From NCBI RefSeq assembly GCF_009831105.1, contig NZ_WUUQ01000002.1:480001-512000 (forward strand): 32,000 bases of DNA, written 5' to 3'. The stretch's first letter is position 1; each line of letters opens with the position of its first letter. Source of the DNA: Copranaerobaculum intestinale. GTDB taxonomy: Bacteria; Bacillota_I; Bacilli_A; Erysipelotrichales; Erysipelotrichaceae. The notes beneath the pieces are model-generated. The model did no database searches. It was not told where the DNA came from and saw only the letters and a list, made by a program, of their open reading frames with translations. This document shows, one piece after another, positions 1-32,000 of the stretch. The position numbers and the translations under genes are program-made.

Positions 1-461
1 CGATGTTGAGTGCCTTAGCGATTCTGTTTCATATGATTGAAGCTATGATTCCGATTCCGCTGCCAATTCCCGGTTTTAAATTGGGGCTTGCCAATATCGT
101 AGGACTGATCGCATTATATCGGTTTGACGGAAAGGCAATGCTTCTGGTAAATGTTCTGCGAGTGCTGATTGCATCGCTGCTCCGAGGCATTATCTTCGGC
201 ACCCCCTTCTGGCTGTCGATAACCGGTGTGCTGTTAAGCAGCTTTTTGGCAATCTGGGCAAAAAAGCATACACCGCTCAGTGTATATGGTGTAAGCATGG
301 TTGCGAGCGTTTTTCACTGCATTGGGCAGATGATTGCAGTGACGTTTATTTATCAGCAGTACCTGATGGGGGCCTTATTGCCGCTGCTCATGGTGCTTTC
401 GATTCCAACCGGCATCCTGATCGGATATCTTGCTGATCAGGTACAAAGACGTATCGCATAG
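1..461 (+). CDS. Gx transporter family membrane protein (heptaprenyl diphosphate synthase component I-like); probably 5'-truncated by the window edge
   Basis: The frame is open to the window edge (ORF 3..461). It is a polytopic hydrophobic protein. The segments IPIPLPIPGFKLGLANIV and VASVFHCIGQM match my recollection of the Hpre_diP_synt_I / Gx transporter family. The true N-terminus likely lies upstream of the window. Confidence 0.65.
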   Translation, partial: MLSALAILFHMIEAMIPIPLPIPGFKLGLANIVGLIALYRFDGKAMLLVNVLRVLIASLLRGIIFGTPFWLSITGVLLSSFLAIWAKKHTPLSVYGVSMVASVFHCIGQMIAVTFIYQQYLMGALLPLLMVLSIPTGILIGYLADQVQRRIA

Positions 462-478
462 GGTAAGGAGAGATAACA

Positions 479-733
479 ATGACAACATTCACATATAGAC
501 CAAAGGGTGTATGTTCACAGGAAATGGTTTTTGAGATTGAGGACGACCGTATCATGAATGTTAAGATCGTGGGCGGATGCCAGGGGAATTTACTGGGAAT
601 ATCAAATATTATTAAGGGAAAAACATTGGAAGAGGTAATTTCATCATTTGAAGGTGTTGAATGCGGAAGCAAGAAAACATCCTGTCCTGATCAGATTGCA
701 AGAGCGCTGCGGCAGTACAAGCAGGGAGTTTAG
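479..733 (+). CDS. TIGR03905-type stand-alone TSCPD domain protein
   Basis: An 84-aa ORF with AAGGAGAG a few nt upstream of the ATG. It contains the literal TSCPD motif (KKTSCPDQIA) and GGCQGN, as in small 4-Cys TSCPD proteins. Confidence 0.8.
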   Translation: MTTFTYRPKGVCSQEMVFEIEDDRIMNVKIVGGCQGNLLGISNIIKGKTLEEVISSFEGVECGSKKTSCPDQIARALRQYKQGV

Positions 734-779
734 GATCGGGAAACGCTTGCCCATAAGGGGTAATGTATTAAAATGACTG

Positions 780-807
780 AAAATAGGCCTTTTGGCCTAT
801 TTTTTTA
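780..807 (+). terminator. Rho-independent terminator (AATAGGCC-TTTT-GGCCTATT followed by a T run)
   Basis: Perfect 8-10 bp stem (782-789 / 794-801) with a TTTT loop and a T7 run to 807. An A tract lies upstream. It sits 7 nt before the SD of the ABC exporter gene. Confidence 0.75.
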
Positions 808-827
808 TAAATGTAAGGAGGGAATGT

Positions 828-2612
828 ATGGAGAAGTTAAGATTTATTATGCAGTATGCGAAACCGCAGCAGAAGCGCTTGCTTACGATTTTTTTGTATG
901 TGTTGTTGTATGCTGGTTTCATGCTGATTGCACCGCTGATTATCAGCTTTATGGTGGATTCCGCAATCAATGGTCTGCCGATTCAGTATGCCTGGCTGGA
1001 AACGGCAGTGCGATCAATCGGCGGCACAGCTTATCTGAGAGAAAATCTGTGGATCGGCGCTGTTATCATTTTCATCGTGTATGTTGTGATTGCGTTTGCA
1101 CTGTATAAGCGCGGTGTAGATTGCGGTATCATCGGCGAGACCTTTGCCAAGAATATTCGCGATGCGATGTATGACCACTTGCAGAAGCTGCCGTTTTCCT
1201 ACCATAAGTCGCGTGACAGCGGCGATCTGATCCAGCGAAGCACATCGGATATTGAACAGGTACGGCGTTTTTTAGGAACCCAGATATCGGAAATGATGTA
1301 TGCGATTCTGATCGTTTTGGTCGCCGCCTGCATCCTGTATTCGATTCATCCGAAGCTAATGCTGCTGTCGGTCATGGTCATGCCGTTTTTGGTGCTGGCA
1401 TCACTGCTGTTCTTCACCAAGGCCAAGCGGATATTTCTAAGCTGTGACTGGGCCGAGAGCGAAATGACAACAGTGCTGCAGGAAAATTTGAATGCAACCC
1501 GCGTCGTGAAAGCTTTTAACCGCGAGTTGTTTGAAATCGATAAGTTTGAAAAAGCAAATGAGAAGTTTCGTCAAAAGCTCTGTGAGCTGTTGAATGCTCT
1601 GGCGCTGTTTTGGGGCTCTACCGATTTTCTGTGTACCGGACAGATTTTGGTAATGATTTATTTTGGGATTCAGTTTGCCCAGCAGGGGACGCTCAGTGCC
1701 GGGAATTTCTTTGTTTTTCTGACCTATGAAGGCATGATTATCTGGCCGATGCGTCAGTTGGGCAGAATCATTGCCGATATGGGTAAGGTATCGGTAGCGA
1801 TAACCCGCATCAAAGAGGTGCTCGATGAACCGAGCGAGGATCTGACGACCGGGCTTACGCCTGAGGTAAAAGGCCATATTGAATTTAAACATGTAAGCTT
1901 TCAATATGAAGATGGGGATGCCCATACGCTTCATGATATTAATTTCTCGATCGAGCCGAAGCAAACCGTTGCGATCATGGGGCCGACCGGATCAGGAAAA
2001 TCATCGCTGGTGCATCTGCTGACGCGAATTTATGATTACAATGAAGGCTCGATTCTGGTTGACGGCGTGGAGCTTCGGACAATCTCAAAGGCTTGGATTC
2101 GCAAGCAGATCAGTATTGTGCTGCAGGAGCCGTTTCTTTTTTCCAAATCTATTTATGATAATATCGCTTTGGCAAAGCGGGGAGCCTCAGCGAGTGATGT
2201 TAAGCGGGCAGCGAAGCTGGCAAGCATTCACGATGTGATCGAAACCTTTGATCAAGGCTATGATACAGAGGTCGGCGAGCGTGGTGTTACACTGTCGGGA
2301 GGACAGAAACAGCGTATTGCGATTGCCCGAACGATTATCAATGAATCTCCGATTGTGATTTTTGATGATTCGCTTAGTGCTTTGGATACCAAAACCGATG
2401 CAAATATACAGGAAGCATTAAAAACCATCAGTGCCGATATGACGATGCTGATCATTACGCATCGTGTAAATTCAGCCCGCGGAGCAGATAAGATCATCGT
2501 CCTGGATGAGGGCAGAATAGCTCAGATCGGAACGCATGAGGAATTGGTTCATCAAGAAGGACTGTATAAAAAAATCCATGATATACAAAATGAAGGGAGG
2601 GATGAAGCATGA
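828..2612 (+). CDS. ABC exporter permease/ATPase fusion, subunit 1 of a heterodimer (MdlA/BmrC/TM287-like)
   Basis: The ORF track starts at TTG 792. I prefer ATG 828, which has AAGGAGG at 815-821. The N-terminal half is a TM domain and the C-terminal half is an NBD. Motifs: Walker A GPTGSGKSS, signature LSGGQKQR, Walker B IVIFDD (Asp where the catalytic Glu normally sits), H-loop ITHR. Confidence 0.92.
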   Translation: MEKLRFIMQYAKPQQKRLLTIFLYVLLYAGFMLIAPLIISFMVDSAINGLPIQYAWLETAVRSIGGTAYLRENLWIGAVIIFIVYVVIAFALYKRGVDCGIIGETFAKNIRDAMYDHLQKLPFSYHKSRDSGDLIQRSTSDIEQVRRFLGTQISEMMYAILIVLVAACILYSIHPKLMLLSVMVMPFLVLASLLFFTKAKRIFLSCDWAESEMTTVLQENLNATRVVKAFNRELFEIDKFEKANEKFRQKLCELLNALALFWGSTDFLCTGQILVMIYFGIQFAQQGTLSAGNFFVFLTYEGMIIWPMRQLGRIIADMGKVSVAITRIKEVLDEPSEDLTTGLTPEVKGHIEFKHVSFQYEDGDAHTLHDINFSIEPKQTVAIMGPTGSGKSSLVHLLTRIYDYNEGSILVDGVELRTISKAWIRKQISIVLQEPFLFSKSIYDNIALAKRGASASDVKRAAKLASIHDVIETFDQGYDTEVGERGVTLSGGQKQRIAIARTIINESPIVIFDDSLSALDTKTDANIQEALKTISADMTMLIITHRVNSARGADKIIVLDEGRIAQIGTHEELVHQEGLYKKIHDIQNEGRDEA

Positions 2613-4450
2613 GCGAACGGGTCATGAAGGAACAAGAGTTTTACACCGATACAATGGATCGCAAGCTATGGGGTAAAATTATCCGGCTGCTGATGGAGCA
2701 TAAGCGTCAGATGACCTGGCTTGCGGTATTCATGATCATATCTGCATTGTTGGATGTGCTGGTGCCGCTCTTAAATAAATATGCGATTGATACGTATGTG
2801 ACGAATCATGAAAGCTTAAAATCGCTGCCGTTGTTTATCGGCATTTATCTGGGTGCGATCACCCTGCAGTGTCTGGATGTCTATCTGTTTTTCAGACAGG
2901 CCGGTTGGATGGAGAGCACTTTTGGTAAAAATTTGCGTGATAAAGCTTTCCGTAAGCTGCAGAATTTGTCCTTCAGTTATTTTGATAAGACCAGCAACGG
3001 CTGGTTAATGGCGCGGCTGACCGGGGATACGGCGCGCTTGGCGGAGATCATGGCCTGGTCGATCGTCGATCTGGTTTGGGGCTTTGTGGTGATGTTTGGC
3101 ATCGTTATCGTCATGTTAATTGTGAACTGGCAGCTGGCACTCATTGTGTTGGTAATCGTACCGCCCCTGTATTTGATTTCATTATTTTTTCAGCGCCGCA
3201 TATTAGCGGCGCATCGACAGACGCGTAAGATCAACTCACAAATAACGGCCGGCTTTGCGGAAGGTATCAACGGTGCCAAAACCACAAAGACGCTGGTGCT
3301 GGAGAATAATAACTTTGAAAGCTTTCAGGATATCACCGGAAGCATGAAGCATTATTCTATTAGGGCTGCCCGTATCAATGCGGTGTTTCAGCCTATTGTA
3401 TTTTTGCTTAGTGCTATCGTTATCGGAGCTTTGCTGACGATCGGCGGTAATCAGATTCTGTTGAAGGCAATCCCTTTTGGAACGCTTACGCTGTTCATCC
3501 AATATGCGAATTTATTCTTTGATCCGCTGAAGCAGGTAGCACGGATCATGGCGGAGCTGCAAATGGCACAGGCTTCCGCGGAGCGAATTGTCGGGCTGTT
3601 GGAAGAGCCGGTTGCGATTGTTGATCGGGAAGATGTCATTGAGCGCTATGGTACTTTGATGGAGCCAAAAAGCAATCAATATGAGAAGATTGACGGTAAT
3701 GTAAAGTTTGATCACCTTAACTTTCACTATTATAAAGAAGAACCGGTGTTAAAGGACTTCTGCTTGGATGTGAAAAAGGGTGAAATGATCGCTTTGGTCG
3801 GTGAGACCGGAAGTGGAAAAAGCACCATTGTCAATCTGCTGTGCCGTTTCTATGAACCGATCAGCGGTCAGATATTGATTGATGGCTTGGATTATCGAGA
3901 GCGTTCTATCGGCTGGCTTCATGCTCAGATCGGTTATGTACTTCAGTCTCCGACCTTATTCAGCGGAACGATCAAAGATAATATCCGCTATGGTAAGCTG
4001 GATGCTACAGATGAAGAAATAGAACACGTTGCCAAGGTAGTGAATGCTCATCATTTTATTATGAAGATGGATAAGGGATATGACAGTGATATCGGAGAAG
4101 CCGGAGAACGGCTTTCAACCGGTGAAAAGCAGCTGATATCCTTTGCCCGCGCGATTATCGCGGATCCCAGCATCGTCATCCTGGATGAGGCAACCAGTTC
4201 GATCGATACGCAGAGTGAACGAATTATTCAGGATGCGATCGGTAAGCTTCTGGAAGGCCGTACCAGTTTTGTCGTAGCACATCGTTTATCGACAATCGTA
4301 CATGCGGACAAAATACTGGTTATGCAGTACGGAGAAATTGTTGAACAGGGTACCCATGAGGAACTGCTGGCAAAACACGGTTATTATTATGAATTGTATA
4401 CCAATCAGTATCGTGAGGAGCAGCAAGGCAAGCTGCTGAAAAAGTCCTGA
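2609..4450 (+). CDS. ABC exporter permease/ATPase fusion, subunit 2 of a heterodimer (MdlB/BmrD/TM288-like)
   Basis: ATGA stop/start overlap with the previous gene. Motifs: Walker A GETGSGKST, deviant signature LSTGEKQL, canonical Walker B IVILDEATS, H-loop VAHRL. Confidence 0.92.
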   Translation: MSERVMKEQEFYTDTMDRKLWGKIIRLLMEHKRQMTWLAVFMIISALLDVLVPLLNKYAIDTYVTNHESLKSLPLFIGIYLGAITLQCLDVYLFFRQAGWMESTFGKNLRDKAFRKLQNLSFSYFDKTSNGWLMARLTGDTARLAEIMAWSIVDLVWGFVVMFGIVIVMLIVNWQLALIVLVIVPPLYLISLFFQRRILAAHRQTRKINSQITAGFAEGINGAKTTKTLVLENNNFESFQDITGSMKHYSIRAARINAVFQPIVFLLSAIVIGALLTIGGNQILLKAIPFGTLTLFIQYANLFFDPLKQVARIMAELQMAQASAERIVGLLEEPVAIVDREDVIERYGTLMEPKSNQYEKIDGNVKFDHLNFHYYKEEPVLKDFCLDVKKGEMIALVGETGSGKSTIVNLLCRFYEPISGQILIDGLDYRERSIGWLHAQIGYVLQSPTLFSGTIKDNIRYGKLDATDEEIEHVAKVVNAHHFIMKMDKGYDSDIGEAGERLSTGEKQLISFARAIIADPSIVILDEATSSIDTQSERIIQDAIGKLLEGRTSFVVAHRLSTIVHADKILVMQYGEIVEQGTHEELLAKHGYYYELYTNQYREEQQGKLLKKS

Positions 4451-4459
4451 TTGTAGGTT

Positions 4460-4486
4460 AAAATGATTATGTTCAGATATCATTTT
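4460..4486 (+). terminator. Weak hairpin after the ABC exporter pair (AAAATGAT-11 nt-ATCATTTT)
   Basis: 8-bp A/T-rich stem with a large loop. The T run is part of the stem. Only a weak terminator candidate. Confidence 0.25.
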
Positions 4487-4606
4487 GAAAGTCTGTGTGC
4501 TGATTATCCGATTGAGAGATAAAAATTGGGAAGGAAACTTAGTGTTCTTCTCAATAAAATCAGATCGATGGATGAAACAAAATTATGAGATCAAATTGAT
4601 AGGGCA

Positions 4607-4615
4607 TGGTATAAT
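4607..4615 (+). promoter_or_regulatory. Extended -10 promoter element (TGgTATAAT) for the dUTPase gene
   Basis: TG at 4607-4608 and TATAAT at 4610-4615. There is no good -35. The SD GAGAGGTG and ATG 4636 lie downstream. Confidence 0.4.
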
Positions 4616-4635
4616 TCATGCGAGAGGTGTTAAAT

Positions 4636-5127
4636 ATGGAATGCAAAATTAATGATTTATATGAATTGCAGGAAGCACTGGATGACCGTATTTTTGAACA
4701 GCATGGTGTAACCAGAGCGGATACGATGACCCGCCGGCAATTAGCTTTGCTCGTTGAAATCAGCGAGCTGGCAAATGAAACCCGCTGTTTTAAATTCTGG
4801 TCGAACAAAGGACCGAGTGCTCAGGATGTCATCCTCGAGGAATATGCTGACGGTATTCACTTTCTGTTATCACTTGGGATCGATCTTAAAGACGATAGCG
4901 AGTCACTTTCCGCAATGGAAATTGAAGGCTCAAAGCATGAAGCTTTTTTGATGATCTACGAGCTGGCAAATGAATTCTTCAAGCATTGCTCTCTTAAGTC
5001 CTATCATACTTTGTTTGAAGCGTACTTGGGACTTGGGGTAAAATTAGGGCTTCATGCAGATATGATCCGTGAATATTATTTTAAGAAAAATCAAAAAAAT
5101 CATGATCGGCAGAATGCTAACTATTGA
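4636..5127 (+). CDS. Dimeric all-alpha dUTP diphosphatase (dUTPase_2 family)
   Basis: The ORF track starts at 4618. ATG 4636 has SD GAGAGGTG. LALLVEISELANETRCFKFWS and EEYADGIHFLLSLG match my recollection of the dimeric dUTPase family. Confidence 0.8.
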   Translation: MECKINDLYELQEALDDRIFEQHGVTRADTMTRRQLALLVEISELANETRCFKFWSNKGPSAQDVILEEYADGIHFLLSLGIDLKDDSESLSAMEIEGSKHEAFLMIYELANEFFKHCSLKSYHTLFEAYLGLGVKLGLHADMIREYYFKKNQKNHDRQNANY

Positions 5128-5134
5128 GAGTATA

Positions 5135-5172
5135 AAAAGATAACATGTTATGGCTCATGTTATCTTTTTTTA
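5135..5172 (+). terminator. Rho-independent terminator
   Basis: 13-bp perfect stem AAAAGATAACATG / CATGTTATCTTTT (5135-5147 / 5156-5168), an 8-nt loop, then a T run. Confidence 0.85.
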
Positions 5173-5196
5173 TTTTCTGCTATATTTAATTATTTA

Positions 5197-5229
5197 GTAC
5201 TTGACAATACAAAGTACCGTGCGTATTAT
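5197..5229 (+). promoter_or_regulatory. Sigma-A-type promoter (TTGACA-17-TATTAT) overlapped by a 6-bp inverted repeat (GTACTT-9-AAGTAC); candidate PadR operator
   Basis: TTGACA at 5201-5206, TATTAT at 5224-5229, 17-nt spacer. The inverted repeat at 5197-5202 / 5212-5217 straddles the -35. Confidence 0.55.
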
Positions 5230-5247
5230 AATAGTGAGGTGAGGTGC

Positions 5248-5586
5248 ATGAACACACAATTTAAAAAGGGCGTGCTGGAACTCATCGTACTGTTATCTGT
5301 TAACAAAAAGGACATGTACGGATATGAACTTGTATCAGAGGTCAGTAAGGTTGTAGATGTGAATGAAGGAACCATTTATCCGCTGTTGAAACGACTGACC
5401 AACGAGAAGTATTTTGAAACCTACTTGGAGGAATCCAAAGAGGGACCGCCCCGAAAGTATTATCATCTGACCATATTGGGAAGGCGATACCAGAAGGAGC
5501 TGCTCCGTGAATGGAGCACCTTCTGTAAACAGGTAAATGAATTTATTAAGGAGAGTGAAGAATATGACGAAGCAGCAGTTTATTGA
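5248..5586 (+). CDS. PadR family transcriptional regulator
   Basis: ATG 5248 follows GAGGTGAGGTG. KKGVLELIVLLSV...MYGYEL...EGTIYPLLKRL...RKYYHLT is the classic PadR wHTH signature. Confidence 0.9.
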   Translation: MNTQFKKGVLELIVLLSVNKKDMYGYELVSEVSKVVDVNEGTIYPLLKRLTNEKYFETYLEESKEGPPRKYYHLTILGRRYQKELLREWSTFCKQVNEFIKESEEYDEAAVY

Positions 5587-6532
5587 TGAATTGAACCGTC
5601 GTCTTCAGATCATCAGTGAGAAAGAGCGAAAAGATATTATTGATGAATATTGCAATCACATTGATATGAGAATGGCGGAGGGGAAAAGTGAAGAGGAAGC
5701 AATAGAGGATTTCGGTGATATTGATGAATTGATTTCTGATATTCTGGATGCGTATAAAATTAATACGAAAAGTATGCAGGATGAAACCTTTGAAGGAAAG
5801 ATGAACCGCTTCCTGGATGATTTATTTGAAGGGCTCAAGAAAATTGTTTCCCATTTTACGTCCTTGGATATGGATGGGGTTGTTCATCTATTGTTTGAAT
5901 TGTTCATAACATTGATTATTCTGGCTGTGCTTCGCTGGCCATTTGAATTAATAGCCGATCTTGGTGACAGTTTGCTGGATTCGGTTTTCGGCTTTGGCAT
6001 CGGCAGCTTCTTCGGTGGATTGTGGCACGCGGTGGTAATGATTATTTTCATTGTTTTGTGTATCGTTGTGATCATTAATATTTTTGCCAAACGTGTAAGC
6101 CATTATCGGCACCGAGAACATGATGGAAAAACAGTAATCGATGATTTAAAAGAGAGTTTCTCTTTTGAACAAGCGAAGGAAAATATTCATAATATGAGCA
6201 ATGAAAAAGAGGCAGAAGCGGGAGCGGCCCATGAGAAGATGTATCATGAACGACAGCCGTATGATGACAAGGATGACCGCACGACTTACCGTTATCGCGA
6301 TAGCTCCGCAAATTCAGCTGTATCCATTCTTATCAAGATATTTGCGGTTCTCTGTATGATCCCTTTGATTGGCATTATGGTCGGTCTTTCGATTCTGCTG
6401 GCGATCATGGTCGTTTGCAGTGTGCAGGGCTTTACAATGGTTGGAGCTTATCTGATCGTGATCGGACTTATGATCGGTGATGGAGCGGTGATTGATCTTA
6501 TCAGCAGCTTTGCCTTCAAGGGAGGGAAATAA
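5564..6532 (+). CDS. DUF1700 (HAAS-like) domain membrane protein, PadR partner
   Basis: ATG 5564 follows AAGGAGAG and overlaps the padR 3' end. The N-terminus MTKQQFIDELNRRLQ...ERKDIIDEY..H......G.SEEEAIEDFGD is typical of DUF1700. Hydrophobic helices follow, separated by a His/Asp/Arg-rich loop. Confidence 0.8.
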   Translation: MTKQQFIDELNRRLQIISEKERKDIIDEYCNHIDMRMAEGKSEEEAIEDFGDIDELISDILDAYKINTKSMQDETFEGKMNRFLDDLFEGLKKIVSHFTSLDMDGVVHLLFELFITLIILAVLRWPFELIADLGDSLLDSVFGFGIGSFFGGLWHAVVMIIFIVLCIVVIINIFAKRVSHYRHREHDGKTVIDDLKESFSFEQAKENIHNMSNEKEAEAGAAHEKMYHERQPYDDKDDRTTYRYRDSSANSAVSILIKIFAVLCMIPLIGIMVGLSILLAIMVVCSVQGFTMVGAYLIVIGLMIGDGAVIDLISSFAFKGGK

Positions 6533-6533
6533 T

Positions 6534-6995
6534 ATGAAGAAATTTCTGATTTCCATAATTGTTTCCATCGTCATGGTAACGGCCGGCGCGATGACTTTCT
6601 TTTTTGAATTGAGTGATTTTGAAATTGTTGAAGGAAAAGATTTTACACCGTATGAAGAAAGTGCAATGAAGAGCACTACACTGAATGTGAAGGATGCGCC
6701 GATCATCATTGACAGCGATGACTATCTGAATATCGAATGGCGCTATGATGACAGCATGAAGGATGAAGTAAAGATCATGACCAGTCCATATCTTTCCATG
6801 GATCGTCATAATAATTATATCAATATAAATACTCGGCACTACTCCTTCAAGGATGCGGTAAAAATCGGAGAATATATCCTGAACGGTTTGAAGAAACATG
6901 AGATTCGTATTCATGATCACGATCATTATGGTTTTACTGAGGTGATCATTATCTGTTCCAAGGACAATATGTCCAATATCGTTATCAACGATTGA
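6534..6995 (+). CDS. Hypothetical membrane-anchored protein (single N-terminal TM, beta-rich ectodomain), third gene of the PadR module
   Basis: ATG 6534 follows AGGGAGGGAAAT and lies 1 nt after the previous stop. The N-terminal TM is MKKFLISIIVSIVMVTAGAMTFFF. I recognise no family motif. Confidence 0.65.
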   Translation: MKKFLISIIVSIVMVTAGAMTFFFELSDFEIVEGKDFTPYEESAMKSTTLNVKDAPIIIDSDDYLNIEWRYDDSMKDEVKIMTSPYLSMDRHNNYININTRHYSFKDAVKIGEYILNGLKKHEIRIHDHDHYGFTEVIIICSKDNMSNIVIND

Positions 6996-7021
6996 TGTAA
7001 CAAGTTTTCAGTATATATGAT

Positions 7022-7058
7022 AAAATATTTCAATTTTGTATTGAAATATTTTTCTTTA
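7022..7058 (+). terminator. A/T-rich hairpin (12-bp stem AAAATATTTCAA / TTGAAATATTTT) followed by T-rich sequence; possible terminator of the PadR operon
   Basis: Perfect inverted repeat 7022-7033 / 7041-7052 with a 7-nt loop, followed by TCTTT. The stem is almost entirely A/T, so it is weak. It overlaps the -35 of the next promoter. Confidence 0.3.
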
Positions 7059-7068
7059 ATGATATAAT
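7041..7068 (+). promoter_or_regulatory. Promoter TTGAAA-16-TGaTATAAT (extended -10)
   Basis: TTGAAA at 7041-7046, TG at 7060-7061, TATAAT at 7063-7068. It is near-consensus and drives the short unit that ends at the 7190 terminator. Confidence 0.55.
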
Positions 7069-7074
7069 AAAGAC

Positions 7075-7190
7075 AGATTTCAAATAAGTTGCTTATTCGG
7101 ACGATGAATATAGCCATATTCATAACCTCCTTGTTCCTAATTTGTTTTGTATTGGTTCGATAAGTAACAGGCGCTTCGGCGCTTTTTTTA
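7075..7190 (+). ncRNA. Candidate ~115-nt small RNA or leader RNA with an exposed CCUCCUU motif
   Basis: It lies between a near-consensus promoter and a C(UUCG)G-tetraloop terminator (7169-7189, T7 run). It has two perfect hairpins: AATAAG-TTG-CTTATT at 7083-7097 and ATGAATAT-AGCC-ATATTCAT at 7104-7123. An unpaired AACCTCCTTGTTCC segment follows (7124-7137). There is no plausible + strand ORF. Confidence 0.35.
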
Positions 7191-7260
7191 TGGATTAGAG
7201 GTATATCTGGAAATTTTTCAGGTAAAATTAATTTGATAAGGCTAAAGTTATTCATAATTG

Positions 7261-7269
7261 TGATATAAT
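7261..7269 (+). promoter_or_regulatory. Extended -10 element TGaTATAAT upstream of lspA
   Basis: TGATATAAT at 7261-7269, 31 nt before ATG 7300. The nearest TTGATA (7233-7238) is 25 nt away, too far for a -35. Confidence 0.4.
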
Positions 7270-7299
7270 ATCTGATAGCTGAAAAGAAAGGTTGATCGT

Positions 7300-7782
7300 A
7301 TGAAGAAAAAGCACGCTGCAATACTCGTATTGCTGATTGTACTCGATCAGCTGTCAAAGATTCTGGTTGACAGCAAGCTTATGCTGGGACAGAGTATAAC
7401 GATTATCGATGACTTTTTTCATATTACATATGCACATAATACCGGAGCTGCTTGGAGCATGTTTGAAGGAAAAACGATATTTTTCTGTTTGATTGCCATA
7501 GCAGCGTTGGTTGTTATGTTTTATTTTTATCGAAATATGAAGCCGGAGGAAAAGCTGGTGCGCTGGGGCATCATTTTGATGATGGCCGGTACTGCTGGTA
7601 ACTTGATTGACCGCTTGGTTTATCAATATGTCCGGGACTTTTTGGATTTTATTATTTTCGGTTATGATTTTCCGATCTTTAACCTTGCGGATATGGCGTT
7701 ATGTATTGGGGTAGGGTTGATTATCCTCGATGTAGCGCTGGAATATTTTGAATCAATAGGAGCAATGAAACATCATGAGTGA
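7300..7782 (+). CDS. lspA: Lipoprotein signal peptidase II
   Basis: The motifs NTGAAWSMF, NLIDRL..YVRDFLDF and FPIFNLADMALCIG are the conserved LspA boxes, including both catalytic Asp regions. Confidence 0.93.
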   Translation: MKKKHAAILVLLIVLDQLSKILVDSKLMLGQSITIIDDFFHITYAHNTGAAWSMFEGKTIFFCLIAIAALVVMFYFYRNMKPEEKLVRWGIILMMAGTAGNLIDRLVYQYVRDFLDFIIFGYDFPIFNLADMALCIGVGLIILDVALEYFESIGAMKHHE

Positions 7783-8686
7783 TTTTACTTGGAGCGTGGA
7801 TACTGAAAAAGGTGAACGCATTGATAAATTTATTGCGAAACAGGAGCCGGATTTTTCCCGCAGCAGGCTTCAGGCTTTGATTGAAGATGGCAGTATTCTT
7901 GTCAATGGGTGTATCGTGAAAAGCAATTATAAACTGCGCGCACATGATGTAATCACTGCTGATTTAAAAGCCGATGAACCGTTGGAGGCAAAACCTGAGA
8001 ATATCCCATTGGATATCATCTATGAGGACGAAGATGTAATTGTCATCAATAAGCCGAAAGGCATGGTAATTCATCCATCTGCAGGGAACCGAGAACATAC
8101 CTTGGTGAATGCACTGCTGTATCATTGCCGTGATCTTTCCGGCATCAATGGTGTGCTGCGGCCGGGTATCGTTCATCGAATCGACAAGGATACGACGGGA
8201 TTGATCGCGGCAGCGAAAAATGATAAAGCACATCGTTCTTTGGCAAAGCAGCTGGCTGATAAAACGATGAACCGAACATATTTGGCATTGGTCCACGGCG
8301 TGTTGGAGCATGACTATGGAACGATTGACGCACCGATCGGACGTGATGAAAAAGACCGGCAGAGGATGACCGTTACTGCTAAGAACAGCAAGAATGCAAT
8401 TACTCATTTTAAAGTGATCGAGCGATTTCAGGAACATACTCTGGTAGAATGTCAGCTGGAGACCGGACGGACACATCAAATTCGCGTCCATATGCAGTAT
8501 ATCAAGCATCCCTTGGTAAATGATCCCAAATATGGTTATCGTAGGGATGAAGGAGGACAGATGCTGCATGCATGCGCATTGACATTTGTTCATCCTAAGA
8601 CGCTGGAAGTCATGCGTTTTGAAGCACCGCTTCCGGAAGCATTTGAAAAAGTACTTGAAGAATTGCGAGCGAGGGAAGATTTATGA
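7775..8686 (+). CDS. rluD: RluA-family 23S rRNA pseudouridine synthase (RluD-like) with N-terminal S4 domain
   Basis: 8-nt overlap with lspA. HRIDKDTTGL is the catalytic Asp motif and GRTHQIRVH is also present. The lspA-rluD order matches Bacillus. Confidence 0.9.
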   Translation: MSDFTWSVDTEKGERIDKFIAKQEPDFSRSRLQALIEDGSILVNGCIVKSNYKLRAHDVITADLKADEPLEAKPENIPLDIIYEDEDVIVINKPKGMVIHPSAGNREHTLVNALLYHCRDLSGINGVLRPGIVHRIDKDTTGLIAAAKNDKAHRSLAKQLADKTMNRTYLALVHGVLEHDYGTIDAPIGRDEKDRQRMTVTAKNSKNAITHFKVIERFQEHTLVECQLETGRTHQIRVHMQYIKHPLVNDPKYGYRRDEGGQMLHACALTFVHPKTLEVMRFEAPLPEAFEKVLEELRAREDL

Positions 8687-9927
8687 ATTATTCAACCAAT
8701 GATATTTATGTAATTCAGCTGGTAAATTATCTGGTTTCACAAGCTGATTATCAGATTGTGACCGTCCAGCAGCAGAAAAATGATATTTGGATGGTCAATG
8801 CGAAGCATGATACATATCCGGTGATCCGCTTATGCTCAGATCCAGCCGGAATCATGTATGACAAAGATTATATCCGGCAGATTCACCGGGCGATTTTAGA
8901 TTTGATTCAACGGGAGGGAACGCTGCTGATCCTGAATACCGCTGAGGATCAAATTCCAGAGACTGGTGATGAGATGATTCAGGTCGTTGCGGTAACGCCT
9001 GATCATATCAGCGATGAATCAATCGAACTGTTGTACCCCAATCTTGCGGCAGCGGTTAAGAAGCCGGAAGATCCCAAACAGGAGCTGATCAAGCTTACCA
9101 GACACATCGAAGAGGTGCAGATGAAACAGCGGCGGCAGATTCTGAAAAAAGAAATCAAGCTTCCGAAAGTGACCGCGATATTGTGTGGCATCATGATCCT
9201 GTTGTTTATCATTGTCAGCTTTATCGCTGCCAACTCTCAAACGATGGTTGGCGCTACAGTGGCCATGGGCGCTCTCTACAAACAGAGCGTTATCGCCGCT
9301 TATGAATATTGGCGTATTTTCACCGCCGGATTTATTCATGCGGATATCTTTTCTTTGATTTTAAATGTCTTGATCTTAATGCAGATCGGATTTGTCTGTG
9401 AAAAATTATATAAGCCGTGGCAGTATATCTTTATTTTTGTGATATCTACTGTTGTCGGAAATTTATTTATGCTGATCGGTAATGCAAATCAGATCGCGAT
9501 GGGTGCCGGTGCGGGTATTCTCGGTATCTTTGGAGCATTTATCGTAAACCTCTATGAAAATGGTACGCTGAAGCATCCGGTCATGCGCAGCATGCTGATT
9601 CGAATGGGCTTTATCTGCATGATTGATGTACTGGCTCCGGGCATCAGCATCCTTGGCTATATCGGTGGTTTGCTGGGAGGGGCATTTGTTGCCTTTTCAA
9701 TCAGTGAGATACCGAAGTTCCAAACTCTGAAACATAATTTTAGAATTTCTTTTGTTATTATGTTTGCGGCGTTATCGGTTATGGTAATGCGTATCAAAAC
9801 AGCTGAACCGCAGCAGCGGGTCATTGATAAACAGATCATAAAAGCGTATGATGCGATTGGATTTCATGGTTACGCCGGCTTTTTGGAGCGGCAGTATTCA
9901 GAATTCTATGCAGGAGGTATTCGATGA
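8683..9927 (+). CDS. Rhomboid-family membrane protein (YqgP/GluP-like architecture) lacking the catalytic Ser and His; predicted pseudoprotease
   Basis: 4-nt overlap with rluD. It has a cytoplasmic N-domain, then YWRIFTAGFIH (WR motif) and HADIFSLILN (TM2 H..N). AMGAGAGILG sits where GxSG is expected, and LGYIGGLLGG where xHxGGxxxG is expected. Confidence 0.8.
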   Translation: MNYSTNDIYVIQLVNYLVSQADYQIVTVQQQKNDIWMVNAKHDTYPVIRLCSDPAGIMYDKDYIRQIHRAILDLIQREGTLLILNTAEDQIPETGDEMIQVVAVTPDHISDESIELLYPNLAAAVKKPEDPKQELIKLTRHIEEVQMKQRRQILKKEIKLPKVTAILCGIMILLFIIVSFIAANSQTMVGATVAMGALYKQSVIAAYEYWRIFTAGFIHADIFSLILNVLILMQIGFVCEKLYKPWQYIFIFVISTVVGNLFMLIGNANQIAMGAGAGILGIFGAFIVNLYENGTLKHPVMRSMLIRMGFICMIDVLAPGISILGYIGGLLGGAFVAFSISEIPKFQTLKHNFRISFVIMFAALSVMVMRIKTAEPQQRVIDKQIIKAYDAIGFHGYAGFLERQYSEFYAGGIR

Positions 9928-10400
9928 AACGGGAAGATGTATTAAGCTGGGATGAATATTTTATGGGACTGGCACATTTGAGTGCCAGACGTTCAAAAGA
10001 CCCTTCGACTCAGGTTGGGGCGGCGATTGTATCACCGGATCGTAAGGTGGTCGGAATCGGCTACAACGGCTTTCCGATCGGCTGCAGCGATGATGAATTT
10101 CCATGGGAGCGGGAAGGCAGCTTTCAGGAAACAAAATATCCTTTTGTTGTCCATGCAGAGCTGAATGCTATTTTAAACAGCACGCGTGATTTACACGGCT
10201 GTACGATATATGTTTCTTTATTTCCGTGCAATGAGTGTGCAAAAGCGATTATTCAAAGCGGTATTGCCAGAATTGTATATGAATGTGATAAATATGCGGA
10301 TCAAGATAATGTCATCGCCAGTAAAAAAATGCTGAATGCAGCAGGGGTTGAACTGGTTCAGCTTCCGTATTCTATAAAACTATCTGTTTCAAAATCCTGA
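9924..10400 (+). CDS. comEB: Deoxycytidylate (dCMP) deaminase, ComEB-like
   Basis: 4-nt overlap with the previous gene. HAELNAI and PCNECAK are the zinc-binding CDA motifs, and the size is typical at 158 aa. Confidence 0.9.
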   Translation: MKREDVLSWDEYFMGLAHLSARRSKDPSTQVGAAIVSPDRKVVGIGYNGFPIGCSDDEFPWEREGSFQETKYPFVVHAELNAILNSTRDLHGCTIYVSLFPCNECAKAIIQSGIARIVYECDKYADQDNVIASKKMLNAAGVELVQLPYSIKLSVSKS

Positions 10401-10468
10401 AGAAAATTAAGTGATCTGATGGTTTTATATAGATGTATAGAAGAATATTTCTATATGAAAAGAAAATT

Positions 10469-10499
10469 AAAAGCCGGTTAAAAATGCCGGCTTTTCTTT
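10469..10499 (+). terminator. Rho-independent terminator of the lspA-comEB operon
   Basis: Stem AAAAGCCGG / CCGGCTTTT (10469-10477 / 10487-10495), a 9-nt loop and a T-rich tail. Confidence 0.75.
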
Positions 10500-10581
10500 A
10501 TCAATAATGAACCATACAACCTGAGGCGTTTTTTTTAGCTTAAATATATGATAACATTAATTATATAATGGGGGTACGTTA

Positions 10582-12579
10582 ATGAAAAAGATCGTTGTCT
10601 GTATATTTGCATGTATATCTTTAATAGGATTTGTATTATCATATGCAAATACAAGCGATATTTACAAATTATCATTATCTTTATCACCTGAACAAAACAC
10701 AAATGTTGTTCGCTTTTTGTATTCACATGATGATAATCTTAATAATCACGAAAATGATTTTATAGAAAAAATGATTTATATAAATGATAGGAATAATACA
10801 ACGATCATGAAAGTTTCACCGATTGATCAAACACATATTAATTATTATGCTTATTTTAAAAATGAGAATGTTTATCAGTATGCGGATCTCATTTTTACGA
10901 AACATGAAATGGATCGTTTGAATCAGAATAAATATTTTTTAATAACGAATGATCAAAATAGAAAAGCTGATTTATATTTTCCTATCTTTGCAAATGACGA
11001 AAAAGTGTATGTACATAATTTAAGGAATTACGATTCAATTGATGGACGTTATTCATTTATTGGAGCTAAGGCAAAAGATTCTTTTCTGCAACTTAAACAA
11101 AATTTTCCATCACTATCTTTTGAATTATTGAGTGAGGATGAAATTAAAATAAATAGCAATATATTGGATGCACCGCGAATACAAACATTCATTCAATTGT
11201 GTGTTATGCTTGTGATTATAGCAATTATTTGTCTATTAATGTATTATTCACAAATTCAAGAGAAGATAGCAATCAAAAAAATGTTTGGATATTCTTCAAT
11301 AAATATTTTATTAAAAGAGAATAGAAAAATGATCTTTGAAGTAATGGTTGTCAATGCTTTTGTTTTTATAGTATGCTTCTTGATCTCAGTGAAGCAATTT
11401 AACATGTTTTCAACATTATTAATAAAATATCTACTTTCTTTTTTTCTATCTGAAGTTATTATGCTTTTTATAATTTTAGTATTTTTATTTTACTTTTTTA
11501 AAAAAGTTGAAATCACTAATCTGTTGAAGCATCAATTCAATTATAAAGGTTTATTAACATTAAATTTAATATTACGCAGTATGATCGTGATATTTGGCGT
11601 ATCAATCATAGGAAATTATTTTAAGCCTATGATAGATGATGTTCAAGCGGTGCTTTCTTCCTTTCATTATCAACAGAACATTGAAGGTTATTATAAAGCG
11701 GATAACATGCAACAATTTGAATCAGATACAGTTGGCTATTTGCATGTTTTATACAATCAATTAAATGAATCTGGAGGAATTGGTGTGGAGACGCATTATT
11801 ATGGGGATTTAGATAGGGGACACATACCTTATCTAGGAGTGAATGCAAATTATATTAACAAAATGAATATAAAAGATAACTGTAATAAAGTCCTACATAT
11901 AAATGATAATGGTTATTATATTTTGGTTCCAGAAATTTATAAAAATGAGGTTAATAAATTTATTAAAAATGAACTAAGAAGTGATATTACGTGGAAAATA
12001 AAAACGATAAAAGATAATCAAGAATTTTTTACATTTGATAATTCAATCCATGAATCGGCAATGGGGTATGTTGAAAATCCATTTATAGTCGTATCTGATT
12101 TTGTGAATCCTTGGTTTGTTTATGGAACAGAAAAGCAGTTTGATAAAGATGAAATATATAAAGTACTAGTGTCAAAAGGGTATCAAGCAACTTTTGATAT
12201 ATATTCTGTTGATGAGACCTCCAAAGAACAATATCAGTTCACAATAAATAGATTGAAGGAGGAAATTCTTTTGATAAGCATTTCCTTTATGGCTTTATGT
12301 GCAGTAATATCCCAGTATGTAATTTCTTATATGAATGCTTTTAAGAAAGAAATTATGATTAAAAAAATGATGGGGCATAGTCTGATAAAACGTTATGATC
12401 GCATGCTGCTAATTATGACAATCTTTTATCTTGTGATTGCCGCTTATTACTTTGTATGGAATAGACCATTTATTGAGCAAATAACAGTTTTTGTGATATT
12501 CATGTTTGAATGCCTATATTCTGGATTTCTTATTGTAATTACTGAAAATAAAATAACGGCTGTAAGCCTTAAGGAGTAA
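10582..12579 (+). CDS. DUF1430-type bacteriocin-associated integral membrane protein (double FtsX-like permease)
   Basis: 665 aa with an N-terminal TM/signal anchor. It has two extracytoplasmic domains, each followed by a TM bundle. Each bundle is introduced by an FtsX-like motif (EKIAIKKMFGYS and KEIMIKKMMGHS). The gene lies immediately upstream of a lactococcin-972-group ATPase. Confidence 0.75.
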   Translation: MKKIVVCIFACISLIGFVLSYANTSDIYKLSLSLSPEQNTNVVRFLYSHDDNLNNHENDFIEKMIYINDRNNTTIMKVSPIDQTHINYYAYFKNENVYQYADLIFTKHEMDRLNQNKYFLITNDQNRKADLYFPIFANDEKVYVHNLRNYDSIDGRYSFIGAKAKDSFLQLKQNFPSLSFELLSEDEIKINSNILDAPRIQTFIQLCVMLVIIAIICLLMYYSQIQEKIAIKKMFGYSSINILLKENRKMIFEVMVVNAFVFIVCFLISVKQFNMFSTLLIKYLLSFFLSEVIMLFIILVFLFYFFKKVEITNLLKHQFNYKGLLTLNLILRSMIVIFGVSIIGNYFKPMIDDVQAVLSSFHYQQNIEGYYKADNMQQFESDTVGYLHVLYNQLNESGGIGVETHYYGDLDRGHIPYLGVNANYINKMNIKDNCNKVLHINDNGYYILVPEIYKNEVNKFIKNELRSDITWKIKTIKDNQEFFTFDNSIHESAMGYVENPFIVVSDFVNPWFVYGTEKQFDKDEIYKVLVSKGYQATFDIYSVDETSKEQYQFTINRLKEEILLISISFMALCAVISQYVISYMNAFKKEIMIKKMMGHSLIKRYDRMLLIMTIFYLVIAAYYFVWNRPFIEQITVFVIFMFECLYSGFLIVITENKITAVSLKE

Positions 12580-12582
12580 TCT

Positions 12583-13224
12583 ATGGAATATATAGAAGTA
12601 AAAAATTTAGTAAAGAGGTTTGATGATCATGTTATTTTACATGATTTTAATGCTCGTTTTGAAAAAGGGACACTAACTGCGATTACTGGAGAATCAGGTT
12701 GTGGAAAATCTACATTGTTAAACATCATCGGTTTGATAGAAAAGCCTACTTCTGGTGAAATCTTGTATCAAGGATTTGAAGGATTTAAGCTCGGATCTAG
12801 GACTGTTATGAATCTTTTGCGGTATGAAATAGCTTACTTATTTCAAAATTATGCATTACTTGATAATGAGACAGTAGAAGCTAATTTAAAAATCGCCATG
12901 GAATATTCAAAAGATAAAAAAGATAGGACAGCTATTAGCCAAGCGCTTGAAAAAGTGAATCTGTCTCCTGCGATTATAACGAATAAAGTATATACGCTAT
13001 CGGGAGGGGAACAGCAGCGTGTAGCTATGGCAAGAATACTTTTGAAACCCTGTACGGTTGTTTTAGCGGATGAACCTACCGGAAATTTAGATGAGGAAAA
13101 TAAGGCTGAAATATTTCAACTTCTGAAATTGATGGCAGAAAGTGGAAAAATTGTAATAGTAGTTACTCATGATCAAGCTTTGGCAATTCAATGCCATAAC
13201 AAAATCCACTTAGACAAGCAATGA
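12583..13224 (+). CDS. ABC transporter ATP-binding protein, lactococcin 972 bacteriocin-export group
   Basis: 213-aa stand-alone NBD. Motifs: Walker A GESGCGKST, Q-loop FQNYAL, signature LSGGEQQR, Walker B VVLADEPTGNLD, H-loop VTHD. The overall sequence matches my memory of the L_ocin_972_ABC family. Confidence 0.8.
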   Translation: MEYIEVKNLVKRFDDHVILHDFNARFEKGTLTAITGESGCGKSTLLNIIGLIEKPTSGEILYQGFEGFKLGSRTVMNLLRYEIAYLFQNYALLDNETVEANLKIAMEYSKDKKDRTAISQALEKVNLSPAIITNKVYTLSGGEQQRVAMARILLKPCTVVLADEPTGNLDEENKAEIFQLLKLMAESGKIVIVVTHDQALAIQCHNKIHLDKQ

Positions 13225-13244
13225 TATTCTAAAATATTGTGTAG

Positions 13245-13271
13245 AAAAGATATTCTGACGAATATCTTTTT
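13245..13271 (+). terminator. Rho-independent terminator ending the AT-rich islet
   Basis: 10-bp perfect stem AAAAGATATT / AATATCTTTT with the 6-nt loop CTGACG. Confidence 0.6.
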
Positions 13272-13318
13272 ATCTATCCATACCGTACCAAAAATAAGCG
13301 GATAGTATGTTGATCCCA

Positions 13319-13327
13319 TGGTAAAAT
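13319..13327 (+). promoter_or_regulatory. Extended -10 element TGgTAAAAT upstream of the AraC-family gene
   Basis: TG at 13319-13320 and TAAAAT at 13322-13327. The SD GAAAGGTGG and ATG 13352 lie downstream. Confidence 0.35.
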
Positions 13328-13351
13328 AAGAGGGACAGAAAGGTGGATGTC

Positions 13352-14209
13352 ATGGACTGGAACCAAACCCTGCAGAGGATCGTTGATTATGTAGAACTGC
13401 ATCTGCAGCGAAAGGAAGAACCGATCGATCAGGCGGAAATAGCACGGATTGCTGGATGTTCATTCAATTTTTATCAAAAAGTGTTTTCTTATATGAACAA
13501 TATTAGCTTTGCTGAATATGTCCGTAACCGAAAGCTTACGCTGGCTGGCTATGATTTAAAAAGTACGGGAATGAAGGTAGTGGAAATCAGCTATAAATAT
13601 GGGTATGATTCACCAACTTCCTTTTCAAAGGCGTTTCAGCTTTTTCATGGCATATCGCCAAGCATGGCAAGAAGCAGTTCCGCTCAGCTAAAAGTATATC
13701 CAAAAATGCAGCTCCATGAGAATGCAGAGTATTCATGGAAGCTGAAGCAGCTGCCGGCCTTTCGATTGATCGGAAAAAGTGTTACGGTTTCAGTAATGGA
13801 TGCAGCAAAGCAAATACCAAAATTTTGGAGTGATTGTCAAAATGATGGAACCTTTTATAAGCTGACACAATTTGATCGAGGTACTATAAAGGGAATGTTT
13901 GGAGGATTTCATCATTTAGATGAAACGAAAAATCAGATCACTTATACGATGTCGGTGATTGCTGATCAAGCTGCTCCTGAAGGTTATGATGAATGGTTGA
14001 TCTCAAAAAACACATGGGCGATCTTTGACTGCCGCGGACCTTTGCCGAAAGCGATACAAAATGGATGGAAATTCCTTCACGAGGAATGGCTTATGCAGTA
14101 TCCATTTGGTCATGCAAACAGTCCCGAATTAGAGTGGTACAGTCGAGGAAATGTCTACGATGACGCATATCTAAGTCAAATATGGATACCGATCATCGTT
14201 GAACCATAG
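13352..14209 (+). CDS. AraC/XylS-family transcriptional regulator with C-terminal GyrI-like effector-binding domain (Rob/MarA-type HTH first)
   Basis: The ORF track starts at GTG 13343. ATG 13352 is better spaced from GAAAGGTGG. The N-terminal dual HTH reads IARIAGCSFNFYQKVF...EISYKYGYDSPTSFSKAFQLFHGISPS. The C-terminal ~160 aa resemble GyrI-like small-molecule-binding domains. Confidence 0.85.
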   Translation: MDWNQTLQRIVDYVELHLQRKEEPIDQAEIARIAGCSFNFYQKVFSYMNNISFAEYVRNRKLTLAGYDLKSTGMKVVEISYKYGYDSPTSFSKAFQLFHGISPSMARSSSAQLKVYPKMQLHENAEYSWKLKQLPAFRLIGKSVTVSVMDAAKQIPKFWSDCQNDGTFYKLTQFDRGTIKGMFGGFHHLDETKNQITYTMSVIADQAAPEGYDEWLISKNTWAIFDCRGPLPKAIQNGWKFLHEEWLMQYPFGHANSPELEWYSRGNVYDDAYLSQIWIPIIVEP

Positions 14210-14221
14210 GAGGAATAGGAA

Positions 14222-14707
14222 ATGGAAAAACAACTACTGGAAAGCTTTTTGGAAAGTGTGGATGAGATGAATCGTCCGTTCGTGGAACAGCTGCACACAT
14301 ATTTAATCAAGCATCGCTGTACCTGCGATATAAAATCTGCAAAAAGCGGTTATGTCGTATCATATCTTTCAAGCGATACAAAACGGACTCTGGCAACCTT
14401 TGTCTTTCGGAAGTCAGGGATCCGTATGCGAATCTTTGCTGATCATATTCAAGATTATCAGGAGCTGTTGGATGAACTGCCAAAATCGATGAAAAAGGAT
14501 ATTCAAAAAGCATCCCTATGTAAACGTCTCATCAATCCGGATGATTGTAATCCTAAATGTTCTATGGGATATACCTTTCAAATGGGGGAGGAAACATATC
14601 AAAAATGTCGCTATATGGCCTTTATGCCTAAATTGAGCAATGAAAACAATCCCTACATTCAACGGATTCTGGAAACAGAGCTGCAGTATATAAAAACCGC
14701 AGGATAA
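14222..14707 (+). CDS. Hypothetical protein with C-terminal Cys cluster (weak DUF1801/YdhG-like N-terminal resemblance)
   Basis: 161-aa ORF with AGGAGGAATAGGAA upstream. The Cys pattern is CKRLINPDDCNPKC...C. I have no confident family assignment. Confidence 0.6.
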   Translation: MEKQLLESFLESVDEMNRPFVEQLHTYLIKHRCTCDIKSAKSGYVVSYLSSDTKRTLATFVFRKSGIRMRIFADHIQDYQELLDELPKSMKKDIQKASLCKRLINPDDCNPKCSMGYTFQMGEETYQKCRYMAFMPKLSNENNPYIQRILETELQYIKTAG

Positions 14708-14763
14708 AAAAAAGACTGACCGCTTATCGTTTAGAAGAGTTTCTAACGCGGGTCAGTTTTTTT
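14704..14763. terminator. Bidirectional terminator between convergent genes
   Basis: A long imperfect hairpin with outer stem ACTGACC / GGTCAGT and inner stem CGTT-AGAA / TTCTAACG. An A8 run lies on one side and a T7 run on the other. It serves both the + gene ending at 14707 and the - gene ending at 14762. Confidence 0.7.
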
Positions 14764-16483
14764 ATTTGATATCTGCTATATGGATGCGGTTACGGCCGTG
14801 ATTTTTTGCATAATACATCGCTTCATCTGCTTTTGCGAATAAGGTTTGGTAGGTATCATCCTTGGAGGCATATGCTATTCCTAAACTTAAGGTTAATTGA
14901 AACTGATCCTTGATCCGGATCGTCCGCGCTTTTGCTGAAATTCTCTGGGCAATGGATTCAATGGCATCCATGCGGCTTTTAGGCAGGAAGATTAAGAACT
15001 CATCACCGCCGATGCGTCCGGCAATGTCTATATCCTGAATGGAGCTTTTTAGTATTTCAGTTACCTTCAGCAGGATATCGTTTCCTTCTAAATGTCCGAA
15101 AGAATCATTTACGCGTTTAAAATTATCAATATCGGTGATCATCATGACTCCGCCATGATCTTGCTGCAAATGATCCTCGATCATCAGTTCGGTACATTTA
15201 GGATTATACAAGCGGGTCAGGGCATCCCGCTGACTCAAATTGATTAAGGAATCCATGGCGTTTTTTTCTTCGGTGATATCCCGCCAGATTCCGATAAATT
15301 TATTTGGCTTTTGATCCTCGCTGTAAATCAGCTTGCCGCTGACGCGAATCCAAGTCCAGCAGTCGTTCAGATATTTTCGGATTTCAATGCTTTCATCTGA
15401 CAACTGTCCCAGTAAATAAGCTTTCAATGTACCAATATCGTCAAGATGTATTTGTCCGTTTGTTTCCAGATCATGGAAATAAGCTTCAATGCTGATCTTT
15501 TGTACAGGTTTGTGGCGATCGTAGTTTTCATGTTCATATTTCACCAAAGAATCATTCACAATATCATATTCAAACATGACGTCTGTAATATTTTCGAGAG
15601 CGATCCGATAACGCTCCTGTTCGACCTTTAACTGCATTTCCGCTTCTTTCATCGCGGTGATATCGGTAATCATACTGTTGATCTTAACTTTACCGTCGGA
15701 ACCGATACTTTTCTTACCGGTATCAAGAACCCAGATCAGGGAACCATCCTTTTTTTGAATGCGGTATTCCGCTTCATAGTTCAATCCCTTTGCAAACCAT
15801 TCTTCACACGATTTCAAGGCCGCCGGAAGATCGGGAGGGTACACCGCCCCGACTGCACAGCCATGACTCATTTCCATGAACTCATCATACGTATAACCGA
15901 GCATACTGCATAATCCTTCATTGACATAAAAATAGGAGAAGGTTTCATCATCGTTGCTTCCTTTTAATCCTCCGTTGATATTACTGCTGATCATATCGAT
16001 GACCTCTGATTTTTCATTTAGCAGCTGATTCATATAATCCATTGTTTGTTTTCCTACAGTTTTAGGAAAGTATGGGTCTTCATGCATTTCTTCATAGATG
16101 TTGGAATTATGCAGATGGTGGATTTTCCAGAGACCGTCCTGTTTTTGCATGGTAATGCTGCAGCGCTGCGTAACCTGCAGGATCAAGCCGTCTTCCGCAT
16201 TTGTCCGCAAATCGAATTTTCCCATGGTGATAGCATGATCTTCGGTTTCAAAAACCGTATCCAGATTTAAAAAGTCAAGACGACAGGAAGGAACCTCCGT
16301 TTTCCCTGCGTAAAAATACTTGCTTATCGCATCCTTGCCGATAAAATACTCATGATCACACGGACCGATCCAGGAGCAATCATCCATGAAATACCCCAAA
16401 ACAGTATCAATATCGCGAGTTACGTAAAATTCAATAAATAGGCTGCGGGTCAGGTCAGCCGGAGTTTCTGGATATATGCGCAT
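14762..16483 (-). CDS. Sensor diguanylate cyclase: NTF2/SnoaL-like N-domain, two PAS domains, GGDEF domain
   Basis: The C-terminus has the active-site motif RIGGDEFLIF with upstream DIDNFKRVND. Two PAS-like segments are present (YRIQKKDGSLIWV... and WTWIRVSGKLIY...IGIWRDITEEK). QDID sits where the RxxD I-site is expected. Confidence 0.88.
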   Translation of the reverse strand: MRIYPETPADLTRSLFIEFYVTRDIDTVLGYFMDDCSWIGPCDHEYFIGKDAISKYFYAGKTEVPSCRLDFLNLDTVFETEDHAITMGKFDLRTNAEDGLILQVTQRCSITMQKQDGLWKIHHLHNSNIYEEMHEDPYFPKTVGKQTMDYMNQLLNEKSEVIDMISSNINGGLKGSNDDETFSYFYVNEGLCSMLGYTYDEFMEMSHGCAVGAVYPPDLPAALKSCEEWFAKGLNYEAEYRIQKKDGSLIWVLDTGKKSIGSDGKVKINSMITDITAMKEAEMQLKVEQERYRIALENITDVMFEYDIVNDSLVKYEHENYDRHKPVQKISIEAYFHDLETNGQIHLDDIGTLKAYLLGQLSDESIEIRKYLNDCWTWIRVSGKLIYSEDQKPNKFIGIWRDITEEKNAMDSLINLSQRDALTRLYNPKCTELMIEDHLQQDHGGVMMITDIDNFKRVNDSFGHLEGNDILLKVTEILKSSIQDIDIAGRIGGDEFLIFLPKSRMDAIESIAQRISAKARTIRIKDQFQLTLSLGIAYASKDDTYQTLFAKADEAMYYAKNHGRNRIHIADIK

Positions 16484-16619
16484 ATAAAATCCGCCTCTCT
16501 ACTATCACTCATATTATACATGCTTTTTGCAAAATGTGAGACAAAATCGACTTAAAGCATTAAGATTCCAAGTATTTGTAAATATATGAAAAAGACATGG
16601 TACATGACATAGAATCGTT

Positions 16620-17366
16620 TTAAAAGGAAGCCGGTATTTCCTCATCATGGTGCCAAAGGGCAACTTGTGCTTCATTATGCAGGCTCAACAAAAAATTATA
16701 ACGAGCCATTGGATATTTTTCGTAGAGCTCTTTCAACATATCTTTCATTTCCTGCCGCTCGGTGTACCCGTCATTGGGACAGGTAGATTTCACAAAGGGA
16801 ATCTGATTTACCTGCTGAGCCGTTAGGATATTTTCTTCATAACAGTACAAGAGCGGTCGGATAAAGGTGATGTTTTCACGGGTTAGATACATTTTCGGAG
16901 CGAAGGTTGCGATCCGTCCGCCATGGATCATATTCATGAACAGGGTCTCAACCGCATCGTTGCTGTGGTGGCCAAAGGCAACCTTTGTACAGTTCAGGGC
17001 TTTGGCTTCCTGTACCACTGCGCCTTTTTTCAGGGTTGAACATAAGGAGCAGGGGAGCTTATCATCCTTTTGATGAAGTTTCAGGATGCTGTATATTTTA
17101 CTGTCAAACATGTGAAATTCGATACCCATTTGTTTTGTGTAAGCTTTAATTTCATCGAAATTCATATTCGGGAAACCCATTTTGATATGAATGCCGACCA
17201 CTTGAAAGTTCTTGTGCTGAAATTTGCTGTACATATGCAGCGCAACGAGCAGCACCATGCTGTCCTTGCCGCCGGAAACACCTACTGCTATGCGGTCACC
17301 ATCTTCGATCAGCCGATAATCGCGATCCGCATTCCGAATATCTGCCAGCACCGTTTTTAAATCCAT
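16620..17366 (-). CDS. PP-loop ATPase, TtcA-like tRNA 2-thiocytidine / tRNA thiolation enzyme
   Basis: It has the SGGKDS PP-loop and the Cys motifs PCSLCS and STCPNDG. SD AAAGGGG lies upstream of ATG 17366. Confidence 0.8.
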   Translation of the reverse strand: MDLKTVLADIRNADRDYRLIEDGDRIAVGVSGGKDSMVLLVALHMYSKFQHKNFQVVGIHIKMGFPNMNFDEIKAYTKQMGIEFHMFDSKIYSILKLHQKDDKLPCSLCSTLKKGAVVQEAKALNCTKVAFGHHSNDAVETLFMNMIHGGRIATFAPKMYLTRENITFIRPLLYCYEENILTAQQVNQIPFVKSTCPNDGYTERQEMKDMLKELYEKYPMARYNFLLSLHNEAQVALWHHDEEIPASF

Positions 17367-17455
17367 AACACCGCCCCTTTTCTATCGGCCTATTATATCA
17401 TGAATCAAGAAACAAAAGAAACCGTAATCTCCCATGATTTCCGATTTTGTTGCGT

Positions 17456-17484
17456 TTGTTTTGCACCCTGAAGCATGGTATAAT
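17456..17484 (+). promoter_or_regulatory. Promoter TTGTTT-17-TGgTATAAT for truB operon
   Basis: TTGTTT at 17456-17461, TG at 17476-17477, TATAAT at 17479-17484. The SD GAGGTGA and ATG 17510 lie downstream. Confidence 0.5.
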
Positions 17485-17509
17485 AACAAGTACTGATTGA
17501 GGTGAATAC

Positions 17510-18340
17510 ATGGATGGAATTTTACTGGTGAAGAAGGAAGCGGGAATGACTTCGCATGACGTTGTCGATCACCTTCGCCGGATCTTACATATGAAAAAAA
17601 TCGGTCATACGGGAACGCTGGATCCGGAAGCAACCGGTGTTTTAATGGTGTTGGTGGGAAAGGCATGTAAAGCTTTGCCGTATTTAGGCATGCAGGACAA
17701 ACGTTATGTGGCCACGATGGAGCTTGGATACAGCACAGAAACAGAAGATATTTGGGGGGCGAAGGTTGCTGAACAAGCAATTCTTCCCATCGCTGATTTT
17801 GCGGGGCTGCTGAAGCGTTTTGTCGGCCGCCAGCAGCAGATACCGCCGATGTACAGCAGTATTAAGGTCAATGGCCGCAAGCTGTATGAATATGCCCGCA
17901 AAGGTGAATATGTAGAGCGGAAGCCTCGGGATATTGAAATTTTTGACATAAAGATGCTGGATGAAAATAAACTATGTTTTGAAGTCGCATGCTCCAGCGG
18001 AACTTATATCCGTACATTGTGCACTGATATTGCGGCAGCCAGTGGAAATTTGGGGGTGATGAGCTCTTTGGTGCGTACCGCCATCGGACCGTTCACGCTG
18101 GATATGTGTGCGACACTGGATGAGATCAAAGCCGGCAGATTTACCCTGCATTCGTTATTAAAAGCATTGTCTCATTATGAAATTCTACAGCGGCCGATGG
18201 ATAGGGATGTGTTAAATGGCCGTCGAATCGTTCTAGATACCACAGCTGATGAAGTGCTGATTGCGGATGGCGATCTTGCGGTTGCGATTTATCAGCGGGA
18301 GAGTGGAAATCAGTTTCGCTGTGTAAGAGGTCTATGGTAA
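17510..18340 (+). CDS. truB: tRNA pseudouridine(55) synthase
   Basis: GMTSHDVV and GHTGTLDPEATGVL (catalytic Asp motif) are present, with a PUA-less short form typical of Firmicutes. Confidence 0.93.
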   Translation: MDGILLVKKEAGMTSHDVVDHLRRILHMKKIGHTGTLDPEATGVLMVLVGKACKALPYLGMQDKRYVATMELGYSTETEDIWGAKVAEQAILPIADFAGLLKRFVGRQQQIPPMYSSIKVNGRKLYEYARKGEYVERKPRDIEIFDIKMLDENKLCFEVACSSGTYIRTLCTDIAAASGNLGVMSSLVRTAIGPFTLDMCATLDEIKAGRFTLHSLLKALSHYEILQRPMDRDVLNGRRIVLDTTADEVLIADGDLAVAIYQRESGNQFRCVRGLW

Positions 18341-19263
18341 TGAGAATCGAGACAATCTATATGCGCTCACCGATTTTGACGATTGGAAAGTTCACAGCAT
18401 GTATCGGATATTTTGATGGAATTCACCGTGGTCACCAACGACTGTTGAAGCAGGTATTGGCTATCAGTAAACAGGATGGCAGCATACCGGCAATGATCAC
18501 CTTTGATCCTGATCCGTGGACGGTTTTGAAGCACGCTGCGGATTTGACCCATCTGACCATGATAGAAGATCGGGTACGCATTGCCGAATCCTTTGGAATC
18601 GAATGTATGGTGATCCTGCATTTCGATGAAGCCATGGCTGACTGTGAAGTGTCCCAATTTCACGATATGCTGAAAGCGATGGGGGTATCCACGCTGGTAT
18701 GCGGCTTTGATTTTCATTATGCGAAATATGGTCAGGGCAATATCAATACATTACTTTCACAATCTCTGTTTCAGGTTTCCGTTTGTGAACCGGTAATGGA
18801 CGGTATGCGAAAAATCAGTTCATCACAGATCGAGGAGTTAATTCAAAACGGTCAGATTTCGCATGCAAATGAACTTCTCGGCTATGCTTATTCAATCCAT
18901 GGTATCGTTGTTCAGGGCAATCAGGTAGGGCGGACAATCGGATTTCCGACTGCAAACATCGCTTTGCAGGATCCTTATGTCCTGCCTAAATCAGGGGTGT
19001 ATGCCGCAATGGCAGCAGTCGATAACCAAACGTATCGCTGTATGGTCAATATCGGCCATAATCCTACTTTTAATGAACGGCGTAAGCTTTCCGTTGAGGC
19101 ACATCTGTTAAATTTCCACGGAGATCTTTACGGATTGGATCTGAGATTGGAATTCTGCTGCTATCTGCGCGAGGAACAAAAATTCAAGGATAAGGCAGCG
19201 CTTGTCTGCCAGCTTCATAAAGATATTCAGGCCGTGGCAGCCTGCTTAGATGAAGGAGAATAA
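18340..19263 (+). CDS. ribF: Bifunctional riboflavin kinase / FMN adenylyltransferase
   Basis: GYFDGIHRGHQ, GFPTANI and the C-terminal kinase domain are present. The start is ATG 18340 (TAATG overlap with truB, 9 nt from AAGAGG). ATG 18334 is an alternative. Confidence 0.92.
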   Translation: MRIETIYMRSPILTIGKFTACIGYFDGIHRGHQRLLKQVLAISKQDGSIPAMITFDPDPWTVLKHAADLTHLTMIEDRVRIAESFGIECMVILHFDEAMADCEVSQFHDMLKAMGVSTLVCGFDFHYAKYGQGNINTLLSQSLFQVSVCEPVMDGMRKISSSQIEELIQNGQISHANELLGYAYSIHGIVVQGNQVGRTIGFPTANIALQDPYVLPKSGVYAAMAAVDNQTYRCMVNIGHNPTFNERRKLSVEAHLLNFHGDLYGLDLRLEFCCYLREEQKFKDKAALVCQLHKDIQAVAACLDEGE

Positions 19264-19266
19264 CAT

Positions 19267-20640
19267 ATGCGGTTAAAAGTATTTGATGTCATTGATGACA
19301 CCTTGTCACTGTTGGATAAGAACCAGGAACATTATCAGGATATCCGCAGAGAGGTTAAGGCCTATTTCAATCATATTTTTGAAGAGGACAATGAACGGAT
19401 CGTCGATATCAATTCTCGGATCAAGACCAAGGAAAGCCTGCGGGAAAAAATTATTCGCAATCGTTTCTATATAAATTATGAAACTCCGCAGGAGATCTTG
19501 GATCATCTCAGTGATTTGATCGGTTTTATCATTGAATGCCGGTTTATCGAGGAGGAATATCTGATCTTGAAGCAGCTGCGTTTATTTTTCAACAATCGAA
19601 AGGAAGCGGATGGTTATTACTATAATGATCTTAATCCTCGAGTATTTCTGGATGTTGCATCTCAGCAGCCTCAGGTGCAAAAAAATGGTTTTGCGATTTA
19701 TCGGATCGACGGTTATTACTTAGGAGAGCGCGGCCCGATTAACTTTGAGCTGCAGATCAAGGCGCTGGTGCATTCCTTTTGGGGAGAAATCGAGCACAAG
19801 CTTGTGTATAAGAATACAAATTACTATGTGTACGATGACTTTATGAAGGATATTCTGGCATCTATCAAGGCCAATCTGACGATCTTGGATCGGCAGCTGA
19901 ATATCGTCTATGACCAGATGCAGGATATGTCGAAGAATGATGTCAGTATTTCTGAAACCGGTTTTGAGAAATTGATTACCAAAGCGATCAACGATCTGTT
20001 TTTGATGAAGATGAATGAATCGATCGGCTTCACCCTCAATATTAAAAATACCAGCGCGATACTGGGTCATTATATCTTTATCAAAGATATCCGCTATGAC
20101 GGAGGCAATAATGATCGTATCTCGAAGCTGTTTAAGACCTTTAAAAAGCTAAACAGCGTTCAGATTGATTTTGAAAATGCCGTGGTGCTGGATGATTCTT
20201 TCCAATCGCCGGATATTTTCATTCATATTCTCGGTAATTATCTGCTGAGCGTTATCAACAGCGATTATGACTGGTTTGTGTTCTTCAAGATGCTGTTTGT
20301 TATTGAACCGGGTAACAATATGGAAGATTTCTCACTATTTTTAAACGTGATCAAGAATTATTTGGTCGATAATTATTGGCTGAATACCAGTTTCTTAAAG
20401 CTGCCGCTTGACGAGGGACAGCTGGTACATGAGGAGTGTGCAAAAATCCTAGCGCAGTCCCTTGTGGAAATTGGAACGATCAAAATCATTCACGACGATA
20501 AAATGATTCAGATCAATAAGGCATTTGTGAAATTTATCGAAGAATTGGAGACCCGTGTAATCTCCTATGATGACTTTATGCACTATCAGCAGGCTTACTA
20601 TGAAGACTGGCTGAAGCAGCTTCGGATTATTATGAAATAA
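19267..20640 (+). CDS. RelA/SpoT (small alarmone synthetase-like) nucleotidyltransferase domain protein with an uncharacterised ~265-aa C-terminal domain
   Basis: GAAGGAG SD, with the start 3 nt after the ribF stop. The ordered motifs are SRIKTKESLREKI, DLIGFIIECRF, GFAIYRIDG and FELQIKALVHSFWGEIEHKLVYK. The C-terminal half has no motif I recognise. Confidence 0.8.
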   Translation: MRLKVFDVIDDTLSLLDKNQEHYQDIRREVKAYFNHIFEEDNERIVDINSRIKTKESLREKIIRNRFYINYETPQEILDHLSDLIGFIIECRFIEEEYLILKQLRLFFNNRKEADGYYYNDLNPRVFLDVASQQPQVQKNGFAIYRIDGYYLGERGPINFELQIKALVHSFWGEIEHKLVYKNTNYYVYDDFMKDILASIKANLTILDRQLNIVYDQMQDMSKNDVSISETGFEKLITKAINDLFLMKMNESIGFTLNIKNTSAILGHYIFIKDIRYDGGNNDRISKLFKTFKKLNSVQIDFENAVVLDDSFQSPDIFIHILGNYLLSVINSDYDWFVFFKMLFVIEPGNNMEDFSLFLNVIKNYLVDNYWLNTSFLKLPLDEGQLVHEECAKILAQSLVEIGTIKIIHDDKMIQINKAFVKFIEELETRVISYDDFMHYQQAYYEDWLKQLRIIMK

Positions 20641-20652
20641 CAGGTATGAACC

Positions 20653-20697
20653 ATATCCTCCCAGCATACAGTGAAGTAGGCAAGGAGGATATTTTTG
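20653..20697 (+). terminator. Terminator-like hairpin whose 3' arm contains the SD of the next gene
   Basis: ATATCCTCC (20653-20661) pairs perfectly with GGAGGATAT (20684-20692) across a 22-nt loop, followed by TTTT. AAGGAGG at 20682-20688 is the SD for ATG 20699. Confidence 0.55.
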
Positions 20698-20698
20698 T

Positions 20699-21169
20699 AT
20701 GAATAAGCAAGCACTCGCCTTTCTGACCCTGTTTTCTTTGATTCTGATGTTGTCGGTATACTATGTGACGCTGCCGGCTGATACGACAACGGTCATGAAA
20801 AATAATAAGACCAGTCAGAAAGCAGAAACCAAAAACAATGCAGATGAATTAAAAAAGAAATCGGATGAGAAAAAAGATAAGGAAATCAACAGTAATTCCG
20901 ATGTGGTTTCTTCACCGGATACATCCGAACAGGAAAAGCAGGAAGCACTTAAAAAGATCGAAAGTCTGAAGGATACCAAAGAGATTGAACAGGCATTGAT
21001 CGACGGCTTGAAAAAAGCGGGTTATACATCAGCGGTGGAGATCAGTGACAATACGTGCAAGGTAACGGTTTTTGATCAAAAGAATGATAAAGAAACCGCT
21101 AAAAAAGTCATGCAGTATGTGTACGATGTGACAAAGGGAAAATATTTGACAGAAGTATCGTTTAAATGA
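20699..21169 (+). CDS. spoIIIAH: SpoIIIAH-like protein (N-terminal TM, Lys/Glu-rich linker, YscJ/FliF-like C-domain)
   Basis: The N-terminus LTLFSLILMLSVYYV resembles B. subtilis SpoIIIAH (LSVYY). The C-terminus EQALIDGLKKAGYTSAVEISDNTCKVTVFDQKNDKETAKKVMQYV resembles the SpoIIIAH ring domain. It sits just upstream of asp23-nusB, as in Bacillus. Confidence 0.7.
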   Translation: MNKQALAFLTLFSLILMLSVYYVTLPADTTTVMKNNKTSQKAETKNNADELKKKSDEKKDKEINSNSDVVSSPDTSEQEKQEALKKIESLKDTKEIEQALIDGLKKAGYTSAVEISDNTCKVTVFDQKNDKETAKKVMQYVYDVTKGKYLTEVSFK

Positions 21170-21217
21170 TGCAATGGCTGAAAAAGTCTGTTATAATAGC
21201 AATAGAAGGTGATAATC

Positions 21218-21547
21218 ATGGCACAGGAATATATTGCATTAAAACAGCGTAATGAAATTGGTTTAATTGCGATCAATAAATCAGTTTTTCAGACGATTGC
21301 GAAAATCGCAGTAGAAGAGGATGAGCATGTGGTGCTGCACGATGCTACACCATTTAAATATCCGATCGGCTGTAAGGTAGTCAATGATCAGTTGATTCTA
21401 ACATTGGAGATCAAGGTGGACTATAAGGTGAATGTCAATGAGACATGCAGCCGTCTGCAGACGAAGATTTATGAAAGCATTGAACATATGAGTGACTATG
21501 CACCGGATGTTATTGATATCCGTGTCATTGGCTTCTTATTTGAATAG
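21218..21547 (+). CDS. Asp23/Gls24 family envelope stress protein (YqhY-like)
   Basis: ATG 21218 follows GAAGGTGA. GLIAINKSVFQTIAKIAVEE...VNVNETCSRLQTKIYESIEHMSD...IDIRVIG is typical of the Asp23 family. Confidence 0.85.
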   Translation: MAQEYIALKQRNEIGLIAINKSVFQTIAKIAVEEDEHVVLHDATPFKYPIGCKVVNDQLILTLEIKVDYKVNVNETCSRLQTKIYESIEHMSDYAPDVIDIRVIGFLFE

Positions 21548-21552
21548 AGAAG

Positions 21553-21578
21553 AAAACGTTCGGAAAGGAACGTTTTTT
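21553..21578 (+). terminator. Rho-independent terminator
   Basis: 9-bp perfect stem AAAACGTTC / GAACGTTTT, loop GGAAAG, T6 tail. Confidence 0.8.
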
Positions 21579-21617
21579 CATATCAGAGGTACCGGCGTGG
21601 ATTTGCCGGATAGAAAT

Positions 21618-21626
21618 TGGTATAAT
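21618..21626 (+). promoter_or_regulatory. Extended -10 element TGgTATAAT upstream of the aminopeptidase gene
   Basis: TG at 21618-21619 and TATAAT at 21621-21626. The SD AGGAGG (21635-21640) and ATG 21649 lie downstream. Confidence 0.45.
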
Positions 21627-21648
21627 ACAACAATAGGAGGAAGTATCT

Positions 21649-22953
21649 ATGGATCAAACAATTCAATCATTGTTTCAATTTATCAAAAATAGTCCCAGCT
21701 GCTTTCATGCGGCTATGTCAATGGCAAAGCAGTTGGAAGCAGCCGGTTATCATGAATTAAAGGAATATGACAGCTGGAGGCTGCAGCCGGGCGGCCGGTA
21801 TTACATGGAGCGAAATCAGTCCAGTATTGTGGCGTTTCAGCTTCCGATGCAGGAAGCAACCCATTTTCAGATTACTGCCAGTCACAGTGATTCGCCTTCT
21901 TTCAAGCTGAAGCCGAAAGCAGAGATGGATGTATATGGTACCTATATAAAGCTGAATGTAGAAGGATATGGAGGCATGCTTTGTTCCACCTGGTTTGATC
22001 GGCCGCTGGCAATTGCCGGACGGGCAGTTATCAAGACGAAGCAGGGGATTGTAAGCCGGCTCGTTCATATCGATGAGGATCTGGTATTGATTCCCAATGT
22101 AGCGATTCATATGAACCGTAATGCCAATTCCAATATCAGCTATAATATACAAAATGATCTGTTACCGTTGTATGCGATGAAGCAGGAAGATGATGTAATG
22201 GATGTGATTGCGGCGGCCGCCGGATGTGATAAGACCGCTGTCATCAATACGGAGCTGTTCTTATACAATCGTCAGCAGGGCAGCGTTTGGGGGGCTCACA
22301 AAGAATTTATCAGTGCGCCGCAGCTGGATGATCTGGAATGTGCCTTTACCGCTTTGCAGGGATTTTTGCAGGCTAAGGCAGAACATTCAGCAGTCAATAT
22401 ATTCTGCTGCTTCGATAATGAAGAGGTGGGAAGCGGTACAAAGCAGGGAGCGGACTCTACCATGCTTCATGATGTGTTAGCACGGATTGCGGATGGTATG
22501 GGGATGGAAGCCGGCAAGCTGCCGCAAATGATCGCACGGTCGATCATGCTGTCAGCGGATAATGCACATAGCCTGCATCCTAATCACAGTGAACTGCATG
22601 ATCCAAGCAATCCGATCTTTATGAACCGCGGTATTGTAATTAAGCACAGTGCCCGTCAGAGCTATACAACCGATGCCCTAAGCGCAGCTGTTTTTAAAGC
22701 GCTCTGTGAAAAAGTAAACGTACCGGTGCAGGAATTTGTAAACCGCAGCGATATTCCCGGCGGCGGCACCCTGGGCAGTATTTCGGCCTCCCATGTATCC
22801 ATTTTGAGCTGTGATATCGGTTTGGCTCAGCTGGCAATGCATTCCGCATATGAAACTGCCGGGGTGCAGGATGTCCAGGATATGATCAAGGTGATGCGAT
22901 GCTTCTATGAAACAAACATTGATCTGCGCGGTGACGCGATCAAGCTGAGATAG
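21649..22953 (+). CDS. M18 family aminopeptidase
   Basis: 434 aa. FIKNSPSCFHA at the N-terminus, HSDSPSFKLKP, FDNEEVGS and SADNAHSLHPN are characteristic M18 (aspartyl aminopeptidase-like) metal-ligand motifs. Confidence 0.88.
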   Translation: MDQTIQSLFQFIKNSPSCFHAAMSMAKQLEAAGYHELKEYDSWRLQPGGRYYMERNQSSIVAFQLPMQEATHFQITASHSDSPSFKLKPKAEMDVYGTYIKLNVEGYGGMLCSTWFDRPLAIAGRAVIKTKQGIVSRLVHIDEDLVLIPNVAIHMNRNANSNISYNIQNDLLPLYAMKQEDDVMDVIAAAAGCDKTAVINTELFLYNRQQGSVWGAHKEFISAPQLDDLECAFTALQGFLQAKAEHSAVNIFCCFDNEEVGSGTKQGADSTMLHDVLARIADGMGMEAGKLPQMIARSIMLSADNAHSLHPNHSELHDPSNPIFMNRGIVIKHSARQSYTTDALSAAVFKALCEKVNVPVQEFVNRSDIPGGGTLGSISASHVSILSCDIGLAQLAMHSAYETAGVQDVQDMIKVMRCFYETNIDLRGDAIKLR

Positions 22954-22958
22954 CTGTT

Positions 22959-23858
22959 ATGCCGAAAACCTTGAATGATTGTCTGGTGATCGCAATATCT
23001 TCGCGGGCGCTGTTTGATATGAGCGAACCCAACCGCATTTACGAAGAAGAAGGTTTGACTGCTTACAGCAAATATCAGATTGAACACGAATCGGATGTTT
23101 TAAAACCCGGATCGGGATTTCCGCTTGTGCAAGCCTTGTTGAAGCTAAATGAGCTGATCCCGCAAAAACGGCTTGTTGAAGTAGTGATCATGTCGCATAA
23201 CAGTGCCGATACCTCTTTGCGCATCTTTAATTCCATCGCTCATTACGGTTTGGATATCTCCCGTGCGGTGCTCAGCGGCGGATCATCAATATCTACTTAT
23301 CTGGAAGCATTTCAGGCAGATCTGTTTTTGTCCGCTTTTGAAGCGGATGTCAACATGGCGATCAACAGCAATATTGCGGCCGGATTAATCTACACCGATC
23401 CGATTCGCTCTATGGATCAACCGATTGATCAGATCCGCATCGCATTTGACGGAGACGCTGTGCTGTTCTCGGATGAATCCGAACGCATCTATCAGGAAAA
23501 AGGATTGGAGGCGTTTGTTCGCAATGAGCAGGAAAAGGCTCAAAAGCCTTTGCCGGAAGGACCTTTTGCGAAATTTTTAAAAACTATATCAGCCCTGCAG
23601 GAGCAATTCGATCAAGATGCGTCACCGATCCGTACGGCTCTGGTAACCGCCCGCAGTGCTCCGGCACATGAACGGGTGATCAAAACTTTACGGGCATGGA
23701 ATGTCCGTATCGATGAAGCGTTTTTTCTCGGCGGTTTACGAAAACAGGATGTTTTACAGGCCTTTAAACCGCATATTTTCTTTGACGATCAGGCAGTGCA
23801 TGCCGATCCTGCCAGTAAAGTGGTACCCAGTGCCAGAGTACCTTATAAGAATTCATGA
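22959..23858 (+). CDS. 5'-nucleotidase (cN-IA-like bacterial 5-nucleotidase family)
   Basis: LVIAISSRALFDMSE...YEEEG...Y..YQIEHE and the IAFDGDAVLFSDESE motif (HAD-like DxDxV) match my recollection of this family. Confidence 0.65.
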   Translation: MPKTLNDCLVIAISSRALFDMSEPNRIYEEEGLTAYSKYQIEHESDVLKPGSGFPLVQALLKLNELIPQKRLVEVVIMSHNSADTSLRIFNSIAHYGLDISRAVLSGGSSISTYLEAFQADLFLSAFEADVNMAINSNIAAGLIYTDPIRSMDQPIDQIRIAFDGDAVLFSDESERIYQEKGLEAFVRNEQEKAQKPLPEGPFAKFLKTISALQEQFDQDASPIRTALVTARSAPAHERVIKTLRAWNVRIDEAFFLGGLRKQDVLQAFKPHIFFDDQAVHADPASKVVPSARVPYKNS

Positions 23859-23885
23859 TCTCATGAATTCTTTTCTTTTTCTTTT
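23847..23885 (+). terminator. Rho-independent terminator overlapping the stop codon
   Basis: 12-bp palindrome AAGAATTCATGA / TCATGAATTCTT (23847-23858 / 23861-23872) followed by TTCTTTTTCTTTT. Confidence 0.7.
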
Positions 23886-23946
23886 AAAACTTTTCTCAGA
23901 ATCCTAAAAGCTTTTTGATATACTGATTGGGGAATGAGGAGATATT

Positions 23947-25299
23947 ATGTCTTATGAATATATGATCGGACAGCTTTTCGAAGCGTCGCTATATACAATT
24001 CTTTTTTTATTAGCCGGAGTATTTTTGACAACGATCTATCTGCGAACTCATAATAAGCAAATCAACTGGCTTTACCTAGCTGGAAAATATCGATCCGTAC
24101 TATTTACGGTATTTTATTATTTGCTGGTGCTCAGAATTACCTGTTTCAGCCGCATTCATTTTCAGGGTATAAATCTGCGGCTTTTCGCGTCCTATGAGGA
24201 TGCGTGGTTTGGCGGCAGTTCTCATGCTTGGCAGCAGCTGCTTCTTAATATTATTATGTTTATTCCGCTGGGCATGACGTTGCCGTTTGTCCATCGTTTC
24301 TTTCGCCGATGGTATGGCTCTTTGCTTACATTGTTTGGCGGTTCGCTGCTGATTGAAACTATTCAATTTGTTTTTGAGCTGGGAGTTTTTGAAGCTGATG
24401 ATCTTTTGAATAATACATTAGGCGGTATGCTTGGGTTCTGTATCGTCATGATGGTGCTTTCTGCACGGACAAAGCGCTGGAAGCCATTAGCGGGTTATAC
24501 AGCATTACCGGTTATGATATTGCTTATATCTTTGTCAGCGTTCATTTTGTATTGGTCCAAACCATACGGCAATTTGACATATTCTGTCTTTCATCCCTAT
24601 GCGCTCTCGCAAACGAATGTATCATATCGACATAAATTGTCTAAAAAGCAGCCGATGATCGGTATGTACCGCCTGCGTACTCCGAATCAAAAACAGATCC
24701 GGATGCTGATACGAACCCTGGAAATCAAGCTGAAGCTGCAGGATCAGCCTCTCATCAACGAAAATTCGATCCAGCAGGTGCGAGGCTATGCAAATGGACA
24801 GCTGATCATCAATAAAGAAAATGGCAGCTGGTCCTATGCTCGGATTGCCGGCGATGGTACCAATCAAGATAATAATTGGTTAATGGCGAAGCATACCGGA
24901 GAAAAACTGGGGCTTATTGATAGTGCGGCAAAACTTCAAAAACCCGAAGATTCATCGTATGCGGTATGGGTTTGGAAGTTAGATGGCACTCATAACGGGA
25001 AAAAGGGCACGCTGATGCTTTCGTGCGGTGAAAACGGAATCGTAAATTTCATTGATTATGACGTCAGTCAGTATACCTATGTACGAAAAGAAAAAGCGAT
25101 TTCCCAGAATCGGGCTTTTTCAAAATTGAAACACGGAGAATTTCGCGCATCGAGTGCAATCACCGCAAAACGAATCGTCTTTAATCGTGCCGCGTTGGAG
25201 TATCAGCTGGATTCAAAAAATTATTTGCAGCCAGTCTATATCTTTTGGGGAAAGAGTGAACGAAATGAATGGGAAATTGTGATTCCGGCATTACCGTGA
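23947..25299 (+). CDS. VanZ-family membrane protein fused to a ~250-aa extracytoplasmic C-terminal domain
   Basis: SD GAGGAG. The VanZ core reads LLLNIIMFIPLGMTLPF...LLIETIQFVFELGVFEADDLLNNTLGGMLGF. A further TM and a soluble C-terminal domain of unknown family follow. Confidence 0.8.
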   Translation: MSYEYMIGQLFEASLYTILFLLAGVFLTTIYLRTHNKQINWLYLAGKYRSVLFTVFYYLLVLRITCFSRIHFQGINLRLFASYEDAWFGGSSHAWQQLLLNIIMFIPLGMTLPFVHRFFRRWYGSLLTLFGGSLLIETIQFVFELGVFEADDLLNNTLGGMLGFCIVMMVLSARTKRWKPLAGYTALPVMILLISLSAFILYWSKPYGNLTYSVFHPYALSQTNVSYRHKLSKKQPMIGMYRLRTPNQKQIRMLIRTLEIKLKLQDQPLINENSIQQVRGYANGQLIINKENGSWSYARIAGDGTNQDNNWLMAKHTGEKLGLIDSAAKLQKPEDSSYAVWVWKLDGTHNGKKGTLMLSCGENGIVNFIDYDVSQYTYVRKEKAISQNRAFSKLKHGEFRASSAITAKRIVFNRAALEYQLDSKNYLQPVYIFWGKSERNEWEIVIPALP

Positions 25300-25300
25300 C

Positions 25301-25327
25301 AGATGTGAGAAACCTCACATCTTTTTA
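25301..25327 (+). terminator. Rho-independent terminator
   Basis: 9-bp perfect stem AGATGTGAG / CTCACATCT, loop AAAC, T run. Confidence 0.75.
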
Positions 25328-25392
25328 TGTGCAAAAAGTCATGAAAAGCGGGAATGTATCCATATAAAAGTATAGAATCACTGAGCACATTA

Positions 25393-25401
25393 TGGTAAAA
25401 T
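25393..25401 (+). promoter_or_regulatory. Extended -10 element TGgTAAAAT upstream of nusB operon
   Basis: TG at 25393-25394 and TAAAAT at 25396-25401. The SD GGAGGAG and ATG 25427 lie downstream. Confidence 0.4.
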
Positions 25402-25426
25402 AAATAGGATGAACGGAGGAGTAGGA

Positions 25427-25801
25427 ATGAACAGACATCAGCTTCGTGAATTAGCGATGACCTGCCTGTATCAGAGTTTTCTATTAAACAAGGAAATTAA
25501 ACAGGTGGTTTATGATAATTGCGATCATAATGAAATCGATCCGTTTCTGTATACGGTAACGATCGATGCGATGAAATATAAAGATGTATACATTGATCAG
25601 ATCAATCAGGTGCTGCGAAAGGATTGGCAGTTTGACCGTTTGGGATTTGTGGAGCAAGCAATTCTCTTAATGGCCTGCTGTGAAATTGACCTGGAAACAG
25701 CGCAGAAACCAATTGTGATCGATGAGGCGGTAACCCTGGCTAAAAAATACTGCGATGATGATACATACAAATTAATAAACGGTGTTTTGGATAAATTATG
25801 A
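25427..25801 (+). CDS. nusB: Transcription antitermination factor NusB
   Basis: ATG 25427 follows GGAGGAGTAGGA. The N-terminus MNRHQLRELAMTCLYQ, then R....E.AIL..A..E and EAV.LAKKY....T.KLINGVLD, are typical of NusB. Confidence 0.92.
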   Translation: MNRHQLRELAMTCLYQSFLLNKEIKQVVYDNCDHNEIDPFLYTVTIDAMKYKDVYIDQINQVLRKDWQFDRLGFVEQAILLMACCEIDLETAQKPIVIDEAVTLAKKYCDDDTYKLINGVLDKL

Positions 25802-27132
25802 GTTCACCGGTTTACACGGTTTCTGCCCTGGTGCGTTATATCAAGTCCGCTTTGGACAACGATATGAATCTCCAGGCTGTTTTCATTAAAGGTGAAATTT
25901 CAAATTTTACCAATCATCGCAGCGGACATTGGTATTTTACGCTAAAGGATGCAAAGGCACGAATCAGCTGTGTAATGTTCAGCAGCTATGCGTCACGCTG
26001 TCCAATCATGTTGAAGGAAGGTATGAAAGTATTGATAACCGCTTCGGTTTCCATGTACGAAGCGGCCGGATCTACCCAGCTGTATGTAACGAAAGTGCAG
26101 GCTGACGGAATTGGAGATCTGTATTTACAGCTGGAACAGACGAAAGCAAGACTTGCTAAGGAAGGGCTGTTTGATCCTATGCATAAAAAGCCGCTGCCTA
26201 CTTATCCTATGTCGATCGGTATTATCACCGCAAAGACTGGGGCGGCGGTACAGGATATGCTGACGACCATTGCCCGGCGCTGGCCGTTGGCCAAGGTACA
26301 GGTTTATCCGACACTGGTGCAGGGCAGTACCGCAAGTGAACAGTTGATTCAGGTACTGCAAAGGGCTGATCAAAACGGTCATGAAGTGCTGCTGCTGGCG
26401 CGCGGCGGAGGATCCTTGGAAGACCTTTGGTGCTTTAATGATGAAGCGCTGGCACGAACTGTTTACCAGTTGAAAACAGTAGTCGTAACGGGAGTCGGTC
26501 ATGAAACAGATACAACGCTAGTGGATTATGTCAGCGATGCGCGGGCACCTACACCAACTGCGGCAGCTGAGCTGATTACCCCGGATCGGCACGAAGTGCT
26601 TCAAAAGCTGACAAGCATGCGGCAGCGGATGCTGCAGGCATTGCGGGGGCTGGATCAAAAGAGTCGGAGCAGCTTGGAATCGATGAAAAACAACCGCTAT
26701 TTGAAAAATCCGCTTGCTTATGCCGAACGGCAAAAGCTGCAGCTGGCAATGATGGTTAAGTCGTTGGGAGATGTAGAAAACCGGGTGGAGCGAAGCCGTC
26801 ATACGCTGTCGCTGGAGGCGCGGAAGCTTGCTTATCAGGCGGCCTTGCTGTTACAGCAGACGACTCGTCGAAATGAGCGCATAGAAAAGCAGATGATCGA
26901 CATTATGCAGGAGAAAACTCGTGTTTATAAAGCACAGATGGCACATCAGACGGCTTTATTAGATGCCTTCAGTCCATTGAAAATATTAAATCGCGGATAC
27001 AGTATTGTGTCCAAGGAGTCTATTATACGAAGTGTGACCCAGCTTCAGCTTCGGGATGAAGTAGAAATTCGCTTTGCGGATGGCCGGGCGATCGCACAGA
27101 TAGAGAACGTAAAGGAGAATGACCATGAGTGA
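25798..27132 (+). CDS. xseA: Exodeoxyribonuclease VII large subunit
   Basis: 4-nt overlap with nusB. YTVSALVRYIKSALD...GEISNF..HRSGHWYFTLKD (OB fold) and ARGGGSLEDLW.FN are present. Confidence 0.93.
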   Translation: MSSPVYTVSALVRYIKSALDNDMNLQAVFIKGEISNFTNHRSGHWYFTLKDAKARISCVMFSSYASRCPIMLKEGMKVLITASVSMYEAAGSTQLYVTKVQADGIGDLYLQLEQTKARLAKEGLFDPMHKKPLPTYPMSIGIITAKTGAAVQDMLTTIARRWPLAKVQVYPTLVQGSTASEQLIQVLQRADQNGHEVLLLARGGGSLEDLWCFNDEALARTVYQLKTVVVTGVGHETDTTLVDYVSDARAPTPTAAAELITPDRHEVLQKLTSMRQRMLQALRGLDQKSRSSLESMKNNRYLKNPLAYAERQKLQLAMMVKSLGDVENRVERSRHTLSLEARKLAYQAALLLQQTTRRNERIEKQMIDIMQEKTRVYKAQMAHQTALLDAFSPLKILNRGYSIVSKESIIRSVTQLQLRDEVEIRFADGRAIAQIENVKENDHE

Positions 27133-27334
27133 GGAAAAGACATTTACTGATTCAATGAACCGGTTAGATGAGATAACTGCAGCTTTAGAAGCGAATGAAT
27201 TGGAGCTGGAAGCGGCCATTGAATTGTTTGAAGAAGGACTGAAACTGGTCAATGACTGTGATAAGCAGCTGAAATCATTTGAGAATCGGGTGCAGGATCT
27301 TCTACAGACTTATCAGGAGGGTAGTGAATCATGA
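27125..27334 (+). CDS. xseB: Exodeoxyribonuclease VII small subunit
   Basis: ATG 27125 lies 7 nt after AAGGAG, while ATG 27119 is too close to it. FTDSMNRLDEI...LE..ELELE.AIELFEEGLKL is typical of XseB. Confidence 0.9.
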   Translation: MSEEKTFTDSMNRLDEITAALEANELELEAAIELFEEGLKLVNDCDKQLKSFENRVQDLLQTYQEGSES

Positions 27335-28170
27335 ATGAATTTGAGGATTATTTAGCTACCTGTCTCGATGAACTGCCTGCTTCACCGGTGAAGGATGCAA
27401 TGTATTATTCGCTGTTAGCCGGAGGCAAACGAATTCGTCCAAACCTGCTTTTTTGCGGTTTAATGGCTTATGGCCTGGACCCGAAAAAGGGATATGCGGC
27501 AGCGGCAGCGATTGAGATGATTCACACATATTCGCTTATTCACGATGATCTTCCGGCCATGGATAACGATACCTTGCGGCGCGGTAAGCCAACCTGTCAT
27601 ATCGCCTACGGAGAGGCAACGGCAATTCTGGCCGGTGATGCTCTGCTCACCCAGGCATTTGTGGAGGCGACAAGGGCGAGTGATGATACCAATGCGGTGA
27701 CGCATATCGTTAAAGCACTAGCAGAATACAGCGGTGCGGAAGGCATGGTATTGGGACAATCCCGTGATCTGGAAGCTCAGGCGCAGCCGGCAAAAAGCAT
27801 TGAAGCTTTGAAAAATATTCATTTATATAAAACCGGTAAATTATTGACATTGCCATTGCTGTTTGCCTGTCTATTGGCCGGTAAACGGCAGGACCGAGAA
27901 GCCTGGAAGCAGATTGGTCAAAACATCGGACTGGCATTTCAAATTCAGGATGATATATTTGATGTGACGGCGAGTGTGGAACTGCTTGGCAAGAGCAGCA
28001 GTGATCTTGCCAACGATAAAGCTACTTATGTGAAATTCATGGGAATTGAAGCCGCACAGGAAGAGGTGTCAAGGCTGCTGAATGAATCACGCACGATGAT
28101 TAAGCAGCTGCAGCTTCATGACAAACCGCTGCTGACACTGATTGATACGATTGCAAAGCGTGAGAGCTGA
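27331..28170 (+). CDS. ispA: Farnesyl/geranyl diphosphate synthase (short-chain polyprenyl synthetase)
   Basis: 4-nt overlap with xseB. The first Asp-rich motif is LIHDDLPAMDNDTLRRGKPT and the second is FQIQDDIFD. Confidence 0.92.
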   Translation: MNEFEDYLATCLDELPASPVKDAMYYSLLAGGKRIRPNLLFCGLMAYGLDPKKGYAAAAAIEMIHTYSLIHDDLPAMDNDTLRRGKPTCHIAYGEATAILAGDALLTQAFVEATRASDDTNAVTHIVKALAEYSGAEGMVLGQSRDLEAQAQPAKSIEALKNIHLYKTGKLLTLPLLFACLLAGKRQDREAWKQIGQNIGLAFQIQDDIFDVTASVELLGKSSSDLANDKATYVKFMGIEAAQEEVSRLLNESRTMIKQLQLHDKPLLTLIDTIAKRES

Positions 28171-28184
28171 AAGGAGCGTGCCTT

Positions 28185-30047
28185 ATGAATATCTTTGATA
28201 TAAAGGGGCCGGAAGATATTAAATCGTTAGATGAAACAGAACTGACGCTGATGGCGGAGGATATTCGCCAATTTTTGATTTTGAGTATTGCCAAGACCGG
28301 CGGTCATCTATCCAGCAATTTGGGGATTGTAGAGCTGACACTGGCACTACATTATGTTTTTGATTCACCGCAGGATAAGATTTTTTTTGATGTCGGACAT
28401 CAAAGCTATGTCCATAAAATCTTAACCGGCAGAGTGAATGAGTTTGCCTCGCTTCGCCAGTATAAAGGAATTGCCGGGTTTCAAAAACGCGTGGAAAGTA
28501 CACATGATGTTTGGGAAGCCGGTCATTCTTCTACTTCTTTATCGGCAGCCTTAGGAATGGCGGTCGCTCGTGATCTGAATCACGAAGGCTATCAGGTGAT
28601 TCCGATCATCGGAGATGCGGCTTTGACCAGCGGTATGGCAATGGAAGCCCTCAATCAAATCGGCAGTGAAGGCCGAAAGATGGTAATTGTGTTTAATGAC
28701 AACAATATGTCTATTTCACAGAATGTCGGAGCGATGGACGAAGCGTTCACAAGGCTGAGAACATCTAAACCGTATAATACGATCAAGACTGATCTAAAAG
28801 AGGTTTTATCAATCAATAAGGTTGGTAAATCTTTATTGGAAGGCATGCGCAATATTAAAAATGCCGTTAAGGAAAATGTTGTGGATACCTCGATTTTCGG
28901 GGAATTCAAATTGGACTATATCGGACCTGTGGACGGTCATGATCTGCATGATTTAATTCGGGTATTCAAACAGGTCAAAAATCATGAAGGCCCGATCGTT
29001 GTACATGTGATTACAAAAAAAGGAAAGGGCTATCCGTTTGCGGAAGAAGATCGCAGCGGTAAATGGCATGGGGTTTCACAGTTTGATCCGGTAACCGGAA
29101 AAAGCTTGGCGATGCTTCCGGCAGGTCATCTGTCCTGGAGTGAGGTCATTTCCAATACGTTAGTACGGCTGGCTGCGGAGAATGAGGACATTGTTGCGAT
29201 AACACCGGCGATGATCGGCGGTTCCAAGCTGCAGAATTTCTTTGATGCCTATCCAAAGCGGTCCTTCGACTGCGGGATTGCGGAAGAGCATGCGATGACG
29301 TTTGCGGCCAGCTTGGCACTCAATGGGAAGCGCCCATTTTTATCGATCTATTCATCTTTCCTACAACGGGCATACGATCAGATATCACATGATGTTGCCC
29401 GGATGCATTTGCCGGTGGTTATCGGTATTGATCGTGCGGGACTGGTTGGGGAAGATGGTGAAACGCATCATGGTGTCTTTGATATAGCGATGCTTCGACC
29501 GCTTCCGAATATGGTGATTGCACAGCCGAAGGACAGCAATGAAGCGCAGCTAATGCTGGCGCTGGCATTTCATCAAGACTCACCGTTTGCGATTCGCTAT
29601 CCACGGGGAAATGTTCCGTTTACACCGATCAATTTAGATGCCTGTGATATAAAAATCGGCACCTGGACAATTTGGGAGAGTGAGGAACCGAGCAAAGTAA
29701 TTGTCATTTCCTATGGTCCGGATGTGGATCGGATCATTGCCAAAGCAAAAGTGAATAATAAGCATATAACCATTGTGAATGCCCGATTCTTTAAGCCGAT
29801 TGACGAGGAAATGCTGGTAACGCTGATTCAGCGGAAGCTGCCGATTATTATTTATGAAACCGATATGCTGTGCGGCGGCTTATCTGATGCGATTCTTTCC
29901 TATTGTAATGATAATCAAATCACCAAGCAGTTTATTCGCATCGGTTTGGAGGATCACTTTGTAGAGCATGGTTCACTGCCGCAGCTGCGCAAAGCTGAGC
30001 ATATTGATACAAATTCTTTATTTGAGGTAATATCTCAATATGATTGA
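28185..30047 (+). CDS. dxs: 1-deoxy-D-xylulose-5-phosphate synthase
   Basis: GGHLSSNLGIVELTLALHYVF, GHQSYVHKILTGR, IGDAALTSGMA and IAEEHA are diagnostic DXS/TPP motifs. Confidence 0.95.
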   Translation: MNIFDIKGPEDIKSLDETELTLMAEDIRQFLILSIAKTGGHLSSNLGIVELTLALHYVFDSPQDKIFFDVGHQSYVHKILTGRVNEFASLRQYKGIAGFQKRVESTHDVWEAGHSSTSLSAALGMAVARDLNHEGYQVIPIIGDAALTSGMAMEALNQIGSEGRKMVIVFNDNNMSISQNVGAMDEAFTRLRTSKPYNTIKTDLKEVLSINKVGKSLLEGMRNIKNAVKENVVDTSIFGEFKLDYIGPVDGHDLHDLIRVFKQVKNHEGPIVVHVITKKGKGYPFAEEDRSGKWHGVSQFDPVTGKSLAMLPAGHLSWSEVISNTLVRLAAENEDIVAITPAMIGGSKLQNFFDAYPKRSFDCGIAEEHAMTFAASLALNGKRPFLSIYSSFLQRAYDQISHDVARMHLPVVIGIDRAGLVGEDGETHHGVFDIAMLRPLPNMVIAQPKDSNEAQLMLALAFHQDSPFAIRYPRGNVPFTPINLDACDIKIGTWTIWESEEPSKVIVISYGPDVDRIIAKAKVNNKHITIVNARFFKPIDEEMLVTLIQRKLPIIIYETDMLCGGLSDAILSYCNDNQITKQFIRIGLEDHFVEHGSLPQLRKAEHIDTNSLFEVISQYD

Positions 30048-30828
30048 ACGGCTTGACAAAAGCCTGGTGGCGATTGGGCTAAGTGATACGCGTACAAATG
30101 CACAGGATGCGATTTCACAGGGTCGGATCAAGGTTAATGGTAAGATCATTACAAAACGCAGTCTGTTGATAGATACAGAAGCGGATCGGATTGAATTGGA
30201 ATCGTTGGCGCAGTCCTTTGCCTCCCGGGCAGGATGGAAGCTGCATGGTGCCTTGGATCGCTTTCAGATTGATGTAAAGGATCGCGTTATCATAGATGTA
30301 GGGGCGAGCACCGGTGGTTTTACCGATGTCTGTCTGCAGCGGCATGCCCTGCTGGTCTACGCGTTGGACGTCGGACACGATCAACTGCTGGAACGTTTAA
30401 AAAAAGATCCCAGAGTGATCAATCGTGAAGGGGTGAACTGCCGGTATCTCGATGAAACCATGTTTGAAAGCAAACCGGATTTTGCCTGTATCGATGTATC
30501 ATTTATATCCGTGAAGCAGATTCTTCCCAGCGTTCTAAACGTGCTGAAAGGCCATAAGGAAATGGTTGTATTGATTAAGCCGCAGTTTGAAGCGGGAAAG
30601 GCTGCGTTAAACAAACACGGCGTGATCCGCGATGCGAAAATTCATCGTCAAGTATTGCAGGATATGATTCAATTTGTCGAAGAATTGGGGCTTTATGTCC
30701 ACCATCTGGCGAATAGCTCAATCATGGGAAGAGATGGAAATCGGGAATTTGTCATGCATATATCCAATATCCCTATCCAACGTAGTTTTGATATCTTTCG
30801 CATCGTTTCAGAAAAAAACGAAACATGA
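30040..30828 (+). CDS. tlyA: TlyA-family rRNA (cytidine-2'-O)-methyltransferase (S4 + FtsJ domains)
   Basis: 8-nt overlap with dxs. An N-terminal S4-like segment, DVGASTGGFTD (the SAM-binding motif) and IKPQFEAGK are present. The position matches Bacillus yqxC. Confidence 0.9.
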   Translation: MIERLDKSLVAIGLSDTRTNAQDAISQGRIKVNGKIITKRSLLIDTEADRIELESLAQSFASRAGWKLHGALDRFQIDVKDRVIIDVGASTGGFTDVCLQRHALLVYALDVGHDQLLERLKKDPRVINREGVNCRYLDETMFESKPDFACIDVSFISVKQILPSVLNVLKGHKEMVVLIKPQFEAGKAALNKHGVIRDAKIHRQVLQDMIQFVEELGLYVHHLANSSIMGRDGNREFVMHISNIPIQRSFDIFRIVSEKNET

Positions 30829-30838
30829 GGTGAGAAAA

Positions 30839-32000
30839 ATGCTTACATCGATTTATGTTAAGAATTTTATCTTATTTGATGCTTTAACATTAACTTTTGA
30901 GAACCATATGTCGGCTTTTATCGGAGAAACCGGTGCCGGCAAGTCACTTCTGATTGACGCTATCTCCTTATTGATGGGAGAGCGCGCAAACGCTTCATTG
31001 GTGAAGCAGGGAAGAGACAAAGCGGTGATCGAAGGTGTTTTTCGCGTTGATGAAAACCGTGCAGTGCAAGCAAAGCTGGAAACGGACGGGTATGATCTGG
31101 ATGAAAACCTGCTGGTTTTAACACGCGAGATTACCAATGACGGAAAAAGCATAGCTCGAATCAATCATCGCCAAACTACCGTTTCTTACTTAAAGGAGCT
31201 AGGGCTGCTTTTGTTGGACATTCATTCACAGCATGATACACAGTACTTGCTGAATAGCCGCTATCACGGCTCTTTATTGGATCGCTATTGTAATCAGGAG
31301 GAGCTGCTGAATCAGGTACAGGAGGCATACGATGTCTATAAAAAGGCAAAGGATGCTTTAGAAACTGCCCTGCATCAGGATTACAATGAAGATGATTTAG
31401 AGTTTTTACAGTATCAGCTTCAGGAGATACAGGATGTACAGCTTCAGGAAGAAGAAATTGAATCGTTGGAAAGCCAACAGAAGCAGATGATGGCATTTGA
31501 AAAAATCAATGGTCATCTGCAGGCCTCGATTGAGTCTTTGGATGGTACTCATGCGGTTATGGAACAACTCTATGAAGCATGCCGACAGCTTGATGCGTTA
31601 CGGGAATTTGATGAAATTGCCGGATGTGCGGATCGCCTTTATGATACCTATTATGGTTTAGAAGAGCAGCTCCAGGAATTGAAATCAATTGCCGAGCATC
31701 AGGAATTTGATGAGCAGGTATTTAATGATATACAGGAACGGCTGTTCATCATTCATAAAATCATTCGTAAGTACGGTGGAACCGTTCGTCAGGTTCAGGA
31801 GAAGGAGCAGGAACTTGCTTCACGAATTGAGCAGATAACTCATCGCCAGGAGTATTTGGATAAGCAGCAGGCAATCGTAAAAGATGCCGAAGCAAGCTAT
31901 CGTAAACTGGCAGAAAAACTATCGGTGATCCGCAAAAAACAGGCAAAGATACTGGAAACCGCAATTATGAAAGAACTTGCTGATCTTCATCTTCCGCATG
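30839..32000 (+). CDS. recN: DNA repair protein RecN (3'-truncated by window edge)
   Basis: This gene is not in the ORF track because it has no stop inside the window. I translated the frame from ATG 30839 (SD GAGGTGAG) by hand and it stays open to position 32000. It reads MLTSIYVKNFILFDALTLTFENHMSAFIGETGAGKSLLIDAISLLMGERA..., with the RecN Walker A followed by a coiled-coil region. Confidence 0.9.
   Translation, partial: MLTSIYVKNFILFDALTLTFENHMSAFIGETGAGKSLLIDAISLLMGERANASLVKQGRDKAVIEGVFRVDENRAVQAKLETDGYDLDENLLVLTREITNDGKSIARINHRQTTVSYLKELGLLLLDIHSQHDTQYLLNSRYHGSLLDRYCNQEELLNQVQEAYDVYKKAKDALETALHQDYNEDDLEFLQYQLQEIQDVQLQEEEIESLESQQKQMMAFEKINGHLQASIESLDGTHAVMEQLYEACRQLDALREFDEIAGCADRLYDTYYGLEEQLQELKSIAEHQEFDEQVFNDIQERLFIIHKIIRKYGGTVRQVQEKEQELASRIEQITHRQEYLDKQQAIVKDAEASYRKLAEKLSVIRKKQAKILETAIMKELADLHLPH

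Follow-up and report, generated by a model that had tools for sequence, protein, structure and literature searches.

The two-domain SAS gene of Copranaerobaculum intestinale described here, which lies in a 32,000-nt window (the whole stretch of DNA analysed), encodes in its first half a divergent RelA/SpoT-family, SAS-like enzyme of the RelP/RelQ type. The gene is chromosomal, strongly conserved and vertically inherited in Erysipelotrichaceae. At a probability of roughly 0.6, we favour the reading that its product is an uncharacterised two-domain housekeeping alarmone synthetase regulated in cis by its C-terminal domain, and not a toxin-antitoxin or defence protein.

The gene is a complete open reading frame (ORF) of 457 aa plus stop and follows truB and ribF, which overlap by 7 nt in the ORF list (Table 1). 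As the first-pass annotation had read from the letters, translation begins 3 nt after the ribF stop codon, behind a GAAGGAG Shine-Dalgarno sequence; in Holdemania the spacing is 14 nt, after rsmF. The start codon is supported because the residues M1-R2-L3 are unchanged in 29/29 homologues compared. Promoter and terminator scanning gave nothing convincing, with no terminator-like site on the plus strand in the interval from ribF to the SAS gene, and Rfam and tRNA searches of the whole window returned no matches. Given this arrangement, the SAS gene is probably co-transcribed with truB-ribF. The statement that no antitoxin-sized ORF is adjacent needs amending, as a 156-aa ORF starts 58 nt downstream; it is SpoIIIAH-like and not an antitoxin.

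Table 1. Features of the truB-ribF-SAS locus, in coordinates of the window
Feature	Coordinates	Strand	Basis and remarks
truB (tRNA pseudouridine-55 synthase)	17510..18340	+	Pfam TruB_N E = 7.5e-51; first gene of apparent operon
ribF (bifunctional riboflavin kinase / FAD synthetase)	18334..19263	+	Pfam Flavokinase and FAD_syn; stop 19261-19263
Shine-Dalgarno-like GAAGGAG	19252..19258	+	Read from sequence; 8 nt 5' of the SAS ATG, within the end of ribF
Two-domain SAS ORF	19267..20640	+	ORF list; ATG at 19267; hundreds of full-length homologues
SYNTH (RelA_SpoT nucleotidyltransferase) domain, residues 1-189	19267..19833	+	Pfam match to residues 50-185 = 19414-19821
Acceptor-site loop ('G-loop') region, residues 134-149, QPQVQKNGFAIYRIDG	19666..19713	+	Aligned to SaRelP P146...Y151-R-S-L-H155
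Helical connector, residues 190-300	19834..20166	+	AF2 helices, low confidence
Family-specific C-terminal helical domain core, residues 301-457	20167..20637	+	AF2; motif N-x-D-[YF]-x-W-x-x-F-F-x-x-L-F conserved
SpoIIIAH-like membrane protein, 156 aa	20699..21169	+	Pfam SpoIIIAH E = 3.4e-9; ORF starts 58 nt downstream of the SAS gene
Asp23/YqhY-like protein	21209..21547	+	Pfam Asp23; downstream anchor of the conserved gene order

Searches with the Pfam RelA_SpoT profile (PF04607) gave a significant match to residues 50-185 (E = 6.8e-12, 46.1 bits vs a gathering score of 27) that spans profile positions 1-112 of 113, and the RelA/SpoT motif series noted in the first-pass annotation was recovered in full, with all four motifs present at residues 50-62, 83-93, 141-149 and 160-182. 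Among PDB sequences, single-sequence and profile searches alike detected only RelP and RelQ, and no toxSAS matched in them even at E <= 10. Structural comparison agrees: the best Foldseek matches were RelQ and RelP (E ~1e-7, target TM 0.62-0.73, ~215-230 columns), with an overlap that covers the whole SAS fold, N-terminal helices and alpha5 included, and residues 1-176 were modelled by AF2 with high confidence. The protein scored 33.4 bits against the NCBIfam YjbM equivalog (GTPPhKinYjbM), below its cutoff of 320.

The ATP and Mg2+ ligands of S. aureus RelP (SaRelP) are R78, K80, S84, K88, R91, D107, R112, E174 and H190 (PMC5794853, PMC7983052), the conserved adenine-sandwich arginines being named in PMC7983052. 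Mapped through a HMMER alignment, eight of these nine residues are kept, as R51, K53, S57, K61, R64, D83, E161 and H177. Across 358 homologues reaching down to 24% identity, seven of the eight are 100% invariant and R64 is 98% conserved; the full set of invariant catalytic-domain positions in these sequences comprises R51, K53, S57, K61, D83, G86, E161, Q163, H177, Y181 and K182. The exception is the second adenine-sandwich arginine (RelP R112), which is I88 here and varies across the 358 homologues (Thr in 141, Arg in 75, Ile in 61), a loss that counts against the favoured model. The three deviations from S. aureus RelP reported earlier were all borne out, namely I88 at the arginine of DxxGxR, IKA for IRT, and R146 at the histidine of YRSxH. 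From residue conservation, the SYNTH domain is predicted to be catalytically competent.

The acceptor loop is where the family departs most visibly from its relatives. RelP and RelQ carry a guanine-stacking Tyr in the G-loop, followed by R-S-x-H. In the present family, the loop has a near-invariant motif of its own, QPQxQxNGF..YRxDG, in which Q134, P135 and N140 are invariant and Q138, G141, D148 and G149 are at least 99% conserved in the 358 homologues, while residue 142 (F142 here) is Phe in 87% and Tyr in 5% of the family. The G-loop Tyr is thus replaced by Phe and R-S-x-H by A-I-Y-R (F142-A-I-Y-R146), the Lys that precedes N-G in (p)ppGpp synthetases is probably Gln, and ~13 extra residues relative to RelP stand ahead of the loop, where the AF2 model places short strands. 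The loop retains its N-G-aromatic core, and P135 aligns with SaRelP P146, a proline whose role is to make the G-loop rigid (PMC5794853). Because the loop differs from those of all characterised (p)ppGpp synthetases, a guanosine acceptor is not assured, and this too weighs against the favoured model. Synthetase motifs neither reveal acceptor specificity nor transfer it when swapped (PMC12226406).

Residues 190-457 (~270 aa) form an acidic, all-helical region. When modelled by itself, this region reached a pTM of 0.72 with pLDDT of about 80-95 for core residues 301-457; the full-length AF2 model has a pTM of 0.51 and low confidence at residues 177-300. The first long connector helix corresponds to helix alpha5 of RelP/RelQ, alignments to which reach ~residue 220, and it contains an invariant D208 and a 99% conserved L204. 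The first-pass annotation recognised no motif in the final ~265 aa, and this has held: no Pfam family was found in the C-terminal domain in any of 32 members scanned. The structure search it had proposed produced no known fold, with no match in the PDB (best E 0.96) and none among the viral structures of BFVD (best E 0.61). When 1.84 billion representatives were searched exhaustively with a profile, the domain turned up in 191 clusters and in one architecture only, always at ~189-456 of proteins of ~445-512 aa, and a word-index search that used just the C-terminal part returned close family members only. We dropped a degenerate HD hydrolase as a candidate, since no HD motif is conserved; no RSH hydrolase or Mesh1 structure is among the 50 best-ranked PDB matches listed for the C-terminal domain. 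To judge from its position, the domain may regulate the enzyme in cis or mediate oligomerisation.

Relatives occur in at least 552 species genomes. The order truB-ribF-(rsmF)-gene-(spoIIIAH-like)-asp23 is found in 71 of the best 80 loci, and asp23 lies within 1.5 kb downstream of the SAS gene in 67 of the best 80. An rsmF-like m5C RNA methyltransferase gene sits directly upstream of the SAS gene in 32/71 syntenic loci, a divergent PP-loop ttcA-like gene is also in conserved linkage, and the spoIIIAH-like neighbour is present in many syntenic loci and absent from many others. SAS and TruB identities are correlated (r = 0.90); when close relatives are compared, the SAS protein is better conserved than either TruB or RibF. 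Relatives outside Erysipelotrichaceae occur in Peptostreptococcales (Proteocatella, Acetoanaerobium), in Peptoniphilaceae/Tissierellia (Parvimonas, Ezakiella, Tissierella) and in Clostridium (C. butyricum, C. hydrogeniformans); the Clostridia homologues are not linked to truB-ribF and have unrelated genes as neighbours. No third synthetase emerged from the C. difficile literature and Tn-seq tables consulted.

This pattern bears on an earlier suggestion that the gene had been acquired, which was drawn from sample lines of 35-37% G+C against 52% in ribF. Those values do not survive a full count: G+C is 39.5% in the SAS gene and 45.2% in ribF, and at third codon positions (GC3) it is higher in the SAS gene (51.3%) than in ribF (46.1%). 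The lower overall G+C is due to second codon positions (21% G+C), that is, to amino-acid composition; with GC3 normal and no compositional anomaly, composition gives no hint of acquisition. Synteny and co-divergence with truB point to vertical inheritance, and together with GC3 they lead us to reject horizontal acquisition. The first-pass annotation had named a vertically inherited core gene with a defined housekeeping role as the finding that would speak against its own reading; the gene is indeed syntenic and co-diverges with truB, although its housekeeping role is not a defined one.

In the mechanism that we propose, the N-terminal domain, which comprises residues 1-189 and runs on into helix alpha5, would act as a RelP/RelQ-type ATP-dependent pyrophosphokinase, binding ATP and Mg2+ through the eight retained ligands. 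A purine nucleotide, stacked on F142 in a rigid, Pro-containing acceptor loop, would receive the beta,gamma-pyrophosphate on its 3'-OH, and the likeliest products would be the guanosine alarmones (p)ppGpp or pGpp. In RelQ, allosteric signals reach the acceptor loop through alpha5. The C-terminal domain (~225-457), attached to that helix, may serve as a regulatory or oligomerisation module in cis, and the whole would serve Erysipelotrichaceae and some Clostridia as a housekeeping synthetase, expressed together with truB-ribF.

The first-pass annotation had instead put forward, as a candidate, a fused, self-neutralised, CapRel-like toxSAS. In such a protein, the C-terminal domain would mask a toxic, tRNA-pyrophosphorylating N-domain until triggered by a phage. 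The earlier description of an SAS-like enzyme fused to an unrecognised domain stands; the toxSAS assignment does not, with RelP/RelQ as nearest relatives, no PADLOC match and a protein that is acidic overall. The architecture does resemble that of such proteins (SYNTH plus an extra C-terminal domain, no separate antitoxin), CapRel (7ztb) is among the Foldseek matches, and FaRel2 comes from Coprobacillus, an Erysipelotrichaceae genus (PMC11559606). However, the CapRel match (E = 4e-4, 9-10% identity, rmsd ~11 Å) is ~1000-fold weaker than those of RelQ/RelP, CapRel and FaRel2 together falling 1e3-1e4-fold behind, and the all-helical C-terminal domain matches no PDB structure, CapRel included. 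The fixed housekeeping locus, the co-divergence with truB, the spread over hundreds of species and the normal GC3 also argue against a toxin. Relatives were absent from the 2.9 million viral contigs of IMG/VR, and tblastn of phage genomes found no copy, only two weak N-domain matches. The survey of homologue neighbourhoods that had been suggested in search of a defence context showed the fixed truB-ribF locus and no defence genes near the SAS gene in the neighbourhoods surveyed, nor was a conserved small partner gene or antitoxin found beside it in Erysipelotrichaceae or Clostridia neighbourhoods. Whereas tRNA-targeting toxSAS bind through highly basic grooves (PMC11559606), the net charge here is -5 for the N-domain (pI 5.6; family median -5) and -12 for the C-terminal domain, overall values that count against a basic surface for the CCA end and acceptor stem but would not reveal local patches. 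On PADLOC, phage and plasmid tblastn, IMG/VR, neighbourhoods and composition, we reject a toxSAS or defence protein, and consider the CapRel-like mechanism very improbable. A catalytically inactive pseudo-enzyme, kept as a scaffold or nucleotide sensor, seems to us hardly credible: one adenine-stacking Arg and several acceptor-loop residues have been lost, but the Mg2+ ligands (D83, E161), phosphate ligands (K53, K61, S57, R64) and ribose ligand (H177) remain 98-100% conserved at 24% overall identity, which is the pattern expected of an active enzyme.

The alternatives that keep an active housekeeping enzyme concern its acceptor. A pyrophosphokinase regulated by its C-terminal domain could use a non-guanosine acceptor, making (p)ppApp or another 3'-pyrophosphorylated nucleotide, and would account for donor residues that are invariant beside a loop that has been rebuilt, with its added pre-loop residues, its Phe for Tyr and its missing R-S-x-H. 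We hold this to be unlikely, though worth keeping in view, as the closest relatives make (p)ppGpp and pGpp, the N-G-aromatic core persists, no (p)ppApp hydrolase or other conserved partner was found nearby, and specificity cannot be predicted from motifs by themselves (PMC12226406). In a related and likewise doubtful form of the idea, the family would be a core-genome pyrophosphokinase whose rebuilt loop selects a non-GDP/GTP acceptor, perhaps an adenosine nucleotide or the 3' end of a tRNA or rRNA on which the adjacent truB, ttcA-like and rsmF-like enzymes act, and whose C-terminal domain senses a translational or metabolic cue; if true, a chemistry that has so far been seen in toxSAS toxins alone would also serve a housekeeping purpose without toxicity. 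The truB, ttcA-like and rsmF-like neighbours (the last in 32/71 loci) leave room, against the favoured model, for an RNA-related role, in which the protein would pyrophosphorylate tRNA or rRNA, or bind or be regulated by it, within an operon for maintenance of the translation apparatus. This linkage is weak functional evidence, because truB-ribF is a universal operon fragment and the Clostridia homologues lack it. The discussion in PMC5794853 mentions an RNA-bound state of RelQ, which would suit an RNA-directed enzyme, but the protein is acidic overall and beyond the shared fold has no detectable similarity to tRNA-modifying toxSAS; we judge this role improbable.

A RelP/RelQ-like housekeeping synthetase, the reading that we prefer, fits the comparison with known systems. 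RelP and RelQ are single-domain proteins of about 200-230 aa that form homotetramers. They provide the best sequence and fold match to the SAS protein, which shares with them the full SYNTH fold, the ATP/Mg2+ ligands, the RelP-like loop proline, a chromosomal location and the lack of an antitoxin; it differs from them in the loop and adenine-stacking positions already described and in being twice as long (457 aa), by virtue of its C-terminal helical extension. With CapRelSJ46, FaRel2 and PhRel2 it has the RelA_SpoT SYNTH fold in common, and CapRel too has an extra C-terminal domain in the same polypeptide, but the C-terminal domain of the SAS protein is larger, all-helical and without a solved-structure match, and the protein is acidic and encoded at a fixed, vertically inherited locus. 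Precedents for a fused, chromosomal, non-toxin SYNTH domain exist in Mycobacterium smegmatis MS_RHII-RSD (PMC7591505) and in actRel with DUF429 (PMC3153485); in these the partners are N-terminal and recognisable (RNase HII, DUF429), whereas the SAS protein carries its partner at the C-terminus, and that domain gave no match to any known family. The taxonomic range of the family overlaps with that of cloRel, an uncharacterised Clostridia SAS subgroup from C. difficile, C. perfringens, C. tetani and Finegoldia magna (PMC3153485), a lead obtained by comparing taxon lists alone. The report that defined the subgroup treats SASs as SYNTH-only, mentions no C-terminal domain and had no Erysipelotrichaceae genome in its data set (Atkinson et al. 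2011, PMC3153485).

The combination of a SYNTH domain with an extra C-terminal domain is, by itself, no indication of a CapRel-like defence protein. Erysipelotrichaceae are abundant gut bacteria, and we know of no study of their alarmone metabolism; here they appear to possess a clade-wide synthetase, more conserved than TruB, with a 270-aa domain for which no database has a match. To judge from its members in Clostridium, Peptostreptococcales and Peptoniphilaceae, the family may be a third type of synthetase that has been overlooked in clinically relevant Clostridia. Known SAS regulation acts through pppGpp and RNA for RelQ and through transcription for RelP. Gating of the enzyme by its C-terminal domain, if it occurs, would add a new mode of control for a small alarmone synthetase.

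The gene directly 3′ of ribF probably encodes a small alarmone synthetase (SAS) of the RelP/RelQ lineage that is vertically inherited and serves a housekeeping role, has a remodelled acceptor loop and has acquired a family-specific helical domain at its C-terminus, an overall picture to which we assign a probability of about 0.6. Pfam threshold, fold and catalytic residues all place the protein in the RSH SYNTH superfamily. The four RelA/SpoT motifs quoted in the first-pass annotation lie where it placed them, and the RelA_SpoT profile (PF04607) that it proposed as a check matches residues 50-185 of the N-domain (residues 1-189; E = 6.8e-12, 46.1 bits vs. a gathering score of 27). Searches of PDB chain sequences with phmmer (E <= 10) returned RelP and RelQ proteins only (best 5e-8), as did a profile of 29 family members (2e-9 to 2e-6), to which Rel, CapRel, FaRel2 and Tas1 gave no match at E <= 1. 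An AlphaFold model from the 29-member alignment is confident over residues 1-176, and the top 39 Foldseek matches in the PDB are all RelQ/RelP (E ~1e-7, target TM 0.62-0.73), and their ~215-230 aligned columns take in the N-terminal helices and helix alpha5 and thus the entire SAS fold; CapRel (7ztb, E = 4e-4, 9-10% identity) comes after these, and FaRel2 scores E = 2e-3. The protein is not, however, a RelP or RelQ equivalog, since it scores 33 bits against an NCBIfam cutoff of 320, has two domains and differs in its G-loop, the acceptor-site loop (residues 134-149).

Both the 3-nt spacing from the ribF stop codon and the gene's own GAAGGAG, as originally described, are present. Given these, the 7-nt overlap of truB and ribF, and the absence of plus-strand terminator-like sites from the ribF-SAS junction in our scan, truB-ribF-SAS looks like a single transcription unit. 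The G+C contents that had suggested acquisition (35-37% against 52% in ribF) could not be reproduced: the SAS gene has 39.5% and ribF 45.2%, and GC3 is higher in the SAS gene (51.3% vs. 46.1%). Its low overall G+C stems from second codon positions (21%), reflecting a protein rich in Ile, Phe, Tyr, Asn, Lys, Asp and Glu. The true compositional anomaly of the window (42% G+C overall) is instead a sharp low-G+C island (GC3 23-25%), apparently an ABC-type module for export or immunity that was gained horizontally.

Features of the window and of two related loci
Feature	Location	Strand	Remarks
HAAS-domain membrane protein	5537-6532	+	unrelated to the SAS finding
Low-G+C island	10582-13224	+	665-aa DUF1430 membrane protein (27% G+C, GC3 23%) adjoining a 213-aa ABC ATPase (34% G+C, GC3 25%)
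AraC/GyrI-like (Cass2) regulator	13343-14209	+	unrelated to the SAS finding
SnoaL-PAS-GGDEF diguanylate cyclase	14762-16483	-	divergent from truB; not seen in related loci
PP-loop (TtcA-like) ATPase	16620-17366	-	divergent from truB; part of the conserved synteny block
GAAGGAG	19252-19258	+	read from sequence
ribF stop codon	19261-19263	+	3 nt upstream of the SAS ORF start
SAS ORF	19267-20640	+	457 aa
Codon of SAS residue 88	19528-19530	+	variable position
M18 aminopeptidase and PF06189 5'-nucleotidase	21649-23858	+	between asp23 and the VanZ/nusB genes
RsmF-type gene, Holdemania locus L040	4655-5986		RsmB-F, RsmF_N and PUA domains; overlaps ribF, ends 14 nt before SAS
2'-5' RNA ligase (2H phosphoesterase) family gene, C. 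butyricum chromid pNPD4_2 (locus L081)	7567-8088		184 bp after the SAS homologue

In S. aureus RelP (SaRelP), the adenine is sandwiched by R78 and R112, the phosphates are bound by K80, K88, R91 and S84, Mg2+ by D107 and E174, and the ribose by H190 (Steinchen et al. 2018, PMC5794853). An HMMER alignment, whose numbering is native RelP numbering, finds these residues kept as R51 (R78), K53 (K80), S57 (S84), K61 (K88), R64 (R91), D83 (D107), E161 (E174) and H177 (H190), with R112 changed to I88. Across 358 full-length family members (24-100% identity to the window protein), R51, K53, S57, K61, D83, G86, E161, Q163, H177, Y181 and K182 are invariant (358/358) and R64 is 98% conserved; the donor and metal site is thus under the selection expected for an active enzyme. 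Whereas the second adenine-stacking arginine is highly conserved in RelSeq, RelTt, RelP and RelQ (PMC7983052), the corresponding residue 88 varies in this family (Thr in 141, Arg in just 75 and Ile in 61 of 358 members). Nearby R92, an arginine in 93% of the family, might substitute for it.

The acceptor base of SaRelP stacks on G-loop residue Y151, and P146 rigidifies the loop (PMC5794853). Here the proline is kept (P135), which suggests a pre-ordered acceptor loop whose control would need another source, while Y151 is replaced by F142 and R152-S-L-H155 by A143-I-Y-R146. Ahead of the loop the window protein has ~13 residues more than RelP, modelled as short strands. A near-invariant family-specific motif in the 358 members, Q134-P135-Q-x-Q138-x-N140-G141-F142 ... 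Y145-R146-x-D148-G149, marks the acceptor pocket as particular to this SAS family.

Residues 190-457 are conserved over their full length within the family. Modelled alone (from 32 sequences, 29-63% identity), they form 13 helices with a pTM of 0.72 and best confidence beyond residue ~300. No Pfam family matches this part in any of the 32 members, no PDB fold does (best E 0.96, probability 0.08), and neither do predicted viral structures. A search of all 1.84 billion representative proteins with the C-terminal profile gave just 191 clusters (E <= 1e-3). All full-length matches are proteins of 441-512 aa that carry the domain near residues 189-456, and shorter matches are apparent fragments, so that the domain is confined to a single fixed architecture. 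Four entries of about 265-273 aa (P0121, P0124, P0248 and P0271; one from a 429-kb contig) consist of the C-terminal domain alone and may reflect wrongly called start codons, frameshifts or real splitting of the gene.

Scanning one genome per GTDB species, we found a relative in at least 552 species genomes. The best 80 of these loci, from Longicatena, Amedibacillus, Dielma, Merdibacter, Massilicoli, Breznakia, Anaerorhabdus, Holdemania, Solobacterium, Bulleidia, Lactimicrobium and Galactobacillus, were compared, and 71 share the order ttcA-like (minus strand), truB-ribF-[rsmF-like]-SAS. The SAS gene lies immediately 3′ of ribF in 39 of the 71, as in the window, which has no RsmF-type gene there, and in 32 an RsmF-type m5C RNA methyltransferase intervenes. 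SAS and TruB identities correlate across the 71 loci (r = 0.90), and mean identity among closer relatives is higher for SAS (66%) than for TruB (55%) and RibF (45%). Downstream, the window follows the usual Firmicutes backbone (spoIIIAH-like, asp23/yqhY, nusB, xseA, ispA, dxs, rrmJ), with asp23 within 1.5 kb of the SAS gene in 67/80 best loci. The M18 aminopeptidase occupies its position in just three of the 80 (L001, L002 and L020); the PF06189 5'-nucleotidase is common in closer relatives. Beyond Erysipelotrichaceae, full-length homologues (~25-40% identity) occur in Proteocatella, Acetoanaerobium, C. butyricum, C. hydrogeniformans, Tissierella, Ezakiella and Parvimonas, as solitary genes with unrelated neighbours. 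The C. butyricum homologue, annotated '(p)ppGpp synthetase', sits on a ~0.8-Mb chromid, preceded by a GNAT acetyltransferase and followed by a 2'-5' RNA ligase family gene, a possible functional hint from one lineage.

The gene had been proposed as a CapRel-like fused toxSAS defence system. It is not the system so proposed, and nothing ties it to mobile elements or defence: PADLOC gave no match, 2.9 million viral contigs held no relative, and phage genomes yielded two weak matches, both to the N-domain. The window protein appears to lack every testable defining feature of a toxSAS system. Phylogenetic proximity, the stable locus, absence from phages and the C-terminal fold all contradict this reading, and overall charge speaks against it, the C-terminal domain being strongly acidic (pI 4.9, net charge -12) and the N-domain also acidic (pI 5.6, net charge -5), values equal to the family medians; we regard the reading as very improbable. 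An RNA-directed role would fit the truB, ttcA-like and rsmF-like neighbours and is distinctly doubtful, and a dead enzyme, against which the invariant catalytic residues speak, is scarcely credible. As to substrate, conversion of the syn motifs in Apk2 toxins did not switch specificity (PMC12226406), so motifs do not decide the acceptor; within the favoured picture it is probably guanosine, though far from certainly so, and a non-guanosine nucleotide is unlikely.

For a RelP/RelQ-lineage synthetase, catalysis would proceed as in RelP: R51, K53, S57, K61, R64 and H177 would bind ATP, D83 and E161 would bind Mg2+, and a purine nucleotide stacked on F142 would attack the beta-phosphate with its 3'-OH. 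In RelQ, pppGpp signals allosterically to the G-loop by way of helix alpha5 (PMC5794853). Given that the C-terminal domain is joined through this helix, and the need for control from outside a pre-ordered loop, the most economical hypothesis is that the domain regulates the enzyme in cis or mediates its oligomerisation. Databases name the family generically ('RelA/spoT family protein', 'GTP pyrophosphokinase' or 'hypothetical protein'), and a narrow, limited literature search found no paper on it. It may correspond to cloRel, an uncharacterised SAS subgroup of C. difficile, C. perfringens, C. tetani and Finegoldia (Atkinson et al. 2011, PMC3153485) whose taxonomic range overlaps with that of the family. 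The finding is of moderate interest, as the family is probably a clade-wide alarmone synthetase with a new mode of regulation.
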